The notes under the pieces are model-generated. The model was not told the origin of the DNA and ran no database searches. It saw only the letters and a list, made by a program, of their open reading frames with translations. Positions 1-64,000 of a stretch of DNA of 64,000 nt are shown here, piece by piece. Numbering within the stretch: position 1 is the first letter of the stretch; every line of letters starts with the position of its first letter. The position numbers were made by a program, and so were the translations under genes. The DNA is from Alphaproteobacteria bacterium. Its GTDB lineage: Bacteria; Pseudomonadota; Alphaproteobacteria; Rs-D84. The stretch covers positions 129,783 to 193,782 of the forward strand of contig WRCA01000001.1 in assembly GCA_009784275.1 (NCBI GenBank), in the 5' to 3' direction.

Positions 1-1
1 C

Positions 2-403
2 GCACAGGAGCTTGTTCAAACTTGCCAGGATGCTTTGAACAGCGCGATTGCAGTTTGCGCCCCTGGTGTACCTTTATCCGAAATCGGCCGCACCATCGAA
101 GCGATCGTTCGTCCGCACGGGTTCAGCATTTCCGAAGACTTTGTCGGGCATGGCATCGGCAAGGTTATGCATGACGATCCGCAGATTTATCATTGGCATG
201 ATAAAAAATTCGACAGTATGAAAATGGTGCCGGGTTTGGTTTTCACCATCGAACCGATAATCTGCGAATGCGGCAATAAATGCAAAATTGATGAAGACGG
301 CTGGACCGCACGGACTGTGGACGGTTGCTTGTCTGCGCAATGGGAACATACCATCGGCATCACCGAAGACGGCGCCGTAATATTTACGGAGCAGCAATAT
401 TGA
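2..403 (+). CDS. map: methionine aminopeptidase type I, C-terminal part (5' end lies outside the window)
   Basis: Translation ...GHGIGKVMHDDPQIYHW...GWTARTVDGCLSAQWEHTIGITEDG matches the MetAP-I C-terminal metal-binding region. The frame is open from the window start. Confidence 0.85.
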   Translation, partial: AQELVQTCQDALNSAIAVCAPGVPLSEIGRTIEAIVRPHGFSISEDFVGHGIGKVMHDDPQIYHWHDKKFDSMKMVPGLVFTIEPIICECGNKCKIDEDGWTARTVDGCLSAQWEHTIGITEDGAVIFTEQQY

Positions 404-1071
404 TTTCAGATTACAAAATCGGTCATCGTCAAAGGCTGCGCGATAAATTCTTGGAAACTCGCCTGGTGGATGCAGAACTGATAGAGCTTTTGATGACTTA
501 CGCGATTCCCAGAATTGATGTAAAGCCGGCCATTCGCGAGATGCTTCACAAGTTTGGAGGATTTCATAATGCGATAGCCGCACCAGTCGAAGAGCTTATG
601 AAGGTTCCCGGCATTGGCAAAAATTCCGCCATATTTTTAAAAGCTTTGCATGAGCTTACTTTGCGCGAATATATTCTTCAGATGAAGGATGCGCCTGTTT
701 TTCACAAGTTCGAGATTCTTGAAAATTACTGCAAACAGCTTTTTGCGGGAAAAACCATAGAAGAATTTCACATTTTATATTTGGATAAAAATAACCAATT
801 AATCGAAGAAAAAATTCATTCTGTCGGCACAATAGACCAAGCGGCGATTTATCCGAGAGAAATTGTAAAACATGCGCTGAATATAAATGCACGCAGCATC
901 GTCTTAACTCACAATCATCCGAATGAAACACCAACTTTTTCATTTGAAGATATCAGTCTGACGACAGTATTGCGGGATATGCTGAAAGCAGTGGGGATAG
1001 AACTGTTCGATCATCTTTTGGTGGCGAATGGATTAGTATTTTCTGCAAAAGCGCAGAATTTGCTTAAATAG
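400..1071 (+). CDS. radC: RadC-family JAMM protein (DNA repair protein RadC homolog)
   Basis: GHRQRLRDKF N-terminus, helix-hairpin-helix GIGKNSA motif, C-terminal HNHPN JAMM motif. The likely TTG start at 400 overlaps the map stop; the longer ORF from 325 is probably an artefact. Confidence 0.7.
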   Translation: MISDYKIGHRQRLRDKFLETRLVDAELIELLMTYAIPRIDVKPAIREMLHKFGGFHNAIAAPVEELMKVPGIGKNSAIFLKALHELTLREYILQMKDAPVFHKFEILENYCKQLFAGKTIEEFHILYLDKNNQLIEEKIHSVGTIDQAAIYPREIVKHALNINARSIVLTHNHPNETPTFSFEDISLTTVLRDMLKAVGIELFDHLLVANGLVFSAKAQNLLK

Positions 1072-1345
1072 TAATTTTTTTCTTAATTTCTTGGATTCTT
1101 TTTAAAATTTCGCTCAATTCGGAATTGTCTTGCGCGTTTGCCGCCGATTTTGACATTATTTCATCCGCCAAGACTATGCATAATGTCGCTAACAGAGAGC
1201 CCTCGGGAAGCGGCCCAATTTTTGCTTGGATTTCTTTCGCCCGGGAATCAACCATTTTGCCAATTTCTATCAGCCGGGCTTCCTGGCCGTCTTCGCATCC
1301 CATGGCATAATTCTTGTTCAAGATAGGAATTGCAACAACGCTCAT
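1064..1345 (-). CDS. zapA: ZapA-like cell division protein
   Basis: 93 aa. The V-I-L-K-Y...C-EDG...E...A..VD pattern is typical of ZapA. A small coiled-coil gene lies directly upstream, as in alphaproteobacteria. Confidence 0.5.
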   Translation of the reverse strand: MSVVAIPILNKNYAMGCEDGQEARLIEIGKMVDSRAKEIQAKIGPLPEGSLLATLCIVLADEIMSKSAANAQDNSELSEILKRIQEIKKKITI

Positions 1346-1548
1346 TCAATCCCCTTTAAAACCTTTATAGACTCGTCTATCAGTTCACCAGCATGGCGGT
1401 TCTTTTTACGCTGGTCCGCCAACTGGCGCTCCAGGATTGCAACCTCCAAATCAGTTTGGTTTTTTGCGCCATGGGCTGCTATGCGCAACTTGTCTGCTGC
1501 AGCCTCTAATTCCCTCAATTCCTGAAAGATTTTCTCTTTAATTTCCAT
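1342..1548 (-). CDS. small coiled-coil protein (DUF4164/ZapB-like), translationally coupled to zapA
   Basis: 68 aa predicted all-helical heptad-like sequence. It overlaps the zapA start by 4 nt. Confidence 0.35.
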   Translation of the reverse strand: MEIKEKIFQELRELEAAADKLRIAAHGAKNQTDLEVAILERQLADQRKKNRHAGELIDESIKVLKGIE

Positions 1549-1627
1549 TATATCGTCATATTAAGACATTTTCTTTATGCGTTCAACATTAAATATGGTA
1601 TAATTATGGTTTGTTTGGGGGGCTGTT

Positions 1628-2419
1628 GTGAAGACGAAAATAGTTTATATTTCTGGCGGGGAAACCTTTGATGTAGCGGATGTACGCCGCGCTTTCGATG
1701 AAGTACGCAAGACATTGGCATTAAGCGAAGACACTGTTTTATTCGGTGTTCCGGTAGACAGCGATGGTGTGGAGCAAAAAGCCGACTTGTTTGCTGAATT
1801 GCCTGTCACAGAAAAAGTAGAAGAAGAGATAGTTGAAAAACCAAAAAGAACCCGCAAACCAAAGGCTGAAAAGCCAGAAATAAAAGAAGAGCCAGTATCA
1901 GAGCTTGAACCTGAACGCGTTATTCCTATTTTATCAGTTCTGTCGGGTGGGAAAGCGGAAGAATCGAAACCTGCGCCAGAACCGGTCGAAATCGTTGCTG
2001 CTGAAGAGGTTGAACCAGTCGATGCTTTTGATGAAATTGCTGTTGCTTTGGGCGAAGATTTGCCGATCGATGATGATAAGACGCCAAAGACCATAGAAGA
2101 TATTTTTGAAAACCTGACCCCCCTGCCCGAAGAAAAAATCATAGAAAGCACGCATTCCGCTGACCGTGATGACCGTGCAGATTTGGATGACGATGCGACC
2201 CTTTCAAAGCTGGCGGCCGAATTCGTAGAATCCCAAGGGATAAGCGAACCGGCGCCCACGGCACGTGGCACAAGAATGGGCAAGCTGAAAAACATTTTGC
2301 CATTTAAAAAAGCCAAGAAAGACGATACATCGATGCTGGGGGATTTATTCGGTTGGGCAGGCATCGCCGCGAACGAAGATGAAGCGACAACCCAAAGTTT
2401 TTTCAGGGCCAGCAATTAA
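1628..2419 (+). CDS. hypothetical acidic protein (Glu/Asp/Pro-rich middle, conserved-looking termini)
   Basis: 263 aa ORF with a GTG/TTG-type start context. It is strongly acidic. The antisense Ser-rich ORF 1645-2415 is treated as a shadow. Confidence 0.4.
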   Translation: MKTKIVYISGGETFDVADVRRAFDEVRKTLALSEDTVLFGVPVDSDGVEQKADLFAELPVTEKVEEEIVEKPKRTRKPKAEKPEIKEEPVSELEPERVIPILSVLSGGKAEESKPAPEPVEIVAAEEVEPVDAFDEIAVALGEDLPIDDDKTPKTIEDIFENLTPLPEEKIIESTHSADRDDRADLDDDATLSKLAAEFVESQGISEPAPTARGTRMGKLKNILPFKKAKKDDTSMLGDLFGWAGIAANEDEATTQSFFRASN

Positions 2420-2421
2420 AA

Positions 2422-2456
2422 AACTGATAATTAGTTATCAGTTTTAGTTATCAGTT
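2422..2456. promoter_or_regulatory. palindromic element AACTGATAA-TTA-GTTATCAGTT plus a third half-site GTTATCAGTT (candidate operator, or a weak AT-only hairpin)
   Basis: Perfect 9/10 bp inverted repeat at 2422-2443 and a direct copy of the half-site at 2447-2456. It ends 4 nt before the ATG of the 362 aa gene. Confidence 0.4.
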
Positions 2457-2459
2457 CTC

Positions 2460-3548
2460 ATGTATAATATAGACCAGATTCTTCGCCTGCTTGAAAATTC
2501 TGGATTCCAGAGGGTGACTTCTGATGGGGTATATATTTTTATGGAAGACCCCACTTGTTTTGTCCGCAGCTTGGAAGGTTTTGTTAATATCGCTTGGATC
2601 GCGATCACTGCTTTTGCAGGAATACTGCTGTTCGGATGGGGCATATCTTTAATTCGCGGCGCAAAAAATGATTTAAAAAGCGTTGCTGTGAACATCCGCA
2701 ACCTTTTTCTGATATTCGGAATTCTGGCGCTATCAAGACCCATCGCGAATGCGATTTGGGGCGGCGATGTATTTGCCCTGGGGTGCAATACCATCCAAGT
2801 GCCTGTTGCGAAAGTTAATGAGCTTATCGCTACTTCAAAACTTACTTTGAAAATGCGCAATGAAAATGACCTTTATGAAGACTTCGATATTTATGACACT
2901 GCGGTCAGTGGCGAAACCATGGGTCCCGAAAGCTATACCGGTATTACGGGCGCAGTTGGCATTAATATGCCGGAGATGCCGATAGAATCCACGGGAATAA
3001 TATCATATGGCAATGCGACCGGTGCAACAGGCACCACCCCTCTGCCCAGCGAAATTTCAGGCAGCGCCGGACGCGCGGTCATAAGCGCGAATGGTAAAAG
3101 TGTTACTTATTACGATGCTTATGGAAATGTTCTGGGGACAAAAATCGAAGGTTCGGCATCATGGAGGAATAATAATCCTGGGAATATGACTTGCAGCAGC
3201 GGCAAAGGACTTTATCTGGGCGCCATCGCATGCAACGGAAGGTTTCTTGTATTCGCCAACGAAGAAGCAGGAATGGACGCGCATGTTGCGAGATTAAAAC
3301 AATCTCGATATCAAAATGCTTGGCATAAAGAATGTCCGGACTTGCCCAAAGGCAGCCTGGGGTCTGCAATTTGCGTTTGGGCGCCACCATCGGATAATAA
3401 TTCGACCAGAAGCTATATGAATGCAGTGTCAAGCCGTACAGGAATACCACTGCATACACAAATGTCATCGCTTAACGATTCACAATTGCGAAGCATAGCA
3501 AAAGTGCAAAAAGAAAGAGAAGGCTGGACAGTAGGGAGGACGCAATAA
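2460..3548 (+). CDS. membrane-anchored hypothetical protein (2-3 N-terminal TM helices, C-terminal soluble domain with a WRNNNPGNM motif and conserved Cys)
   Basis: 362 aa ORF. Hydrophobic segments IAWIAITAFAGILLFGWGISLI and LFLIFGILALS. No recognisable catalytic motif. Confidence 0.45.
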   Translation: MYNIDQILRLLENSGFQRVTSDGVYIFMEDPTCFVRSLEGFVNIAWIAITAFAGILLFGWGISLIRGAKNDLKSVAVNIRNLFLIFGILALSRPIANAIWGGDVFALGCNTIQVPVAKVNELIATSKLTLKMRNENDLYEDFDIYDTAVSGETMGPESYTGITGAVGINMPEMPIESTGIISYGNATGATGTTPLPSEISGSAGRAVISANGKSVTYYDAYGNVLGTKIEGSASWRNNNPGNMTCSSGKGLYLGAIACNGRFLVFANEEAGMDAHVARLKQSRYQNAWHKECPDLPKGSLGSAICVWAPPSDNNSTRSYMNAVSSRTGIPLHTQMSSLNDSQLRSIAKVQKEREGWTVGRTQ

Positions 3549-4240
3549 TGTCAGATTTAGAAAATTCAAAAATTATAAGCGGAAGCTCTTTCGACACGGG
3601 TTCAAAAATCCCATGGGTTATGATAATACTGATAGTATTAATTGTCGGGGTGGCGATCGTTATCTTTGGAAGGTTAGGCAAAAAAAGTGAAGTAGTTGGC
3701 ACCGAAAAGCTGGGCGCAAAATATCTGCCGGAATTAAGCGGAAATGTCCCGGCACCAAAAATCGTACAAAAGGCGGAAGAGTTCAACGAAAACTATGAAT
3801 TTAATGACGGATTGGGGAACCCGGATAATATTCAGCGTTTTGAATTAGATGAAGATGGCACGGGTCTGGCCAGCATTGAAACCTTTAATGTTGATATCAA
3901 TGGCGATGGGATAAAAGATAAGATCACAAAAAGCAGATTTGAAAACGGTACTGCTCATTTTCACTATGACTACAAAATAGAATTAAATTTGGATGGACAA
4001 TTTACAGATATCACCCCCGCAGGTTTCAGGACTGTCGAAGGCGCCGATTGTTCGCTACAAAAATTAAGATTCTCCTTTTATCCGGATTTCCAAGTTATAA
4101 AAATTTCTCGCGATTGGGAAGATACTTGGGTTACGCCAACTATGGCGACAAAGACCATCTATAGGTTAAAAGATAACAAATTGGAAATTGCATCGACTTC
4201 AGCACTGAAAAAAATCTGCAACGTTTCGGATTTGTTTTAA
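3548..4240 (+). CDS. membrane-anchored hypothetical protein (single TM then about 170 aa domain), start overlaps the previous stop (TAATG)
   Basis: 230 aa ORF with TM IPWVMIILIVLIVGVAIVIFG. Translationally coupled to 2460-3548. Confidence 0.45.
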   Translation: MSDLENSKIISGSSFDTGSKIPWVMIILIVLIVGVAIVIFGRLGKKSEVVGTEKLGAKYLPELSGNVPAPKIVQKAEEFNENYEFNDGLGNPDNIQRFELDEDGTGLASIETFNVDINGDGIKDKITKSRFENGTAHFHYDYKIELNLDGQFTDITPAGFRTVEGADCSLQKLRFSFYPDFQVIKISRDWEDTWVTPTMATKTIYRLKDNKLEIASTSALKKICNVSDLF

Positions 4241-5718
4241 TCGCATTTCGGGCTTGTTTCACCGGCTTCTTTCAGCTCTGCACAGGCGGCATCGCGAACC
4301 CTCTTTGCGGATTCATATCTCTGCCATTCTACTTCGCCACCAGGACCGGCAAGTATCTGTGACCGCAATAATTCTTCTTCGCCCAGCGCCTTTTGGCCCA
4401 TCACTTTGCCGCCGATTGCCTTGTTACCGAACAGCTCCATAGCCCCAACGCCAACCGCTGCGCCACCAACAGCACCCGCGACAGTTATTCCGGTACGCGC
4501 GCCTTTCTTGGCATCAAGAATTTGCTTTTCTATGTTTTTTTCATTCAGCCATCCGCCGCAAGTCACCGTGCTGCCCACCATAAAGTACCGCGCCGGCATA
4601 TCATAAGTTTTTATACGCGAATCTTCACTGGCGATTCCTATGCGCACCCAGCATGCATTATTATCCGGGTTCTGTATATCTTCGGTCAAGTCCATATAAG
4701 ATATTCCAGTATTGTTTTTGGACGCCCAGACGAAAATATTGCTTCGCGCATCACCGCAGTCTTCTTTTTTATTCGGGCCAGATATTTGAAACTCGTCGCC
4801 CCAGTCCGCAATTTTCTCGCCGGATAAAGTACAATTTAAATCTTCAAAACCTTTTTTGATTTGATGCTTTTTTGTTACAACTGCGCTGACAATTCCGCCA
4901 ACAGCACCAAGGGTCGCACCCGCGATAGAATCGGAAGCCAAGCGCGCGGTGTTGAATTTTCCTTCGGCGTTTTTCCAAGCCGAGGCTTTTTCGCCAGCAT
5001 ACTGGGATTTGATAGAATCCATCAATTGCGATGATGTGTCAATCCTGAACTGCAGACCGGAAAGATCATCATTATCAAATTCCACTTCCTGGGCAACCAC
5101 GCATTCTTCTATATCGACAACTTCTTCCTGCGTTTCCAGATTGATAAGTTGCCCCATATCATTTTCTTCGCATTTAGTTTCTACAGGCTTTGATTTTGCT
5201 GGTTGTTTTGGTTTCGTAAGCTCTGGAGCAATCTTGGATAATTCCGGATATTTGTCATATACTACTTTCAGATATTTATCGCGTTTTTTTGCATCTGTTA
5301 TTCTTTTTGCCCTTACTGCTACAGAATACGGGCTAGTAACCTTCATATATTTTCTTTCTGTGAGAAGGTCAAAGATTTCCATATTATCATTATCCATCGC
5401 TACATATATCGGATATTTGCCTTGAAAATCTACGCCGGAATAGCCTGCATCAGCCAACTTTTTTATCACTCTTATGTCCGGCCAATCACTCACTGCGATA
5501 TACAGTGGGTTAAGCTTGCTATACCCATATTCATCCGCTTTTACTGTATCAATCTTTTCATTCAAACAATTGAAGTCTTTATTTTTGATACAAGTATTCA
5601 GTGCGCTCAACCTGTTATTATCAGCATTTATCGAAGCCATAGTAGTGAAAGAGGACGGGCCTGAATACGCAGGAGACACGCAAGGTAATAGAAAAAGTAA
5701 TAAATAAAATTTCCGCAT
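4237..5718 (-). CDS. secreted protein: signal peptide, ankyrin-like repeats, C-terminal glycine zipper resembling the 17-kDa-antigen/Gly-zipper OMP family
   Basis: Start at the ATG (MRKFYLLLFLLPCVSPAYS signal peptide). LNPLYIAVSD...GKYPIYVAMDNDNMEIFDLL is ankyrin-like. GITVAGAVGGAAVGVGAMELFG is a GxxxG zipper. The G9 tract is immediately 5' of the ATG. Confidence 0.55.
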   Translation of the reverse strand: MRKFYLLLFLLPCVSPAYSGPSSFTTMASINADNNRLSALNTCIKNKDFNCLNEKIDTVKADEYGYSKLNPLYIAVSDWPDIRVIKKLADAGYSGVDFQGKYPIYVAMDNDNMEIFDLLTERKYMKVTSPYSVAVRAKRITDAKKRDKYLKVVYDKYPELSKIAPELTKPKQPAKSKPVETKCEENDMGQLINLETQEEVVDIEECVVAQEVEFDNDDLSGLQFRIDTSSQLMDSIKSQYAGEKASAWKNAEGKFNTARLASDSIAGATLGAVGGIVSAVVTKKHQIKKGFEDLNCTLSGEKIADWGDEFQISGPNKKEDCGDARSNIFVWASKNNTGISYMDLTEDIQNPDNNACWVRIGIASEDSRIKTYDMPARYFMVGSTVTCGGWLNEKNIEKQILDAKKGARTGITVAGAVGGAAVGVGAMELFGNKAIGGKVMGQKALGEEELLRSQILAGPGGEVEWQRYESAKRVRDAACAELKEAGETSPKCD

Positions 5719-5723
5719 CACGA

Positions 5724-5732
5724 CCCCCCCCC
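5724..5732. repeat. homopolymeric C9 tract on the plus strand (G9 on the coding strand), 5 nt upstream of the start codon of the 4237-5718 gene
   Basis: cgaccccccccccgtc read directly. On the minus strand it reads ACGGGGGGGGGTCGTGATG. Confidence 0.9.
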
Positions 5733-5828
5733 GTCTTGACAACTTGAATTATAACATAAAATGAGAAATATAAAAATGGCAAAAATGCCGCAATGCGGCA
5801 GCGTAGATTAGTAATTAATTTGTCGATT

Positions 5829-6695
5829 TTACATATCCAGTAATTTTTTCAGATACTCAACCACATCAAATGGGCGCAGATCGCCTATTTTTTCCCCGCA
5901 TCCGATTACCGCGATTGGCAACGGGGATTTTTCCTTTGCCGCGTAAGAAATCAAAAACCCGCCCTTTGATGTTGAATCCATTTTAGTGATTATTAACCCA
6001 GTTAGTTTTGCAGATTTATCAAAATGCTCTATTTGCGCGGTCGCATTTTGTCCCGTCATTCCATCCAAAACCAGCAGGGTTTCATGGGGCGCATCCGGGA
6101 CGATTTTCTTTATCACGCGTGTAATTTTCGACAGTTCGTCCATCAAATCGCTGCGATTATGCAGGCGTCCCGCAGTGTCCAAGATCACTATGTCCGCATT
6201 ATCTTCGATCCCCTTTTGAACCGCCGCATAAGCCGTTGCCGCCGTGTCATTCGACACTCCGCATACCAGTTCTGCCCCGCCGCGACGCGCCCATTCGCCC
6301 AGTTGCTCCCCTGCTGCCGCACGGAAAGTATCACATGCGCCGACAATAACTTTCTTGCCACTGTCTGTCCACTGCCTGGCCAGCTTCCCAATCGTAGTGG
6401 TTTTTCCCGCGCCGTTAACGCCGATCACCAACAAAACCGCGGGTTTTTCCTGAACAGAAAACAAAGAATCATGAACTGAAAGTTTATTTGCGATCGGTAA
6501 CATTGCGTCAAAGAGAATCTGCTTTGCCTCCGCCGCGTCAACGGTTCCGCGTGCGCGTAATTTTGATACCAATGATTCCGCCAAATCTGGCGCGATATCC
6601 GCAGCAATCAAGGCATCCGACAAAGATTCCGCCGTTGCGACATCCAGCTCTTTCTTGCCCGTAAAAAACGAAGAAATTTTAGAAAATATGCCCAT
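5829..6695 (-). CDS. ftsY: signal recognition particle receptor FtsY (NG domain only, 288 aa)
   Basis: GVNGAGKTTTIGKLA P-loop, DTAGR, and the SRP GTPase motifs. Confidence 0.85.
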   Translation of the reverse strand: MGIFSKISSFFTGKKELDVATAESLSDALIAADIAPDLAESLVSKLRARGTVDAAEAKQILFDAMLPIANKLSVHDSLFSVQEKPAVLLVIGVNGAGKTTTIGKLARQWTDSGKKVIVGACDTFRAAAGEQLGEWARRGGAELVCGVSNDTAATAYAAVQKGIEDNADIVILDTAGRLHNRSDLMDELSKITRVIKKIVPDAPHETLLVLDGMTGQNATAQIEHFDKSAKLTGLIITKMDSTSKGGFLISYAAKEKSPLPIAVIGCGEKIGDLRPFDVVEYLKKLLDM

Positions 6696-6696
6696 T

Positions 6697-8508
6697 TTAT
6701 TTTACACCCATAAATCCGCCGCTTTGATTTCTCCACATTCTTGCATACTTACCGCGCGGATTATCCAGCAGTTGTTTGTGTGTTCCCACCTCTACTATCT
6801 TTCCTTTATCCAGCACTATGATTCTATCCATTCTCATCAATGTCGACAAGCGATGCGCAATCACCAGCATCGTTTTACCCTTTGATATTTTCGTAATGCT
6901 TTTCTGAATAATTTCTTCGGTTTTACTATCAAGGCTGCTGGTCGCTTCGTCCACCAGTAAAATCGGCGCTTGTTGCAAGAACGCGCGCGCGATCGCAATT
7001 CTCTGCCGCTGACCACCGCTCAATTTTACCCCGCGATCCCCGACAACTGTATCATATCCGCATGACTGCTGGGTAATAAATTCATGCGCGCCCGCGAATT
7101 CTGCGGCCTTTGCCACCTGCTGCATCGTCGCTTTGTCGCAAGCATAGCGCAGATTTTCAAATATCGTTCTATTAAACAATGCGGTATCCTGTGGGATAAA
7201 CGCAATATTTCTGCGCAGCGAATTCAGTGATACATTTTCAATATTTTGACCGTCGATTTTAATGTTGCCTGCGTTTGTGTCATACAGCCTCATTAACAAT
7301 TTTATAATCGTCGTTTTGCCGCTGCCAGATACGCCGACAATTCCGACATGTTCGCCTGCGCTGACCGACAAATTAAAGTTCTTTAACACCAGCGGCGATT
7401 TTCTATCGTACTTGAAATTCACCTTTTCAAAATCGATTTTGCCGTGCGATACAGCCAATGCTGGCGCATTGCTTTTATCCTTTATGGAGATTTTACCATT
7501 CATCTCTGCATAATTTTGCATCAACTCTGTTCCGCTTTCAAACAGCTCTGTGCTTTTATCAATCAATCCCCACACGGCGGCATTAATAGACGCATATGCG
7601 CCGACCATAAATACAACAGCGCCCAAATTCATTTCACCGCTGTGAAAATACATTATGCACAAGAATACCACCGTGCTGAATACCAACGCTTCCAACACAG
7701 CCAATGGTGCCCAAAATTTACGTTCCGCATACATATGCGCGGAATACCGCATTCTCCATTTCGCCAAGACACGCGACAACAGACCAAGCTCTTTTTCGCG
7801 GCCGGAAAAAGCCCGGACATTCATGCTGCCGCCAATCGTATCTGTCGTTGCGCCATGTATCTGGCTTACCATTGCGGCATTGCGCTTGTGCGTCAAAACT
7901 ATATTTTTGAAATTGAATCTAAACCATGCAAGTCGTACAAGCATTTCTGATGCCAATATAACGGCGATAGACCAATGAAGCCCCGCAACCAATCCCAACG
8001 CCACAACCAACGTCACAAGATTAGTCGCAATATGACAGAATATTTTCGCAAGAACACTCAAAGAAGATGTCGCGATATTATTAACTTGCTGGTTCAGTTT
8101 GCCCAGCATCTTGTCATTAATAAATCCTATCGATTGGCAATGCAGGTAATTTATAAGATCCAAGGTCATCAAAGTTCTTGCCTTTGCGCGAACTTTTTTC
8201 CAGGTATAGTGGTGCATGATATATGCTATTTCGAAAATCATATTCACAATCAGAATAGTTCCCAAAACAATCAATGCCGAATGCCAAAAATTATCATGCG
8301 CCGAATCCAATAAATTCGTTAGCATTTGCATTTGAACAGCCGCAAAAATACTAAAGCCCGAACGGCTTATTACAAAAAGCAGGCTGGTGATGATAAAACT
8401 CCAACCAAAAAACTTCCAAAAATTTTTGCGCAGATATCCAAAGATAGTTTTAGGATTTTCTATCAAACTGCATTCCAATGGAAAAGTTTCTGGTATGAAT
8501 TTTTTCAA
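6697..8508 (-). CDS. ABC transporter fused permease/ATP-binding protein (exporter type)
   Basis: Six-TM N-terminal half, GVSGSGKTT Walker A, LSGGQRQRIAIARA signature, LLVDEATSSLD Walker B. Confidence 0.85.
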   Translation of the reverse strand: MKKFIPETFPLECSLIENPKTIFGYLRKNFWKFFGWSFIITSLLFVISRSGFSIFAAVQMQMLTNLLDSAHDNFWHSALIVLGTILIVNMIFEIAYIMHHYTWKKVRAKARTLMTLDLINYLHCQSIGFINDKMLGKLNQQVNNIATSSLSVLAKIFCHIATNLVTLVVALGLVAGLHWSIAVILASEMLVRLAWFRFNFKNIVLTHKRNAAMVSQIHGATTDTIGGSMNVRAFSGREKELGLLSRVLAKWRMRYSAHMYAERKFWAPLAVLEALVFSTVVFLCIMYFHSGEMNLGAVVFMVGAYASINAAVWGLIDKSTELFESGTELMQNYAEMNGKISIKDKSNAPALAVSHGKIDFEKVNFKYDRKSPLVLKNFNLSVSAGEHVGIVGVSGSGKTTIIKLLMRLYDTNAGNIKIDGQNIENVSLNSLRRNIAFIPQDTALFNRTIFENLRYACDKATMQQVAKAAEFAGAHEFITQQSCGYDTVVGDRGVKLSGGQRQRIAIARAFLQQAPILLVDEATSSLDSKTEEIIQKSITKISKGKTMLVIAHRLSTLMRMDRIIVLDKGKIVEVGTHKQLLDNPRGKYARMWRNQSGGFMGVK

Positions 8509-8571
8509 TTTTAACCTTCCTTCAAAATATATGACTTATTCCAGAGAGCGGGCCAGAAGCCAGCGGTGGCT

Positions 8572-10812
8572 TCACCGCCCAAATTTTCCGCTGCGGGGAA
8601 AGCCCACCGGAACTGTATGTCCCTGTGTGGCGCGTTTTCCGATCCATGGCGCCCAATCTTCCAACACCGTGCGGCCGCGGCCGGTTACCCAGCCAAAACC
8701 TTCACCCTTTGTAAAGAACATTGCGTCCATGACATAAGTTCTTTCAGCATTATACTTTTGCAAGATTACGCCTTTGCCGCGTGCCATCTCTGGAATTTCA
8801 TTTGCAGGGAAAATCAAAAGCTTATCGTTGCTGCCAACCATTGCGATGAATAATTCTTCCGCCATCGCTGGGCAATCGATGCACAGCGACGCCGGATTTT
8901 TTGCATCCGTGTTCATTACCTGTTTTCCGTTCTTGGTCTGCGCGAGGCAATTTTCGCCGGCCACAATAAAGCCAGTTCCACGACGCGCCACCAATAAATA
9001 TTTCGCGCTCATATCCAACACGAATACATTAACGATTGTTTCATTCGCCGCAATATCCGCCATCATTCGCACGCTTTCACCAAAGCCACGCGCACCCGGC
9101 AAGCCATTCGCCGCAATCGTGAACATCTTTCCTCCTGACGTAAACAGATTGATTTTATCCGTGCTCTGCGCATGAAACGCAAATGCAAGATCATCGCCTT
9201 CTTTGAATTTCATATCCAATGCGCCCATATCCAGATGGCCCTTGGCCGCACGAATCCAACCCATCTGCGATAAGATAATCGTCAATGGTTCTTTTTCAAT
9301 AAAGTCATCCGGATTAACCGCGACTTCTTCGCCGGCCGCCGCCCAGATTGTGCGTCGCCGCCCCAGTGCAGTTTTTTTATCGTACTGTTTTTTAATATCT
9401 GCGAACCAAGCCTTTAACTGCTCATTTTGCAATTCATCAGATGCCAGCAATTCTTTCAATTGTTTTTGTTCCGCACGCAACGCTTTATCTTCCTTGCGGA
9501 TTTCCATTTCTTCCAATTTACGGAGGCTGCGCAGTCTTGTATTTAAAATCGCTTCGACTTGAATTTCAGTCAGCGAAAATTCTTCCATTAACACCGCTTT
9601 CGCATCATCTTCAGTTCTGATAATTTCAATTACTCTATCCAGATTCAGATATACAACCAGCAATCCACCCAGGATCTCCAACCGACGCGCGATATTATCC
9701 AGACGCCAATTAGTTCGCCGCCGCAGAACAGTTTTCTGATGCGCCAAGAATTCTAATAATACATCACCAATTTTCATAACCCTGGGTGCGCCAGAAGAAT
9801 CAATAACATTGAAATTCATATTGAATCGCGATTCTAAATTCGTCGTTGCAAACAAGTGCGCCATTACCATATCAGCAACCGCATTACGATTTTTCGGCGT
9901 AATCACAATACGAATATCCGTTGTGGATTCATCAACAATATCATCGACCAATGGCAATTTCTTTGCATCGATAAGCGTTGCGATTTGCTCCACCAATTTC
10001 TGCTTTTCAAGACCATAAGGAATTTCTGTTATAACAATCTGATACTGCCCGCGGCCAAGTTCTTCGGTTTCCCATTTCGCACGGATTCTAAAGGCACCCC
10101 TGCCCGTTTCATAATTCTTTACAATCGTTTCAAAATCATCAATCAGAATTCCACCGGTTGGCATATCGGGCCCGATCATTTTCTTCATAATCTGCGCGGT
10201 TGTGCTTTCCGGCTTATCAATCATTAAATTCAATGCATCGCAAATTTCTGCAACATTATGAGTCGGAATATTCGTTGCCATACCAACGGCAATTCCAATA
10301 GAACCATTCGCCAACAAGTTCGGAAATGCGCCCGGCATCACGGTCGGTTCCATCGTCGTCCCATCAAAGTTCGGCATCATGTCGACTGAATTTTCATCAA
10401 GGCCTTCCATAATTAACATCGCGGCATTGGTCATTTTTGATTCAGTATAACGATATGCTGCCTGGGGGTCACCGTCAATATTTCCAAAATTTCCTTGGCC
10501 ATCAATCAACGGATAACGTACGGAAAAGTCTTGCGCAAGACGCACCATCGCATCATAGACGGATGTATCGCCATGCGGATGATAATGACCCAGCACATCA
10601 CCGACCACTGTCGCACATTTGCGAAAAGCCGCTGCTGGGGATAACCTTTGTCGCAACATGGAATAGAGTATTCGACGGTGCACGGGCTTTAACCCGTCAC
10701 GCACATCAGGCAAAGCACGCGCAACAATCGTGCTGACCGCATACGATAAATAACGCTCGCCCAAGGCATCCGCCAGCTGTTGCTTTTCAATATTCTCTAT
10801 TAGTTCTTTCAT
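8572..10812 (-). CDS. parC: type IIA topoisomerase subunit A, most likely DNA topoisomerase IV subunit A (746 aa)
   Basis: ALPDVRDGLKPVHRRILYSM active-site region. The length fits ParC rather than GyrA (about 850-900 aa). gyrA cannot be excluded. Confidence 0.65.
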   Translation of the reverse strand: MKELIENIEKQQLADALGERYLSYAVSTIVARALPDVRDGLKPVHRRILYSMLRQRLSPAAAFRKCATVVGDVLGHYHPHGDTSVYDAMVRLAQDFSVRYPLIDGQGNFGNIDGDPQAAYRYTESKMTNAAMLIMEGLDENSVDMMPNFDGTTMEPTVMPGAFPNLLANGSIGIAVGMATNIPTHNVAEICDALNLMIDKPESTTAQIMKKMIGPDMPTGGILIDDFETIVKNYETGRGAFRIRAKWETEELGRGQYQIVITEIPYGLEKQKLVEQIATLIDAKKLPLVDDIVDESTTDIRIVITPKNRNAVADMVMAHLFATTNLESRFNMNFNVIDSSGAPRVMKIGDVLLEFLAHQKTVLRRRTNWRLDNIARRLEILGGLLVVYLNLDRVIEIIRTEDDAKAVLMEEFSLTEIQVEAILNTRLRSLRKLEEMEIRKEDKALRAEQKQLKELLASDELQNEQLKAWFADIKKQYDKKTALGRRRTIWAAAGEEVAVNPDDFIEKEPLTIILSQMGWIRAAKGHLDMGALDMKFKEGDDLAFAFHAQSTDKINLFTSGGKMFTIAANGLPGARGFGESVRMMADIAANETIVNVFVLDMSAKYLLVARRGTGFIVAGENCLAQTKNGKQVMNTDAKNPASLCIDCPAMAEELFIAMVGSNDKLLIFPANEIPEMARGKGVILQKYNAERTYVMDAMFFTKGEGFGWVTGRGRTVLEDWAPWIGKRATQGHTVPVGFPRSGKFGR

Positions 10813-10818
10813 TTGAAG

Positions 10819-12609
10819 TTACTTCGTTTTTTTGAATTGAATATCGCGTAATTTTTTATATTCGCCGCCGAGCGCCACCAGTTGCGTATCCGTTCCGTGC
10901 TCTATTATTTTCCCGCCCATCACTACACAGATTTGATCGGCGTCAAGAATAGTGCTCAATCTATGCGCAATTACAAAAGTCGTGCGCCCCCTCATCAATT
11001 CTTTCAATGCTGCCTGTATCAGCTTTTCACTGTGAGTATCCAGCGCACTGGTTGCTTCATCCAGCAGCAATATCGGCGCGTCTTTCAATACCGCGCGCGC
11101 GATTGCAATTCTCTGTTTCTGTCCGCCGGACAATAATGCACCACGTTCCCCAACCTGGGTATTATATTTCTGCGGCAGTTTCATTATAAAATCATGGGCA
11201 TTCGCCGCCTGCGCTGCAGCTTCTATCTGTGCCTTGGTCGCATTTGGATTTGCGTACTTGATATTATCCGCGATTGTACCATTAAATAAGAACACATCTT
11301 GCGAAACCTCTGCTATATTTTTTCTTAACGATTCCAAGGTATAGCTTTTCAGCGATTTTCCATTGATCAAGACTTTACCTTTTTGCGGGTCATAAAATCT
11401 TTCCAGTAGATTGAATATGGTCGTTTTGCCACCGCCCGATGGACCTACAAAAGCACATACTGTCCCAGGCTTTACATGCAGCGACACGCCATGCAAGACT
11501 TCCCCATCCGCGGTATTATATGCAAAATGAACATTTTCCAATTTGACATCCATCTTGCCGCGCTTCAGTTCCGTCGCATTTTTCGCATTTTTAATTTCCG
11601 GCTGGGCATCCAGGAAATCGAACAGCTGTTCCGCGCCAATCAAACCGCTTTGAATACCGCCATTAATGCTGCTGATTTTCTTTGCCGGCTGATACGCCGC
11701 GGTCAGCGCCAGGATAAACGCCGTAAAGTCACCGACCGAAATTGTGCCATTCGCAATAAAGTGACCGCCGAAAATCAAAGATATAAACAGTCCCACAGAA
11801 ATCACTACTTCCAGCAGCGGTGACTGTATTCCGTTCAATTGTACGGTTTTATACCCATTACGGATTGCGGCATTTTCAATCGTGTTAAATTTCTCGCCTT
11901 CGGTATTTTCCGTACCAAAAGACTGTATCGTTTTAATCCCCTGTATGGTTTGATTCACATGGCTGGTGGAATCATTAGAAATCCCAAAGGACTGCCTTGT
12001 CAGCTTCCTCCGCTTCCGGGTAATAATTATCAATGGTATGAAAATCGCAGGTATCAGGAACAGCAGCAAGGCCACCATTTGCGGCGCGTAATAAATCATC
12101 AGCCCCAACATCATTAATATAGTCGCACCGTTATGCACTGCGTTTATAACCGTATCTGTAACCAAGGTCAGTACCGCCCCCGCTTGGACACTGTAATAAT
12201 TCATCAGCTTGCCCGTGCGGGAAGTATGAAACTGCCCGATATGCATGCGAACCATATGTCGGTAAATCCGACGACGCAGGCCGGTCGCAGCCAGCAAGCC
12301 TGCCTTGGCCATCGACAAGGTTTTCGAATAAGTAAAAATAGCCTTAAACCCGAATGCAGCGACAATCTGCAGACCTATGAAAAATAAGGTATCTACGCTT
12401 TTTTCAATAAACGCCTGGTCTATGATTTTCTTTACCAGGGTAATCGAAAAAGCCTCTGCCCCCGCAGCAATAATGGTAAACAGAACGCCCGCCGCCAGCC
12501 ATTTCCACTGGGGCTGGCCGATTTCGCGCCATACGCGCCCATAAAGATTCCATTTAATCTGGGCATCTTTATCATCGTTTTTTATAAAAGATTTGATTTT
12601 TTTCAGCAT
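10819..12609 (-). CDS. ABC transporter fused permease/ATP-binding protein, MsbA-like lipid exporter family
   Basis: GPSGGGKTT Walker A, LSGGQKQRIAIARA, LLLDEATSALD, N-terminal 6 TM. Confidence 0.8.
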   Translation of the reverse strand: MLKKIKSFIKNDDKDAQIKWNLYGRVWREIGQPQWKWLAAGVLFTIIAAGAEAFSITLVKKIIDQAFIEKSVDTLFFIGLQIVAAFGFKAIFTYSKTLSMAKAGLLAATGLRRRIYRHMVRMHIGQFHTSRTGKLMNYYSVQAGAVLTLVTDTVINAVHNGATILMMLGLMIYYAPQMVALLLFLIPAIFIPLIIITRKRRKLTRQSFGISNDSTSHVNQTIQGIKTIQSFGTENTEGEKFNTIENAAIRNGYKTVQLNGIQSPLLEVVISVGLFISLIFGGHFIANGTISVGDFTAFILALTAAYQPAKKISSINGGIQSGLIGAEQLFDFLDAQPEIKNAKNATELKRGKMDVKLENVHFAYNTADGEVLHGVSLHVKPGTVCAFVGPSGGGKTTIFNLLERFYDPQKGKVLINGKSLKSYTLESLRKNIAEVSQDVFLFNGTIADNIKYANPNATKAQIEAAAQAANAHDFIMKLPQKYNTQVGERGALLSGGQKQRIAIARAVLKDAPILLLDEATSALDTHSEKLIQAALKELMRGRTTFVIAHRLSTILDADQICVVMGGKIIEHGTDTQLVALGGEYKKLRDIQFKKTK

Positions 12610-12655
12610 GGGCGGAGTTTAGCCGAAAAAAAAATGCAAATCAAGTGCTTTGCAT

Positions 12656-12684
12656 TTGACTTTTGCCGTCTGGGGCTGTAAACT
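12656..12684 (+). promoter_or_regulatory. sigma70-like promoter for the tRNA-Ala/rpsU unit: TTGACT - 17 nt - TAAACT
   Basis: -35 at 12656-12661 and -10 at 12679-12684. The mature tRNA starts 12 nt downstream. Confidence 0.5.
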
Positions 12685-12695
12685 GGCGGAGCTTT

Positions 12696-12771
12696 GGGGC
12701 TGTAGCTCAGTTGGTAGAGCACCTGCTTTGCAAGCAGGGGGTCGTCGGTTCGAGTCCGATCAGCTCCACCA
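12696..12771 (+). tRNA. tRNA-Ala (anticodon UGC)
   Basis: GGGGCTGTAGCTCAGTTGGTAGAGC...CTTTGCAAG anticodon loop, G3:U70 pair, TTCGAGTCC T-loop, encoded CCA. Confidence 0.9.
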
Positions 12772-12796
12772 AAAATTTGTAAAGGGGGTGATTTTT

Positions 12797-13003
12797 ATGG
12801 TCAAAGTTTTGGTTCGCGACAATAATGTGGAACAGGCTCTGCGCGTGTCAAAGCGCAAGTCCCAGAAAGAAGGATTGTATCGCGAAATGAAAGAACGTCA
12901 GCGTTATGAAAAGCCGACGACAAAGCGCAAGCGCTTGAAAGAAGAAGCCGTACGTAATGAAAAAAAACGCCAATCCAAACAACGAATGGTGTTCGGATTC
13001 TAA
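12797..13003 (+). CDS. rpsU: 30S ribosomal protein S21
   Basis: [21 protein letters not shown]...RQRYEKPT. The AAAGGGGG ribosome binding site is 7 nt upstream. The upstream part of the ORF overlaps the tRNA and is discarded. Confidence 0.85.
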
Positions 13004-13029
13004 AAAAACCGCCTAAAGGCGGTTTTTTT
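13003..13029. terminator. bidirectional rho-independent terminator AAAAAACCGCCTAAAGGCGGTTTTTTT
   Basis: GC stem, 4 nt loop, flanking A and T tracts. Sits between convergent rpsU and the M23 peptidase gene. Confidence 0.65.
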
Positions 13030-14320
13030 ACATCGGAATTGATAATCTTGGATTTTTTTCCAGCGCAATCATCGCTTCATCAATTTTCTCGCGCACCTTC
13101 AAGAAGCTTTCTTTCTGCAACGCAGTCAAGTCATCTATACGCGGGAATGTCACAGTCATCGGATTCACGTGTACCCCGTTCTTTATAATTTCATAATGCA
13201 AGTGCGGCCCCGTCGATAACCCCGTGCTGCCCACATATCCGATAATTTGCCCCTGGGCCACCGTTGTGCCTACATTTACGCCCGCTTGAAATTTCGACAT
13301 GTGCGCATAAACCGTTTCGAATCCATTCGCATGTCGAATTCTTACGAAATTACCATATCCTTTATCAAAGGCGCGCTTTACGACCCGACCCGATCCTGCA
13401 GCCGGAATTTTGGTTCCCGATGCCGCACGGAAGTCTACACCCTTGTGCGCGCGGGTAAAGCCCAGCACCGGATGCTTTCTGTTTGGATTAAATTTGCTGG
13501 ATATACTGGCGCCGTCAATCGGGGTTCTTTTTAATGATTTAATTGCACCCTTGCCTTCTTCATCATAATACCCGAACTTTCCATCTGTTTTCTCATACCG
13601 ATACATTTTCAGTTTTCCACGACGATCAAGATGAGTATCGAAAGAAATCGCAATTACTCGTCCGCCATCTATGACTTTGCCATCTATCATGTTTTCTTCA
13701 TACAGCACTGCGAATTCTTGCCCTGGCTGAATATCACGTTCAAAGTCAATTTCAAACGCCAAGTAATTAATAATGTCATAGACTGTGCCAATCGGAATAT
13801 TAGATTCTATTGCCGTTTGGCTGAAAGTTCCGCCCGATGATATTTTTCCAGCGCGGCGAACTATGCGGGTATCTTTTTCAATGCTAACGATTTCCGCACC
13901 CCATTGTCCATCGGTGCAAGTCAGTTCTATCCGTTTCCATGCTCCGCTTGATAAAGTTATTTTTTCCACCGGCGCATCATTAGTTTTCTGTTGCAAAACC
14001 AACACATCCGAATTCGCGCGCAAGCCTGAAACCCCACAATCTTTCTTCAATAGCGCCGCGATAGTATTTATATCATTGCCAGATATATTATGGTCCGACA
14101 AAATCTTGGATAGAGTATCGCCCGCTTCTACTTGGATATGAGTTTCCACCGGCGGGCTGGAAATAATGCGACGGCCAGGCTTTGTTGCAAATAGAGCGGC
14201 CGCAACAACTATCAATATTCCTACCAAAATAATAGCTATGCGCGTCAGATTACGAGCTTTAAATATATTTTTTGCTTTTGCCATGGGGTGGATTATACTG
14301 TTTTTATGGATATGAATCAA
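13028..14320 (-). CDS. M23 family peptidoglycan metalloendopeptidase with LysM-like domain
   Basis: HKGVDF...GTKIPAAGSGRV...YGNFVRIRH...STGPHLHYEI (HxxxD and HxH motifs). N-terminal TM. LysM-like VEAGDTLSKIL. Confidence 0.8.
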   Translation of the reverse strand: MIHIHKNSIIHPMAKAKNIFKARNLTRIAIILVGILIVVAAALFATKPGRRIISSPPVETHIQVEAGDTLSKILSDHNISGNDINTIAALLKKDCGVSGLRANSDVLVLQQKTNDAPVEKITLSSGAWKRIELTCTDGQWGAEIVSIEKDTRIVRRAGKISSGGTFSQTAIESNIPIGTVYDIINYLAFEIDFERDIQPGQEFAVLYEENMIDGKVIDGGRVIAISFDTHLDRRGKLKMYRYEKTDGKFGYYDEEGKGAIKSLKRTPIDGASISSKFNPNRKHPVLGFTRAHKGVDFRAASGTKIPAAGSGRVVKRAFDKGYGNFVRIRHANGFETVYAHMSKFQAGVNVGTTVAQGQIIGYVGSTGLSTGPHLHYEIIKNGVHVNPMTVTFPRIDDLTALQKESFLKVREKIDEAMIALEKNPRLSIPM

Positions 14321-15070
14321 GCATTTGAGATATTAAGAAAAGCTGGTGGCGCACAAGCGGCACGGATTATCCTGCAAAATAAGAAAAAAATCAGCAGATT
14401 AAGGGTCTTTTTAATGGCGCGACAACTGCGACGCAGCATGCCGGTTGCAAAGATCATTGGCGAGAAATGGTTTTATGGATTAAAATTTCACACGACACGG
14501 CACACACTGGACCCGCGACCGGACAGCGAGACGCTGGTAGAGGCGGTGCTGAAGAATAAAAAGCAAAAAATAATTTTAGATATGGGTACCGGGACAGGTT
14601 GTTTAATTTGTTCCATTGTAAAAAACATGCCAGGGACGACAGGAGTTGGGATTGATAAATCATTTGCTGCTTGTCGCATTGCACGCAAGAATGTGAAAGA
14701 TTTGGGATTACAAGATAAAATTAAAATTATCAGAAGTGATTTTACCAATCATAAATCATCAATTTCCGGCTTCGACATCATTATTTCCAATCCGCCATAT
14801 ATTGCAACCAGTGATAATCGTGTGGATGCCGGCGCTTTGCATGATCCAAAGATTGCTTTGTTTGCCGGGGCGGATGGATTGGATGCTTATCGCGCAATTG
14901 CAAAGAATGCAAAAAATTGGCTGCGTGCTGGCGGCAAGATTTTCCTCGAAATCGGTGCGGGACAAGGCAACGCTGTGCGTAAGATTTTCACCGGAGCTGG
15001 CTGGCGTTTTGTCGCTTCTTATAAAGATTTGGGCAGCATTGAACGAGTTTTGGAATTTAGTCTTGTATAG
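14288..15070 (+). CDS. prmC: release factor glutamine N5-methyltransferase PrmC/HemK
   Basis: DMGTGTGC SAM motif and IISNPPYI catalytic NPPY. Confidence 0.8.
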   Translation: MDYTVFMDMNQAFEILRKAGGAQAARIILQNKKKISRLRVFLMARQLRRSMPVAKIIGEKWFYGLKFHTTRHTLDPRPDSETLVEAVLKNKKQKIILDMGTGTGCLICSIVKNMPGTTGVGIDKSFAACRIARKNVKDLGLQDKIKIIRSDFTNHKSSISGFDIIISNPPYIATSDNRVDAGALHDPKIALFAGADGLDAYRAIAKNAKNWLRAGGKIFLEIGAGQGNAVRKIFTGAGWRFVASYKDLGSIERVLEFSLV

Positions 15071-15082
15071 ACCTAAAAATTA

Positions 15083-15868
15083 TTGCCTTTTGATTTTTCT
15101 ATTATTAAAGTGTTTGCAACAAAGAGGCATGTCATGGCTGTATTCACACAGAATTTCAAAAAAACTATTCCTTGGGTGATTTTGTTTTTCATTCTAATCG
15201 GGGTAATTGCGTTTCAATGGTTTGCTTCGACAACCGCGATACGCAACCGTTCCGTTGCCGTGGTCGGCGAATGTATCGGGCGCACAGTAAAGGATACAAC
15301 TGCGATAACCCTGCGTATTCAGACGATGGGGGCAACAGGTGCGGAATCTATGGCGATGGCACGAAGCGCTTATAACATAACAGCCGCAATGCTGAATCAA
15401 TTCGACGGGTTGGAAATTCAAACCAATCGCTGGGAATCTTTTGAAAGGACAGAATGGGAAGGCAACAGCCAGAGGACAATCGGGATTCAGACCACAATCG
15501 GAATTGATGTATCCAGCAAAAATACCAATGACATCGAAGAAGTTCTGGCAAAAGCCGAAAAGATTGAAAACGTTTTTCCAGAGAACTTGCGGATGTTCGC
15601 TTCTAATGAAAAGCTGAAACCTGCATTAGAGGCCTGCATAAACGATGCAGTTCAGAATGCTCGGGCAAAAGCAGAGACTATTGCGGAAAGCGAAGGTGCG
15701 CGCGTTGGCGAAATGATTTCTGCTGAATATGGAAGAACTGCGGATGAAGCAATGCCACGTCCGATGTTGATGAGGGTAATGGCTGCGGACAGCGTGGCTG
15801 GCGCTGGATTCTTTGCAACTGATGCTGAATTTTCTGTAACGGTTCGCGCTGTATTTCAGATCAAATAA
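15083..15868 (+). CDS. periplasmic SIMPL/DUF541-like protein
   Basis: TM or signal peptide then a domain whose composition resembles the SIMPL family. Weak call. Confidence 0.4.
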   Translation: MPFDFSIIKVFATKRHVMAVFTQNFKKTIPWVILFFILIGVIAFQWFASTTAIRNRSVAVVGECIGRTVKDTTAITLRIQTMGATGAESMAMARSAYNITAAMLNQFDGLEIQTNRWESFERTEWEGNSQRTIGIQTTIGIDVSSKNTNDIEEVLAKAEKIENVFPENLRMFASNEKLKPALEACINDAVQNARAKAETIAESEGARVGEMISAEYGRTADEAMPRPMLMRVMAADSVAGAGFFATDAEFSVTVRAVFQIK

Positions 15869-15875
15869 GTTCGCC

Positions 15876-15890
15876 GGGCATATGGCGAAT
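15876..15890 (+). repeat. fragment matching the 5' acceptor/D-stem start of tRNA-Leu(UAG) (GGGCATATGGCG)
   Basis: Compared by eye with 16002-16016. Confidence 0.6.
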
Positions 15891-15960
15891 CCGAGTATAT
15901 GAAATCGAGCAAAGCGAAGATTGAATAACTACGAAGATACGCGCAGACGCGAAGCGGCAA

Positions 15961-15990
15961 GCGAAATTGGCAGACGCGCGGCGCGGATTG
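15961..15990 (+). repeat. fragment matching the D-arm region of tRNA-Leu(UAG) (GCGAAATTGGCAGACGCGC)
   Basis: 18 of 19 identity to 16010-16028, then divergence. Confidence 0.6.
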
Positions 15991-16001
15991 CATCTTTTTA
16001 C

Positions 16002-16086
<85 letters not shown>

Positions 16087-16201
16087 CGAATTTAGTGTAT
16101 GTGAACCTTGTAACCTCACAATGCGCGTCAACCGCTCGCGGCTTACACCGCCGCTCTCGGGACGCTTATACGCTCGGTTTCAAGTCCCTCTATGCCCACC
16201 A
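16087..16201 (+). repeat. tRNA-Leu tail module: about 90 nt conserved spacer ending in an imperfect 26 nt copy of the tRNA 3' end (GGTTTCAAGTCCCTCTATGCCCACCA)
   Basis: The 3' 26 nt have one mismatch against 16061-16086. The spacer is homologous to 47145-47232. Confidence 0.75.
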
Positions 16202-16253
16202 TTTATGACAAATTTATATTTTACATACTCCCTATTATTTTTTGACAAAATAC

Positions 16254-16281
16254 TTGACAAATTAATATATTACTCTATAAT
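16254..16281 (+). promoter_or_regulatory. near-consensus sigma70 promoter TTGACA - 16 nt - TATAAT, only 6 nt before the ATG at 16288 (possible leaderless transcript)
   Basis: -35 at 16254-16259, -10 at 16276-16281. A second TTGACA lies at 16242-16247. Confidence 0.5.
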
Positions 16282-16287
16282 ATTGGT

Positions 16288-16635
16288 ATGAAAATAAAGC
16301 AAAATTATTCAATATCAAACCATTCGCCATATAGTTGTGGGCCGGGAAAGACAGCTTTTAAATGGATAAAAGCCGTGGTTATTGTCGGCGGGTTGACGCT
16401 TGCGGGACTGGGTATAAATAAATTCGTAGAAGGATATATAGAAAATCGTGACGGCACAGGCATGACCCATGGAAAAGCGACCACGATTCTTATCTCCGAA
16501 GGTAAGCCCGAGCATCTGATGTATTCAGACCCAAGGTTTTTCGGGCCAACTGATAAAATGTTTTTCGGCGGTGGTATGACGATCGCTGGAGTGCTCATAA
16601 CTTTGATTGGAATTATAGTTCAAAGAAAAAGGTAA
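16288..16635 (+). CDS. small membrane protein (two TM helices), hypothetical
   Basis: 115 aa ORF with hydrophobic AVVIVGGLTLAGLGI and MTIAGVLITLIGIIV. Confidence 0.35.
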   Translation: MKIKQNYSISNHSPYSCGPGKTAFKWIKAVVIVGGLTLAGLGINKFVEGYIENRDGTGMTHGKATTILISEGKPEHLMYSDPRFFGPTDKMFFGGGMTIAGVLITLIGIIVQRKR

Positions 16636-17184
16636 TTGAAAATGAAAGACGGCTTGAAACAATTTTTCATGGGGACACTGGGCGGACGAGTACTGCGCGA
16701 TCAAGCTATTGTGTTTTCCTTATTGTTTATACTGGGCAGCGGATGGTATTTGCTGTATGAGAACGATAATAACGGTTGGCGAGATAGAGATTTGAAGAAA
16801 TTACCCAAAAGGTCCGAAGTATTAAAGCAAACCGAACAGCCGCCGGAAACTTTGCCTCCTTATATTGCAAGTCCATATTGGCGTTCGCTAAAGGAAGCAT
16901 ACACATTCAAAAATGCTGATATAGAATTGTTTGACTACAAAGACAAAAAAATTCTTAAAAAGAATCCCGAATTTGTGACGGCTGTCCATACTTGCGTACC
17001 TAGTGCTGGGCGGATATATGAAGAAGAGGAGAAAAGTTTTCATCTTCCCTTTATAATCATGAAGGGTTTCGCTACTTATGGTGCGCATATTTACACATTG
17101 TTGCTCAGCCTGGGGCTGTTTGATGAAAGAAAAAGAAAAGCTTTTCTAAATAATATCAATTCGGCGTTTAGAGCTTTGCGGTAG
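16636..17184 (+). CDS. hypothetical protein with N-terminal TM, coupled to the previous gene (stop and start adjacent)
   Basis: 182 aa ORF, no recognisable motif. Confidence 0.35.
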   Translation: MKMKDGLKQFFMGTLGGRVLRDQAIVFSLLFILGSGWYLLYENDNNGWRDRDLKKLPKRSEVLKQTEQPPETLPPYIASPYWRSLKEAYTFKNADIELFDYKDKKILKKNPEFVTAVHTCVPSAGRIYEEEEKSFHLPFIIMKGFATYGAHIYTLLLSLGLFDERKRKAFLNNINSAFRALR

Positions 17185-17267
17185 ATTTCCCATCATTTAA
17201 CTTTTTTTGTAACCTTTTTGTTCTTGCTTACGTATATATGGGTGAGCAACCAAAAAGGAAAGCAAAA

Positions 17268-17591
17268 ATGAAGAAACTTCTCTCTATCTCTCTGACTACC
17301 ATTATTATCGCTGCGGGGGCGACCGCCGCCGATGCTGCGGTGTACACTAACAAGACTGCACCGCATAACAAGCCTGGCGCCGTTGTTCAACGTGGCCCCT
17401 CGTTCGCCCGTCCTGCGCATAACCCACGCGCAAAGACTGTTGTTGTTCAGGCCGCCCCTTGCCAGCAACATCACAACTATAAATACAATTCTGGCTGTGG
17501 TTGTAACCATAATCATGGCGTCAACGATACGGTGGCATTGGTGACTTTGGGGCTGGTCGGCGCTGGGGTAATTTACGCCCTGGCGAAATAA
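17268..17591 (+). CDS. small His/Cys-rich exported protein with C-terminal TM anchor (possible metal-binding)
   Basis: MKKLLSISLTTIIIAAGATAADA signal peptide. CQQHHNYKYNSGCGCNHNHG cluster. C-terminal LVTLGLVGAGVIYAL. AAAAGGAAAG ribosome binding site. Confidence 0.4.
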   Translation: MKKLLSISLTTIIIAAGATAADAAVYTNKTAPHNKPGAVVQRGPSFARPAHNPRAKTVVVQAAPCQQHHNYKYNSGCGCNHNHGVNDTVALVTLGLVGAGVIYALAK

Positions 17592-17651
17592 TCATGGCGC
17601 GGTTACGGCCGCGCTTGATTTAATCATTCACTGATTTATAATAGAGCCAAC

Positions 17652-18203
17652 ATGGAATCATTCGACGATATATCATTGATGCAGGAAATTCAGAACGGAA
17701 ATCGCGGCGCGTTTTCTATTCTGGTAAATCGTCATTCGCAATATTTCTTCGCGATTGCTTATCGTTTTGCGAACAATCGCGATACGGCCGAAGATATTTT
17801 GCAAAACGCTTTTTTGAAATTATGGGAACGACCGTATAAGTTCGACCCAGACGGCGCGGCCGGATTCAAGACTTGGTTTGCAAAGGTTGTTATAAATTTA
17901 TGCCTTGATGACCGGCGGGCACGAAAGCCTATTGTTGTTCTGGACGATTCAGAAATTCCAGATGATCGTGATTCGGCGGCAGACATAATAGACAGGCAGA
18001 GAAAATATATCGCGTTGAACAATGCTATCAAGAAACTGCCCGCCGCCCAACAGACCGCGATTAATCTTGGCTGCATAGAAGACCTTAAATACGAAGATGT
18101 TGGAAAGATTATGAAAAAATCGACCAGCGCGGTGAAAGTATTAATCATGCGCGCAAAAGAACAATTAAAAATCTCAATGAAGGAGTACGGATATGCAGCT
18201 TGA
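17652..18203 (+). CDS. ECF (sigma-70 family group 4) RNA polymerase sigma factor
   Basis: Region 2 (AEDILQNAFLKLW) and region 4 HTH (LKYEDVGKIMKKSTSAVKVLIMRAK). Confidence 0.8.
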   Translation: MESFDDISLMQEIQNGNRGAFSILVNRHSQYFFAIAYRFANNRDTAEDILQNAFLKLWERPYKFDPDGAAGFKTWFAKVVINLCLDDRRARKPIVVLDDSEIPDDRDSAADIIDRQRKYIALNNAIKKLPAAQQTAINLGCIEDLKYEDVGKIMKKSTSAVKVLIMRAKEQLKISMKEYGYAA

Positions 18204-18447
18204 ACGCGAAAATATTCCAAAATTATCCGCAGATTTTTGCGACCGTGTAGTGGCGGCTTCGCGAAATGTACCCCAACGTCGGCCGATTTCATTGCGCGTC
18301 TTGTGGGAGCGCGCCGCAAATATCCTGCCAATTCGCCCGAACTGGGCAATCGCAATGATGGCCGCGGTATTTGTAATCGGCTTTGTCGCGGGCTTCGAAA
18401 CATACACCATTGACAATGTAGTCGAACTTATGGAGGTAGTATTATGA
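18193..18447 (+). CDS. putative anti-sigma factor (84 aa, single TM), overlaps the sigma gene stop
   Basis: Position and size typical of ECF anti-sigma partners. TM WAIAMMAAVFVIGFVAGF. Confidence 0.4.
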   Translation: MQLERENIPKLSADFCDRVVAASRNVPQRRPISLRVLWERAANILPIRPNWAIAMMAAVFVIGFVAGFETYTIDNVVELMEVVL

Positions 18448-18824
18448 CCAAAAATATCAAAATCATTCTAATCGTATCATTACTGTTGAACACGCTGATG
18501 ATCGGAATGTTCGCTGGACACTGGATGCAGAGCCATCGATATCGGCCGATTGCGGAACTAAATGATATTCGACCGAAACAGCGTAATGCGATTGCAGCTG
18601 AACGTACTCGCTTGTTCGTACTGATGAAGGAAGGTGCGCCGAATGCAGAAATCGAAGCGCAGTTGGAAAAATTAAACGATATTCAATGCAAATTCAATCG
18701 GGATTTTATGATTTCGATGAATGAAAAACTACAAAAAATGTCTCCAGAAGAACGCGCCCGAATGATTGATAAGATGATGCAGCAACGCGGTCCACGCGGT
18801 AAAGGCCAGAAAATGCGCCATTAA
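18444..18824 (+). CDS. periplasmic CpxP/Spy/ZraP-like (Metal_resist / LTxxQ family) protein
   Basis: Signal/TM then helical domain with LNDIRPKQRNAI and LNDIQCKF repeats and a Gln/Arg/Gly-rich tail. Classic third gene of ECF envelope-stress modules. Confidence 0.5.
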   Translation: MTKNIKIILIVSLLLNTLMIGMFAGHWMQSHRYRPIAELNDIRPKQRNAIAAERTRLFVLMKEGAPNAEIEAQLEKLNDIQCKFNRDFMISMNEKLQKMSPEERARMIDKMMQQRGPRGKGQKMRH

Positions 18825-18851
18825 AAAACGCCCGATTGGGCGCTTTTTTTT
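18824..18851. terminator. bidirectional terminator AAAAAACGCCCGATTGGGCGCTTTTTTTT
   Basis: Hairpin plus T-tract. It overlaps the stop codon of the convergent minus-strand gene. Confidence 0.65.
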
Positions 18852-19620
18852 ATTTCGCGGATAATTCCACAGACCATAGTTTGCTTTCCATGGAATCAGA
18901 ACGAGATGTAAGAATAACCGGCGGCATCTTTTCATTTCCAACCACAAACCCCGCTACTGAAAAACCACCGAAGATAGTCAATGCTTTATAAAGCGAATTT
19001 CCCTGATCGATATTATCCATTATCAAGATATCCGGGCGTTCTGCATTTTCGATATTCTTATCCTTTGCCGAATCAGTAAAGCACACATCAAGCGCATTAT
19101 GCATTGCGCGGATACCAGGGAAATTTTCATGAACATAATTTTCCAGATAGCATGCATCCACGGAAGATTTTATATTCGAAACTATGCGCGATGAAGGCGT
19201 TAAAAAATTCACAACCGGATTCTTGCTGATACCCGTACGCCGCGCCAGGAATATAGCATTCTTTGTAATTCCTTCCTTGTCGCGCAGATTTGGCGCGATA
19301 TTTAATGCGCTGTCGGTTACGATAAACGGACGCTCGCCGGCGCGTTGAAAAACACCGCACTGGGATATAAATCCGCCACCATAATTCTTATTAATTTGTA
19401 AAACGCGGCGCATAAAGTCGCTGGTTTCAGCCAAGCCTTTCATAATAATCGAATCATCGAACTCATCCGCGTTATTAAATTCTTCCATAGTCAGATTACG
19501 AATTTCACCGACATCGAATTTTTCTACGTCCGCCAGCTTTATTTTTGATTCACTTTCACCAATTATTAATAACTTTTTCATTCTTACCTTCCTGGGTTCC
19601 GATTTTAACCCATCTTGCAA
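18850..19620 (-). CDS. phosphate acyltransferase family protein (Pta/Ptb-like, 256 aa)
   Basis: The C-terminal ...ILTSRSDSMESKLWSVELSA resembles the Pta/Ptb SR(x)DS motif. The N-terminus IIGESE...IKLAD resembles the Ptb fold. Short for the family. Confidence 0.45.
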   Translation of the reverse strand: MQDGLKSEPRKVRMKKLLIIGESESKIKLADVEKFDVGEIRNLTMEEFNNADEFDDSIIMKGLAETSDFMRRVLQINKNYGGGFISQCGVFQRAGERPFIVTDSALNIAPNLRDKEGITKNAIFLARRTGISKNPVVNFLTPSSRIVSNIKSSVDACYLENYVHENFPGIRAMHNALDVCFTDSAKDKNIENAERPDILIMDNIDQGNSLYKALTIFGGFSVAGFVVGNEKMPPVILTSRSDSMESKLWSVELSAK

Positions 19621-19721
19621 CCCAGGACAACCATAAATTAAATACCTATTATTTTATTTGTCCTGATTGACAAAAGTTAACATTATGTTAGAATGCCTCC
19701 AATTTAAAAAGGAAGGCAATA

Positions 19722-20285
19722 ATGGGCGACTGGTTAAGCACACAATACATAACTTCTCAAGTCTTTGTCAGTATCGCATACTTATTGCTGGCTTCTACTT
19801 ATTTTATAACTCAAAGACGCAGGCTGCTTTTGACAGTCATAACCAGCAACACTTCTATGGGCATAGGATTTGCCTTGCTGGGCGGATGGGTTGCGGTTGG
19901 CATGTGCATTATCGCGATTTGCCGGGATATAGTCAGCGACATTATAAATTCGCGCCGCAGTCCTGCTGACAAGATGAAAATCACAAAGTCCGACTGGTGG
20001 TGGCTGGCGTTATGGATTTCTTTATTCACAACCGTGATGGCATTCACGCAAACCGGATTCATGACTTTGTTCGCGTATTTCGCAACTATGACATTTACGA
20101 TTTCAATCTGGCAGAAAAATCAATTCATTTACAGATTCCTTGGGATTTTCGTTGGAATATTCTGGATAACTTATAATGTTGTTGTAAAAAGCTTTATGGG
20201 CATAACCCTGGAATCAGCATTGCTGATATTTGTGATAGCCGGACTTATCCAATATTGTATAAAAGAAAGAAAATCGAAAAGGTAA
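19722..20285 (+). CDS. inner membrane protein, YgjV-like (about 5 TM)
   Basis: 187 aa, multiple hydrophobic helices. Family assignment is tentative. Confidence 0.35.
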   Translation: MGDWLSTQYITSQVFVSIAYLLLASTYFITQRRRLLLTVITSNTSMGIGFALLGGWVAVGMCIIAICRDIVSDIINSRRSPADKMKITKSDWWWLALWISLFTTVMAFTQTGFMTLFAYFATMTFTISIWQKNQFIYRFLGIFVGIFWITYNVVVKSFMGITLESALLIFVIAGLIQYCIKERKSKR

Positions 20286-20315
20286 TAAAAATCCGCCCGA
20301 AGGCGGATTTTTTTT
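20286..20315. terminator. bidirectional terminator AAAAATCCGCCCGAAGGCGGATTTTTTTTT
   Basis: Hairpin between the convergent genes. Confidence 0.65.
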
Positions 20316-21180
20316 ATTTCAGCGCTTGCTGTATCTGCGCCGCAGGGACTGCGCCCGGGAACGCCTGATCTTGTATGATCAAGAACGGAGTACCTTGGAT
20401 TCCAAACTGTTGCGCCAATTCGCCAACCTGTGCCAATTCATTGTTGACGGTTTCGCTTTTCATATCGGCTTCCAGTTTATCGGCATCCAAGCCAACTTTC
20501 TTTGCCGCCGTCAGGATATTCTTCAAGATCGCTTTTTCCAGCGCTTCTTGGGACTGGCCTTTCAGATCATCCGGCCAATATGGCTTTTCAATCAACAGCT
20601 TATCCAATTCCGCAGCTTTGGTATTGTCTTGGATTTTCGCAGCAATCACTGCACGCGCGGCACCATCTGACAAGACGCCATGGATCGAGAAGTTTTTGAT
20701 GACAACGCGAACGTCTTTGTTGTTTCCCAAGACGGTTAACAACTCTTTATGAACGCGCGCGCAATACGGGCAAGAATAATCAGTGAACAAGAATATTGTT
20801 TTCTTTGCATTCACATCGCCCAGGATCGGAGCATTCGCGACCATTTCTGCCATATGCTTTTTAACATATTTTTTAACTTCCTTGCTAGATTTGCCTTGTT
20901 CCGCATTCTGTGCACCTTTCACCATTTCCATAACGATGCCAGGATTTACATCCGTCAGATAATACGGAGTCCACAAACGCGCAACGCCGATTATCAACAA
21001 AACAATCGATAGCAATTTTATCGATTTTTTCGCGATCATCACGCCAATCGTTGCCGGTTTTTTCATATCATGTTTGATCAGCATTCCGCCGAACAAGTAA
21101 AGAGCGACTGCAATAATCAGCGCCAGGATTGCCCAAGTCATTTTTTCTCCTTTATGTTTGAACGGTATTGAGAGTAGCAA
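20314..21180 (-). CDS. membrane-anchored DsbA-family thiol:disulfide oxidoreductase
   Basis: Two N-terminal TM helices. Thioredoxin-fold domain with DYSCPYCARVH (CPYC active site). Confidence 0.65.
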   Translation of the reverse strand: MLLSIPFKHKGEKMTWAILALIIAVALYLFGGMLIKHDMKKPATIGVMIAKKSIKLLSIVLLIIGVARLWTPYYLTDVNPGIVMEMVKGAQNAEQGKSSKEVKKYVKKHMAEMVANAPILGDVNAKKTIFLFTDYSCPYCARVHKELLTVLGNNKDVRVVIKNFSIHGVLSDGAARAVIAAKIQDNTKAAELDKLLIEKPYWPDDLKGQSQEALEKAILKNILTAAKKVGLDADKLEADMKSETVNNELAQVGELAQQFGIQGTPFLIIQDQAFPGAVPAAQIQQALK

Positions 21181-21234
21181 AGTTCTAGGAATGATTGCAA
21201 GAGGTTTTTTAATGAATCTATCATGTGATTTATG

Positions 21235-21263
21235 TTGACAATAAATGTGATTATGTAATAATG
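21235..21263 (+). promoter_or_regulatory. candidate promoter TTGACA - about 16 nt - TAATAAT upstream of the 527 aa gene
   Basis: Hexamers read by eye. Lower confidence. Confidence 0.3.
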
Positions 21264-21302
21264 CGCCCGCCAGGAGAGAGATAAACTCAAAGGATTGAAA
21301 AT

Positions 21303-22886
21303 ATGGCAGGCCGCGATCTTATTAATGCTGACAAGACACGCAACCCAAAGAATGATGACAAGCGCTGTTCCAAAAGAACCCTGAAGCCAAAGGCGACCAA
21401 GGAATTTCCTTTTCGATTTCGGGAAACTACACATCTCAAATCCAGAGATGTTTCATACTCCGTATCACTGATGAATATGGATAGCAGAAAACCAATCAAA
21501 AGCATCATACAAGGAGCTTTGGAACCGATCGAGATCATCGCCAAATTCAAAGAAACCCCTGTCGCTATTTTACGTAGCACACGAAACAGTAAGAGATTAA
21601 AGCTCGTAGATTTCAATACCACAGAAATACCGTTCGAACAAGGGGCAGCGTTCATAGATTTTGATTCGGAAAACCGTATTTTTTATGCAATGCCTTTGAA
21701 TGCCTCGGGTAAAGTTATGTCCGAAACAATCAGGAAATATGATCCGAAAGATGGAACTGTAACTCCTATACCTGCCAAAGACTATTTCGACAATATCGCA
21801 TCTGAATCAAGACAGCCATGGTGCGCAGACGAAGCGATAGAACAAAGATTCTTTAATAAGACCGAAATAATAGAAAAAAATACACTGGAAGTTATCGAGG
21901 AAGAATCAGAGAATGAAAAAGAAGAGGTCCCTGTGACTGAATCCCAACCGATTATTCCTATTAAAACCGAAATGGAGGTCGAGCCAACCATTCTTGCCAA
22001 GACCGAAACAGAAGAAATCAAAGATTTCGAAGCTCTTAACAATTTAATAAACTCTAATAAGATGTTCGCTACATTGTTGGCTAAGGAGGTAGCAAATCTT
22101 CTTGTCAACGGAAAGAAAATTGAAACCGTCAAAGAGATCACTCCAAAGGCCAAGCCGGTCAAGATAGTAGAAATTATCGAGGATACGCCTGCCCCAAAGA
22201 TTGAGAAAATTCAAAAGAGATCCAAAAGAGATATCCCTCTTGAAGAGACGACTTTGCCGCAAGCGTTAAATAAAAGACGTAATTGGAAGCCCGGTAAAAA
22301 AGAATCTCTACAAGACATATTAGATAGAATTGCATTCCTGAAAAGCCAAGAACCAAAAAAGCAAAGAACGCGGACAAAGAAAGAGAAAGACACGACCGCT
22401 GCAATCAAACCACTGTCACAGACAACCGCCATAGAAGAAAAACAGATAGTTAAGCTTGATACGCCCGTTACGCTGATTCTGCCACCTGAAAAACCAAAAT
22501 CAGTAACAGTTGTAGAAATTCGGAATGATAACAAATCAAAATCTTTGAAAATCGGCAATCAAATCGTATTGAAAGATGTATTTGGCCTTAACTATGTCCT
22601 TAAAGAAAATAACCAGATATTACATGCTTGGTTCGCTAATAAAGACAACAGCAGAGTGACTGAACACAAATTATTTTATCCCGATGCAAAGCCGGTATAT
22701 ACCCCAAAGGATCCCAAGGCTTTTATCGAGAAGATAGAGATCGAACTTTCTTTCGCAAATTTCTACAGCGTCAGCTATGAACTGAATCCATTAAATCCAA
22801 CCAGATATCAAAAGAAAGATTTTTATTTGGAACTTGAAAATTATAAGAATCTTTTCATGACTATTGATGTACAAAATAAAAAATAA
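21303..22886 (+). CDS. hypothetical Lys/Glu-rich protein, no signal peptide (527 aa)
   Basis: Long ORF, charged low-complexity middle (EEESENEKEEVPVTE..., KIVEIIEDTPAPKIEKIQKRSKR). No known motif. Confidence 0.4.
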   Translation: MAGRDLINADKTRNPKNDDKRCSKRTLKPKATKEFPFRFRETTHLKSRDVSYSVSLMNMDSRKPIKSIIQGALEPIEIIAKFKETPVAILRSTRNSKRLKLVDFNTTEIPFEQGAAFIDFDSENRIFYAMPLNASGKVMSETIRKYDPKDGTVTPIPAKDYFDNIASESRQPWCADEAIEQRFFNKTEIIEKNTLEVIEEESENEKEEVPVTESQPIIPIKTEMEVEPTILAKTETEEIKDFEALNNLINSNKMFATLLAKEVANLLVNGKKIETVKEITPKAKPVKIVEIIEDTPAPKIEKIQKRSKRDIPLEETTLPQALNKRRNWKPGKKESLQDILDRIAFLKSQEPKKQRTRTKKEKDTTAAIKPLSQTTAIEEKQIVKLDTPVTLILPPEKPKSVTVVEIRNDNKSKSLKIGNQIVLKDVFGLNYVLKENNQILHAWFANKDNSRVTEHKLFYPDAKPVYTPKDPKAFIEKIEIELSFANFYSVSYELNPLNPTRYQKKDFYLELENYKNLFMTIDVQNKK

Positions 22887-22921
22887 ATAGCGCGGTTAAA
22901 TAATCCCTCTTCTATGGGGGA

Positions 22922-24034
22922 TTATGCCGCTTTCTTCATACCCTGCTTTGCTTCGCGGACGAGTTTGCGCAAGGCATCTATCGATACCAGTGTTCCATCC
23001 CGTTTTTCTGCCGACCAATAATCCCAACCGTTAAAGCTGACCGCGCGCTGTATCCTTGCCGCCATAACATGTATAGAACCTTTGCCATACAAAGCATGCG
23101 ACAGTTGGCCGTCCTTGGTAATCATAACCCTGTCGCCGCGCGGCCCCACCAGGGTTTGTCCCGCATACAACAGTCCGCCATCCAACAATTCCATAAATGA
23201 AACTTTGACTTCTTCGCGTTTCGCCGGCACTTCTATTTCAGACAGATCAATCGGCACAACCGCCGAGATACGACTTTGTGCAGGGGCTATATATTTTCCT
23301 TCCTGCTCTATCCCTATCCAATTCCGCCCCAGTTCCTTTGCAACCGCGCCCGTAGTGCCGCTGCCAAAGAATGGATCAAGTATTACATCGCCCGCGCGTG
23401 TCGATGCCAGGATTATTCTTCGCAGCATATCTGATGGCTTTTGCGTAGTATGCAGGCTCTTCCCGTCATCATCTTTCAACCTTTCCGCCCCCAAGCAGAT
23501 ATCCATTGCCCAATCAGACCGCATTTGCTTGCCACCATTGAACTTTTTCATAGTATCGTAATTAAAGGTATATTTGCCGGTTTTTTCCGGTGTCGCCCAG
23601 ACCAAAGTTTCATGGGCATTTGTAAATCTGGTTCCGCGGAAATTCGGCATAGGATTGGTTTTCACCCAGATTATATCATTCAGAATCCAGAACCCCAAGT
23701 CTTGCATCATAACGCCTACACGGAATATGTTATGATAGCTGCCGATCACCCATAATGATCCGGTTGGTTTAAGAACTCTGCGAACTTCTGTCAGCCACCC
23801 ACGAGTGAAATCATCATATTCCGCCAATGATTCGAAAGAATCCCAATCGTCGCGGACCGCCCGCGCTGCGGTTTGGTCTTCGGGCCTATAGAGTGTTTTA
23901 CGCCCAAGTTGCAGGTTAAACGGGGGATCGGCAAATACTGCATCGACACAACCATCAGGCAGCTTTTTCATCTGCGTAACACAGTCGCCGTGCAAAATCC
24001 GGTTCAGACATTCTCTCACCTCGCATTTTATCAT
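22922..24034 (-). CDS. ccrM: CcrM-like N6-adenine DNA methyltransferase (beta class, GANTC-type family)
   Basis: N-terminal LHGDC...VDAVFADPPFNL, downstream DPFFGSGTTGAVA SAM motif, C-terminal non-catalytic domain as in CcrM. Confidence 0.8.
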   Translation of the reverse strand: MIKCEVRECLNRILHGDCVTQMKKLPDGCVDAVFADPPFNLQLGRKTLYRPEDQTAARAVRDDWDSFESLAEYDDFTRGWLTEVRRVLKPTGSLWVIGSYHNIFRVGVMMQDLGFWILNDIIWVKTNPMPNFRGTRFTNAHETLVWATPEKTGKYTFNYDTMKKFNGGKQMRSDWAMDICLGAERLKDDDGKSLHTTQKPSDMLRRIILASTRAGDVILDPFFGSGTTGAVAKELGRNWIGIEQEGKYIAPAQSRISAVVPIDLSEIEVPAKREEVKVSFMELLDGGLLYAGQTLVGPRGDRVMITKDGQLSHALYGKGSIHVMAARIQRAVSFNGWDYWSAEKRDGTLVSIDALRKLVREAKQGMKKAA

Positions 24035-24123
24035 AAAACAGGGGTTAATGGTTAGCGGTTAGTGATTAGATTTATGAAAATAAATCACTTGATTTTTTTA
24101 TTTTTTTCAATTTCCCTGGGAGT

Positions 24124-24885
24124 ATGAGAATAATAATTTCATTTACTTCATATCCGCCCCGGATGGACGCAGTCCCAGCTATGGTGCAAACCTTGTTGAC
24201 ACAGGTTCCTGCGCCGGATTTAGTTGTTCTATATCTGGCAGAAAGTCAATTTCCCGGGAAAAAGCTGCCGGCTTCAACAACCGATCTGATGGCAAAGGAA
24301 AAGAAATTCGAAGTCAGGTGGGTTCCCAAGGATACCCGCGCTCATAAAAAATTAACCCCAGCATTGATAGATTTCCCGGACGATATTATCATAACCGCTG
24401 ATGACGATGTTCTGTATCCCGCAGACTGGCTGGCACGCCTTATGACTGCGCATAAGAAATATCCCAATGCTGTTATCGGGCATCATGTTTATCGGATGAG
24501 GCCGGACAAGCCTTATAGAAAATGGCGGAAAATTCAAAATCATTGGCGGCGTAGGGTTTTGTTCGGGCGTCCCAGCTTTAAAAATTTCGCAACCGGCTGC
24601 GGCGGGATTTTATACCCTCCGCATGCGCTGTATAAAGACGTTTTAAAAGAAGAATTATTCATGGATCTTGCGCCGACCGCAGACGACGTATGGTTCTGGG
24701 CCATGGCGGTTTTGAACGGCACGAAAATCGCCATCGTTTCGAATCCTATAAAACATTTGGAAGAGCAGGAAAACACTCAAGATTGCGCGCTGTGGGCTGA
24801 TAATGCGGTCGATGATAGAAACAATAAATTTTTGGCCGCTATTATGGAAAGATATCCAGAAATTAAAAGAAATTACCGTGGTTGA
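24124..24885 (+). CDS. putative glycosyltransferase-like protein (DxD-type)
   Basis: IIITADDDVLYP motif and FTSYPPR N-terminus resemble GT-A type transferases. Family uncertain. Confidence 0.3.
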   Translation: MRIIISFTSYPPRMDAVPAMVQTLLTQVPAPDLVVLYLAESQFPGKKLPASTTDLMAKEKKFEVRWVPKDTRAHKKLTPALIDFPDDIIITADDDVLYPADWLARLMTAHKKYPNAVIGHHVYRMRPDKPYRKWRKIQNHWRRRVLFGRPSFKNFATGCGGILYPPHALYKDVLKEELFMDLAPTADDVWFWAMAVLNGTKIAIVSNPIKHLEEQENTQDCALWADNAVDDRNNKFLAAIMERYPEIKRNYRG

Positions 24886-24918
24886 CACTTTATTGTTTTT
24901 TTGCTAGGTTTTTTGGTT

Positions 24919-25428
24919 ATGAGATGCCCTTATTGCAACAGTTCAGAATCCCAGGTCAAGGATTCCCGTCCTAATGAAGAAGACGCTACTATTCGTCGTC
25001 GCCGTGTCTGTAATGATTGCGGGGCAAAATTCACAACACTTGAACGCGTGCAGCTGCGCGATCTAATGGTGCGGAAAAGCAATGGAATATTACAGCCTTT
25101 TGACCGCGAAAAGCTGGCAAGATCCGTAAAAATCGCCTGTCGCAAGCGCGATATTAGCGATGACAGGGTCGATAAATTCATAACCAGCATACATCGCAGG
25201 TTAGAAGCTGAAAATACCGACGATATAATTTCCAGTGAAACAATCGGACAGATGGTGTCAGAATCTCTGTTACACCTGGATCCAATCGCATTCGTGCGGT
25301 TTGCAAGCGTTTATCGCAAATTTTCAAAGCTCGCGGACTTTAAGAAAATCATCAATCAAGTACCCGAAGCAGAAGAAGGCGCGAAAGTTTGCGAGCTGCC
25401 AAAAAAATACAAAAATTCGTTGTTCTGA
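24919..25428 (+). CDS. nrdR: transcriptional repressor NrdR
   Basis: MRCPYCNSSESQVKDSRP...RRRRVCNDCGAKFTTLE zinc ribbon plus ATP-cone. Confidence 0.85.
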   Translation: MRCPYCNSSESQVKDSRPNEEDATIRRRRVCNDCGAKFTTLERVQLRDLMVRKSNGILQPFDREKLARSVKIACRKRDISDDRVDKFITSIHRRLEAENTDDIISSETIGQMVSESLLHLDPIAFVRFASVYRKFSKLADFKKIINQVPEAEEGAKVCELPKKYKNSLF

Positions 25429-27146
25429 TGAAAAAATTACTATTCCTTATTCCTTTTTCCTTGTTCCTTTGCGCTGCGCGCGCGTCAAGTTTGCCGCAGA
25501 TTTTAAGCGAATCCGATGTTGCGGTTTATACGGAAATTTTCCAGCTGCAAACGGCTGAAAAAATCGATGCGGCGAAAAAATTGGATGCGACTATCGAAGA
25601 CAAGATTTTAATGCAGGAAGTTTTATTCCAAAGATATACTTCCAAGACTTACAAATCACGCGGCGTGGAAATTGTCGAATGGATGAAGAGCTATTACGAC
25701 CAACCCGGCGCCGACAGAATGCATAAGCTGGCGCAAATAAAAAAAACTTCTGCTCGTGCGCCAAAGTTGCCTACGCTTGCGATCGGCACAGGGGACACGG
25801 CTGCGAAATCCGAAACTTGGACCACGAAAAATTATGGTGGTGATGCAGGCGTAAAAATTAAAAAATTCAAGAACTCCCTGACACATGGAAATACAAAGAA
25901 CGCGCGGCTAATTCTGGAAGAAAAAGGATTTAAGAAATCCGTATCGAACGCGGATTGGGGACGGCTGGCGGGACGTTTGGCTTTCGTTTACTACACCAAC
26001 GGGGAATTCGATTGGGCCAAAAAATTCGGGGAACAATCGGCAGAACAGTTATCAGAATACGGCCTGTGGACCATGGGGTTGATGGCGTTCAAGGATGGAG
26101 AATTTTCTGATTCTTTGGCGCACTTTGAAAGCTTGACCGAATTGCAACATATCAATGATGCACGAAAGATAGAAGCTGCGTTCTGGGCGGGACGCGCAGC
26201 AGAGATGTCAGGCAGCCGAGATATTGCAAAAAAACACTGGAAGACAGCGGCAGAAAAACCACAGATGTTTTACGGCGCGTTAAGCGCGGCTATGCTGGGG
26301 CAAACGCCAAAGTACAAGTTCTTTGACAAGGAATATTCGGATGAAGACATCGAAGAACTTTCAAATACCGGATATGGAAAAACCGCGCTGGCGCTGCTGC
26401 AAATCGGGGATAAAGTCGCGGCAGAAAAATACCTGCGCTTGCTGCTGACTCATAATGCATCTGATAAGTTGCTGCATGCTGTTTATTCCGTGGCTTCCAG
26501 TGAAGAACTACCGCGCGTATCCATGCAGGCCGCAGGATTAGTGCGTGATCGCGGTATTATGGAAATTGATAATAATGTAATTTTCTCTGCCCAGTACCCT
26601 TTGCCCGACTGGGAACCGATGGGCGGATGGAGCATCGACCGCGCTCTGCTATTTGCAATTACTCGCCAGGAATCTGGATTCAAGGCCACAGCTGAATCCA
26701 ACAAAGGCGCAAAAGGGGTAATGCAATTAATGCCCAAAACCGCCAAACAAGTTGCAAAACGCAATGATGTATCTATGTCGGACTTAAATATTTCAAAGCC
26801 TGAACACAACATGTTCCTGGGTCAGCAATATATTGTGGACTTGCTGGGGCTGCCGAATGTCGAAAATAACATTATAAAAATGCTGGCGTCTTATAACTCT
26901 GGAAACGGAGCAATGGCAAAATTCGAAAAGAATTTTGAAACGAGCGATCCGCTGCTTTATATCGAAAGTTTTCCAAATGTCGAAACAAGAAATTATATCA
27001 AAAGGGTGATTTCAAATTTGTGGCTGTATCGCGCAAGGTTGAAGCAGCCATTGACCAGCCTTGAAGACCTGGCGAACGGCAAGTGGCCGCTATATTCCAG
27101 CGAAGATGAATTCGTGCGGAACCAAATCGCACGCAGAACAATATGA
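25428..27146 (+). CDS. slt: soluble lytic murein transglycosylase (Slt family 1)
   Basis: Signal peptide MKKLLFLIPFSLFLCAARA, superhelical repeats, catalytic ESGF...GAKGVMQLMPKTA. The start overlaps the nrdR stop (TGATG). Confidence 0.75.
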   Translation: MKKLLFLIPFSLFLCAARASSLPQILSESDVAVYTEIFQLQTAEKIDAAKKLDATIEDKILMQEVLFQRYTSKTYKSRGVEIVEWMKSYYDQPGADRMHKLAQIKKTSARAPKLPTLAIGTGDTAAKSETWTTKNYGGDAGVKIKKFKNSLTHGNTKNARLILEEKGFKKSVSNADWGRLAGRLAFVYYTNGEFDWAKKFGEQSAEQLSEYGLWTMGLMAFKDGEFSDSLAHFESLTELQHINDARKIEAAFWAGRAAEMSGSRDIAKKHWKTAAEKPQMFYGALSAAMLGQTPKYKFFDKEYSDEDIEELSNTGYGKTALALLQIGDKVAAEKYLRLLLTHNASDKLLHAVYSVASSEELPRVSMQAAGLVRDRGIMEIDNNVIFSAQYPLPDWEPMGGWSIDRALLFAITRQESGFKATAESNKGAKGVMQLMPKTAKQVAKRNDVSMSDLNISKPEHNMFLGQQYIVDLLGLPNVENNIIKMLASYNSGNGAMAKFEKNFETSDPLLYIESFPNVETRNYIKRVISNLWLYRARLKQPLTSLEDLANGKWPLYSSEDEFVRNQIARRTI

Positions 27147-27150
27147 AGCT

Positions 27151-27867
27151 ATGAAGTCTTTTCCGACATTCGATATTGAAAATGAAATCATAGATAATTT
27201 TTATTTATCTCCACTAGTTACGCATGATCGGGAATTGATAATCGCCGGCGTTGATGAAGCTGGACGCGGTCCCCTGTGCGGACCCGTGGTTGCTGCAGCG
27301 GTTATATTTAAATCTGATGCGCAATATCCACAGATCAATGATTCAAAACAGATGACCCATGCGCAGCGATCGCTGGCGTATGACTGGATTATGGAAAATT
27401 GCCTCGTTGGCATTGGGCAATGCAGTCCGGTAGAGATTGATGAGTTAAATATTTTGCATGCATCTATGTTAGCAATGAAGCGCGCAATTGCGGATTTATC
27501 GAAAAAGCCTGACTTTTGTTTGGTCGATGGAAACAGAATGCCGGACAATTTGATAAGCGCGCCATTGCGCAAGGGTAATATATCTTCACTGGCACAATTT
27601 GATTATATATCGCAAATGTCGGGAAATACTATTATTGGTCGCGCGGTTGTAAAGGGTGATTCAAAGTCCTTATCTATCGCCGCCGCCAGCATTATCGCAA
27701 AAGAAACTCGTGATAAAATTATGCATGAGTTGGCCGCGCAATTCCCACAATACGGATGGGATAAGAATGCGGGATATCCGACCGCAGCGCACTTGCAGGC
27801 AATCAAAGAATTTGGTATAAATCAACATTACAGGAAGAGTTACAAGCCAGTAAAGGATTTATTATGA
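27151..27867 (+). CDS. rnhB: ribonuclease HII
   Basis: IIAGVDEAGRGPLCGPVVAAAVI active site (DEAGRG). Confidence 0.85.
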   Translation: MKSFPTFDIENEIIDNFYLSPLVTHDRELIIAGVDEAGRGPLCGPVVAAAVIFKSDAQYPQINDSKQMTHAQRSLAYDWIMENCLVGIGQCSPVEIDELNILHASMLAMKRAIADLSKKPDFCLVDGNRMPDNLISAPLRKGNISSLAQFDYISQMSGNTIIGRAVVKGDSKSLSIAAASIIAKETRDKIMHELAAQFPQYGWDKNAGYPTAAHLQAIKEFGINQHYRKSYKPVKDLL

Positions 27868-28160
27868 AAGTCATAACCATGTGTGGTTCATTAAAGTTTG
27901 AATCTGATATTAGATATTGGTCAGAAAAGCTAGCGTTAGAAGGTAACTGTGTCTTATCAATTATCTATCCAACCGCTGACGATAAGGATGCGTACACTCC
28001 CGAGCAACACAAACAATTGGATACCGAACATAAAAAGAAAATAGATATGTCGGATGCTATCTTCGTAGTGAATAAAAATGGATACATCGGCAGCAGTACA
28101 AAAGACGAAATTGATTATGCGAAAGCACGCGGTAAGGAAATATTATTTTTAGAAAATTAA
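27864..28160 (+). CDS. nucleoside 2-deoxyribosyltransferase-like small protein (Nuc_deoxyri_tr2 / DNPH1-like fold)
   Basis: 98 aa. ITMCGSL N-terminus and GSSTKDEIDYAKARGKEILFL resemble the GTxxExGxAxAxGKPV core of this family. Confidence 0.4.
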   Translation: MKVITMCGSLKFESDIRYWSEKLALEGNCVLSIIYPTADDKDAYTPEQHKQLDTEHKKKIDMSDAIFVVNKNGYIGSSTKDEIDYAKARGKEILFLEN

Positions 28161-28191
28161 AAAACAGGGATGCGTATAAAAAGGAAGGAAG

Positions 28192-29379
28192 ATGCAAATA
28201 CATACTATTGATGAAATTGGTGATGTCCGCGGAAAATATATTTTGCTGCGCGATGATTTTAATGTTCAAATCGTCGATGGAAAAATTACTGACGCATTTC
28301 GTATAGAGCAAAGCATGCCGACCATTCGGCGGTTAGTGGCGGCGGGCGCACGTATTGCAATTTGTGCCCATTTGGGGCGGCCGGATGGAAAAATCGACCC
28401 GAATTACTCGCTGAAACCGATTGCGGAATATATGAAAATTCCATTGATTCCCGACTGTTTGGATAAAAGTTTTTTGCCCGGTATGAAGGATGGTGAAATT
28501 GTTTTGCTAGAGAACGTGCGCTTTCATGCGGGCGAAGAAGAAGACAATCCGGAATTTGCGGCAAAGCTGGCGGCTGGATTTGATATTTTCATAAATGATG
28601 CATTTGCTGTGTCACATCGCGCGCATGCTTCCGTTGTCGGCATTACGAAAATTCTGCCTTCTTACGCGGGGGAATTGCTGGCTTCGGAAATCGAACATCT
28701 TTCGCGCGTTATGGGAAATCCAAATCGACCGTTATTGGGGTTGGTATCCAGTGCAAAGATCAAATCTAAAATCGGCGTCATCAAGGCCTTTGGAAAACTC
28801 TGCGACAAGATTATTTGCGCAGGTGGAATCGGAACCAGCATTCGCATCGCTATGGGCATGACGAACATAGTTATGGACGAAGGGAATTTGGAAAAATCTT
28901 GGGATGATGCCGCCGTCAAAGAACAAATTTTGGAAATTATGCGGGATTATGGCGATAAAATCATTCTTCCTCTTGAAAAAGGCGTCGGCCCCGCATGGGA
29001 AAAAGATGTGCCCAGGGTAGATAAAATGATGGGCGACATAAGGCCGAATGACGTCATTATGGACGAAGGACCAGCATCAATTATTGAATACGAGCGTGCG
29101 ATTGCGAACGCTAAAACGATTGTCTGGAACGGCACGGTCGGAATGGCCGAATGGCAGCCAACATGGAGCATCGGCACATTCGCCCTGGCCCGCTATATAG
29201 CAAACAGAACCAAGGCTGGCGAGCTGGAATCAATCGTCGGTGGCGGCGACACTGTTGCGGCGTTGGAGGCCACCGGAACAAAGGATGATATGACTTATGT
29301 ATCCACTGGTGGCGGCGCATTCTTGGAATTTATAGAAGGCCGCAAACTGCCAGGAATCGTTGCGTTGGAAAAAGCATAA
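28192..29379 (+). CDS. pgk: phosphoglycerate kinase
   Basis: LLRDDFNV, ICAHLGRPDG, GGGDTVAA, STGGGAFLE motifs. Confidence 0.9.
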   Translation: MQIHTIDEIGDVRGKYILLRDDFNVQIVDGKITDAFRIEQSMPTIRRLVAAGARIAICAHLGRPDGKIDPNYSLKPIAEYMKIPLIPDCLDKSFLPGMKDGEIVLLENVRFHAGEEEDNPEFAAKLAAGFDIFINDAFAVSHRAHASVVGITKILPSYAGELLASEIEHLSRVMGNPNRPLLGLVSSAKIKSKIGVIKAFGKLCDKIICAGGIGTSIRIAMGMTNIVMDEGNLEKSWDDAAVKEQILEIMRDYGDKIILPLEKGVGPAWEKDVPRVDKMMGDIRPNDVIMDEGPASIIEYERAIANAKTIVWNGTVGMAEWQPTWSIGTFALARYIANRTKAGELESIVGGGDTVAALEATGTKDDMTYVSTGGGAFLEFIEGRKLPGIVALEKA

Positions 29380-29393
29380 ATAAATAACAACAA

Positions 29394-29424
29394 TAAAAAA
29401 ATCCGCCGATTGGCGGATTTTTTA
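29394..29424. terminator. bidirectional terminator AAAAAAATCCGCCGATTGGCGGATTTTTTA
   Basis: Between convergent pgk and the 717 aa gene. Overlaps the latter's stop codon. Confidence 0.65.
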
Positions 29425-31575
29425 TGGAATACAAGCACCACTGACAGTATCCCAGAATGGCGTTGCACTGGGGCAACAAATCTTTCCACCTACTGTTGCT
29501 GGATTGGTTCCCCCCCATTCATATCCTACGGCACACTCACATTCGCCGGTTTCATAGCTCCATGTAGAGTTTTTCGGACAATTACAGGTTTTCGTAGCCA
29601 TGCTCCATGTAGAACGTATCGGGCAATTACAACCAAATGCTGTCGAAGCTGTTCCTGGGACACTCCATGCATTATATGGAGGTTCAGCGCTGCCTTCTCC
29701 TGCGGTATAACACGCGATATCAACGACAAGCGATTCTTTACCGATTCCTAAAGTAGTGGCACAACTTTTAATCACCGACAAGCACGCGTTATATACAGCA
29801 TTTGAAACATATCCGATATCGGTTCCACTGCTGCCGATTATCGCGCCATTTGTTATCAGACATGACTGGACATCGGACTTACAACCTGCCCTGTATTCCG
29901 CAATAATATTATCTTGCCGCGCTTTTATCTGGGTTAACGCTTGGGTCAGGTATTCTTTAACAACCTGATTTTGCGGGTCATAACGTTTGTTGGCCCCGGT
30001 GCTGTAAGTATAAGCCTGGCATCTGTTCAACACGGACATACACATTCCGTAATCTCTGCCATTTTCATTTCTGCCAATCTTTGATACCAAGAAGCTGACC
30101 ATATTGGCGCTGTTGGAATTAAAGTTAGTTATATTCGAACTGATAAATTCGGAAAGCGAACCAGAGTTACCCCATACGCCCCACATGGAGGTAAAGCCCG
30201 GGGCGGTGAAATCGCTGCCAGGGATAACTTCGCCATTAACAATAAACTTGCCGGTCGGATCCAAGCACAATTCGTAATCATTTCCGCAAACAGAATCATT
30301 CTGCATACATGCATCCAACGCGCTGACGCATCCGCGCATATCATAAGAATTCCGGTTTTGCGCCACGACCAAGCGCGCCTTTTGCAGCACTGCCGTCGCA
30401 TTGCGCACTGTCCGTCTCATTTGGGTATTTGAATCATCCAATGCGCGCTCATACTCTATGCACTGTCTGTCGATTTCCAAGTCATAAGAATTTGTTATCA
30501 AGGCCGTATCCACGCCTTGTTTTTTGCAAGTATCCAAAACAGACGCTTTGCAACGGGTCGATGCTGTTTTAAACAATTCTGCCCCGCGCTGGTTCGATAT
30601 AGTGCTGCTGCCCATTCCGAACAACGAACTCAAATCAAACCCGCTTCCGAAATTCAAATCCAAGCTGGCGAAATCCAAGAACCCGTTTTCAAAACCCGTG
30701 CTGCTGCCGCCTTTTACATCCAGAACCAGTTTTTTAATTTTATCCAAATCATTTTTAAGCTGGCTGGTATCCTGGGTTCTTTGCATTTCCTGTTCTGCTT
30801 CGGTTTGAGTGAACAGAGAATTCACTTCGTCCTTGGTAAGACCCAGGTATTGAATTTTCATGGCGACATCTTGCAAGTCTTCGGTCGCCTGCTTTAACGC
30901 ATCTTCGCTCTTTTTGTAATTAGCAATATTGGCGGAACAACTGCACCGGCCCTGGTTATCATCCAGAACATCGCAGAAATTATCCATACAAGCAAAAAAC
31001 TGCGCTTTGCAGAAATCTTCCAGCTGTGCAATTTCTTCCATGCTTACGCCCGTATCAACCGGCGTAGCAGGAGAACTTCCAAACAGCGGCGTTCCCGCCA
31101 TACGTGTTGCGGAAAGCTGCCCTATGGCACTGCCACGAACGCCGACACGCGCATTATACAAAGGTGCTGTCACAGTATCTGACTGCACAATTCCGGCACG
31201 CGCTGTATTTACATTATTCGTGCCACTAGACCGCGTAGCGAGCGTTTTTTCGGGACCTGTCAAAGACATAGAACGAATACTGGTCGCCGCATTGCGTGAA
31301 GCAACCGCGCGGCTGGTCGCCGCTGCGCGTGGCGCAGTTTGCGCGCCCGCCGCCGGAACAGCACGCGTAGCGGAACGCGCCGTCACCGGGGTACGCGCAT
31401 TAAGCGCGGGTTGCCTTAAAATCGGCGCAGTTGCGGGTGCAGAAACTTCTTCGGGGTTTTCGTCATAGAACGGGCTTTCGACCACATCCGTTTCAGACTC
31501 GTAATAGACCGGTGCAACCTCTGCAAACGCGGGCATGCACAGCAGTCCGAACAATACGGGCAAGATTTTCTTCAT
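29422..31575 (-). CDS. large secreted cysteine-rich protein, paralog A (717 aa): signal peptide, Arg/Ser/Ala/Thr-rich repeats, Cys-rich core, C-terminal CxC repeats
   Basis: MKKILPVLFGLLCMPAFA signal peptide. AQFFACMDNFC...RCSCS block shared with the 822 aa protein. About 40 Cys. Confidence 0.6.
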   Translation of the reverse strand: MKKILPVLFGLLCMPAFAEVAPVYYESETDVVESPFYDENPEEVSAPATAPILRQPALNARTPVTARSATRAVPAAGAQTAPRAAATSRAVASRNAATSIRSMSLTGPEKTLATRSSGTNNVNTARAGIVQSDTVTAPLYNARVGVRGSAIGQLSATRMAGTPLFGSSPATPVDTGVSMEEIAQLEDFCKAQFFACMDNFCDVLDDNQGRCSCSANIANYKKSEDALKQATEDLQDVAMKIQYLGLTKDEVNSLFTQTEAEQEMQRTQDTSQLKNDLDKIKKLVLDVKGGSSTGFENGFLDFASLDLNFGSGFDLSSLFGMGSSTISNQRGAELFKTASTRCKASVLDTCKKQGVDTALITNSYDLEIDRQCIEYERALDDSNTQMRRTVRNATAVLQKARLVVAQNRNSYDMRGCVSALDACMQNDSVCGNDYELCLDPTGKFIVNGEVIPGSDFTAPGFTSMWGVWGNSGSLSEFISSNITNFNSNSANMVSFLVSKIGRNENGRDYGMCMSVLNRCQAYTYSTGANKRYDPQNQVVKEYLTQALTQIKARQDNIIAEYRAGCKSDVQSCLITNGAIIGSSGTDIGYVSNAVYNACLSVIKSCATTLGIGKESLVVDIACYTAGEGSAEPPYNAWSVPGTASTAFGCNCPIRSTWSMATKTCNCPKNSTWSYETGECECAVGYEWGGTNPATVGGKICCPSATPFWDTVSGACIP

Positions 31576-31650
31576 TCGAATTCCCTTCCTTATTACAGAA
31601 TTCTATCATTTTTTGCCAATAATGTAAATAGGAAATAGCGCTGACGACGT

Positions 31651-31681
31651 GATAAAAAGGGCGCAAGAAGCGCCCCCTGCT
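31651..31681 (-). terminator. rho-independent terminator of proS (GGGCGCTTCTTGCGCCC + T-tract on the minus strand)
   Basis: Hairpin immediately after the proS stop. Confidence 0.6.
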
Positions 31682-33106
31682 TTAATACGATTTTGCAACA
31701 AATACGAAACTGGGATCTTTTTCATCCAAGCAACGGCGAGAGATTTTATATTTTTCCATTAATCCCTCAAATTCCGGCGCAAGGGTCTCCTTGTACGGCA
31801 ATCGGAAAAATCCAATTTTTCCTTTTTCCAGATTTTTTGATAATTCAGCCAAATCCTTGACCTCTGTTATCATGGTTTTGTTAAACGCAGTGTTAGCAAC
31901 CAGCATATCAGACTGCATTTTACCCAAAAGCTCTTGAATCAAAGAATGAGCTGTTTTGACTGGTACCGTCGTTTTGCTTGCCTTTCCAATATCACGACGA
32001 GTTAATGTTATCGTGTTATCCGTGACTTCTTTTTCGCCTATTTCGACACGGATTGGCACGCCACGCTTTATCCATTTCCACATTTTATCGCTACTGCGCA
32101 TATCGCTGTCATCAAGCCAGACACGGATTCCAGCGTCTTTAAATTGTTTTTCAATTTTACGAGCGTACTCATTCTGTTCCGGCAAGATTGGAATTATCAC
32201 AACCTGATAAGGCGCAATGCTGGGGGGCAATACCAACCCATCATCATCACCATGTATCATAATGACCGAACCCATCATTCGGCTGGATGTTCCCCAACTG
32301 GTAGTATAAGCATATTGTAGCTTTCTATCCGGCCCCAAGAACTTTATATCAAACGATTTAGAAAAATGCTGACCCAAATCATGAGAAGTTCCGACCTGCA
32401 GCGCTTTTCCGTCCTGCGCTATTTGCTCACGCGTGTAAGTATGATCTGCACCGGCAAATCTTTCTTCCGGTGTCTTTTCCCCAACAATAGAATCAATCGC
32501 CAAGACATCGCGCATATACTTTGTATAAACATCATGCATTTTTTTCGCATCGGCGGATGCTTCTTCGGCAGTTGCAAAGACATTATGCCCTTCCTGCCAG
32601 AAAAACTCCCGTGTGCGCAAAAATATACGCGGGCGCATTTCCCACCGAAATACGCTTGTCCACTGATTTAACAGCAAAGGAAGATCACGATAAGACTGCA
32701 CCCAGCGCGACATAGCTTCGCCAATAATCGTTTCCGATGTCGGGCGCAATATATACGGGTCGGTTAACTTTGAATCCGGATCTGGTTGCAGTTTCCCATC
32801 AACCATTTTTAATCTGTGATGGGTAACCACTGCGCATTCTTTTGCAAAGCCTTCTACATGTTCGGCTTCCTTGTTAAAATACTCCAACGGGATAAGGGTA
32901 GGAAATTGCACGTTTTGAACTTTTTCGGCTTTTATCCGTTTATCCAATTCATCCCGCATAAGTTCCCATATCGCCCAACCGTACGGCTTTACAGTCATGC
33001 TGCCCGCAGAAGGTGAAGTTTCCGCCAAGTCAGCGGCAACTATGACATTCTGATACCACTCGCTGAAATTTTCAGCCCTTGTTGGCGTAATTGCTGTTTT
33101 TGACAT
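31682..33106 (-). CDS. proS: proline--tRNA ligase (class II, archaeal/eukaryote-like short form)
   Basis: Class II motifs (FRWEMRPRIFLRTREF, GDDDGLVLPPSIAP). 474 aa, lacking the bacterial insertion domain. Confidence 0.85.
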   Translation of the reverse strand: MSKTAITPTRAENFSEWYQNVIVAADLAETSPSAGSMTVKPYGWAIWELMRDELDKRIKAEKVQNVQFPTLIPLEYFNKEAEHVEGFAKECAVVTHHRLKMVDGKLQPDPDSKLTDPYILRPTSETIIGEAMSRWVQSYRDLPLLLNQWTSVFRWEMRPRIFLRTREFFWQEGHNVFATAEEASADAKKMHDVYTKYMRDVLAIDSIVGEKTPEERFAGADHTYTREQIAQDGKALQVGTSHDLGQHFSKSFDIKFLGPDRKLQYAYTTSWGTSSRMMGSVIMIHGDDDGLVLPPSIAPYQVVIIPILPEQNEYARKIEKQFKDAGIRVWLDDSDMRSSDKMWKWIKRGVPIRVEIGEKEVTDNTITLTRRDIGKASKTTVPVKTAHSLIQELLGKMQSDMLVANTAFNKTMITEVKDLAELSKNLEKGKIGFFRLPYKETLAPEFEGLMEKYKISRRCLDEKDPSFVFVAKSY

Positions 33107-33107
33107 T

Positions 33108-34364
33108 TTATATTTCCTTTATCGCAAGAACCTTTTTCAGAGGATACAATATTGCAACCAACATTACAAGTGTTACAGCCATCGTCCATCCAATTCCAAA
33201 TCCATCCATCAAAGGCTTCATCAATATCATCATGCCGCCGCTGATAAATGTAGCGTACATTGAACTAACTGATAAGACTGTGCCACGCTCTGACGATTTA
33301 ATTCTATGATGAATCAAAGTGTTGAATATTAACGAGCTCATTTTCTGACAGGCCGGAACAATCGCGATTATGACACACATAACATATACTATCCACATAT
33401 GTTCGGCGCCCGCAAACAGCGCACCAAACACAGCGGCAATAGCGATAACAACTGCAGCAATGCATGCATACAGAGTTTTTCTTACGCCAAATGATTCATA
33501 AACTTTATGTGCGTATTTCGCAAATAATATTCGCGAAAACTGATTAATCCCGACAAAGATTCCAAACAAGGCGACAGACACTCCAACCGCTTCCATCGTC
33601 GGCTGTAATATCCACATCATGATTAAAGTAAATGACCCAAATATCGCGGGAAACAGCATAAGCCATTTTATCTCTGGATGCTTTACTGACATCTTTACTA
33701 TACCCATTACATCCTTCCAAGGGCTTGTTTCCGGGAATACTTTGCGCCTGACTTCTTGCAATTCAGGCAACGCCAAAATGCACAAGACGCCAAAGAACGC
33801 CACCATGGCTTCTATTGCAACAACCCAATTCCCAATCACTGCATAAAGCGATCCACCTATGACTGCTGCGATGAATCCTGCGGATTGTCCGTATGTGCTG
33901 ATGCTGCCATTTTCTTTCAGGAATTGTTTTTCACGCTTCATGCGTTTCAGCAAGTCATATGCATATGCTTCCTTGGTTCCTGAAAACAATGCTCCGGCCA
34001 GGCCAAGCCCCGCTTCTGCCAGCATAATTTCCCAAAATCCATATGCAAAAAATAGCCCAACCATGGCAAGAAACCACATTATGCTGCCAAGTAAAAGTAC
34101 TTTCTTGCGACTGAATACATCTGACATATATCCGCTGGGGATTTCAAATAGAAATGTGGCGATTAAGAATATTCCCTGGATAAGGAAGAAATCCCCGGTG
34201 GTTATTCCTTTTTCTTGATAAAGCAAAACAATAATTGGGGTGATTATCATAAAATAGATAAAAAACTCGCTCCACTTCAATAAAGATAATGCAGTTTTAT
34301 CTGATACGGTAAACATTTTTATAACCTTTTGTCGGGATTGCATTCGAATCCCGAACGCAATCAT
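33108..34364 (-). CDS. MFS transporter
   Basis: 12 predicted TM helices. MFS motif-A-like loop. Confidence 0.7.
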   Translation of the reverse strand: MIAFGIRMQSRQKVIKMFTVSDKTALSLLKWSEFFIYFMIITPIIVLLYQEKGITTGDFFLIQGIFLIATFLFEIPSGYMSDVFSRKKVLLLGSIMWFLAMVGLFFAYGFWEIMLAEAGLGLAGALFSGTKEAYAYDLLKRMKREKQFLKENGSISTYGQSAGFIAAVIGGSLYAVIGNWVVAIEAMVAFFGVLCILALPELQEVRRKVFPETSPWKDVMGIVKMSVKHPEIKWLMLFPAIFGSFTLIMMWILQPTMEAVGVSVALFGIFVGINQFSRILFAKYAHKVYESFGVRKTLYACIAAVVIAIAAVFGALFAGAEHMWIVYVMCVIIAIVPACQKMSSLIFNTLIHHRIKSSERGTVLSVSSMYATFISGGMMILMKPLMDGFGIGWTMAVTLVMLVAILYPLKKVLAIKEI

Positions 34365-35164
34365 TTTAATTTTTTAAATTCATCATTAATAATTTTATGC
34401 AACTCTGTCGCGATTTCTTTTCTGTCTTTACCCGCCAATGGCGGTGGCGGCAAGATAAACACTTCTACCATAAATCCGCCAATCGAAAAGACATGAAATA
34501 TTTGTCCTATCAAGTTGCGCTCTACCTTGCAATACGGCGGCTGGGTCATTTTGCAATTATCAAAGAATGCATAATCATCCGCCATTATTTGATCCGGTAT
34601 CATGCTGCCATCGCGATAACGATAGAACTGAACAACCGGCTGAACCGTCACATCTTCGCCATTTTCCATAAAATTAAACAAGGTACTTTTAAATGGCAGA
34701 ACATAAGTGCCGCTGGTTGTAGTGCCTTCTGGAAACAAAAACATCGGATAATCTGCCTTGGCCATTTCCTTGCGTAACTTTTCTATGCCTTCCAGCGCAT
34801 GACTGGGGCGGCGATCAATGAAAATCACGCCGAACTTTTTGCACATCCAGCCAACCAAAGGATAACTTTCTATTTCTTTCTTTCCAAAGAAACTGCCGCC
34901 GAATGCAACCGGGAATGTTACCATTTCAAATACTGAAATATGATTGCCGACCACTAATAATGGACGCTTTTTTGATAACTGACCATGCACCTTTATACGT
35001 ATTCCGGCAATCAGCATCACCCCGTTCATAAAGAAACGCAAAGCCCAAAGGCCCAGCCGCGAACCCGTTGGTACAAACAATACAAATATCGCGTTCGGCA
35101 AAATCCACAGCACGAAAAGCAGAAACCGCACAGGTGCAAATAAAATATTAAATATCTTTTTCAT
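34361..35164 (-). CDS. olsA: lysophospholipid acyltransferase (PlsC family), probable lyso-ornithine lipid O-acyltransferase OlsA
   Basis: VVGNHISVFE (HX4D/E-type motif) and FPEGTTTSG motif. Sits directly downstream of the olsB-like gene. Confidence 0.55.
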   Translation of the reverse strand: MKKIFNILFAPVRFLLFVLWILPNAIFVLFVPTGSRLGLWALRFFMNGVMLIAGIRIKVHGQLSKKRPLLVVGNHISVFEMVTFPVAFGGSFFGKKEIESYPLVGWMCKKFGVIFIDRRPSHALEGIEKLRKEMAKADYPMFLFPEGTTTSGTYVLPFKSTLFNFMENGEDVTVQPVVQFYRYRDGSMIPDQIMADDYAFFDNCKMTQPPYCKVERNLIGQIFHVFSIGGFMVEVFILPPPPLAGKDRKEIATELHKIINDEFKKLK

Positions 35165-35166
35165 CT

Positions 35167-36117
35167 TTATTCATCCGTTTGTTTTTCTTCTTCAACCAGC
35201 TCTGCATCGTCGGCATCATCACGCAGGAAAAAATGCGCCGCCGCTTTGAACAAGGCAAATGACCCAGTGAACGGCAATAACATCGCTTTGCCGAACTTCT
35301 TCATTGCGCCCTCTTTCACCTCCAAATGAGCGAATGCCGTTTCAGAGCCAGTTATATATTTTTGATACGCACGGCTGATATTCTTGGTCTGCAAAACTAC
35401 AAATACATCATAAGTATTAAATGGCGCATCGATGAAAACTCCCTTGCCAAATGTTGCCCCCAGGCGCAAGTATCCCTTTAACACCGGTGGCATTTGCGAT
35501 TTTGCCACTGCTTCATCAATGAAATCCCGCGGCAAAATATTCATCTTCGTCAGCTTTGGATTTACCCCGTCAGGCAACTTATCTTTTTCCACCATGGTGC
35601 GCAAAGACAAAGGCGCCAGGTGGTTATAGTACAGATAAGAAATCGCCTGGGCCGATTCCGCCGGTTTTGTCCCAACCCAAGATGCCACCCCGAACAGAAC
35701 CACGATTTTTCGCTTTAATATATACTCTGCCAAGCCCATCCACAGCATGCGTATGACCAAGCCTTCTTCGCGATAATCCGCATCCACGCAAGCCCTGGAC
35801 ATTTCCGCGATATTCCCGCGAACTTTTTTGATTTTCTTTAAATCAAATTCTGTTTCGGTATAAAATCCATCCATTTTTTCAGCGGCATCACGATCGATAA
35901 TGCGATAAGTTCCAACGATTTTACCCTTGTGAAACACCCCCATATAATCTGAATAAAGGTCAAATGAATCATATTCTTCGCGCAGATTTTTCTGTTCCTC
36001 GGTCGCGCTGGCACCTTCTTCTTCAACAAAAACTTTATAGCGCAACTGTCGGACTTGTTTTCTTTCTTCCTTGTTTCTGGTCAACCGGACTTCATAGTCA
36101 CGCACCTTAATAGCCAT
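35167..36117 (-). CDS. olsB: GNAT-family N-acyltransferase, probable ornithine N-acyltransferase OlsB
   Basis: VRQLRYKVFVEEEGA hemolysin-like/OlsB N-terminal motif. Start chosen at MAIKVRDYE, which has an AAGGAG ribosome binding site. Confidence 0.6.
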   Translation of the reverse strand: MAIKVRDYEVRLTRNKEERKQVRQLRYKVFVEEEGASATEEQKNLREEYDSFDLYSDYMGVFHKGKIVGTYRIIDRDAAEKMDGFYTETEFDLKKIKKVRGNIAEMSRACVDADYREEGLVIRMLWMGLAEYILKRKIVVLFGVASWVGTKPAESAQAISYLYYNHLAPLSLRTMVEKDKLPDGVNPKLTKMNILPRDFIDEAVAKSQMPPVLKGYLRLGATFGKGVFIDAPFNTYDVFVVLQTKNISRAYQKYITGSETAFAHLEVKEGAMKKFGKAMLLPFTGSFALFKAAAHFFLRDDADDAELVEEEKQTDE

Positions 36118-36182
36118 AAATAAACTCCTTTGATGATAGGAAAGATAGCAGATAAAGCATATGCATGCAATTAAATTGTAAT

Positions 36183-37148
36183 TTACAGCTTCTCTGCAAG
36201 TTCCGCGATCGCGATCGCATACCAATTCGAATTATTCCATTTCTTTATGCGATAAAAATTCGGATAAGTCAGATATGCCAAGGCCGGACTGAAGTTAGCT
36301 GCATCACACACCAGGCCTGCTTCCATATTAGCATCCGGCACGCCCGCTATATCCATCGCAGCCCATTCGGCCAGCGATTTTTTAGTTTTTCCATCACATA
36401 AGCTAACATCGAAATTTTCTGGCAACTCAACACGACGAACTATTTTTTCATTCGGATTCCAACCCAGTCTATTCAGATAGTTTCCGGCTGAAAACATAGC
36501 ATCGCTTATATTATTTATAATATCAATTCTGCCATCGCCGTTGCCATCTGCACCGTATTGCTGCAGTGTAGTTGGGATAAACTGAAAGTGTCCCATCGCG
36601 CCCGCCCAGCTGCCCCTGACCCCTTCAATCTGAATCCTATTCTTGCTGGAGATTTTCATCAACGCAATCATCTGGTCAGTAAAGAACTGTTCGCGCCGAC
36701 CTTCATAAATCAGCGTTAAAAAAGAATCCGTTAACTTACTGCTGCCTTTGGTTTCACCATAGTTGCTTTCCAGTCCCCAGAACGCCAAGATAACCTCTGG
36801 CGAAACGCCATATTTCTGATGAACCTTGTTCAGCAACGTCGGGTATTTAGCGCGCATCTTATGCCCATTTGCGATACGCTTTTCATTTACCGTTTTTGCC
36901 AGATACTCCCCCAAAGTCAATTTAAATTCTGACTGATTTTGATCCCGCCATACGATTTTTGGAATAAATGCGGCATCTTGGATCGCGGCATTAATAGTAC
37001 GATCATCAACATTTTCCGCAACTGCACGATCTTGAATTTTATTAAGAATCATATTCCAACGATCGAAATCAAATCTTCCTTCTGCGGCATATGTCGCGCC
37101 AGAATAAAGCACAGAGCATAAATAACAGATAAGAGATAATTTTTTCAT
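36183..37148 (-). CDS. mltB: lytic murein transglycosylase, MltB family
   Basis: Signal peptide, FWGLESNYGE catalytic motif, C-terminal peptidoglycan-binding-like region. Confidence 0.7.
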   Translation of the reverse strand: MKKLSLICYLCSVLYSGATYAAEGRFDFDRWNMILNKIQDRAVAENVDDRTINAAIQDAAFIPKIVWRDQNQSEFKLTLGEYLAKTVNEKRIANGHKMRAKYPTLLNKVHQKYGVSPEVILAFWGLESNYGETKGSSKLTDSFLTLIYEGRREQFFTDQMIALMKISSKNRIQIEGVRGSWAGAMGHFQFIPTTLQQYGADGNGDGRIDIINNISDAMFSAGNYLNRLGWNPNEKIVRRVELPENFDVSLCDGKTKKSLAEWAAMDIAGVPDANMEAGLVCDAANFSPALAYLTYPNFYRIKKWNNSNWYAIAIAELAEKL

Positions 37149-37209
37149 ATTTGCATTATAGCATAAAAAAAACTTCGCGCAACGCACGAAGCTGTCTATG
37201 CCTTATGCC

Positions 37210-38685
37210 TTAAAACGCATATTTAACGCCCAAATGAACACCGAATGACTGCCAATTCGCGTACTTCAATGAATCCGGGATGTTCACCGTATGCGCCTCT
37301 ACCGTTTCCAGCACAGGATAACATCCCGCCTGGACTGTCGGATCACAAGGTAGTCCGCTGACATCATTAAATACATACTGGCCAAATTCATCCATCAAAT
37401 AAGTCGTATATGATGCTACAAACAACTTCCCACCAATATTGCCTACATGGAAAAAGTTCGTATCCACTTTCAACGACAGATTCATTCGGTCTGACAGCTT
37501 GTAATTATACTCCATTTCCGCAAGATATGAATATGCGCCGGTGTTGCCTTCGTCGATAAAGCTGGGATTTTGCTGCCAGTCCGTTCTGTTCGGCCATATG
37601 CCTTCGGATGAATAGTGAGGCATTCCGACCTGAACATAAAAACGCAACTTATCCTTGAAAGTCATTTGTTTTTCGACTTCCAGTCCCAGGAAAAGCCCGC
37701 TCCATGTCGTATTATAAATATGCGTTACCCCAGGGACTATTATCGGTCCATCCCCGCCAATAATCACGCACTCGCCCGGTCCGACACCCCATGGCAAATA
37801 CATCCACAGCGGATCATAATCTGTTGTATTTAACGAACCATCAAGATTAACACTGGGCGATCCATCCGGATTTACCGCCGCAACTTTGATATCTTCTGGC
37901 GACAAACAAACTTGATACCAACCATTTTCAGCATATTCTTTGGCCAGACCTTGTGGCACGCTGATAAAAGCGCCAGCCGCATCACCGAAAACATAGTTTC
38001 CGTCCGGTGTTAACAGAGGAAGGTATACCGCAGGGTTCGGATAATAATGATCCGACATTCTTAAATCATGTTTGAAAATTTCGTACCCGATTGACGGCGA
38101 CAGCTTCCATCCCGCCACATCCCACATATGTTTCGCACCAAAACCAAATTTAATATTATTTGTTTTTCCAGTTTGGTTTCCGACTGAAATTGTGAAAATT
38201 CCTATATCAGGTTCTGACCAATTGTATGGTTCCAAGTCATAGTCGATGGAAAATCCAGCGCTGGCCATTGTACCCATGCGATATTCGCCATAAGCGAACA
38301 GGTCATAATTTCTCATAGTGAAATTACTATCCAAACGAACGCCGATTTCGTTATAGACCATATTGCTCCATTCCAAAACCGAATTCACCCCGGTTTTGAA
38401 AGAAAAATCTGCGTATCTTCGGGCATAATCCGCCGACAACACCCATGGCGGTTTTTCATCGGTTGCAACGCCAGCCGGTGTCATTGTTCCGCCAATACCT
38501 GGCGGTAATTCCTGGCGCGGGACTTGATAAGTATAGCTTCGTTGGGCCACTATTTGAGGTTGACGCTGGGTTCCGACATATGTATTTGGCCCAGCTTGGT
38601 AATAAGTCGGCGTTCCTTCACGCGCAGCAAACACCGCCAAAGGCGCAAAAATCCCAAGTAAAACGGCGAAAAAGCCCATTCTCAT
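37210..38685 (-). CDS. outer membrane beta-barrel protein (porin/MOMP-like), 491 aa
   Basis: Signal peptide MRMGFFAVLLGIFAPLAVFAA, alternating amphipathic strands, C-terminal ...GVHLGVKYAF ending in aromatic Phe. Confidence 0.5.
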   Translation of the reverse strand: MRMGFFAVLLGIFAPLAVFAAREGTPTYYQAGPNTYVGTQRQPQIVAQRSYTYQVPRQELPPGIGGTMTPAGVATDEKPPWVLSADYARRYADFSFKTGVNSVLEWSNMVYNEIGVRLDSNFTMRNYDLFAYGEYRMGTMASAGFSIDYDLEPYNWSEPDIGIFTISVGNQTGKTNNIKFGFGAKHMWDVAGWKLSPSIGYEIFKHDLRMSDHYYPNPAVYLPLLTPDGNYVFGDAAGAFISVPQGLAKEYAENGWYQVCLSPEDIKVAAVNPDGSPSVNLDGSLNTTDYDPLWMYLPWGVGPGECVIIGGDGPIIVPGVTHIYNTTWSGLFLGLEVEKQMTFKDKLRFYVQVGMPHYSSEGIWPNRTDWQQNPSFIDEGNTGAYSYLAEMEYNYKLSDRMNLSLKVDTNFFHVGNIGGKLFVASYTTYLMDEFGQYVFNDVSGLPCDPTVQAGCYPVLETVEAHTVNIPDSLKYANWQSFGVHLGVKYAF

Positions 38686-38796
38686 AATTCCAATTATAGC
38701 ATAAAAGCATCTTTAAAAAAACACTTTTGAAAAAGGTGCTTGCAAATTGCTTGAAATTTAATAAAATGTGCGTCTGAACATAAAAGGACTTTAAAA

Positions 38797-38946
38797 ATGG
38801 CAGTTCCAAAGAAAAAAACCAGCGCAGCTCGCAGCAAACAACGGCGTGCTCATGACGCACTGCCGGTTATGCCGGCCTCTACCTGCAAAAAATGTGGCGA
38901 AAAAAAACGCCCACATCATGTTTGCGCAGCGTGCGGAACGAAATAA
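38797..38946 (+). CDS. rpmF: 50S ribosomal protein L32
   Basis: MAVPKKKTSAARSKQRRAHDAL...CKKCGEKKRPHHVCAACG. 49 aa, below the ORF-track cutoff. Found by direct translation. Confidence 0.8.
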   Translation: MAVPKKKTSAARSKQRRAHDALPVMPASTCKKCGEKKRPHHVCAACGTK

Positions 38947-38988
38947 AAGAATGGGGAAGAATAATTTTCTAACCCGTCTTTTCATCCA

Positions 38989-40062
38989 ATGTCAAACGCA
39001 AAAAAAATTATCGCTATCGATGCAATGGGGGGGGATAAAGCCCCGCGCTCTGTCTTGGGCGGTATGAATCAATTTTTATTTCAATATGGCGGAGATAATG
39101 TTCTATTCCGTGTTTTCGGGGACGAGCCGCGAATTCGCCGCTTGCTTCGGAAATATCCCCGCGTAGCCCGCCATTCGGAAATCATTCACGCGCCAGGTAA
39201 AATAAAATCTACCGACAAGGTTGTCGAAGTTATTCGTCATTCCGGCGACACATCCATGTATATGGCAATAAAAGATGTTCGCGAAGGCAATTCCTGCGCG
39301 GTTGTTTCTGCCGGAAATACGGGCGTTCTTATGGCTTTGTCAAAACTGGCGCTGAAAACTGTCGAGGGGATTTCCAGGCCTGCGATCACAACCATGCTGC
39401 CCAGCGGCGGTGGCGATCAACGTGTTGTAATCCTCGACCTGGGTGCGAATGTTATATGCGACGAGGAGAACTTATTCGATTTTGCTCTGATGGGAAGCGT
39501 GTATGCCGAAAAAATCGGAAAGATGCCACGCCCAAAAGTTGGCATTCTAAACATCGGGGAAGAAGACACCAAAGGCGACGAAGTTTTACAACGGCTGAAC
39601 AAAGTGTTATCCGAGCATAAGGAAGAATTGCCTTATGAATACATCGGTTTTGTAGAGGGCACAGATATCAGCGGTGGAAATGTTCAGGTTGTGGTAACAG
39701 ACGGATTTACCGGCAATATTGTTTTAAAGACTGTCGAAGGTACGGCAAAGCTGATAAAACGAGTGTTAATGGACACCTTTAAAAAATCTTGGGTTGCGGT
39801 GGCGGTTTCATTCCTATTGATTCATGTCTTCAAACGGCTTAAAAACAAGCTGGATCCACGTGCTTATGCTGGCGCAATATTTTTGGGACTAAATGGGTTT
39901 TCGGTAAAGACTCATGGCAACAGCGATGCCTTGGCTTTTTCGAACGCGATAAAATACGCGTCAGACCTGGCGGATGCCAGCTTTAACGACCAGATAAAAG
40001 CCAGTGCGGAAAAGTTGAAAAATGTGAAGGGTTTATTAAGGGAGAAGACGGATGGGGAATAG
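38989..40062 (+). CDS. plsX: phosphate acyltransferase PlsX
   Basis: IAIDAMGGDKAP and GNTG motifs. Position after rpmF. Confidence 0.85.
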   Translation: MSNAKKIIAIDAMGGDKAPRSVLGGMNQFLFQYGGDNVLFRVFGDEPRIRRLLRKYPRVARHSEIIHAPGKIKSTDKVVEVIRHSGDTSMYMAIKDVREGNSCAVVSAGNTGVLMALSKLALKTVEGISRPAITTMLPSGGGDQRVVILDLGANVICDEENLFDFALMGSVYAEKIGKMPRPKVGILNIGEEDTKGDEVLQRLNKVLSEHKEELPYEYIGFVEGTDISGGNVQVVVTDGFTGNIVLKTVEGTAKLIKRVLMDTFKKSWVAVAVSFLLIHVFKRLKNKLDPRAYAGAIFLGLNGFSVKTHGNSDALAFSNAIKYASDLADASFNDQIKASAEKLKNVKGLLREKTDGE

Positions 40063-40990
40063 ATTAATCGGCTATGGTTCTTATTTGCCGGAAAAGATTA
40101 TGACTAATGCTGATTTCGAAAAAATTTTGGATACTACTGATGAATGGATTTTATCGCGTACCGGAATAAAGCAACGACATTTCGCGCGTGAAGACGAAAC
40201 AGTTTCTGATATGGCGACGATCGCAGCGCGGCGCGCACTTGAAAATGCAAATTTACAGCCCGATGATATTGATCTGATTATTGTCGCGACGACTTCGGCA
40301 GAGATGGCTTTCCCATCTGTCGGCGCAATGGTATCGCGCGATTTGGGAATGACTAATAATGCGCCGGCGTTTGATGTTCGCGCTGCTTGCACCGGATATG
40401 TTTATGCGCTGCATTGCGCACGGGCTTTTTTCAATGCCGGAATGCATAACAGAATTATGGTTATCGGTGCGGAAAAAATGTCACGCTATATAGATTGGCG
40501 CGAGCGCAGTACCGCTGTTTTATTTGGCGATGGCGCAGGCGCAATGATTTTTGAGCATTCTTCGTCAAACTATTCAGGAATCATCGATACAGTCGTAGAT
40601 GCCGACGGACACGGTTATGGAATGCTGCATGAAAGCAATCATCAATCTGTCGAAATGAACGGTCCGGAAACTTACAAGCATGCCGTGCAATTAATGCCAG
40701 AGGCTGCGAACTATATCATGGATCATGCTGGCATTCAGGCTGAGAATATCGATTGGATTATCCCACACCAGGCAAACCTGCGCATTATTGAAAGCGGAGC
40801 GCAAAGGTTGGGTTTTCCGTTGGAAAAAATTATCATTACTGTGGATCAACATGCGAATACCAGCGGCGCATCAGGCGCATTAGCATTTGCATGGGGCATG
40901 GATAATGGTAAGATAAAGCATGGTCAATTAATAATGTATCCAGCGTTCGGGTCGGGTTTGACTTGGGGCGCAGCAATGATAAGGGTGTAA
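40052..40990 (+). CDS. fabH: 3-oxoacyl-ACP synthase III
   Basis: Active-site AACTG (Cys), HQANLRI (His), GSGLTWG. Confidence 0.9.
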   Translation: MGNRLIGYGSYLPEKIMTNADFEKILDTTDEWILSRTGIKQRHFAREDETVSDMATIAARRALENANLQPDDIDLIIVATTSAEMAFPSVGAMVSRDLGMTNNAPAFDVRAACTGYVYALHCARAFFNAGMHNRIMVIGAEKMSRYIDWRERSTAVLFGDGAGAMIFEHSSSNYSGIIDTVVDADGHGYGMLHESNHQSVEMNGPETYKHAVQLMPEAANYIMDHAGIQAENIDWIIPHQANLRIIESGAQRLGFPLEKIIITVDQHANTSGASGALAFAWGMDNGKIKHGQLIMYPAFGSGLTWGAAMIRV

Positions 40991-40992
40991 AA

Positions 40993-41277
40993 ATGGCAAC
41001 TGTTTCAAGAATAGATTTTTCAAAAAGATTAAGCGCGACAACCGGATTAAGCATGGCAGAAGCCGGCAAGCTGGTAGATCTTGTGTTTTCAGAAATCGCG
41101 GAATCATTAATTCGCGGGGAAGAAGTGAAAATCGCAAATCTGGGGACTTTCAAAATCTTGGAAAAAAACGCACGCATGGGACGCAATCCAAAGACCGGCG
41201 AGACCGCAGTAATTTCTGCCCGTCGTGTTGCATCATTTAAACCCAGCGCAGAATTAAGAAAAAAAATGGCTAATTAA
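40993..41277 (+). CDS. ihfA: integration host factor alpha subunit
   Basis: MATVSRIDFSKRL...GLS..EA..LVD.VF.EI...GE.V...GTF....ARMGRNPKTGE. Follows fabH as in alphaproteobacteria. Confidence 0.75.
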   Translation: MATVSRIDFSKRLSATTGLSMAEAGKLVDLVFSEIAESLIRGEEVKIANLGTFKILEKNARMGRNPKTGETAVISARRVASFKPSAELRKKMAN

Positions 41278-41302
41278 AATCCCGCTTTCGCGGGATTTTT
41301 TA
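41277..41302. terminator. bidirectional terminator AAAATCCCGCTTTCGCGGGATTTTTT
   Basis: Between convergent ihfA and pepO. Confidence 0.65.
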
Positions 41303-43282
41303 CCACACTTTCACCCTCTCTTCCGGAGAAATATAAAGTTTGTCCGTTGGCACTACATCAAATGCTTCATACCATTTATCAATATGCGGCAAAATTCCAT
41401 TAACACGCCACTCGGATAAAGAATGCGGATCGACTTTGGTAAGACGCACAACTTCTTCTGGACGTATGTTCTGATTTTCGCATGCCGCATAACCCAGGAA
41501 AAATATTTGTTCTGGCGTGAATTCGGATTTCGCCGCACCGCTACCCGCCAGTTTCCATGCATCAAATGAAATCATGATTCCACCATAGTCTGCCAAATTC
41601 TCACCCAATGTAAATTTTCCGTTCGCATACAATCCTGGCGCGACTTCAATTTTATTGAAAAAGTCTTCCATGACTTTCGCACGCGTTTCGAACGCTTTGG
41701 CATCCGATGGTTTCCACCAGTCTTTCAGATTACCATCCTTGTCAAACTTTCTTCCTTGGTCATCAAAGCCATGTGTCATTTCGTGTCCGATGACGCTGCC
41801 GATCGCGCCATAGTTTATGGCATCCGGAGCATTGAAATCAAAAAACGGGGGCTGCAAAATCCCTGCAGGAAAACAAATCTCGTTCGTTGGCGGATTATAA
41901 TAAGCATTAACTGTTTGCGGATACATATGCCAATGATCTCTATCAACAGGACCATCAGCTTTTTCTATCCAGAACGCATCTTCAAAAGCTGCTGCCGCTC
42001 GCAAATTCTCATACAGCGAAACCTTTTCGGAAATTTCCAGCTTTGAATAATCACGCCATTTATCCGGATAGCCGATTTTCACGCGGAAAGTTCCCAATTT
42101 TTCCAATGCCTGCTTCTTTGTTTCTGGCGACATCCATTCAAGGTTTTCAATTCTTATGGCATATGCACGACGCAGATTTTCAACCAGGTTCAGCATTTTT
42201 TCTTTTGCCGCGGGCGGGAAATATTTTTCTACATAAACCTGTCCCACGGCCTCGCCCATCACACCCTCTGCCAATGACACCGCGTCTTTCCAGCGTGGGC
42301 GCCGTTCGGTTTTTCCCGATAATGTTTTGCTGTAGAATTCGAACTGCAGTTCGTACTGCGCATCGCCCAACACGGCCATCGCGCTATTTGCAACCCGCCA
42401 TTTCATATAAGCGCGCAGATTTTCCAATGGCTCTTTTTTGATGATCTCAAGCGCAGCTGCAATCGCTTCGGGTTGTGCGACATTGATGTTTTTCGGGTTC
42501 GCCATACGCAATTCGAAATAATTTTTCCAATTAAGGCCCGCGTATTTTTTAACAAGCTCCGCACGAGTCATTTTGTGATAATTCGCATGTGGATCACGCA
42601 ACTTTTCTTTTTTATAATGCGCCTTGGCAAGTTTTTCTTCGATCTGATAAACAGCCTTTGGGTCGCCTGGGATTGAAAACATTACGAAAACATCGCCCAT
42701 ATACTTCTTATACTTTTCGCGAATTTCTTGTGACCGCTCATCAGTATCAAAATAATATTCGCGTTCCGGCAGGCCGATTCCGCCTTGGCCCATGGAATAA
42801 ATATAATGATCGCTGTCCATTATGTCTTCTTCGACGCCATTGCTCCAAAAAGCGCCGCCAAAACGATGAAAGTCCGCCAGCACACCCCAGAACTCTTCCG
42901 CATTTTTAATCATATCTATCAGTTCGAATTCTTTTGATACAGGCGCGACCCCGTCCTTGTTCAAACGATTTGCATCCATGGCTTGTTTATAAATCGTTGC
43001 GATTTTTTTATTGCTGGTATCGCGGACAATTTTATGAAGCTTTTCTGAATTTTCCTGACGTAGCTTGTCAAAAACGCCATAACGAGCATACTCGCCAGTC
43101 AGCGGATTCTTGCGGCGCCATCCCGCGCCCGCATAGCTGTAAAAATCGTCGCCCGGACGAATAGTCAAATCCATATTTGTAATATCAATCATGCTTCTGG
43201 GTTCCTTTCTTATATAATAAATTGTCACGGCTGTAATCACTACCGCGAGTATTCCAATGATGTTGAGTAGTTTGCTCTTCAT
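41300..43282 (-). CDS. pepO: M13 family zinc metallopeptidase (PepO / endothelin-converting-enzyme-like), membrane anchored
   Basis: N-terminal TM IIGILAVVITAVTIYYI. HEMTHGFD zinc motif and ENLADYGG downstream motif. Confidence 0.8.
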   Translation of the reverse strand: MKSKLLNIIGILAVVITAVTIYYIRKEPRSMIDITNMDLTIRPGDDFYSYAGAGWRRKNPLTGEYARYGVFDKLRQENSEKLHKIVRDTSNKKIATIYKQAMDANRLNKDGVAPVSKEFELIDMIKNAEEFWGVLADFHRFGGAFWSNGVEEDIMDSDHYIYSMGQGGIGLPEREYYFDTDERSQEIREKYKKYMGDVFVMFSIPGDPKAVYQIEEKLAKAHYKKEKLRDPHANYHKMTRAELVKKYAGLNWKNYFELRMANPKNINVAQPEAIAAALEIIKKEPLENLRAYMKWRVANSAMAVLGDAQYELQFEFYSKTLSGKTERRPRWKDAVSLAEGVMGEAVGQVYVEKYFPPAAKEKMLNLVENLRRAYAIRIENLEWMSPETKKQALEKLGTFRVKIGYPDKWRDYSKLEISEKVSLYENLRAAAAFEDAFWIEKADGPVDRDHWHMYPQTVNAYYNPPTNEICFPAGILQPPFFDFNAPDAINYGAIGSVIGHEMTHGFDDQGRKFDKDGNLKDWWKPSDAKAFETRAKVMEDFFNKIEVAPGLYANGKFTLGENLADYGGIMISFDAWKLAGSGAAKSEFTPEQIFFLGYAACENQNIRPEEVVRLTKVDPHSLSEWRVNGILPHIDKWYEAFDVVPTDKLYISPEERVKVW

Positions 43283-44370
43283 TTTAATAACCTTACTATC
43301 AAATTGTCCAAAAGCAAAAAATTTTTCGCGACTAATCTATTATCTTTAATCGTCAATTCCGCAGAATTCCAATTAGTGATTTCTTTGATTTCCGGCGTCA
43401 GTTTAACGCCCTGCGTTGTGCGCAACCCAGTAAGCAGGACTTCCAAAGCGCGTTCGCGGTTTTGTAGGGGCGCTTCACGAAGCACCCCTATGGAATCGTA
43501 TTTAGTCTCATACCACTGATTATTTATAAAAACTCTGCCTGCGGCGCCGTCACCCAGACCCAGATAAGGCTGACCATCCCACACATTCGCATTATGCTGG
43601 CACGGGGTTCCATAGTTTGACACTTCGTATCGTTGCAAATTTAATGTTTCGCCCACTGCCTCGTACATCTGCGCCATCGTTTCATTGTCGGGCATTTTTA
43701 GATTTTGTTTTGCAAGCGCCGTACCAGATTCGATAGATAACTCATACATAGAACAATGTTCCAATCCCAATTCATTTATTTGCTGGCAGAGTTTTTTTAC
43801 ATCCGCCACAGTTTGATCCGGCAGTCCATAAATAAAATCTGCGCTGACGCGAATACCCGCGTTTTGCGCGTCCGCAATAAATTTTCGCGCATCTGTCGCA
43901 TTATGAATTCGTCCCAAGAATTTTAGTTCTTCATCATTTAATGACTGCACACCAATAGAAATTCTATTGACGCCTGCGGCGATAAATTCTTGCAAACGCT
44001 GTGTATCGATTGTTCCAGGATTTGCTTCGATTGTAATTTCTGTATCTGGCGCGACATCGAATGCACTGCGGATTGCATTCATGATTTCCGCAAAGATTTT
44101 TGTCGGCATCAAGCTGGGCGTGCCGCCGCCGAAAAAGATCGTTGGCACGGCGGCGCGCCCGATCTTCCCGACCCAAAAATTAATTTCTGATAAGATTTGA
44201 TTTTTATAATCCAGCCAATCGGGCGCACCGCAAACCTTGGAATAAAACGCGCAATAATTACATTTCTTTACGCAGAATGGAACATGGATATAGATATTAT
44301 GCGGTGATACAGTCATACGATTATTGCAGAGCTTTTGGAACATATCCAAAAGTTTCATCATTGATACCAT
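43279..44370 (-). CDS. hemW: radical SAM heme chaperone HemW (HemN-like, oxygen-independent coproporphyrinogen oxidase family); true start probably the ATG at 44316
   Basis: IYIHVPFCVKKCNYCAF CxxxCxxC cluster. 4 nt overlap with the pepO start. The longer ORF overlaps the upstream gene by 50 nt. Confidence 0.75.
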   Translation of the reverse strand: MVSMMKLLDMFQKLCNNRMTVSPHNIYIHVPFCVKKCNYCAFYSKVCGAPDWLDYKNQILSEINFWVGKIGRAAVPTIFFGGGTPSLMPTKIFAEIMNAIRSAFDVAPDTEITIEANPGTIDTQRLQEFIAAGVNRISIGVQSLNDEELKFLGRIHNATDARKFIADAQNAGIRVSADFIYGLPDQTVADVKKLCQQINELGLEHCSMYELSIESGTALAKQNLKMPDNETMAQMYEAVGETLNLQRYEVSNYGTPCQHNANVWDGQPYLGLGDGAAGRVFINNQWYETKYDSIGVLREAPLQNRERALEVLLTGLRTTQGVKLTPEIKEITNWNSAELTIKDNRLVAKNFLLLDNLIVRLLK

Positions 44371-46789
44371 TACAGTATGTTTGACTACCGGTAATTCCAG
44401 ATGTACCAGTAGTCTTCAAACCAAATGGACATACTTTATTATTGAAATCTGCGAAACTTACATCGTCGAGAGGAAGGCTTACTACACTGCGCTGACAGCT
44501 GGTACTATTGCAAAGATCCGGATCATTGCTTGCAACTGCATTTGGATCTGGCTGCAGTATTGCTGGAGTACTTGGATAAGTATTATACCGCTCTGGACTG
44601 CAACCCAACGAAGTACCATTAGCACTACGCCGCCCCCCATTTTCCCAACAGCTGCATATCCCCCAAGATGTCGTGTCTATTTTCTTCCCGTAATCCATCG
44701 GGCACATATTTTCTTCAAATACGCCATTCGCAGAAACTATGTCATACAATACAGCCAGCATTGTGATAAAGCCGCCGGGCGTAGAGAAATCCGCCACGCA
44801 GAATTGAGAATACATATCTGGCGATAAAAATCTTTTTTGAACAAATCTGCCGCCATAGTTCTGACATTCGGAAGACAACCTGTTTGTTATCTGATTATAA
44901 ATTTCCGTCGCGACACCCCGGCTATGCATCGATTTTGGATTAAATGTAGTTCCTTCTTCCAACCCATACGTGCCATTCATTTTGTCGAACCCGCCAAATA
45001 CTTCAAGCGCAAAATCAGCATTGTCATCGGTCTTGAAGTTGCAGGCAGTAACATCAATTAGCTGCCTTGCGCATGGCGATATAACAGACCCGCTTTCATC
45101 CTTGAATGTAAACCAATCCAATGCTCTGCCAGTCGAAAAGATTCCGCTGATCGGATTATAAAAGTTGTTATATCCAACGCCACCGAAGTTATCAAAGCAC
45201 TGCTTAACCACCGCGCGGCAGGAATCCATCAGGTCTTGATTCTTTCTATTTTCAATATACTGCGCGATTATTCCCTGCCCTTCGCCGCGGCTGAACATAT
45301 AATCGCATGCGGTCACATATTTCTGACAAGTTGCATCCTGCAGATCGATCATGCCGGGGGTCAAATCTACCGCGCTGTTAATCAATCCAGCCATTGCCGC
45401 GGTTATCGCATGTGACCCATTCATATAACAAGCCGACACGAAGTCCATGCATCCGGTTTTGATTTCATCGACCTTTTCCCTTTGCGAGTAATAGATTTCC
45501 AGCATCGCTTTATCCAAATAATCCGCCCAGACTTGATCTGCTATCTCGGTACATTTATCCAGCGAAGGTTGAGCAAACTGTCTGACCTTTTTTTCAAATG
45601 TAGTCACAAACGTACGATTGTTCGGATTCCTTGCCAGTTTTTGTTCCCCCAGCGATATATTGCTTGTAAATGACAGCATTTCTTGCAATCTGAAAAACTC
45701 TACTACACCCTCCAACGGTCTGCCTGTTGTTACATCTATGAATTTTCCATTATCAAGACACTTGCGGTATCCCAAACCGCAAACTTCTTCAGACTGCACC
45801 GCTTTCTCAACATTGCGCAAGCATTCTGTCGCGTCCGAAGAATTTCGTTCTTGGCGATCCTGAACGCGCGCCAGGTTCAGCATAGCGCCGCCTTCGCGCA
45901 CAGCAGCAGCCATCTTCTTTTTATTTTCATCTATTTGTCTTTGCACTGTGTTGCAATCTTGCTCCACCGCCATCAAATATGCCGTAACCGCGCGCTGCAA
46001 GGCCGCATCGTTGCAATCACCGCGTACAGCTTCGCGACATTTTCCATAAATCGCGGTATAAAGATTTTTTCCGTTGTATGCCGCAATCGCTTGACCGCTG
46101 TCCATAAAGCCAAATCCCGCGGACTCATCCATTTTTATATTGATGCTGTTCAGGCCTTCGTACGCGCCGCCAACCGTGGCATTTTCACCCTTTATTGAAT
46201 TCATAATCGCTTGCAGCAAAGCCTTGGATGCGGACTTGTCGCCGGTCAGTGCCAGCTCTCCCTCGCTGGCCTTGCGCATGGCTTCTGCTTGGGCGGCGCT
46301 CATCCCGACTACATCCAAAGACTCGGTAAAAGTCGTCAGCTGCGCACCAGCATCCCTCATTACGCCTTGCGCCGCAGTAATGTCATAGATTTTATCCGAG
46401 CAAGAACAACGTTGATAAGTTGGATCTTTTATCGCGCAAAATTGGTCCATACAGGCAAAATAAGCGGACTTGCATTGATCGTACTCCATGCCGGTGCGCG
46501 TGCCGACTGATTGAGTTTCCGTTGCAGCGCGCGCCCTTACCAAAGGTTGTTGCGTTGCGGAACGTGTTGTTTGGACTTGCGTTGCACTGCGTGCAGGTGT
46601 TGATGTTGCAGAGCGTGCTGCAACCTGGGGCGCTGCGCCACGCGTAGAAATATTGGTGGTTGCGCTGCGGCTGACAACCTCTGCCGACGTTGCAGGGCGC
46701 GCAGACCTGGTGACATCACGCGGTGCGGCATCTGCATGATGCGCACAAAACAGCGTCAATCCGATAAAAATCAGAGAAATTTTTTTCAT
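44321..46789 (-). CDS. large secreted cysteine-rich protein, paralog B (822 aa)
   Basis: MKKISLIFIGLTLFCAHHADA signal peptide, RSAT-type repeats, SAYFACMDQFC...RCSCS block and further colinear Cys and motif conservation with the 717 aa protein. Confidence 0.6.
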   Translation of the reverse strand: MKKISLIFIGLTLFCAHHADAAPRDVTRSARPATSAEVVSRSATTNISTRGAAPQVAARSATSTPARSATQVQTTRSATQQPLVRARAATETQSVGTRTGMEYDQCKSAYFACMDQFCAIKDPTYQRCSCSDKIYDITAAQGVMRDAGAQLTTFTESLDVVGMSAAQAEAMRKASEGELALTGDKSASKALLQAIMNSIKGENATVGGAYEGLNSINIKMDESAGFGFMDSGQAIAAYNGKNLYTAIYGKCREAVRGDCNDAALQRAVTAYLMAVEQDCNTVQRQIDENKKKMAAAVREGGAMLNLARVQDRQERNSSDATECLRNVEKAVQSEEVCGLGYRKCLDNGKFIDVTTGRPLEGVVEFFRLQEMLSFTSNISLGEQKLARNPNNRTFVTTFEKKVRQFAQPSLDKCTEIADQVWADYLDKAMLEIYYSQREKVDEIKTGCMDFVSACYMNGSHAITAAMAGLINSAVDLTPGMIDLQDATCQKYVTACDYMFSRGEGQGIIAQYIENRKNQDLMDSCRAVVKQCFDNFGGVGYNNFYNPISGIFSTGRALDWFTFKDESGSVISPCARQLIDVTACNFKTDDNADFALEVFGGFDKMNGTYGLEEGTTFNPKSMHSRGVATEIYNQITNRLSSECQNYGGRFVQKRFLSPDMYSQFCVADFSTPGGFITMLAVLYDIVSANGVFEENMCPMDYGKKIDTTSWGICSCWENGGRRSANGTSLGCSPERYNTYPSTPAILQPDPNAVASNDPDLCNSTSCQRSVVSLPLDDVSFADFNNKVCPFGLKTTGTSGITGSQTYCNGINDETFGYVPKALQ

Positions 46790-46884
46790 TCCTGATGAAA
46801 TTATACAGAATTTTGCAAAGCCCGGTCAATCAGTATTTAATTCTTGCAAAGGGGATTTTTTTGGGATAATATTGCTGTCGCTTG

Positions 46885-46968
46885 CGGATATGGCGGAATT
46901 GGTAGACGCGCTAGTTTCAGGTACTAGTGGGGCGACCCTTGGAAGTTCGAGTCTTCTTATCCGCACCA
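46885..46968 (+). tRNA. tRNA-Leu (anticodon CAG)
   Basis: GCGGATATGGCGGAATTGGTAGACGCGCTAGTTTCAGGTACTAG... long variable arm ...TTCGAGTCTTCTTATCCGCACCA. Confidence 0.85.
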
Positions 46969-46975
46969 TTTTTTA

Positions 46976-47051
46976 GGGGTTGTAGCTCAGTTGGTAGAGC
47001 GCTACGTTCGCATCGTAGAGGTCGTGAGTTCGAGTCTCATCAGCTCCACCA
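46976..47051 (+). tRNA. tRNA-Cys (anticodon GCA)
   Basis: GGGGTTGTAGCTCAGTTGGTAGAGCGCTACGTTCGCATCGTAG...GTTCGAGTCTCATCAGCTCCACCA. Anticodon loop TTCGCAT. Confidence 0.75.
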
Positions 47052-47057
47052 GTTTCT

Positions 47058-47144
47058 GGTCTTGTGGCGGAATGGTAGACGCTGAGGACTTAAAATCCTT
47101 TGGTTATTGCAACCGTGTGGGTTCGAGTCCCACCAAGACCACCA
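47058..47144 (+). tRNA. tRNA-Leu (anticodon UAA)
   Basis: GGTCTTGTGGCGGAATGGTAGACGCTGAGGACTTAAAATCCTT... long variable arm ...GGGTTCGAGTCCCACCAAGACCACCA. Confidence 0.85.
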
Positions 47145-47258
47145 TGAACTTTGTTCCTATAAACCTTGCAACCTTACGACGCGCACATCTGCTCGTTGCT
47201 AATAACGCTCCTCGCAGTGTGCTTTTACGCTCGGTTTCGAGTCCCACCAAGACCACCA
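47145..47258 (+). repeat. tRNA-Leu tail module (homolog of 16087-16201) ending in an imperfect copy of the tRNA-Leu(UAA) 3' end (GGTTTCGAGTCCCACCAAGACCACCA)
   Basis: 3' 26 nt have one mismatch against 47119-47144. Shared spacer motifs are AACCTTG(T/C)AACCT.AC.A.GCGC and TTACGCTCGGTTTC. Confidence 0.75.
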
Positions 47259-47354
47259 AAAAATTCCCCGCGATCTTCGTAATTTTATTTCATGCTAAGT
47301 GAAATAAAAAAACCAGCACAAAGTATGCTTTACGCTGGTTAATTTTGAACTTAC

Positions 47355-48020
47355 TTATCTATTTTTAATATTCCGATTGATGACCGCCATTGCGCGGGCG
47401 TGGTCTTTCGGATTATCCGGAAAGTTAACTAATGCCTTCTTTGCGCCAGCGCCATCACGGCTGGGTTCTACTATTACTTCTGGAACGCTCGATGTTTCTT
47501 TGCCTATATCTTCCAAAACAAAACACCCATCAAATGAAACTCGTTTTGCTTTGAAGCACAATGCTTCATGTTCGCAACGGTCGCAATCAAGCAATAATGG
47601 TCCATGCATCGCTAACTCGGCACATGCCTCTTTGAAAATGTTTTTGGCAGTTTTTTCATCCATACCTATCGCTTTCCCCACCGTCGAGATCGTCAATGCA
47701 ATCGCTTTCTCTGCTTCTGTAGGAGTAATCTCAATTTTATCAAAAAGCTGGTGGGTAACTCGGAAAATATATTTCGACACATTTTGCATTTGGACTAACG
47801 GCGTGGCTTTTTTATATTCTTCGACCTTGTTTCTGGGAACATTCAGAATATCACCAGGCTGGTGCATCGCAGCAACCAAATAATTCGTTTCCGGATATAT
47901 TTTTGCACATTCTTCTGCAAGCGCGGCTTTTTCAAGCAACTGTTCAAACCAATGCTTCATCGAACGCGCATTGCCAATGATCAATCTATTAAATTCTTTT
48001 TCAAATTTTTCAAAAGACAT
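47355..48020 (-). CDS. hypothetical protein with C-terminal Cys cluster (DCDRCEHEALC...C)
   Basis: 221 aa ORF, no family recognised. Possible metal-binding site. Confidence 0.4.
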   Translation of the reverse strand: MSFEKFEKEFNRLIIGNARSMKHWFEQLLEKAALAEECAKIYPETNYLVAAMHQPGDILNVPRNKVEEYKKATPLVQMQNVSKYIFRVTHQLFDKIEITPTEAEKAIALTISTVGKAIGMDEKTAKNIFKEACAELAMHGPLLLDCDRCEHEALCFKAKRVSFDGCFVLEDIGKETSSVPEVIVEPSRDGAGAKKALVNFPDNPKDHARAMAVINRNIKNR

Positions 48021-48186
48021 CTTAAACTCCTATTATTTTGACACCAATATAACACAACTTTATTATTTGTCAATAAATAATATTCATTCTTGCTTATAAT
48101 GGTATTATAATACCCGTCTGATTTTCCTTGACTTTCTGGTGGCTACAAGGCATAATTGCCTCGCTTTTTAATAAAAGGTTAAAAAT

Positions 48187-48669
48187 ATGCAACTCACTAA
48201 ATCAACCAAATCGCTGAAAGCGAAGGAATTGGAGTCCAAATGGATTCTAATCGACGCAACCGGCGTTACCCTGGGACGTTTGGCCGCTTATGTCGCCACC
48301 GTTCTGCGCGGAAAGAATAAGCCGACTTTCACACCCAACATGGACTGCGGCGATCATGTCGTCATCATCAATGCTGAAAAAATCGCTTTGTCCGGTCAAA
48401 AAGCTGACAAAACAAAATTCTTTTGGCATACCGGTTGGACCGGCAGCATCAAAGAACGCACTTTTGGTCAGATGCGCGCTGAAAAACCTGAACAGTTTGT
48501 TTTCAATGCCGTTAAACGCATGATGGGACGTCGCACTTCGGTCGCTTTGGCTAACCAACGTTTGAAAAAACTGCACGTTTATGCTGGACCAGAACACAAA
48601 CATGCCGCGCAAAACCCAGTCGTCGTCGACTTTGCAAACATGAATCCGAAAAATAAAAGGGGCGAATAA
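48187..48669 (+). CDS. rplM: 50S ribosomal protein L13
   Basis: [32 protein letters not shown]...[13 protein letters not shown]. Confidence 0.9.
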
Positions 48670-49250
48670 TGGCAGAAGCTACTAAAAAAACTACTACGAC
48701 TGCGAAAAAAGCGGCCCCAGTGAGAAAAGAAGCTGCGCCGAAAGCAGTAGCAGAAAAAAAGACAACTGCACCAAAGGCAGCGGCCCCAAAGGCTGCCGCA
48801 CCAAAAGCGGCACCGAAGGTGGCAGCGGCGAAAGCCCCTGTTGCAGGTGCCAGCGCAAAGCTGAATAAAGCCACTTATGCCACTGGCAAGCGCAAGGATT
48901 CCGTTGCACGCGTATATTTGATTCCAGGCAAAGGCAACATCACTGTAAACAACAAACCGATTGCTGAATATTTCCGCCGTCCTGTGTTACAGATGATCAT
49001 TGCCCAACCATTTGGCGTTACAAAGCGTGATGGTTCTTATGATGTTGTTGCTATGTGCAGCGGCGGCGGATTATCAGGTCAAGCAGGCGCAGTAAAGCAC
49101 GGTATTTCCAAGGCCTTGGTCTTGGTTGAACCGGATTTGCGCAAACCTCTGAAAGCCGCCGGATTCCTGACGCGCGACAGCCGTGTTGTGGAACGTAAGC
49201 ACTATGGCTTCCACAAGGCGCGTCGTTCGACTCAATTCTCGAAACGTTAA
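48669..49250 (+). CDS. rpsI: 30S ribosomal protein S9 with about 60 aa N-terminal Ala/Pro/Lys-rich extension
   Basis: C-terminal ...[20 protein letters not shown]...[17 protein letters not shown] is canonical S9. N-terminal [13 protein letters not shown] repeats. The start overlaps the rplM stop (TAATG). Confidence 0.85.
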
Positions 49251-49307
49251 TTCGTGAATGTGTCCGTGATTTTTCACGGACACAAACCACGGGTACGGAG
49301 TTGTCTT

Positions 49308-50594
49308 ATGATTACAAAAGAAAAAATTAAAGAATTGCATTATTCATTAAACGGAGTTTTGACCGCAGCGGATATCACCACAGCGGCGGATGAAATTCTG
49401 TTGGAACACGGCAAAAAGGCAAAGATGCCGGGATTTCGTCCCGGGAAAATTCCTTTGTCGATTCTGCGCCAAAAGTTCGGCGCATCTGCGACCGGTGAAT
49501 CCGCCGACAAGATGATAAATGCTGACTTGGAAAAATTTGTCGCCGATAAAAAAATCCGCTTGGCAGGTTCTCCGCGTGCAAACATTGCAAAGTTCGAAGC
49601 CGGAAAAGATTTGGAATATACTTTGGAATTCGATATTTTGCCATTCTTGCCACCAATTGAATTAGATAAATTTACCGTTACCAAAAAGGTTGCAAAGGTC
49701 GAAGATTCCGAAGTTGAAAAGTCTTTGGAAAATCTGCGTAAGTCACGCGCACAGGCTGAAAAACAAGATGAGAACTATAAAGCCGCTGATGGCGATATCG
49801 TAGTTATCGACTTCAAAGGATTTATCGGGAAAGAAGCATTCGAAGGCGGCGAAGCGAAAAAGCATCGTTTGATTCTGGGCAGCGGTTCATTCATTCCTGG
49901 CTTTGAAGAAAAACTGATCGGGCATAAGGTTGGCGAAGAGTTCGACATAAAGGTTAAATTCCCGAAAGAATATCACAGCGAAAAGCTGGCCGGGAAAGAT
50001 GCCAAATTCGAAATCAAGATTCATGAAATCCGCCACCATGTTTTGCAAGAGTTGAATGATGAATTAGCGAAAGAAGTCGGACAAGAATCTGTCGAAGCCT
50101 TGAAGACCCATATCCGTGAAATTCTGGAAGAACAATTTGCAGAGGCTGCGAAGCGTGATATGCGGAACGAGCTGTTAGACATTCTGGGTGAAAAAGTGAA
50201 ACTTGACCTGCCGGAATGTTTGGTAGAGCAAGAATTGGAAATGGCGAAGAATGAGCACAAACGCTCTGGAAAAAACGATAAATTCGACGAAAAGCAAGAG
50301 CGTAAAGAAGCCGAGCATCGCGTGAAGTTGGGACTTATTCTGGCGGAATGGGGTACGGCGAACAAGGTTGCCGTCACGAATGAGGATTTGCAACGTGCGA
50401 TTTGGGCCGAAGCTGGCCGTTATCCAGATCCCAATGTGGTGTTTGATTTTTATAATAAAAATCCGAATGCTTTGGCGATGCTGCGCGGAATGCTGTACGA
50501 GCAAAAATCGCTGGACGCCATGCTGGAACAAGTAAAGACAAAAGAAAAAATCGTAAAACCAGAAGAGCTGTTTAAACAAGCAGAGCCTAAATAA
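49308..50594 (+). CDS. tig: trigger factor
   Basis: GFRPGKIP ribosome-binding motif, FKBP-like middle (GFIGKEAFEGGEA), C-terminal arm. ACGGAG ribosome binding site before the ATG at 49308. Confidence 0.85.
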   Translation: MITKEKIKELHYSLNGVLTAADITTAADEILLEHGKKAKMPGFRPGKIPLSILRQKFGASATGESADKMINADLEKFVADKKIRLAGSPRANIAKFEAGKDLEYTLEFDILPFLPPIELDKFTVTKKVAKVEDSEVEKSLENLRKSRAQAEKQDENYKAADGDIVVIDFKGFIGKEAFEGGEAKKHRLILGSGSFIPGFEEKLIGHKVGEEFDIKVKFPKEYHSEKLAGKDAKFEIKIHEIRHHVLQELNDELAKEVGQESVEALKTHIREILEEQFAEAAKRDMRNELLDILGEKVKLDLPECLVEQELEMAKNEHKRSGKNDKFDEKQERKEAEHRVKLGLILAEWGTANKVAVTNEDLQRAIWAEAGRYPDPNVVFDFYNKNPNALAMLRGMLYEQKSLDAMLEQVKTKEKIVKPEELFKQAEPK

Positions 50595-50595
50595 G

Positions 50596-50619
50596 AATCG
50601 CCCATTTCGGGCGTTTTTA
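50596..50619. terminator. bidirectional terminator AATCGCCCATTTCGGGCGTTTTTA (near-identical to the one after ppdK)
   Basis: Hairpin plus T-tract between the convergent genes. Confidence 0.6.
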
Positions 50620-51510
50620 TAAATCCCCAACTGGGACTTTTTCGATGATGAAATCAATGCGCGCGCCGATTTTTTCCCCGGCGGCAATAATATTTTCTTC
50701 GGTAAGTTTGATGCCGGCGGAGGTTAAACCTTGCGCGCTGATTCCACTATCTAATGTCAGGCAAGTTTTAATACCCGCACGCGTTGCGCCCAAGATATCT
50801 GTATCCAATGTATCACCCACCATCAAGGTATGTTCAGGATCAAAATCGCCCAGCGCAGACATAGCCGATGTATATATCTCCGGATAAGGTTTACCATAGT
50901 AAATTACTTTCAAACCACGTTGTTCCCAGATTTTACATGGCAGTCCTGGAGTTATAATAAACTCACTCTTATAAAATGCATGCAAATCAGGATTTGGACA
51001 TACAACCGGCAGACCCGATGCGATAACTTTTTCTAACTCCGGCGCCAACAGTTTTTCATCCGGGAACTGGGAATCATTATAATTCGGCTGGCCGCAAAAT
51101 ACAAAATCCGCATCACTAATAGAATCTACCCTTTGAAAACCCAGGCCGTCGAGTGCGCTTTGATAAGGTCCGAAAGCGGGATTATCATTATACCAAGCGA
51201 TATAAAATTTCTTCCCAGGTATCGGCAATTCGCTCTTTTGCGCGACATCTCTGCATAACTGGCCCGCGGTGAAAACTTGTTCGTAATGCACGCCTTGGAT
51301 CAGATCTTCCTTGCTATATTTTTTGATAACATCATCAGCAGGTTGCGCGGTATTCGATACCAAAGATACGGATTTGCCGGCCTTAACCAATTCAGCCATA
51401 ACCGCGACTGCAGATTGCGAAAGGCTGCCGCCTATATTAAATACCCCCCACGCATCAAAGAAAAATGTATCGAAATTATCTGCGATGTCATGCAAAGACT
51501 TGTATATCAC
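50617..51510 (-). CDS. HAD superfamily class IIA hydrolase (TIGR01459-like)
   Basis: FFFDAWGV N-terminal motif I (DxxG), GDTLDTDILGA motif. Confidence 0.6.
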   Translation of the reverse strand: MIYKSLHDIADNFDTFFFDAWGVFNIGGSLSQSAVAVMAELVKAGKSVSLVSNTAQPADDVIKKYSKEDLIQGVHYEQVFTAGQLCRDVAQKSELPIPGKKFYIAWYNDNPAFGPYQSALDGLGFQRVDSISDADFVFCGQPNYNDSQFPDEKLLAPELEKVIASGLPVVCPNPDLHAFYKSEFIITPGLPCKIWEQRGLKVIYYGKPYPEIYTSAMSALGDFDPEHTLMVGDTLDTDILGATRAGIKTCLTLDSGISAQGLTSAGIKLTEENIIAAGEKIGARIDFIIEKVPVGDL

Positions 51511-51582
51511 TGCCGGTTCCTTTATTATCGAAATAGCATAACATATGCTTACAGTTTGTCCAACAACGAAGTTTACGGAAGC

Positions 51583-52173
51583 TTATTTTATAACTGTCAA
51601 TAATTCTGGAAAATCGCGGCCTATGCAGCCCCAAGAGAAATGCTCTTTATCATCAAATTCGTGATATTTGATTTTATCCCCATAAACTTCTTTAATTTTT
51701 TCAACGGACGTTAATACTATATTCATATCATCAGAAGATACGAACAAGTCAATCTGTCCGCAACGCGACGGCAGATTTTTATCGAATTCCCAATTTGTAA
51801 AGAAAGTCGGATGTTCGCGCTCTATATCTATCCATGGCGCAACCAATATCAACTGCCCTACCTTTATTTGTGGATTCAAAGACAGGTATTTAAGCCAAAA
51901 TCCTGCACCGCAGGAATGGCCTATTAAAAGAGTGTCTTCATTGATTTCGCACCTGGAAATCATGGCGACCCATTCATCATAATTCATATCAGGTAAATAC
52001 GGGTTCGGCATTTCTGGGGTTTGTGTCAGAATGCCGCGCTTTGTCAGTTCCCACTGCACTATTGGATACCAACCAAGGTTTGATGGGCTTTCGGATAAAC
52101 CAGTATAATCCTTTCGATTTTCTTCAATTCCGTGGAGGATAATTCCGTTTTTCATGTCGCTTTTTCCTTTCAA
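51583..52173 (-). CDS. alpha/beta-fold serine hydrolase, RBBP9/YdeN-like
   Basis: GHSCGAG nucleophile elbow (GxSxG). About 190 aa. Confidence 0.5.
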   Translation of the reverse strand: MKGKSDMKNGIILHGIEENRKDYTGLSESPSNLGWYPIVQWELTKRGILTQTPEMPNPYLPDMNYDEWVAMISRCEINEDTLLIGHSCGAGFWLKYLSLNPQIKVGQLILVAPWIDIEREHPTFFTNWEFDKNLPSRCGQIDLFVSSDDMNIVLTSVEKIKEVYGDKIKYHEFDDKEHFSWGCIGRDFPELLTVIK

Positions 52174-52374
52174 TATGGGAGCGACCGGACTATAACATAA
52201 TCAAATTATCTGTCAACGTAAAAACTAGCCAAATCATGGATATAGCTATAAATTTATTTGCTTTTCTGAATTTTATTGGCTATAATCCCCTGGCTTTCGC
52301 GGGGCGGCGCGTCAGCAATCAGAATAACCCGCCAAGACCGCGTATCATACGCAGGCAAGCTTTGTTTATTTTCT

Positions 52375-54063
52375 ATGAAAGATTTATCCAAAGATTTATT
52401 TAACCCAATTTCAGGCGAAAACTTCGCCGAATTGTTCGATACCTCATATGGCAAGCAAGAGACCTTGCAAGGCTATGCAACCAAGGGCACCGTCAAAGAT
52501 ATTCGTGTCGACTTCGTTCTGGTTGATGTTGGCTTGAAATCCGAAGGTCGCGTGCCGCTGAAAGAATTCGGTGCGAATCCCCCGAAAGTCGGCGATATTA
52601 TCGACGTTTTCGTCGAACGCTATGAATCACGCGAAGGCACTGCAATTCTGTCTTATACCAAAGCTCGTGCAGAAAAGGCTTGGAAAGAATTGGAAAAAGC
52701 CGTTGCTGAAGGTATTGACCCGGAAGGAACCATTATGGAAGCCGTTCGTGGCGGATACACTGTCGACATCAACGGCGTATTTGCATTTATGCCATCGTCC
52801 CAAGCGGACAGCCGTCCAATTCGCGACGCGAAGTCCCTTGTTGGCGTTACAGACAAATTCCGCGTTTTGAAGATGGACGCCTTGCGCACCAACGCAATCG
52901 TTTCACGTCGCGCGATTCAGTCTGACTCCATCGCTGCCGCGCAGAAAGAAGCTATGAAAAATATTTCGCTGGGCGCTGTATTAGAAGGCACCGTTAAAAA
53001 CATCACCGATTACGGCGTGTTCGTTGACCTGGGCGGAATCGACGGCTTGCTGCACGTTACCGACCTGTCTTGGAAGCGTGTTAATCACCCGCGTGAACTC
53101 GTTCATGTTGGCCAAAAGATTCAAGTCAAAGTCATTCAATTCGATCCGGAATCTCACCGCGTTTCGCTGGGCGTAAAACAGTTGGAAGAAGATCCTTGGA
53201 ACACCGCGTCCCGCGCGTTCAATATCGGAGATACTGTTACCGGAAAGGTTACTTCGTTGACTGATTATGGTGCATTTGTCGACCTGGGCAGTGGAATCGA
53301 AGGCCTTGTTCACATGTCTGAACTGTCTTGGACGAACAAGAACATTCACCCCAGCAAAGTTTTGCAAAACGGCCAAGAAATCAGCATCATTGTTTTGGGA
53401 ATCGATCAGGACAAGCGTCGCATCTCGCTGGGATATAAACAGCTGCGCGCTAATCCTTGGAAAGAATTTGCCGAAGCTCATAACGTTGGCGATGTTGTCA
53501 CAGGACCGATTAAGAACACCACTGAATTCGGCTTGTTCGTACAATTGACCCCAGACCTTGATGGAATGGTTCATATCTCTGACTTGTCTTGGGATAAGTT
53601 GGATGAGGAAGAACTGAAAAAATTCGTTCGTGGCCAGGAAGTCACTGCGAAGATTCTGGATATCAACCCGGAAAAAGAACGCATCACTCTGGGAATAAAA
53701 CAGATGACCGCAGGTTCGGGCGATGGCAAGATTGCACTGAAGAAAGGCGCGGTTGTTTCCGGCACTGTTTCCGAAGTTACCCCGGATGAAATTATCGTTA
53801 CACTGCAAGGCGATGCACGTGGAATAGTCCGCAAGACTGACTTGTCGCGCGACAAAGAAGGTCAGAACACCACGAAGTTCAAAGTCGGTGATATGATCGA
53901 GGCTTCGGTTGTATCTATCGAAGGCAACGAAGTAAAGCTTTCTGTTCGTGCATTGCAAGTTGCGATGGAAAAGCAAGCGGTCAAAGATTACGCAAATCAA
54001 GCCGACAGCGGTTCGGTCCTTGGCGATATCTTGGGCGCTGCGATAGAACAGAGCAAAAAATAA
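52375..54063 (+). CDS. rpsA: 30S ribosomal protein S1 (six S1 domains)
   Basis: Repeated S1-domain pattern (G..V.G.V..I.D.GAFVDLG...GL.H.S). Start at MKDLSKD. Confidence 0.9.
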   Translation: MKDLSKDLFNPISGENFAELFDTSYGKQETLQGYATKGTVKDIRVDFVLVDVGLKSEGRVPLKEFGANPPKVGDIIDVFVERYESREGTAILSYTKARAEKAWKELEKAVAEGIDPEGTIMEAVRGGYTVDINGVFAFMPSSQADSRPIRDAKSLVGVTDKFRVLKMDALRTNAIVSRRAIQSDSIAAAQKEAMKNISLGAVLEGTVKNITDYGVFVDLGGIDGLLHVTDLSWKRVNHPRELVHVGQKIQVKVIQFDPESHRVSLGVKQLEEDPWNTASRAFNIGDTVTGKVTSLTDYGAFVDLGSGIEGLVHMSELSWTNKNIHPSKVLQNGQEISIIVLGIDQDKRRISLGYKQLRANPWKEFAEAHNVGDVVTGPIKNTTEFGLFVQLTPDLDGMVHISDLSWDKLDEEELKKFVRGQEVTAKILDINPEKERITLGIKQMTAGSGDGKIALKKGAVVSGTVSEVTPDEIIVTLQGDARGIVRKTDLSRDKEGQNTTKFKVGDMIEASVVSIEGNEVKLSVRALQVAMEKQAVKDYANQADSGSVLGDILGAAIEQSKK

Positions 54064-54090
54064 AAATCCGGCGAAAGCCTGATTTACATC

Positions 54091-54114
54091 GGGGGCGGAA
54101 GATATTCCGCCCCC
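54091..54114 (+). terminator. GC-rich hairpin GGGGGCGGAAGATATTCCGCCCCC followed by a T-rich stretch (rpsA terminator)
   Basis: 8 bp G/C stem. Confidence 0.5.
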
Positions 54115-54152
54115 TGTAATTTTCCCAAACTTTATGCTATAATGTTCTCGCT

Positions 54153-54710
54153 ATGCAAAACATAACCATTATCATGGGCGGGCCGGGAAGTGGCAAGGGG
54201 ACCATTGCCCGAATGCTGACGCAGCAACATAAATTCAAATATATAGAAACCGGCGCCTTATTCCGCAGTTTATCCGACAATTCCGAAATTATGAAAATTA
54301 TGAGGACTGGCGAGCTGATTCCAGACAATCTCATTTTTCCCCTTATCAAAAGCAAAATAAAGGGAATGCGCGACATTCTTCTGGATGGATTTCCGCGTGA
54401 TTTGAAGCAGTCGAAATGGCTGCTTGCGAACTTTCATGTGCATATCGAAGTCGTTTTCTTAAACATTCCTCAATCTGTGATGATAGAAAGGGTTCATAAT
54501 CGTTTATCCGAAGGTTCTGATCGCGTGGATGACGCGAAAGACCAAATCATTCGCCGCAGGATCGAGACTTTTGAAAAACTTACTATGCCGGCGGTCGAGT
54601 TTTTGCGCGATGCGCCCGGGATAGAATTTTTCGAAATAGACGGCACCCATACGCCCGAAGAAATCTTTGAAAAGATAACCCATCATTTACTTCTGTTTAA
54701 ACAATCCTAA
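54153..54710 (+). CDS. adk: adenylate kinase (short form)
   Basis: GGPGSGKGT P-loop and LLDGFPR NMP-binding motif. 185 aa. Confidence 0.65.
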   Translation: MQNITIIMGGPGSGKGTIARMLTQQHKFKYIETGALFRSLSDNSEIMKIMRTGELIPDNLIFPLIKSKIKGMRDILLDGFPRDLKQSKWLLANFHVHIEVVFLNIPQSVMIERVHNRLSEGSDRVDDAKDQIIRRRIETFEKLTMPAVEFLRDAPGIEFFEIDGTHTPEEIFEKITHHLLLFKQS

Positions 54711-54757
54711 AGTTTACCTTGATTTCATATACCGCCAATGTATAATTGCTTTCGCGT

Positions 54758-54834
54758 CGGGGTGTAGCTCAGCCTGGTAGAGTACTTGCATGGGGTGCAA
54801 GGGGTCGCAAGTTCGATTCTTGTCACCCCGACCA
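54758..54834 (+). tRNA. tRNA-Pro (anticodon GGG)
   Basis: CGGGGTGTAGCTCAGCCTGGTAGAGTACTTGCATGGGGTGCAAG...GTTCGATTCTTGTCACCCCGACCA. Confidence 0.85.
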
Positions 54835-54984
54835 AATGTTTCCAAATAAAAAGCATACTTTTACAAAAAACTTGTTTTTTCAATTTTCATAAGCTATAGT
54901 TTTCTTTGAATCCACAGGGATGTGGTTTCGGGACGTAGAAAATCCCATAGAAACGCGGCGCGGTTGCGTCGTAATCCGCAAAAG

Positions 54985-55133
54985 GCTTGCGGCGCGATTG
55001 CGCCTCTGTTTTTACCCGGCTTTATAGTCGGGAAGTCGCAGCTATACAACAGGCTATGCCAAAAACTGCGAGGTCATTCGTTTCTATGATTTTTCTAACT
55101 TCCCGACCGCCATTCCTTGGCGGTTTCTTTTCG
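54985..55133 (+). promoter_or_regulatory. structured leader of the flotillin gene with two terminator-like hairpins (GGCGCGATTGCGCC+TCTGTTTTT at 54991-55013; CCGCCATTCCTTGGCGG+TTTCTTTT at 55107-55133) and a 10 bp inverted repeat GTCGGGAAGT/ACTTCCCGAC (55028-55037 / 55098-55107)
   Basis: Read directly. 340 nt with no ORF between tRNA-Pro and the flotillin ATG. Confidence 0.4.
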
Positions 55134-55171
55134 TCCAACCGGAGAGAGAAGAAAAAAAAAGGAAAAGAAAA

Positions 55172-56752
55172 ATGAACTTCGCAGAATTGAATTATGTTTT
55201 GATCTCCTCCGTTGGTGTGGGATCCATCGCCGCTTTATGGATCGGCAGAAAGATACTCTCTTGGCGTACAATCGTGGAACCGGAAACTGTGCACGTTGTG
55301 ATGACCGCAAACAAAGCGACATCCTATGGTAAAGATACCGGAAACGGAAACGTTTACTATGAATGGCCGAAATGGATTCCAGGTCTTGGTGTTCGTAAAA
55401 AATCACTTTCTGTTGCTAACTTTACTATCCCAATTGATGGTTATGACGCTTATGACAAAGACCGTGTTCCATTCCTTGTTGATATCCGCACCTTCTTCCG
55501 TATTGAAAATACAAATCGCGCAGCGGAAAGAATCACAACAGAAAATGAAATGAAAGATCAAATTAAGGAAATTGTCAGGGGTGCTGTCCGTAACCTGCTT
55601 GCCAAGGCAAAGATCGCCGAAATTATGGAAGAACGTTCTAAATACGGTGAAGACTTCACAAATTCTATCAAAGAACAATTAGAAGAATGGGGTGTCGTTC
55701 CTGTTAAAAATATCGAGCTCATGGACATTCGCGACGTTCAACAAAAAACAGACCCAAAGACAGGGATAGCTGAAGTTGGACCGATTGGAAGAATTATGGC
55801 AATGAAGCAGGCGGAAATCGAAAAAGAATCCAGAATGAAAGTTGCCGTATCTAATCAGGAAGCACGAGAAAAGGAAATTGAAGCAGAACGACAAGTTGCC
55901 ATTAAAGAAGCTGAAAAAGAAGAGCATGTTGGCAAAAGAAATGCTGAAAAAGATCAGACTGTCGGTATCGCGGAAGAAAAATCCAAGCAAAAAGTCGCGG
56001 AAGAAGCCAAAGTGACCATGGAAAAGAACTTGGCTGTTGAGCAAGTCAACCAGGTTACGAATGCCGAAATCACCCAGAAAAAAGCTGTTATTGACGCCGA
56101 AACCACAAAGAAGACCACGATCATCCAAGCCGAACAGGACAAAGAAAAACGGATTATCGACACTGGTGCGGAAAAAGAACAGATCAAAATCCAGACTGAT
56201 GCGGAAAAGTATAACATCGAAACGATTGCGGATGCGAATCTTGATGCTGCAAAGAAGGGTGCTGACGCGGTTATCGCTGCGAAAACAGCCGAAGCAAAGG
56301 GTGTCAGGGAAGTCGGAACTGCTGCTGCGGATGCCGAAAAGCAGATGCAGTTGGCGCGTGTGACCGCGGAAACGACCCTTGCGGAAAAGATTGGAAAAAT
56401 CCCGGAATATCAGGATTACTTGGTTAAAATCGAAACGGTCAAGCAGAACGCGAATGTTGAAATCAAACGTGCCGAATTTGGCGCAACCGTTGGAATAGAG
56501 CAAGCGAAAGCGCTCGAAAAAGCCAATGTAAGCGTTGTTGCAAATACCGGCGGCAGCGTTCAGTCAGGCTTGAAATCAGTCGGTGATTTATTCACACCTG
56601 AATTTGCGACCAAGCTGGGGGCTGCGGATACTGCGCTTAAGAATGCAACCGGCGGTACCGGTTTGATCGATACTGTCAAAGAAGCGCTTGATAAGTTCGC
56701 TTTGGCAAAGGGCAACCTTCCAAATAACGCACGGCCACAAGCCACAAAATAA
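55172..56752 (+). CDS. flotillin-like SPFH/Band-7 protein (FloT/YqiK family)
   Basis: N-terminal TM, SPFH domain, long Glu/Ala/Lys-rich coiled-coil (EA repeats), C-terminal flotillin tail. Confidence 0.8.
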   Translation: MNFAELNYVLISSVGVGSIAALWIGRKILSWRTIVEPETVHVVMTANKATSYGKDTGNGNVYYEWPKWIPGLGVRKKSLSVANFTIPIDGYDAYDKDRVPFLVDIRTFFRIENTNRAAERITTENEMKDQIKEIVRGAVRNLLAKAKIAEIMEERSKYGEDFTNSIKEQLEEWGVVPVKNIELMDIRDVQQKTDPKTGIAEVGPIGRIMAMKQAEIEKESRMKVAVSNQEAREKEIEAERQVAIKEAEKEEHVGKRNAEKDQTVGIAEEKSKQKVAEEAKVTMEKNLAVEQVNQVTNAEITQKKAVIDAETTKKTTIIQAEQDKEKRIIDTGAEKEQIKIQTDAEKYNIETIADANLDAAKKGADAVIAAKTAEAKGVREVGTAAADAEKQMQLARVTAETTLAEKIGKIPEYQDYLVKIETVKQNANVEIKRAEFGATVGIEQAKALEKANVSVVANTGGSVQSGLKSVGDLFTPEFATKLGAADTALKNATGGTGLIDTVKEALDKFALAKGNLPNNARPQATK

Positions 56753-56840
56753 GAAAGCAAAAATGTCAAAAACAATCCAGAAAGGTTATTAAACCTTTGG
56801 ATTGTTTTGACATACCCATCAGCAATAAAGAGGTATCCAC

Positions 56841-57881
56841 ATGAATAATTCAGGATATGATGCACTTCGTAAAAAATATGGTATTGGAAACTCATCGACA
56901 GATACTAAACCGGCACAAAAGCAAACTGTTGAAAAGCAGACTGTCGTTGCGCCTGAACCTGGCGCAAAACCAGTTACACCACCAGTTATGCCGCGTCCTG
57001 TCGAAGTCCAAAAACCCATTATTCCGACATACGAGAAACCAAAACCGCAAGCTCCGGTTCCTGTAAAACCACAATTGCCCAGCCAATTAAAATTATTCAA
57101 GAAATTAAAAGAAGATGCAGAAATAGATGATGAATGTGAATTTCTGGAAAAATTATTGGAAAAAGTGGAGCTGTTGAATGAATCCGACGCTAAAACAATG
57201 ATGCGCGATTCTTTTAACGATAACGATGAAGGCGAATTCTCATTCGATTACAACGGTTATAATTTCAATATCAAGTACAGTTCAGAAGATGATTTATATA
57301 CCATTACATTGTCGAATGATGACCTGTCGGAAGAAGTCGAACAAGAATTCAAATATGATCCGAAGTCTGAAACGCCGGCGCTTCTTAAAGTTTTGGAACA
57401 AAGATATATTGAATCATTAAATGATGGGGCAAAGAAAGATTTCGAAATTATGCAGAATGTTGAGAAAAACCTTGGAACTAAAATAAAGCATTATTATTCG
57501 GAATCTATCAACTATGGCGAGAATGGCGGCGAGTATTATCTGAAAACCGAGTCAAAACAAAATAAATACATATGCGTCAAAGATACTCAAGATGAAAATG
57601 AAGATATCGCTGATTTCAATAGCATGGATGTGTCCTTCACTAATATTGACCCGGCCATAGATGGCTTTGATATAAGCGACTGCGCACATCACACGATTGA
57701 AATTAATAATTATGAAGTGCCTTATTGGCGCATTGCAAAAAAAATTATTGATTATATCGGCAACGAATATGACAAAGATAGCAATGCCGCTGCAACATCG
57801 CATAATCAGTTGCTGGAAACTCGGAATAAACCCGCCGATGTTCGCCAAAAAATCGTTTTAGATGGAATTAGGCAAATGTAA
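56841..57881 (+). CDS. hypothetical Pro-rich N-terminus / acidic C-terminal domain protein downstream of flotillin
   Basis: 346 aa ORF, GAGGTATCC ribosome binding site-like context. Not an NfeD. Confidence 0.4.
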   Translation: MNNSGYDALRKKYGIGNSSTDTKPAQKQTVEKQTVVAPEPGAKPVTPPVMPRPVEVQKPIIPTYEKPKPQAPVPVKPQLPSQLKLFKKLKEDAEIDDECEFLEKLLEKVELLNESDAKTMMRDSFNDNDEGEFSFDYNGYNFNIKYSSEDDLYTITLSNDDLSEEVEQEFKYDPKSETPALLKVLEQRYIESLNDGAKKDFEIMQNVEKNLGTKIKHYYSESINYGENGGEYYLKTESKQNKYICVKDTQDENEDIADFNSMDVSFTNIDPAIDGFDISDCAHHTIEINNYEVPYWRIAKKIIDYIGNEYDKDSNAAATSHNQLLETRNKPADVRQKIVLDGIRQM

Positions 57882-57887
57882 ATATGA

Positions 57888-57917
57888 TAAAATCCCGCTT
57901 TTGCGGGATTTTTTTAT
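57888..57917. terminator. bidirectional terminator AAAATCCCGCTTTTGCGGGATTTTTTT
   Basis: Between convergent genes. Confidence 0.65.
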
Positions 57918-57922
57918 AACAT

Positions 57923-58723
57923 TTAAAACCTTGCCCCTATATTAATTCCAAGTTCTCTGGTTATATTTGCGGGTTCCATCATCTCAATTTCTATTTGTTT
58001 TCCATTCGATAAAGTTACTTTCTCTACAGATCTTTCCGAATTACCAAATTGTTGATATTTAAAATAAGGTTCTAACCAAAAATAACCATATTCGTAAGAT
58101 ACAGAAAATTCGAACAGAGATCCTTCTTTTTGTTTATATACAACATCTACATCTTTTTTTGACACAGTTCTTGAATATACTACTGTTCCTGACTTAACCG
58201 CGGGAGTGATTATATGTCCCCCTATTTTCCATATATATTTGGTTCCAAAAGTCCAAAAAATCGAATTACGAATACGGCGATGTCCATAATCTGTATTTTT
58301 ATCATTCGAATCATCAAATCCTTTATAATTAGAGCCCGTAAAAAGCACCCAATAATCATCGCCTAACTCATAAAAATTAAAGGCTACGCCAACCTGGGCA
58401 TCTGCGCCAAGATTAACTTGCGATCCATTGAATTCATACGGACTTTTAGCGCTGGTTAGCATATTTACTAGGGAACCGTTATACGAATACTCTTTATGGG
58501 AATAATCTGCCGTAGCATTAAGATAAAGATTGGCTTCATTGCCATTTCCATAGTGTTGAAATCTTACAATAGCCCCCAGAAGGTACCCTGCTTGCTGCAT
58601 ATAACCGGATTCTTTATAAAGGTGATGTCCGACCGTACCGCCAAGATAAAAATTAGTATCTGCATTTGCCTCAAATGGAAGCAACACAGCGGGTATTAAA
58701 AATACAAAGTTAGATTTTTTCAT
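57923..58723 (-). CDS. outer membrane beta-barrel protein (OmpA-like/OmpW-like barrel, about 260 aa)
   Basis: Signal peptide MKKSNFVFLIPAVLLPFEANA. Alternating Tyr/Gly-rich strands. C-terminal ...GINIGARF. Confidence 0.5.
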   Translation of the reverse strand: MKKSNFVFLIPAVLLPFEANADTNFYLGGTVGHHLYKESGYMQQAGYLLGAIVRFQHYGNGNEANLYLNATADYSHKEYSYNGSLVNMLTSAKSPYEFNGSQVNLGADAQVGVAFNFYELGDDYWVLFTGSNYKGFDDSNDKNTDYGHRRIRNSIFWTFGTKYIWKIGGHIITPAVKSGTVVYSRTVSKKDVDVVYKQKEGSLFEFSVSYEYGYFWLEPYFKYQQFGNSERSVEKVTLSNGKQIEIEMMEPANITRELGINIGARF

Positions 58724-58833
58724 TTTTTCCACATTATGCGAAAATAGGGAAATTCTGCCCATAGGTATGAAATCGCTTTTCAGTCAGGTCACAAAAACTT
58801 GTAAAAGCTTAAAATTAATAGTACAATCTTTCT

Positions 58834-59352
58834 ATGTCAGTTATCGATGATATAATTCAATTCAATACCAAATTTGTGGAAAGTAAGGAATACATTCCGC
58901 ATTTATCTGAAAAGATCCCAAAGAAAAAACTAGCTATCCTTTCTTGCATGGATACCAGATTAACACAACTGCTGCCTGCTGCGCTGAATATAAAAAACGG
59001 CGAGGCAAAGATTATAAAAAATGCCGGCGCGATTATATCCCATCCATATGGCAGTGTCATGCGTAGCTTGCTGGTTGCTGTTTATAATTTGGGCGTGCGC
59101 GACATAATGGTAATCGGGCATACAGACTGCGGCATGGAAAAGTTAAATCTGCCAGAGCTTATTAATAAGATGGAACAAAGAGGCATATCCCCAAACATCG
59201 AAAACTATGAATGGCTGCGCGGATTCGATAACACTAATGAATCCATTATGGCCGGTGTGAACATCATAAAGAATCATCCCCTGATGCCAAAGGACATAAC
59301 AGTTCGCGGATTTTTAATGGATATAAATACTGGTAAAATCAACGAGATTTAA
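58834..59352 (+). CDS. beta-class carbonic anhydrase
   Basis: CMDTRL (CxDxR) and GHTDCG (HxxC) zinc-ligand motifs. Confidence 0.7.
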   Translation: MSVIDDIIQFNTKFVESKEYIPHLSEKIPKKKLAILSCMDTRLTQLLPAALNIKNGEAKIIKNAGAIISHPYGSVMRSLLVAVYNLGVRDIMVIGHTDCGMEKLNLPELINKMEQRGISPNIENYEWLRGFDNTNESIMAGVNIIKNHPLMPKDITVRGFLMDINTGKINEI

Positions 59353-59426
59353 GTCATTATTTTTTTTCTTGCACGAATCGGAATGTTGTGATTAGTATGG
59401 CGGCATAATCAAGATGGAGTCTTGTT

Positions 59427-59801
59427 ATGCTGGTTGGTCTGGGATTAGACTTGGTCGAATGCGGGCGGTTCTTGGATTGGTCGCCGTTTAAAAAATCTCG
59501 CATATTCACAAAGAAAGAACTGGAATTCGCGGAAAACGATTCTGCAAACAGCGAACGGCATCTTGCTAACTTTTGGGCCGCGCGCGAAGCTTTTCTTAAA
59601 GCACTGGGTTGCGGGTTTGGCGATAACATAAATTTTTCCGATGTTTCTGTAACTCATGACGAAGCGGGCAAACCAGATTTGATTATAGCCGGCGGCGCCA
59701 AGGCCGTGCTTAAAACCATCGCCGGCGCAGATGCCAGAATTCATGTTTCTATTACCGACCAAGGTGACTATTGCGCTGCGGTGGTAATCATTGAAAAATA
59801 G
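59427..59801 (+). CDS. acpS: holo-ACP synthase
   Basis: MLVGLGLDLVECGRF N-terminus and the FAAREAFLKALG motif. Confidence 0.8.
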   Translation: MLVGLGLDLVECGRFLDWSPFKKSRIFTKKELEFAENDSANSERHLANFWAAREAFLKALGCGFGDNINFSDVSVTHDEAGKPDLIIAGGAKAVLKTIAGADARIHVSITDQGDYCAAVVIIEK

Positions 59802-59828
59802 GCAGAGAAGGCGTCGCTGCCCCCTAGT

Positions 59829-59859
59829 TTTTACTCCCCGTTTCTACGGGGATTTTTTT
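59829..59859. repeat. hairpin element TTTTTACTCCCCGTTTCTACGGGGATTTTTTT (family shared with 63776-63811)
   Basis: Same TTTACTCCCCGT...CGGGGATTTTT flanks at both loci. Confidence 0.55.
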
Positions 59860-59912
59860 GTTGCCTTACCCTTCCCTTTTCCTTATATTCCATTGGCTTA
59901 AAAGGAGTAAAA

Positions 59913-62564
59913 ATGAAATGGGTATATACCTTTGGAAACGGTGCGGCAGAAGGTACCGCAAAGGATAAAAACTTACTGGGTGGCAAGGGCGCAAATTTGG
60001 CAGAGATGAACTTGATTGGTCTACCGGTGCCTGCGGGTTTTACTGTTACCACGGATGCTTGTGTTCACTATTATTCAAATAATAAATCTTATCCGGCCGG
60101 ATTAATTGACCAGGTAAAAGCCGGGGTTGCATATGTAGAATCCATTATGGGACATAAATTCGGCGATATGGAAAATCCATTATTGTTCTCTGTTCGTTCC
60201 GGCGCGCGCGTTTCTATGCCAGGCATGATGAACACCGTTTTAAATTTGGGCCTTAATGACGAAACTGTAAAAGCCCTCGCGAAATTCACCAACAACGAAC
60301 GCATGGCATATGATTCTTATCGCCGATTTCTGATGATGTTCAGCGATGTTGTTCTGGGTGCGGATATGGATTTATTTGAACACACTCTGGAACGCATGAA
60401 GGAAGACAAAGGCTATAAGTTCGATACAGAACTAACCGTTGCCGACCTGCAAGAACTGATCGTGAAGTTCAAAGAAATTGGCGTGAAGATTGGAAAGATT
60501 GTTCCACAGGATCCTTGGGTGCAATTAGAGGCTGGTATCGGCGCAGTATTTGATTCTTGGATGTCAAAGAAGGCCATCATTTATCGCAAGCTGAACAATA
60601 TTCCAGGTGACTGGGGCACTGCGGTTAATGTCCAGGCGATGGTGTTTGGAAACTCTGGTGATAATTCTGCGACTGGCGTATGTTTCAGCCGTGACCCTTC
60701 CACCGGAGAAAACAAATTCTATGGCGAATATCTTATTAACGCCCAGGGCGAAGACGTCGTTGCCGGAATTCGCACTCCGCAGCCAATGGCAAAGGATGAT
60801 TCTGGACGTATGTCGCTGGAAGAAGCGATGCCCGTGGTTTATGCCGAACTGGTTGCTGCGCGCGACAAATTGGAAAAGCACTATAAAGACATGCAAGATA
60901 TGGAATTTACCATAGAGCATGGAAAGCTGTGGATGCTGCAGACCCGTAATGGAAAACGCACCGCAACCGCAGCTGTTCGCATCGCGGTAGAAATGGTTGA
61001 AGAAAATCTGCTTAACAAAGAAGAAGCGATTTTGCGTGTTGGTGCAGACCAATTAAATCACTTGCTGCATCCGATGCTTGATCCAAAAGCGACCAAGAAA
61101 GTTATCGCGACCGGCTTGCCTGCAAGTCCAGGCGCAGCCGTTGGACGTGCGGTATTCAATGCCGACGACGCAGTTGAATGGGCGTCGCGCGGCGAAAAGG
61201 TTATGTTGATTCGCATAGAGACTTCACCAGAAGATATCGCAGGAATGGACGCCGCCCAGGGAATCATAACTGCGCGTGGTGGGATGACATCACACGCAGC
61301 AGTGGTGGCGCGCGGAATGGGAACACCTTGCGTTTCAGGTTCCGCCGACATAAAAATCGATTATGTTTCAAAAACGATGAAGACTACATCCGGCGCAGTG
61401 ATTAATGAAGGCGACTGGATTTCCATTGATGGCGGCAAAGGCGAAATCATTGAAGGTCAGGTTCCGACCGTATCTGTGGAATTAACCGGAAACTTTGGCA
61501 AGCTGATGGAATGGGTTGACAGTATCAAGACTTTGGAGATTCGCGCGAATGCCGAAACTCCGCGAGATGCAAAACAAGCACGTGAATTCGGATGTGAAGG
61601 AATTGGCCTGGCACGTACAGAGCATATGTTCTTTGACCCGGCACGCATCATGGACATGCGCGAAATGATTTTGGCCGATACTGTTGAAGGTCGCCGCAGC
61701 GCGCTTAACAAACTGTTGCCTTATCAACGCGCGGACTTTGTAGAGCTATTTAAAATTATGGATGGATTGCCAATTACTGTTCGTTTGATTGACCCGCCGC
61801 TGCATGAATTCTTGCCGCATACCACCGAAGACATCAAAGCGTTGGCGATTCATGCCGGGAAGACGGTTGAGTTCGTGAACGAGCGCGCGTCAGCACTGCA
61901 CGAACAAAACCCGATGTTGGGTCACCGCGGCTGCCGCTTGTGCATCACTTATCCGGAAATTGCAGAGATGCAGACCCGCGCAATTTTGGAAGCCGCATTG
62001 GAATGCAAAAAAGCCGGAATCAAAGTTTTGCCTGAAATTGAAATTCCCCTTATCGGTTCCAGAAAAGAACAAGACATTGTCAAAGCCGTAATCGATGCGA
62101 CCGCGAAACAAATTTTTGCTGAAAAAGGCGCAACTGTTGACTACAAGGTTGGTTCAATGATAGAGCTGCCGCGTGCGGCATTGCTGGCTGATGAAATTGC
62201 AGAAAGCGCAGAATTCTTTGGCTTTGGCACAAATGACCTGACGCAAACTACTTTGGGCATGTCGCGCGATGATACTGGAAAAATCTTGGATGAATATCGC
62301 GCGCGTGGTGTTTATGTTGCCGACCCGTTCGCCAGCATCGATGTACCAGGCGTTGGCGCAATGGTCGATATGGCTGTGCAAAAAGCCCGCAAGACCAAGG
62401 GACATGACATACACCTGGGCGTTTGTGGCGAACATGGCGGAGACCCGGAATCTATCCAATTCTTTCATAAGGTCGGAATGGATTTCGTATCCTGCAGCCC
62501 GTTCCGCGTGCCAATCGCACGCCTCGCCGCCGCCCAGGCTGCGGTTAAAAACCCACGCAAGTAA
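59913..62564 (+). CDS. ppdK: pyruvate, phosphate dikinase
   Basis: Phosphohistidine region GGMTSHAAVVARGMG. PEP-utilising C-terminal domain. 883 aa. Confidence 0.9.
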   Translation: MKWVYTFGNGAAEGTAKDKNLLGGKGANLAEMNLIGLPVPAGFTVTTDACVHYYSNNKSYPAGLIDQVKAGVAYVESIMGHKFGDMENPLLFSVRSGARVSMPGMMNTVLNLGLNDETVKALAKFTNNERMAYDSYRRFLMMFSDVVLGADMDLFEHTLERMKEDKGYKFDTELTVADLQELIVKFKEIGVKIGKIVPQDPWVQLEAGIGAVFDSWMSKKAIIYRKLNNIPGDWGTAVNVQAMVFGNSGDNSATGVCFSRDPSTGENKFYGEYLINAQGEDVVAGIRTPQPMAKDDSGRMSLEEAMPVVYAELVAARDKLEKHYKDMQDMEFTIEHGKLWMLQTRNGKRTATAAVRIAVEMVEENLLNKEEAILRVGADQLNHLLHPMLDPKATKKVIATGLPASPGAAVGRAVFNADDAVEWASRGEKVMLIRIETSPEDIAGMDAAQGIITARGGMTSHAAVVARGMGTPCVSGSADIKIDYVSKTMKTTSGAVINEGDWISIDGGKGEIIEGQVPTVSVELTGNFGKLMEWVDSIKTLEIRANAETPRDAKQAREFGCEGIGLARTEHMFFDPARIMDMREMILADTVEGRRSALNKLLPYQRADFVELFKIMDGLPITVRLIDPPLHEFLPHTTEDIKALAIHAGKTVEFVNERASALHEQNPMLGHRGCRLCITYPEIAEMQTRAILEAALECKKAGIKVLPEIEIPLIGSRKEQDIVKAVIDATAKQIFAEKGATVDYKVGSMIELPRAALLADEIAESAEFFGFGTNDLTQTTLGMSRDDTGKILDEYRARGVYVADPFASIDVPGVGAMVDMAVQKARKTKGHDIHLGVCGEHGGDPESIQFFHKVGMDFVSCSPFRVPIARLAAAQAAVKNPRK

Positions 62565-62588
62565 AATCGCCCATACGGGCGATTTTTT
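62561..62588. terminator. terminator AAAATCGCCCATACGGGCGATTTTTT
   Basis: Hairpin plus T-tract right after the ppdK stop. Confidence 0.65.
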
Positions 62589-62624
62589 ATTGTGATTGGA
62601 GGTTTTTGGGCTATAATTCCTTTT

Positions 62625-63041
62625 ATGTTGGCTGGAATAACATTTTGGACGGATGATATTATATGGCGGCATATTTTGACCGACCTGGGGGCAGAGTTTG
62701 TCGAACGACAGCTGGCCGATGTAATTTTCTCGTCAAATAAAAAACTTTCGCCTATAGAGCTGAAAGCAGAAATATTACAGCAGATTGATGCACGCGAAAA
62801 CAAGATCATAGAAAAACTCTGTGGGGGCGGGCAGCTTACAGGATCACAAAGGAAAATAATAATCGCGCTGCACCGCGGCGGCAATCTGGGTGTCAGTGCG
62901 GATCAACTGCAGCAACAGTTGGGGTATTCTTCCGGTGCGACAACAAATACTGCGAATACTGCTATTTATCAGCTGCGGAAAATTTTCGGTAAGGATTTTA
63001 TAACAAACAAAAATGGAAGATTTCAACTTGGCAAGCTATAA
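62625..63041 (+). CDS. membrane-anchored protein with C-terminal OmpR/PhoB-type winged-helix DNA-binding domain (no receiver domain)
   Basis: N-terminal TM (WAIIPFMLAGITFW). C-terminus RKIIIALHRGGNLGVSADQL...NTANTAIYQLRKIFG...GRFQLG fits the trans_reg_C pattern. The alternative GTG start at 62592 sits inside the terminator. Confidence 0.4.
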   Translation: MLAGITFWTDDIIWRHILTDLGAEFVERQLADVIFSSNKKLSPIELKAEILQQIDARENKIIEKLCGGGQLTGSQRKIIIALHRGGNLGVSADQLQQQLGYSSGATTNTANTAIYQLRKIFGKDFITNKNGRFQLGKL

Positions 63042-63696
63042 ACTGCTTTCTTTTGATAAAATCCCCAGTACTCAAACCCATGCCCAAGGTTTAGTAGCCA
63101 GCGGCAATGCCGTTGATCGCATGATAGTTTTGGCAGAAGCACAGAGTGCGGGACGCGGTCGCTATCGCCGTGCTTGGGTTTCGCACCATGGAAATCTTTA
63201 TGCCAGCTTTATTTACAAGGCTGGGCGACGCGACCCCAGGCTGTCTTATGCGGTGGCAGTGGCAGTTGCCGAGACCTTGATCGCGTTCGACATGGCGCCG
63301 CAAATAAAATGGCCGAACGATATTCTGATAGATGGTAAAAAAATCAGCGGAATTTTAATCGAATATGCCAAAGATTTCGTAATCGTCGGGATTGGGATAA
63401 ATATAAAGACTAATCCGACTATACGCTCCTACCAAACGACAAAGATCGCAGATTATGCCCCGAAAGTTACGCGCGATGCATTGCTGGCAATGCTGATGAA
63501 CAAGATGGACCTTTGGCTGCCGCACAATTTTTCCGCGGTAAGAAAACGCTGGACGGAACTGGCGGCAAATTTGAATGAAACGATTGTTTATCATGGGCGA
63601 GATGCGGTGCTTTGCGGGTTGGGCGATGATGGCGCGCTAGTTCTGCGCCGCGGGAAAGAATACATTATGGCATATGGCGATGAAATTAGTATTTGA
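63013..63696 (+). CDS. birA: biotin--[acetyl-CoA-carboxylase] ligase, group I (no N-terminal HTH)
   Basis: GRGRYRRAWVSHHGNLYAS (GRGRxxRxW motif) and KWPNDILIDGKKISGIL. Confidence 0.75.
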   Translation: MEDFNLASYKLLSFDKIPSTQTHAQGLVASGNAVDRMIVLAEAQSAGRGRYRRAWVSHHGNLYASFIYKAGRRDPRLSYAVAVAVAETLIAFDMAPQIKWPNDILIDGKKISGILIEYAKDFVIVGIGINIKTNPTIRSYQTTKIADYAPKVTRDALLAMLMNKMDLWLPHNFSAVRKRWTELAANLNETIVYHGRDAVLCGLGDDGALVLRRGKEYIMAYGDEISI

Positions 63697-63747
63697 CTTT
63701 TGCCTCGATTTTTGATATGCTATTTAACATTCAGAAATGGAAATCTA

Positions 63748-63772
63748 ATCGCGCGCTGCGCGTTTTTTTATT
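63748..63772 (+). terminator. hairpin GCGCGCTGCGCG + T7 after birA
   Basis: Read directly. Confidence 0.45.
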
Positions 63773-63775
63773 CGC

Positions 63776-63811
63776 TTTTTTTTACTCCCCGTCATTCCGA
63801 TGGGGATTTTT
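63776..63811. repeat. hairpin element TTTTTTTACTCCCCGTCATTCCGATGGGGATTTTTC (second member of the 59829 family)
   Basis: Shared flanks. Confidence 0.55.
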
Positions 63812-63834
63812 CTTGCAACCAAAAGGAAAATTGC

Positions 63835-64000
63835 ATGCAATTGATGCTGATTAAAAATAATGACGATGCAAAAATCGCTCTGTATAAGCTTGCACGGATA
63901 ATTTATGCGGAAACGCACGCGTCGTCATTACCTGCGGTTGAAGCATTGGCATCAATGATTGGCAACCTTTGCGCAAAATCTACTCGACAGTTGGCCGATA
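63835..64000 (+). CDS. cell wall hydrolase, SleB/CwlJ-like (Hydrolase_2 family), 5' part only (runs off the window)
   Basis: MQLMLIKNNDDAKIALYKLARIIYAETHASSLPAVEALASMIGN resembles the ...YAEARGE...VAV..V..NR motif. AAAAGGAAAA ribosome binding site. Confidence 0.4.
   Translation, partial: MQLMLIKNNDDAKIALYKLARIIYAETHASSLPAVEALASMIGNLCAKSTRQLAD

What the first reader, a model, noticed from the sequence alone, without database searches (positions are those of the whole stretch)
47058..47258. Second tRNA-Leu (UAA) with a homologous tail module and its own 3' end copy
The structure matches the tRNA-Leu(UAG) locus. The tRNA 3' 26 nt (47119-47144) are repeated at 47233-47258 with the same single substitution (GGTTTCGAGTCCC...). 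The spacer shares AACCTTGCAACCTTACGACGCGC and TTTTACGCTCGGTTTC with the other module. Two different tRNA-Leu isoacceptors each carrying their own 3' end copy inside a homologous module strongly suggests a family of tRNA-Leu-specific integrative or retro-elements, or a conserved tRNA-linked RNA element. tRNA-Leu(CAG) at 46885 lacks it.
Basis: seen in the sequence. Interest (0 to 1): 0.7.

Follow-up and report, generated by a model that had tools for sequence, protein, structure and literature searches.

The report
Gene-less insertion duplicating tRNA-Leu 3' end
Two leucine tRNA genes of an uncultured gut alphaproteobacterium each carry a small, gene-less insertion of about 91 bases that is bracketed by an exact copy of the tRNA's last 23 bases. 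It looks like the footprint of a miniature mobile element that targets the tRNA T-loop without breaking the gene, but the enzyme that made it is unknown.

Summary
tRNA-Leu(UAA) lies at 47058-47144. Its last 26 nt recur at 47233-47258 (25/26), and the last 23 nt (tRNA positions 54-76) recur exactly at 47236-47258. tRNA-Leu(UAG) at 16002-16086 has the same layout, and the two spacers are homologous (68% identity).

In both modules the repeat ends exactly at CCA. The sequence just after the tRNA is homologous between modules, and the sequence after the copy is not. So this is an insertion of about 91 nt bounded by a 23-nt direct repeat.

- The modules are identical in three independent assemblies of this species.
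- They are absent from the same tRNA genes in every relative I could fetch.
- Exact-motif scans of GTDB species genomes, JGI metagenomes and IMG/VR, a BLAST of phage and plasmid records, and an Rfam scan found no relatives.
- No integrase, transposase or reverse transcriptase is encoded in the 64 kb.

A mirror-image module duplicating the tRNA 5' end lies upstream of tRNA-Leu(UAG). A relative has a homologous one at tRNA-Leu(CAG), built around a small MITE-like hairpin element.

Best reading: a lineage-specific, non-autonomous insertion of the att type (T-loop to 3' end) that keeps the tRNA intact. The mechanism is unresolved. A conserved tRNA-linked RNA is not supported.

The parts
47058..47144 (+). 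tRNA-Leu(UAA), intact, with encoded CCA. It is the third gene of a Leu(CAG)-Ala(CGC)-Leu(UAA) cluster.
   Evidence: ARAGORN; Rfam tRNA, 61.3 bits.
47122..47144 (+). First copy of the 23-nt direct repeat (tRNA positions 54-76, from the T-loop to CCA).
   Evidence: Sequence read; repeat family D1.
47145..47235 (+). The 91-nt insert ('down module'). It consists of an AU-rich linker, the left box, a variable interior and the right box ending in CGGT.
   Evidence: Homologous to 16087-16178: 68% identity, z = 16.5. It shows no similarity to tRNA bodies and has no Rfam hit.
47162..47184 (+). Conserved left box AACCTTGCAACCTTACGACGCGC. CTTGCAACC (47165-47173) can pair with GGTTTCGAG (47233-47241).
   Evidence: 19/23 identical between the two modules. 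Pairing.
47226..47235 (+). Conserved right box TACGCTCGGT, which abuts the second repeat copy.
   Evidence: The aligned right-box segment (TTATACGCTCGGT vs TTTTACGCTCGGT) is 12/13 identical, and TACGCTCGGT itself is 10/10.
47236..47258 (+). Second copy of the 23-nt repeat. It is exact and ends at CCA, and is followed by non-homologous flank.
47311..47340 (.). Two-way terminator hairpin shared with the convergent 221-aa ORF. It is the first terminator after the tRNA cluster, so the module is probably transcribed as a 3' trailer (inferred).
   Evidence: minus-strand call. On the plus strand I saw a T-run flanking the hairpin when reading the sequence.
16002..16086 (+). tRNA-Leu(UAG), the partner locus.
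16087..16178 (+). Homologous 92-nt insert of the partner locus.
16179..16201 (+). Exact 23-nt copy of the tRNA-Leu(UAG) 3' end.
15875..16001 (+). Upstream module of tRNA-Leu(UAG). It holds a copy of the tRNA 5' end (15875-15889), a hairpin element of about 72 nt, a D-arm copy (15961-15979) and a 22-nt linker.
   Evidence: Homologous to L005 3138-3311, which lies in front of tRNA-Leu(CAG).

Best explanation
The module is a lineage-specific DNA insertion, not part of the tRNA. A gene-less element of about 91 nt sits in an attachment-type site that runs from the T-loop (T54) to the CCA end of a tRNA-Leu gene.

The element is bracketed by two exact copies of tRNA positions 54-76. The gene therefore stays intact, and a 3' end fragment is left about 91 nt downstream. 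This is the layout of attL - element - attR for a tRNA-targeting integrative element, shrunk to a non-autonomous miniature.

The two copies, at tRNA-Leu(UAA) and tRNA-Leu(UAG), are diverged members of one family, each matched to its own tRNA. Their conserved boxes near both ends, and an imperfect hairpin that pairs the left box with the T-loop copy, are most likely recognition features for an enzyme supplied in trans. That enzyme is not encoded in this window.

The module is probably co-transcribed with the tRNA as a 3' trailer and trimmed away.

Shown: the anatomy, the sharp boundaries, the homology of the two inserts, presence versus absence among relatives, and the lack of mobility genes nearby. 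Inferred: that a site-specific recombinase made it, that the boxes and hairpin are its recognition features, and that the RNA has no function of its own.
For: 1. Sharp insertion anatomy in both modules. The identity starts at T54 and stops exactly at CCA. The sequence right after the tRNA is homologous between modules (YGAAYTTWGT...), while the sequence after the copy is not.
2. The conserved insert sequence runs right up to the T-loop (TACGCTCGGT|TTCRAG).
3. Presence versus absence. The orthologous tRNA-Leu(UAA) in L005/L006 and L008 has no module. Nor does the orthologous tRNA-Leu(UAG) in L016/L017, L018, L022-L026 or L028/L029.
4. Identical copies occur in three independent assemblies.
5. 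Conservation along the insert is uneven: boxes 83-92%, interior 59%, linker 53%. The predicted hairpin has 2 compensatory pairs. The shared G53->T turns an A.G mismatch into an A-U pair with the left box (read from the sequence).
6. A mirror-image module that duplicates the tRNA 5' end occurs at tRNA-Leu(UAG) here and at tRNA-Leu(CAG) in a relative. This shows that end-duplicating insertions at tRNA-Leu genes recur in this clade.
7. A repeat reaching from the T-loop to the 3' end of a tRNA gene is the classical attachment-core layout of tRNA-targeting integrases. This rests on established knowledge; partial tRNAs as att sites are described in bioRxiv 10.1101/2020.12.28.424599.
Against: - No integrase, transposase or reverse transcriptase is encoded anywhere in the 64 kb.
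- About 114 bp is very small for a double-stranded circular intermediate.
- The two inserts are collinear, so they are not two islands that decayed independently. The miniature form itself must have spread, and I know of no precedent for that.
- Both repeat copies are target-specific, even at T-loop position 57. A conservative recombinase explains this only if each element was already adapted to its tRNA.
- No relatives were found by exact-motif scans of GTDB species genomes, JGI metagenomes or IMG/VR, by BLAST of phages and plasmids, or by a translated-ORF search.
- Hairpin stability is not better than shuffled sequence (z = -1.2 and -1.6).
Confidence: 0.45

Rival explanations
1. Retro-type origin. 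A reverse transcriptase starts at the CCA end of mature tRNA-Leu, copies back to the T-loop and switches to the trailer or hairpin RNA. At that RNA's 5' end it switches again to the CCA end of a second tRNA molecule. The hybrid cDNA (tRNA - insert - tRNA 54-76) then replaces the gene by homologous recombination.
For: The duplicated pieces end at, or within 1 nt of, the mature tRNA termini in all four modules. These are CCA in both down modules, and position 1 (with a match at -1) in both up modules. Both repeat copies are target-specific, including position 57, which this model gives automatically. Reverse transcriptases that initiate at tRNA 3' ends are known for the Mauriceville retroplasmid (PMC9925561, citing Chiang and Lambowitz 1997). 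End-to-end template switching by group II intron reverse transcriptases is documented (bioRxiv 10.1101/792986, listed).
Against: No reverse transcriptase is found in the window. I know of no bacterial precedent for chromosomal integration of such hybrid cDNAs. The model needs recombination on only 15-23 nt of homology. The exact boundaries can also be explained by selection for an intact tRNA.
Confidence: 0.13
2. Functional 3' trailer RNA. The hairpin plus a single-stranded tail identical to the tRNA 3' strand is kept by selection. It might act as a decoy or competitor for factors that bind the tRNA-Leu 3' end, or as a folding or processing aid for the precursor.
For: Both 23-nt copies are unchanged although the spacers differ by 32%. 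If that divergence arose neutrally in place, P is about 1e-4. Other support: the conserved boxes, 2 compensatory pairs, a U.G/U-A change that is tolerated only in RNA, and the likely co-transcription up to the terminator at 47311-47340.
Against: It is absent from the same tRNA genes in all relatives fetched (trigger-factor identity 83-72%, SIMPL identity 74-58%). There is no Rfam family. Folding energy is not better than shuffles. No downstream gene is in a position to be regulated: one locus has its own consensus promoter after the module, and the other faces a convergent gene.
Confidence: 0.15
3. Duplicative insertion by a transposase or Cas1-like integrase that makes staggered cuts at the T-loop (53|54) and at the gene end (76|77). 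The 23-nt repeat would then be a long target-site duplication of a MITE-like element.
For: Both repeat copies are fully target-derived. The up-module core really is a MITE-like element: a third copy in L008 lies outside any tRNA and is flanked by GAAT...GAAT. From my own knowledge, casposons duplicate about 14-15 bp at the 3' ends of tRNA genes.
Against: There are no terminal inverted repeats at the insert ends (read from the sequence). A fixed stagger does not explain both a 23-nt repeat on the 3' side and a 13-16-nt repeat on the 5' side, each ending at a tRNA terminus. No transposase or Cas1 is found in the window. Only two copies exist, both at tRNA-Leu. Homology between the up modules and the reverse-complemented down modules is not significant.
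Confidence: 0.12
4. Two large genomic islands integrated into the two tRNA-Leu genes, and each independently lost its interior, leaving small scars.
For: tRNA 3' end direct repeats are the usual island boundaries.
Against: The two inserts are collinear over their whole length, with a single 1-nt indel and nearly equal size (91 and 92 nt). Independent deletions would not leave the same end points. There are no integrase fragments.
Confidence: 0.05
5. The module is a decayed tandem copy of the tRNA gene, or a chance or assembly artefact.
For: The spacing (114-115 nt) is of the order of one tRNA plus a spacer.
Against: The spacer shows no similarity to any tRNA body on either strand (z between -1.8 and 1.5), while the last 23 nt are perfect. 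Motif chance expectation is 0.01. Three independent assemblies agree.
Confidence: 0.02

Closest known systems
tRNA-targeting integrative elements of tyrosine (P4/lambda-type) integrases, with the att core running from the T-loop to the 3' end of a tRNA gene
   Same: A direct repeat of the tRNA 3' segment brackets the inserted DNA. The identity begins in the T-loop and ends at the end of the gene. The tRNA stays intact. The insertion is present or absent among relatives. From my own knowledge, tRNA-Leu genes are frequent targets (for example leuX for P4).
   Different: There is no integrase and there are no genes at all. The insert is only about 91 nt. Two diverged but collinear miniatures sit in one genome. 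There is no evidence of excision.
CIMEs and other non-autonomous att-flanked elements mobilised in trans
   Same: An att-flanked element without its own recombinase.
   Different: Known examples are kilobases long and derive from identifiable parent elements (from my own knowledge). Here no parent element or helper has been found, and the element is two orders of magnitude smaller.
MITEs, REP and REPIN-type small structured repeats
   Same: Small size, no genes, an imperfect hairpin, intergenic location, and neighbouring genomes rich in small palindromic elements next to tRNAs.
   Different: A 23-nt tRNA-specific repeat instead of a short duplication; no clear terminal inverted repeats; only two copies, both at tRNA-Leu.
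Folded single-strand recombination sites (integron attC, CTX-phage attP)
   Same: A hairpin of about 78 nt whose stem imitates the duplex core (GGTTTCRAG against CTTGYAACC, with a bulge), conserved outer boxes and a variable interior.
   Different: The attC core consensus (RYYYAAC / GTTRRRY) is not met, and those systems do not produce a 23-nt repeat. The resemblance is conceptual only.
Retroplasmid and retroviral use of tRNA 3' ends (Mauriceville reverse transcriptase initiation at CCA; primer-binding sites)
   Same: A copy of the tRNA 3' terminal segment ending in CCA is joined to non-tRNA sequence. On the opposite strand the copy reads like a primer-binding site (TGGTGGTCTTGGTGGGA...).
   Different: No reverse transcriptase is found, the host is a bacterial chromosome, and the copy is same-sense and adjacent to the tRNA gene itself.

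Membership tests
tRNA-targeting integrative element (tyrosine integrase island or prophage) | The inserted DNA is flanked by a direct repeat of the tRNA 3' segment (att core) | tested here: met
   Exact 23-nt repeats at 47122-47144 / 47236-47258 and 16064-16086 / 16179-16201.
tRNA-targeting integrative element (tyrosine integrase island or prophage) | An integrase gene, or a recognisable pseudogene, lies inside the element next to the tRNA | tested here: not met
   The insert is 91 nt with no ORF. Pfam and PHROGs scans of flanking ORFs and of about 45 ORFs across the window found no Phage_integrase, recombinase, transposase or RVT domain.
tRNA-targeting integrative element (tyrosine integrase island or prophage) | An empty site exists in related genomes, with the tRNA followed directly by the distal flank | tested here: inconclusive
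   Relatives have the tRNA without the module, but their downstream genes are rearranged. Only a 7-nt match (ATTCCCC) links the window flank after the copy to the flank after the L008 tRNA.
tRNA-targeting integrative element (tyrosine integrase island or prophage) | Excision to a circular form and reintegration | not testable with these tools
   This needs raw reads or an experiment.
MITE / REP-like repeat | Terminal inverted repeats and a short target-site duplication | tested here: not met
   The insert ends (YGAAYTT... and ...ACGCTCGGT) are not inverted copies of each other. The only inverted pair is subterminal (9 nt, imperfect). The flanking repeat is 23 nt and tRNA-specific.
MITE / REP-like repeat | Many dispersed copies in the genome | tested here: not met
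   There are two copies in 64 kb, both at tRNA-Leu. None occur in the relatives' loci. The rest of the genome was not available.
Known structured RNA family (Rfam 15) | A match to a covariance model | tested here: not met
   Only the tRNAs pass the gathering thresholds. With E up to 10, nothing credible covers the module.
Integron attC-type folded site | R''/R' core sequences RYYYAAC ... GTTRRRY | tested here: not met
   TTGCAAC matches 5 of 7 positions and GTTTCGA matches 4 of 7 (read from the sequence).
Retroelement-derived insertion | An associated reverse transcriptase, or cDNA hallmarks | tested here: inconclusive
   No RVT domain in the window. The boundaries at mature tRNA ends are compatible with a cDNA origin but not diagnostic.

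The most novel reading that the evidence does not exclude
A previously undescribed class of miniature bacterial elements spreads among tRNA-Leu genes using the tRNA itself. Either mature tRNA-Leu serves as a template or primer, giving a hybrid cDNA that recombines into the gene. Or the transcribed hairpin with its 23-nt tRNA-identical 3' tail acts as a homing guide for an enzyme supplied in trans. Either route would explain why every duplicated piece ends at a mature tRNA terminus and is specific to its own tRNA.
Probability: 0.12. Interest if true: 0.8.

Novelty: new variant of a known kind. Interest (0 to 1): 0.5.

Why it matters
Partial tRNA copies are routinely read as the edges of genomic islands. 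Here the 'island' is about 91 nt with no genes, it exists as two diverged copies, and a 5'-side counterpart occurs in the same clade.

If the miniature form is itself mobile, it would be an attachment-site-only parasite of a recombinase, or a tRNA-templated retro-insertion in bacteria. Neither is an established category.

There are practical consequences too. Such modules can mislead island finders, tRNA annotation and gene callers; a spurious 95-aa ORF was called across module 1. They also break assemblies inside tRNA genes.

Tried and rejected
**Searches that found nothing related**
- Exact two-box pattern in GTDB species genomes: 2 chance hits inside ORFs, with no tRNA nearby.
- The same pattern, and the permuted (attP-order) pattern, in IMG/VR: nothing.
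- Right-box pattern in JGI metagenomes and IMG/VR: only chance hits in coding sequence.
- blastn of the spacer against phages and plasmids: nothing.
- Rfam at permissive thresholds: nothing.
- phmmer of the translated module against 1.84 billion representative proteins, to catch spurious ORFs over related modules: only itself.

**Ideas tested and dropped**
- The 221-aa and 822-aa neighbours as decayed integrases. They have no Pfam or PHROGs match, and the 221-aa protein, the only one of the two searched, has no homologues.
- The spacer as a decayed tRNA copy: rejected.
- Homology between the up modules and the reverse complement of the down modules. Pairwise z scores were only 1.7-3.1, and nhmmer found nothing, so this is unproven.
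- Homology of the insert to the palindromic elements after tRNA-Leu in L028 and L005: not significant.
- The 14-nt inverted repeat at 46851-46864 / 47256-47269 as a processing stalk. Its left arm lies inside the likely promoter spacer, so it is probably not transcribed.
- A TnpB/Cas12-like guide RNA reading. The intact tRNA in the same locus would be a self-target.

Full report

Yes. ARAGORN and Rfam place tRNA-Leu(UAA) at 47058-47144. Its last 26 nt recur at 47233-47258 with one G->T change, and the last 23 nt (TTCGAGTCCCACCAAGACCACCA, tRNA positions 54-76) recur exactly at 47236-47258.

tRNA-Leu(UAG) at 16002-16086 shows the same arrangement. Its copy lies at 16176-16201, and the spacing is 115 versus 114 nt.

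The two shared motifs occur only at these two places in the 64 kb. For the right box, 0.01 matches were expected by chance.

The spacers align along their whole length with a single 1-nt indel, at 68% identity and z = 16.5.

The same sequences occur in three independent assemblies: ENA ERZ27257304, ENA ERZ27257295 and Logan SRR10512951. So this is not an assembly artefact. tRNA-Leu(CAG) at 46884 has no module.

**2. Anatomy**

In both modules the identity with the tRNA stops exactly at CCA.
- The bases right after the tRNA (TGAACTTTGT / CGAATTTAGT) are homologous between modules.
- The bases after the copy (AAAAAATTCC / TTTATGACAA) are not.
- On the other side, the conserved insert sequence TACGCTCGGT runs right up to T54.

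The true repeat is 23 nt, and the insert is 91 nt (47145-47235) or 92 nt (16087-16178).

Conservation along the insert is uneven:

| Segment | Identity between the two modules |
|---|---|
| Linker after CCA | 53% |
| Left box AACCTTGYAACCTYACRAYGCGC | 83% |
| Interior | 59% |
| Right box | 92% |

The left box (CTTGYAACC) can pair with the T-loop copy (GGTTTCRAG). This closes an imperfect hairpin of about 78 nt and leaves the acceptor-strand copy single-stranded. The T at position 53 turns an A.G mismatch into a pair.

RNAalifold keeps 16 pairs, 2 of them with compensatory changes. However, the folding energies are no better than those of shuffled sequences (z = -1.2 and -1.6). With only two sequences, the hairpin is plausible rather than proven.

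The spacer is not a decayed tRNA and matches no Rfam family.

**3. Context**

The window comes from an uncultured alphaproteobacterium. Its relatives are metagenome bins labelled Alphaproteobacteria or Rickettsiales.

Pfam and PHROGs scans of the neighbours, and of about 45 ORFs across the window, found housekeeping genes only. There is no integrase, transposase or reverse transcriptase.

The first terminator after the tRNA cluster is at 47311-47340, so module 2 is probably transcribed as a trailer. Module 1 is followed by a perfect sigma-70 promoter for the next gene.

**4. Relatives**

I fetched the orthologous loci through trigger factor and the SIMPL protein.
- tRNA-Leu(UAA) in L005/L006 (trigger factor 83% identical) and in L008 (75%) lacks the module. 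Its sequence in L008 differs from the window's at one T-loop base.
- tRNA-Leu(UAG) in L016/L017 (SIMPL 74% identical), L018 (58%), L022-L026 (63%) and L028/L029 lacks it too.

The module is therefore a lineage-specific insertion and not a conserved part of the tRNA-Leu transcription unit.

Searches elsewhere found only chance hits or nothing:
- exact-motif scans of 185,579 GTDB species genomes, the JGI metagenomes and IMG/VR;
- BLAST against phages and plasmids;
- a translated-ORF search of 1.84 billion representative proteins.

These scans need exact boxes. ENA and Logan DNA could not be scanned, so absence elsewhere is not proven.

**5. A second, mirror-image module**

Upstream of tRNA-Leu(UAG), at 15875-16001, lie four parts in order:
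- a copy of the tRNA's first 13-14 nt;
- a hairpin element of about 72 nt;
- a copy of the D-arm;
- a 22-nt linker.

A clearly homologous module (z = 19.7) sits in front of tRNA-Leu(CAG) in the relative L005/L006. There the 5' copy matches that tRNA instead, and the promoter lies upstream of the partial copy.

A third copy of the hairpin core occurs in L008, in an intergenic spot away from any tRNA. It is flanked by GAAT on both sides, so the core is a MITE-like element that targets GAA(T), a sequence present in the tRNA-Leu D-loop. Its hairpin has 3 compensatory pairs among 3 copies.

The displaced 5' pieces in the window fit an A13 allele like that of L028, whereas the working tRNA has G13. 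This hints that the working 5' part is not a simple local duplicate.

End-duplicating insertions at tRNA-Leu genes therefore recur in this clade. In all four modules the duplicated piece runs from a loop to within 1 nt of a mature tRNA end.

Homology between the up modules and the reverse-complemented down modules is suggestive only (GAAWCCGAG... and ...GCAAG; z = 1.7-3.1). It is not significant.

**6. Mechanism**

The layout is the textbook attL - element - attR of an integrase that crosses over in the T-loop and carries the tRNA's 3' end, so that the gene is restored. Such identity blocks end at the gene end because only the tRNA part is under selection. This also accounts for the 5'-side modules.

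The two inserts differ by 32% yet are collinear. They are therefore two old lineages of an element that was already miniature, each matched to its own tRNA. They are not two islands that decayed independently.

The unchanged 23-nt repeats admit three explanations: recent insertion from diverged sources, constraint on the element, or a host function. If the spacer divergence had arisen neutrally in place, P would be about 1e-4.

I favour a non-autonomous, att-type miniature mobilised in trans (0.45). The main difficulties are:
- no recombinase is found in the window;
- the element is very small for a double-stranded circle;
- both repeat copies are target-specific even at T-loop position 57.

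These same facts are what the rival models explain well:
- a hybrid cDNA made on mature tRNA-Leu (0.13; precedent in PMC9925561);
- a long target duplication by staggered cutting (0.12);
- a functional trailer RNA (0.15), which fits the conservation pattern but not the absence from relatives.

**7. Verdict**

It has no integrase, it is not a conserved RNA, and I found no sequence relatives.

It is best filed as a new, miniature variant of tRNA-targeting integrative elements, with the mechanism still open.

Noticed in passing
window 15875-16001: Upstream of tRNA-Leu(UAG) lies a mirror-image module: a copy of the tRNA 5' end (15875-15889), a hairpin element of about 72 nt (TCCGAGTATATGA...GATACGCGCAGACGCGAA...GCGGCAAGC), a D-arm copy (15961-15979) and a 22-nt linker. 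The displaced pieces fit an A13 allele, while the working tRNA has G13.
   Followed up: partly
L005 3138-3311 (also L006); L008 11818-11899 (also L009): Homologous copies of the up-module hairpin core occur in relatives. One sits in front of tRNA-Leu(CAG), with that tRNA's own 5' end duplicated and an extra internal segment of about 50 nt. One is intergenic, between the S21 and adenylate kinase genes, flanked by GAAT...GAAT. This behaves like a small MITE that targets GAA(T).
   Followed up: partly
L005 3397-3426 and 3509-3541; L018 4033-4062; L015 2104-2130: A GC-rich repeat of about 30 nt (CCCTTCGCCAAGGCTWYGGGYGGCARGCCA) starts immediately after the CCA of several tRNAs in relatives. Its GGGTGG can pair with the tRNA's terminal CCA plus CCC. 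It is absent from the window.
   Followed up: no
L005 5682-5808; L028 8502-8630 (minus strand): Other palindromic elements sit directly after tRNA-Leu genes in relatives. One is an inverted repeat of about 127 nt whose arms include the tRNA's CCA (L005). The other is a near-perfect palindrome of about 130 nt, 12 nt after tRNA-Leu(UAG) (L028). tRNA-Leu 3' flanks appear to be hot spots for small structured insertions in this clade. There is no significant similarity to the module studied.
   Followed up: partly
window 46851-46864 and 47256-47269: A 14-nt inverted repeat (GGGGATTTTTTTGG / CCAAAAAATTCCCC, 13/14 complementary) brackets the whole tRNA cluster plus the module. The right arm overlaps the CCA of the copy, and the left arm lies inside the probable promoter spacer. 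It may be chance.
   Followed up: no
window 47355-48020 (-) and 44321-46789 (-): The two proteins flanking the tRNA cluster are orphans. The 221-aa protein has no homologue among 5.8 billion clustered proteins. The 822-aa protein is Cys-rich, has a signal-peptide-like N-terminus, and has no Pfam or PHROGs match; I did not search it for homologues. In relatives this position holds TrpRS and other genes, so the locus has been rearranged.
   Followed up: partly
window 16254-16281: A perfect sigma-70 consensus promoter (TTGACA, 16-nt spacer, TATAAT) lies directly after module 1. It faces a run of small ORFs with no family match and an ECF-type sigma factor (17652-18203).
   Followed up: no
window 13000-13026, 20284-20320, 29394-29423, 41275-41301, 57888-57914, 62562-62588: A family of short GC hairpins flanked by A-runs and T-runs (AAAAATCCGCC...GGCGGATTTTT) lies at gene ends. 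They look like two-way intrinsic terminators.
   Followed up: no
L013 end and L021 start (ERZ27257295): In one sample the assembly breaks inside tRNA-Leu(UAG). One contig ends at tRNA position 6 and another starts near position 56. This could reflect the partial tRNA copies confusing the assembly graph, or strain heterogeneity at this locus.
   Followed up: no
L031 7885-8799: In a relative (trigger factor 73% identical), a 304-aa XerC/D-like tyrosine recombinase (Phage_int_SAM_1 plus Phage_integrase) sits directly upstream of the L13 gene. In the window that position is occupied by the orphan ORF and the tRNA cluster. No tRNA is present in that locus.
   Followed up: no

What the first reader, a model, noticed from the sequence alone, without database searches (positions are those of the whole stretch)
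54835..55171. 340 nt structured non-coding leader upstream of flotillin with two terminator-like hairpins
Between tRNA-Pro and the flotillin ATG there is no ORF. The region does contain GGCGCGATTGCGCC+TCTGTTTTT (54991-55013), a 10 bp inverted repeat GTCGGGAAGT...ACTTCCCGAC (55028/55098), and CCGCCATTCCTTGGCGG+TTTCTTTT (55107-55133) just before the A-rich ribosome binding site. This resembles an attenuator or riboswitch-like leader, or a small RNA gene ending at 55013 followed by a second regulated leader.
Basis: seen in the sequence. Interest (0 to 1): 0.5.

Follow-up and report, generated by a model that had tools for sequence, protein, structure and literature searches.

The report
Phage-type antisense RNA leader before flotillin
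The 340-base gap before the flotillin gene holds its own promoter and two small complementary RNAs, each ending in a terminator; they are a chromosomal offshoot of a phage "immunity RNA" family (sRNA-Xcc1/c4 type) that sits in front of cell-envelope genes in gut Alphaproteobacteria.

Summary
Both terminator-like hairpins and the 10-bp inverted repeat are where stated (±1 nt), and the spacer folds far better than shuffles (z = -7.0).

It is not a riboswitch. 55027-55107 is a divergent relative of Rfam sRNA-Xcc1 (42.9 bits, gathering 53, E 3e-4 over the window). The whole spacer follows that family's module plan:
- promoter (54872-54900)
- 5' hairpin
- boxes a1 and b1 (54928-54955), complementary to the RNA's 3' half
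- terminator T1 (54957-55013)
- the Xcc1-like RNA
- a hairpin just after its closing stem P1, here with a T-run (T2, 55105-55131)

In phages this module precedes antirepressor genes, and its loops covary with boxes upstream and at the ribosome binding site, as in P1 c4.

A metagenome scan found 17 closer relatives in chromosomal settings, in gut Alphaproteobacteria where a host could be checked. All lie just upstream of same-strand genes, mostly for envelope functions. Across five close relatives the window's 28-nt long-range helix keeps 94% pairing, with 9 of 24 pairs changed on both sides.

I found no significant target box at the flotillin ribosome binding site, and flotillin relatives lack the element.

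Best reading: a c4/IsrK-like two-RNA leader gating read-through into flotillin. The output step is inferred, not shown.

The parts
54758..54834 (+). tRNA-Pro (GGG), the upstream neighbour. It has its own promoter-like site at 54719-54746 and is not part of the module.
   Evidence: ARAGORN; Rfam tRNA 58.8 bits; promoter scan TTGATT-16-TATAAT.
54872..54900 (+). Module promoter: -35 TTGTTT (54872-54877), 17-nt spacer, -10 TATAGT (54895-54900). Inferred transcription start is about 54908.
   Evidence: Read from the sequence. The same -35/17-18 nt/-10 arrangement sits at the same place in the four closest relatives: TTGAAA/TATGTT, TTGCAA/TAATAT, TTGTTT/TATACT, TTTACA/TATAGT. It falls below the consensus scanner's cut-off.
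54912..54925 (+). 5' hairpin of the leader RNA (CCACA GGGA TGTGG).
   Evidence: MFE folds. The equivalent hairpins in relatives have different stem sequences: GCCAA/TTGGT in L290 and CGCCAA/TTGGCG in L283.
54928..54955 (+). Boxes complementary to the downstream RNA: flank UCGGGA (54928-33), a1 UAGAAAAU (54936-43, in the loop of the small hairpin GGGA/UCCC) and b1 CAUAGAAACG (54946-55).
   Evidence: Inverted repeat I1, 28 nt. Duplex -28.5 kcal/mol against a shuffle null of -13.3 +/- 2.5, 0/300. Covariation in 5 relatives: 94.1% paired, 9/24 pairs changed on both sides, slid controls <= 60%.
54957..55013 (+). Terminator T1: long hairpin 54957-54974 / 54987-55004, then the U-run TCTGTTTTT (55005-55013). 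It would end a short leader RNA of about 106 nt.
   Evidence: Terminator scan and folds. The sequence is nearly identical in L293 and L298. A T>=5 run lies between the boxes and the RNA in 62/76 phage loci.
55027..55107 (+). sRNA-Xcc1-like RNA.
- P1: 55027-36 / 55098-107.
- Hairpin A: outer stem 55037-41 / 55066-70, AUACAA at 55044-49, inner stem 55052-54 / 55058-60.
- Hairpin B: 55072-77 / 55086-91, loop 55078-85.
- b' 55079-88 and a' 55089-98.
   Evidence: Rfam RF02221 42.9 bits, E 6.9e-6 locally and 3.2e-4 over the window. Subfamily model R1 78.5 bits, though the window is one of its 18 training sequences. Structure covariation in the subfamily: 94.9% paired, 10 pairs with double changes.
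55105..55131 (+). Terminator T2: GACCGCCA / UGGCGGUU hairpin sharing its basal GAC with P1, then the U-run UUUCUUUU.
   Evidence: Terminator scan. 17/18 subfamily members have the same GAC-sharing hairpin plus a T-rich run. Phage members have the hairpin but no comparable T-run: the window has 7 of 8 T, the phage maximum is 6 and typical values are 3-4.
55142..55174 (+). Native flotillin 5'UTR, ribosome binding site (AGGA at 55160-63) and start codon (55172). Weak complementarity to a'/b' (AGAAAAAU 55166-73 against AUUUUUCU 55089-96) and to the T2 U-run (55162-70 against 55124-32).
   Evidence: The UTR is shared with L002, L004 and L005. Inverted repeats I3, I12 and I13. The complementarity to the RNA is not significant: -14.5 kcal/mol, 28% of shuffles do as well.
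55172..56752 (+). SPFH/Band-7 flotillin-like gene (526 aa), the gene downstream of the module.
   Evidence: Pfam Band_7 1.5e-13; NCBIfam FloT-like, below cut-off; homologues named flotillin.

Best explanation
The spacer is a self-contained RNA regulatory module of the phage c4 / sRNA-Xcc1 type that has become the 5' leader of a chromosomal gene.

A promoter at 54872-54900 starts a transcript at about 54908. Its first ~106 nt carry two single-stranded boxes, a1 and b1, and end at intrinsic terminator T1. Polymerases that read through T1 transcribe an 81-nt three-helix RNA (55027-55107), a divergent relative of sRNA-Xcc1. The hairpin-B loop and 3' junction of this RNA (b', a') and its closing-stem 3' arm are complementary to b1, a1 and their flank. 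This RNA is followed at once by a second terminator, T2, which shares three base pairs with the closing stem. Flotillin starts 64 nt after the stem.

The two halves can therefore pair in two ways:
- within one read-through transcript, giving a closed form about 13 kcal/mol more stable than the modular form;
- between the short leader RNA and the Xcc1-like RNA.

By analogy with P1 c4 (a1 b1 - c4 - a2 b2), P4 (seqA - CI - seqC) and Gifsy-1 IsrK/STnc1160, I propose that this pairing sets how many transcripts pass T1 and T2, or become translatable. That would gate flotillin expression from the module promoter.

Shown:
- the family relationship;
- the module anatomy;
- covariation of the RNA fold and of the long-range helix;
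- the recurrent position in front of same-strand, mostly envelope-related genes.

Inferred:
- which conformation is 'on';
- RNase P processing;
- that flotillin is the regulated output.
For: 1. Rfam RF02221 hit at 55027-55115, 42.9 bits, E 3.2e-4 for the whole window. No other family explains the region.

2. Strings shared with phage members: GCAGCTATACAACA, AAAACTGC, TTTCTAAC+C/TTCCCGAC and the tail CGCC. Three pattern-derived loci carrying the same module also fall below Rfam's gathering score.

3. Phage family anatomy.
- The RNA lies 30-69 nt upstream of genes for Bro-N, AntA, P22_AR, KilA-N, Rha or ORF6N proteins.
- The native RNA 3' half pairs with its own upstream 150 nt at -24.2 kcal/mol against -17.2 when cross-paired (p 1e-19).
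- It pairs with its own downstream region at -18.6 against -14.8 (p 9e-11), over 64 distinct specificities.

4. The window pairs with its own upstream at -28.5, better than with any of the 64 foreign upstream regions and better than 0/300 shuffles.

5. 17 closer relatives from metagenomes share the fold (94.9% paired, 10 compensatory pairs), the GAC-sharing terminator (17/18) and upstream boxes (native -15.3 against cross -9.1, p 6e-10).

6. In the five closest leaders the long-range helix is 94.1% paired, with 9/24 pairs changed on both sides, 0/500 shuffles as good and slid controls <= 60%. Examples:
- b1/b' CATAGAAACG/CGTTTCTATG, CATAACATAA/TTATGTTATG, CATAAAGGTA/TACCTTTATG;
- a1/a' TAGAAAAT/ATTTTTCTA against TAAGACAT/ATTGTCTTA.

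7. Promoter and 5' hairpin are conserved in position.

8. Relatives sit in housekeeping contexts (pyrG, ligA, lpxI, plsX-rpoC). Four of seven long contigs place them in divergent intergenic regions. In L293 only about 15 nt separate the T2 U-run from the ATG, so the module promoter must serve the gene.

9. Published precedent for each step of the proposed logic in IsrK/STnc1160 and P4 CI (PMC4825925).

10. Closed form -102.3 kcal/mol against -54.4 + -34.7 for the modular form.
Against: - The Rfam score is below the curated gathering threshold (42.9 against 53).
- I found no family-like a2/b2 target at the flotillin ribosome binding site. The duplex is -14.5 kcal/mol, 28% of shuffles do as well, and 47% of foreign phage RNAs bind that purine-rich region as well. 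Downstream complementarity is not significant across the chromosomal subfamily either (p 0.26).
- T2 looks like a competent terminator, so the RNA could simply be a stand-alone sRNA.
- Flotillin relatives at 67% and 61% identity have an ordinary TTGACA/-10 promoter directly in front of the same 5'UTR and no such RNA. The 75% relative has a different structured leader.
- There is only one copy in the 64-kb window.
- Subfamily members were collected with a pattern that fixed P1 and AUACAA, so those positions carry no independent evidence, and model R1 includes the window itself.
- No expression data could be consulted.
Confidence: 0.68

Rival explanations
1. A stand-alone pair of trans-acting small RNAs (a sponge/antisense pair) that merely happens to lie between tRNA-Pro and flotillin. 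T1 and T2 end both RNAs, and flotillin is transcribed and regulated independently.
For: - Both RNAs have good intrinsic terminators.
- There is no significant complementarity to the flotillin translation start.
- Flotillin orthologues elsewhere have their own promoter and no such RNA.
- sRNA-Xcc1 was first described as a discrete 88-nt RNA (PMC2996969).
Against: - No promoter-like site lies in the 40 nt between T2 and the ATG.
- In relatives the gap is as short as about 15-27 nt, and the module often lies in a divergent intergenic region, so downstream genes need the module promoter.
- Every locus where an ORF could be called has it on the same strand, close by.
Confidence: 0.2
2. An inert relic of a phage or integron-cassette immunity region that integrated next to tRNA-Pro and lost its target gene (antirepressor or toxin).
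For: - The family is typical of phages and integron cassettes (bioRxiv 10.1101/2025.06.18.660453).
- tRNA genes are common integration sites.
- The a2/b2 boxes are missing.
- An independent assembly breaks inside the tRNA-Pro 3' end.
Against: - There are no integrase, phage or integron genes and no repeat of the tRNA 3' end in the window.
- All helices, both terminators and the 28-nt complementarity are intact.
- 17 relatives in chromosomal housekeeping contexts keep the same architecture with compensatory changes, which means selection, not decay.
Confidence: 0.07
3. A metabolite- or tRNA-sensing riboswitch, or a peptide-dependent attenuator, controlling flotillin.
For: A long, highly structured leader with two terminator hairpins.
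Against: - No riboswitch, T-box or leader family at E <= 10.
- No credible leader peptide.
- The variable, mutually covarying boxes point to RNA-RNA recognition, not to a conserved ligand pocket.
- The leader is not conserved with flotillin.
Confidence: 0.03

Closest known systems
sRNA-Xcc1 (Rfam RF02221), first found in a Xanthomonas campestris integron cassette
   Same: - The fold matches: a 9-10 bp closing stem GUCGGG.../...CCCGAC, hairpin A with an AUACAA internal loop and a small apical stem, hairpin B, a U-rich 3' junction and an NNCC tail.
- The flanking plan also matches: complementary boxes and a terminator upstream, and a hairpin formed by the tail.
   Different: - It scores 42.9 bits, below the gathering score of 53.
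- The apical stem is GGC/GCC rather than CCC/GGG.
- The post-stem hairpin has become a real terminator.
- There is no a2/b2 box at the downstream ribosome binding site.
- The context is chromosomal housekeeping, upstream of a flotillin gene rather than an antirepressor or symE.
c4 antisense RNA of phages P1/P7 (Rfam RF01695; immI operon a1-b1-c4-a2-b2-icd-ant)
   Same: - A closing stem encloses two hairpins.
- The recognition elements are complementary to boxes upstream on the same transcript.
- It lies in the leader of the gene it precedes.
- The ...CC tail and tRNA-like closing stem suggest RNase P processing (my own knowledge of Citron & Schuster 1990, Hartmann 1995; the c4/icd/ant role is in PMC8198154).
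   Different: - There is no RF01695 hit.
- The closing stem is much shorter.
- One recognition element is a junction, not a loop.
- No downstream target boxes were detected.
- RNase P cleavage was not tested.
IsrK / STnc1160 (orf45) of the Salmonella Gifsy-1 prophage
   Same: - A promoter-proximal short RNA ends at an intrinsic terminator.
- Read-through yields a long RNA in which about 30 nt of the short-RNA segment pair with a downstream segment, giving an inactive form.
- A processed c4-like RNA lies downstream.
- The short RNA can act in trans on the long one (PMC4825925).
- In phage P13374 the Rfam isrK and C4 hits are adjacent in just this order.
   Different: - There is no Rfam isrK hit in the window.
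- There is no small coupling ORF.
- The downstream gene is a host flotillin, not an antirepressor.
- An extra terminator, T2, lies between the RNA and the gene.
Phage-plasmid P4 immunity: seqA - CI RNA - seqC
   Same: A processed structured RNA is complementary to a sequence upstream of itself in the same leader. Pairing controls premature transcription termination (as summarised in PMC4825925).
   Different: No seqC-like downstream copy was detected. The direction of any effect on T1 or T2 is unknown here.

Membership tests
sRNA-Xcc1 (Rfam RF02221) | Covariance-model score at or above the curated gathering score (53 bits) | tested here: not met
   42.9 bits; E 6.9e-6 on 1.4 kb and 3.2e-4 on 64 kb. 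Loci L075, L084 and L107, which carry the full module, also miss the threshold. I therefore file it as a divergent relative or subfamily, not a curated-threshold member.
sRNA-Xcc1 (Rfam RF02221) | Three-helix fold: closing stem, hairpin A with an internal loop and apical stem, adjacent hairpin B | tested here: met
   Full-length match to model positions 1-87. The MFE of 55020-55135 gives exactly this fold. The same topology appears in 77/83 family sequences under minimal constraints.
sRNA-Xcc1 (Rfam RF02221) | Conserved sequence: GUCGGG 5' end, AUACAA loop, CCCGAC 3' arm, NNCC tail | tested here: met
   All are present at 55027-32, 55044-49, 55102-07 and 55108-11.
sRNA-Xcc1 (Rfam RF02221) | Usual setting: phage, integron cassette or plasmid, directly upstream of an antirepressor- or toxin-type gene | tested here: not met
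   The neighbours are rpsA, an adk-like gene, tRNA-Pro, flotillin, a carbonic anhydrase and PPDK. There are no phage or defence hits. Genes downstream of phage members are Bro-N, AntA, P22_AR, KilA-N and similar, never SPFH.
c4-type antisense module (P1 immI logic) | Boxes upstream on the same strand complementary to the RNA's recognition elements (a1/b1) | tested here: met
   54928-54955 pairs with 55079-55106 at -28.5 kcal/mol, 0/300 shuffles. Covariation: 9/24 pairs changed on both sides.
c4-type antisense module (P1 immI logic) | Second copy of the boxes (a2/b2) overlapping the ribosome binding site of the downstream gene | tested here: not met
   -14.5 kcal/mol, and 28% of shuffles do as well. 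This is no better than foreign RNAs on this purine-rich region. An 8-bp AUUUUUCU/AGAAAAAU match at the start codon exists but is low-complexity (I13).
c4-type antisense module (P1 immI logic) | Match to the C4 covariance model RF01695 | tested here: not met
   No hit at E <= 10.
c4-type antisense module (P1 immI logic) | 5' end generated by RNase P from a read-through precursor | not testable with these tools
   Only indirect support. Just 13 nt separate the T1 U-run from P1, which leaves no room for a promoter. P1 resembles the tRNA-Pro acceptor stem.
IsrK-type leader RNA | A short promoter-proximal RNA ended by an intrinsic terminator and complementary to the c4-like RNA downstream | tested here: met
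   This rests on sequence anatomy only: promoter 54872-54900, boxes, T1 to 55013. There is no Rfam isrK (RF01394) hit, so it works like IsrK but is not a member of that family.
Chromosomal Xcc1-like leader subfamily (defined here) | Xcc1-like fold, GAC-sharing terminator directly after P1, covarying upstream boxes, and a same-strand gene close downstream | tested here: met
   R1 gives 78.5 bits, though the window is among the 18 training sequences. T2 is shared by 17/18 members. Boxes. Fold covariation. Flotillin starts 64 nt after P1.
Riboswitch / T-box / leader-peptide attenuator | Match to a known aptamer or leader model, or a credible leader ORF | tested here: not met
   No such Rfam family at E <= 10. 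Only mechanical ORFs without a ribosome binding site.

The most novel reading that the evidence does not exclude
Gut Alphaproteobacteria (termite-gut and human-gut lineages such as Ca. Enterousia) have domesticated the phage c4/Xcc1 immunity-RNA module as a programmable leader for cell-envelope genes. Examples are lipid-A and undecaprenyl phosphatases, glycosyltransferases, rhamnan synthesis genes and, here, flotillin. Each locus carries its own private a/b box 'address'. A short leader RNA and an Xcc1-like RNA made from the same promoter would then set, locus by locus, whether polymerase passes two terminators. That design could give bistable or heterogeneous surface-gene expression.
Probability: 0.3. 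Interest if true: 0.75.

Novelty: new variant of a known kind. Interest (0 to 1): 0.6.

Why it matters
- sRNA-Xcc1 is annotated in many genomes as a 'virulence-linked trans-acting sRNA' with no mechanism. The covariation found here ties the family to c4/IsrK-type antisense control and shows a branch that Rfam's threshold does not capture.
- That branch sits in front of chromosomal envelope genes in uncultured gut Alphaproteobacteria. This would be a case of a phage immunity device re-used for host gene control.
- The branch offers a compact, naturally re-addressable RNA part: two boxes, two terminators.
- For this genome, flotillin expression probably depends on a promoter 265 nt upstream and on read-through of two terminators. 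That is directly testable with reporters and compensatory mutations.

Tried and rejected
- blastn of 54900-55140 against the phage and plasmid collections found no match.
- The viral scan with only the P1 arms (GTCGGGAAGT...ACTTCCCGAC) returned chance matches in coding DNA, with no RNA family.
- The viral scan for the a1...b1 boxes (TAGAAAA...CATAGAAACG) gave 120 A-rich chance hits, none next to an Xcc1-like RNA.
- The viral scan for an Xcc1 with the window's loop B found nothing.
- The first metagenome pattern, built on the window's apical stem, found nothing. It did not even find the window's own contig, so that contig is not in the collection.
- The genome-contig scan with flotillin gave no relative closer than 67% and no RNA hit in any of the 20 loci.
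- The search for trans targets of b' in the window gave nothing convincing. The one exact copy, at 60209-60218, is on the non-coding strand of the PPDK gene.
- I looked for an island or integration signature: no repeat of the tRNA 3' end, no direct repeats and no phage or defence proteins.
- I could not establish homology between L004's structured leader and the module.
- RNAalifold on a plain MAFFT alignment of phage members was too misaligned to use. I used constrained folds and a closer subfamily alignment instead.
- I considered P1/T2 competition for the shared GAC as the switch. The overlap is only 3 nt and both proposed conformations occupy it, so I do not rely on it.
Full report
**1. 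Observation**

- GGCGCGATTGCGCC + TCTGTTTTT at 54991-55013;
- a perfect 10-bp inverted repeat at 55027-36 / 55098-107;
- CCGCC...GGCGG + TTTCTTTT at 55107-55131.

The 346-nt spacer folds at -122.7 kcal/mol against -83.6 +/- 5.6 for dinucleotide shuffles (z = -7.0). Only short mechanical ORFs overlap it.

Two details change the picture:
- The first 'terminator' is the tip of an 18+2 bp hairpin (54957-74 / 54987-55004).
- A 28-nt segment at 54928-54955 is complementary to 55079-55106.

**2. What the second half is**

Scanning Rfam at a permissive threshold gave one non-tRNA hit. sRNA-Xcc1 (RF02221) matches full length at 55027-55115, with 42.9 bits against a gathering score of 53. The E-value is 6.9e-6 locally and 3.2e-4 for the whole 64-kb window. 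No riboswitch, T-box, leader, C4 or isrK model scored.

**3. What the family does in phages (my analysis)**

Bona fide members (65-86 bits) in phages Aaphi23, P13374 and Stx2 F039 lie about 40 nt upstream, on the same strand, of antirepressor-type genes.

A degenerate pattern scan of viral contigs gave at least 120 loci with 79 distinct RNAs. Nine of 12 that I tested pass Rfam's threshold. Of 88 downstream ORFs, many are antirepressor families and none is SPFH:
- Bro-N 19
- AntA 9
- P22_AR 8
- KilA-N 6
- Rha 4
- ORF6N/C (3 and 4)

About 35 of the 88 are ~80-aa proteins, which sit in the position that icd holds in P1.

The hairpin-B loop covaries with the 5-8 nt abutting the Shine-Dalgarno sequence. 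Examples are UCUGUAUC/GGAUACAGGA, UCUACGUU/AACGUAGGA and UCUUAUUU/AAAUAAGGAGG. The 3' junction covaries with the loop of the hairpin that follows the closing stem.

The same two elements are also complementary to boxes 50-110 nt upstream. These boxes are followed by an intrinsic terminator in 62/76 loci.

Over 64 distinct specificities:

| Pairing of the RNA 3' half | Native (kcal/mol) | Cross-paired (kcal/mol) | p |
|---|---|---|---|
| with upstream 150 nt | -24.2 | -17.2 | 1e-19 |
| with downstream region | -18.6 | -14.8 | 9e-11 |

This is the a1-b1 / c4 / a2-b2 logic of P1 immI. It is also the arrangement of isrK followed by C4 seen in phage P13374. It was worked out experimentally for IsrK/STnc1160 and summarised there for P4 seqA-CI-seqC (PMC4825925). 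I did not find this link stated for sRNA-Xcc1 in the searchable literature. A 2025 preprint notes only that Xcc1 lies upstream of symE in integron cassettes.

**4. The window against that plan**

The upstream half fits in detail:
- a promoter (TTGTTT-17-TATAGT, 54872-54900);
- a 5' hairpin;
- a1 (UAGAAAAU) in the loop of a small hairpin;
- b1 (CAUAGAAACG);
- terminator T1;
- 13 nt later, the RNA.

The RNA's 3' half pairs with its own upstream region at -28.5 kcal/mol. That beats every one of the 64 phage upstream regions and 300/300 shuffles.

The downstream half does not fit:
- The hairpin after the closing stem has no a2 box.
- The ribosome-binding-site region gives only -14.5 kcal/mol, which 28% of shuffles match, and 47% of foreign RNAs do as well.
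- The hairpin is followed by a T-run richer than in any of 76 phage loci (7 of 8 T).

**5. Closer relatives**

A second metagenome pattern kept the window's closing stem but left the loops free. It returned 24 loci, many from termite-gut samples and some from human gut. Seventeen distinct RNAs plus the window form a tight subfamily.

- **Fold.** It is 94.9% paired, with 10 pairs changed on both sides; slid controls give <= 52%.
- **Terminator.** 17/18 have a terminator directly after the closing stem that shares its basal GAC with that stem.
- **Boxes.** The upstream boxes are complementary to the RNA: native -15.3 against cross -9.1, p 6e-10. Complementarity to the downstream region is not significant (p 0.26).
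- **Rfam coverage.** Rfam barely sees them. L287 scores 46 bits and the other eight loci scanned fall below E 0.01.
- **Context.** It is chromosomal. Neighbours include pyrG, comEC and pyk; ligA; lpxI with a lytic transglycosylase; plsX with rpoC; and a GDP-mannose dehydratase.
- **Host.** The L290 contig belongs to gut Alphaproteobacteria (Ca. Enterousia-like names). The window's flotillin is annotated 'MAG: Alphaproteobacteria bacterium'.
- **Position.** A same-strand ORF could be called in 14 of the 17 distinct loci. In 12 of these it starts 23-58 nt after the closing stem; in L285 and L298 it starts 107 and 145 nt after it.
- **Downstream genes**:
  - PAP2 phosphatases (L280, L296)
  - GT2 glycosyltransferases (L288, L297)
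  - a GT92/GT2 protein
  - a WbsX glycosyltransferase
  - RgpF (2 loci)
  - a TupA-like ATP-grasp protein
  - a weak PagL-like hit
  - two small secreted proteins
- **Promoter need.** In four of seven long contigs the module lies in a divergent intergenic region. In L293 only about 15 nt separate the terminator's T-run from the ATG. The module promoter must therefore drive the gene.

**6. The long-range helix is under selection**

Five leaders (window, L293, L298, L290, L283) align from promoter to start codon. T1 is almost identical in the window, L293 and L298. The boxes differ in a compensatory way:

| Element | Variants seen |
|---|---|
| b1 / b' | CATAGAAACG/CGTTTCTATG; CATAACATAA/TTATGTTATG; CATAAAGGTA/TACCTTTATG; CATAATCGA/TCGATTATG |
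| a1 / a' | TAGAAAAT/ATTTTTCTA; TAAGACAT/ATTGTCTTA (same one-base bulge in both) |

Counted on the alignment, the 24-pair helix is 94.1% paired. Nine pairs are changed on both sides, 0/500 shuffles do as well, and slid controls reach <= 60%.

**7. Relation to flotillin**

- Relatives at 67% and 61% identity carry a plain TTGACA/-10 promoter directly before the same purine-rich 5'UTR.
- The 75% relative has a different leader. It is also strongly structured (z = -5.1), with a terminator and a large stem followed by a T-run, and no detectable homology to the module.
- My subfamily model finds nothing in any flotillin relative.
- An independent assembly of the same organism has an identical leader.
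- The window has a single copy.
- No promoter-like site lies between T2 and the ATG.

**8. Mechanism**

Shown:
- two tandem RNAs from one promoter;
- complementary and covarying halves;
- two terminators;
- a gene immediately downstream.

Inferred:
- The short leader RNA (about 54908-55013) and the Xcc1-like RNA pair either within a read-through transcript or in trans. The closed form is -102.3 kcal/mol against -89.1 for the modular form.
- As in c4, P4 CI and IsrK, this pairing would decide how many transcripts pass the terminators or are translatable.
- The direction of the effect and RNase P processing could not be tested.
- The best duplex between b'a' and the downstream region covers the start codon in the window, L290, L283 and L293. 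The sequences are low-complexity, so I treat this as suggestive only.

**9. Rivals**

- A stand-alone sRNA pair (confidence 0.2).
- A decayed phage relic (0.07). The chromosomal relatives and their compensatory changes argue against it.
- A riboswitch or peptide attenuator (0.03).

**10. Novelty**

The RNA is a relative of a known family. The new points are:
- the chromosomal, terminator-bearing subfamily that Rfam's threshold misses;
- its position in front of envelope genes, including flotillin;
- the demonstration that the family works by c4-like box pairing.

**Caveats**
- The collections were sampled with patterns that fix the closing stem and AUACAA.
- The subfamily is small (18 sequences).
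- Model R1 contains the window itself.
- No expression data were available.

Noticed in passing
loci L014-L016 and L037-L156 (phage contigs): The whole sRNA-Xcc1 family in phages behaves as a c4-like immunity module. It has upstream a1/b1 boxes plus a terminator, and downstream a2 (in a hairpin loop) and b2 (at the Shine-Dalgarno sequence) boxes in front of antirepressor genes. All of them covary with the RNA. I did not find this stated in the searchable literature.
   Followed up: yes
phage loci, e.g. L038, L048, L049 (about 50-110 nt upstream of the RNA): Box b1 is usually followed by GCGG-NNN-CCGC-loop-GCGG-T7. This could be an antiterminator/terminator alternative that RNA binding at b1 would tip towards termination, as with P4 CI. 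I saw this by eye only.
   Followed up: no
L004:1-270 (leader of the 75%-identical flotillin): A different but also strongly structured leader (z = -5.1). It has a GC-rich terminator at 54-92 and a 15-bp A/U stem (118-131 / 195-208) enclosing about 62 nt and followed by a T-run. There is no Xcc1 hit and homology to the window's module is unproven.
   Followed up: partly
L277 (ENA assembly) against window 54828-55171: An independent assembly of the same organism ends its 78-kb contig inside the 3' end of tRNA-Pro. The leader beyond that point is 100% identical. The break may reflect strain variation or a repeat at the tRNA.
   Followed up: partly
window 54756-54832 against 55027-55107: The tRNA-Pro acceptor stem (GTCGGGGTG/CACCCCGAC) resembles the RNA's closing stem (GTCGGGAAGT/ACTTCCCGAC). 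The subfamily model gives the tRNA 14 bits. This fits a tRNA-like, RNase P-recognised stem, or it may be coincidence.
   Followed up: no
type-2 chromosomal members, e.g. L279, L282, L286, L287, L292 (3-6 nt before the RNA): Most of the more distant chromosomal relatives lack T1. They instead carry GTCCCGAC just before the closing stem. This is the complement of the stem's 5' arm, so a second alternative pairing is built in.
   Followed up: no
window 56750-59000: A lower-GC stretch (0.32-0.40) with two ORFs, 56841-57881 (+, 346 aa, also next to flotillin in L004) and 57923-58762 (-, 279 aa). Neither has a Pfam, PHROG, NCBIfam or PADLOC match.
   Followed up: partly
window 41276-41383 (-): A weak RsmY-like Rfam match (25.5 bits, gathering 57, E 0.037). 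It is probably chance.
   Followed up: no
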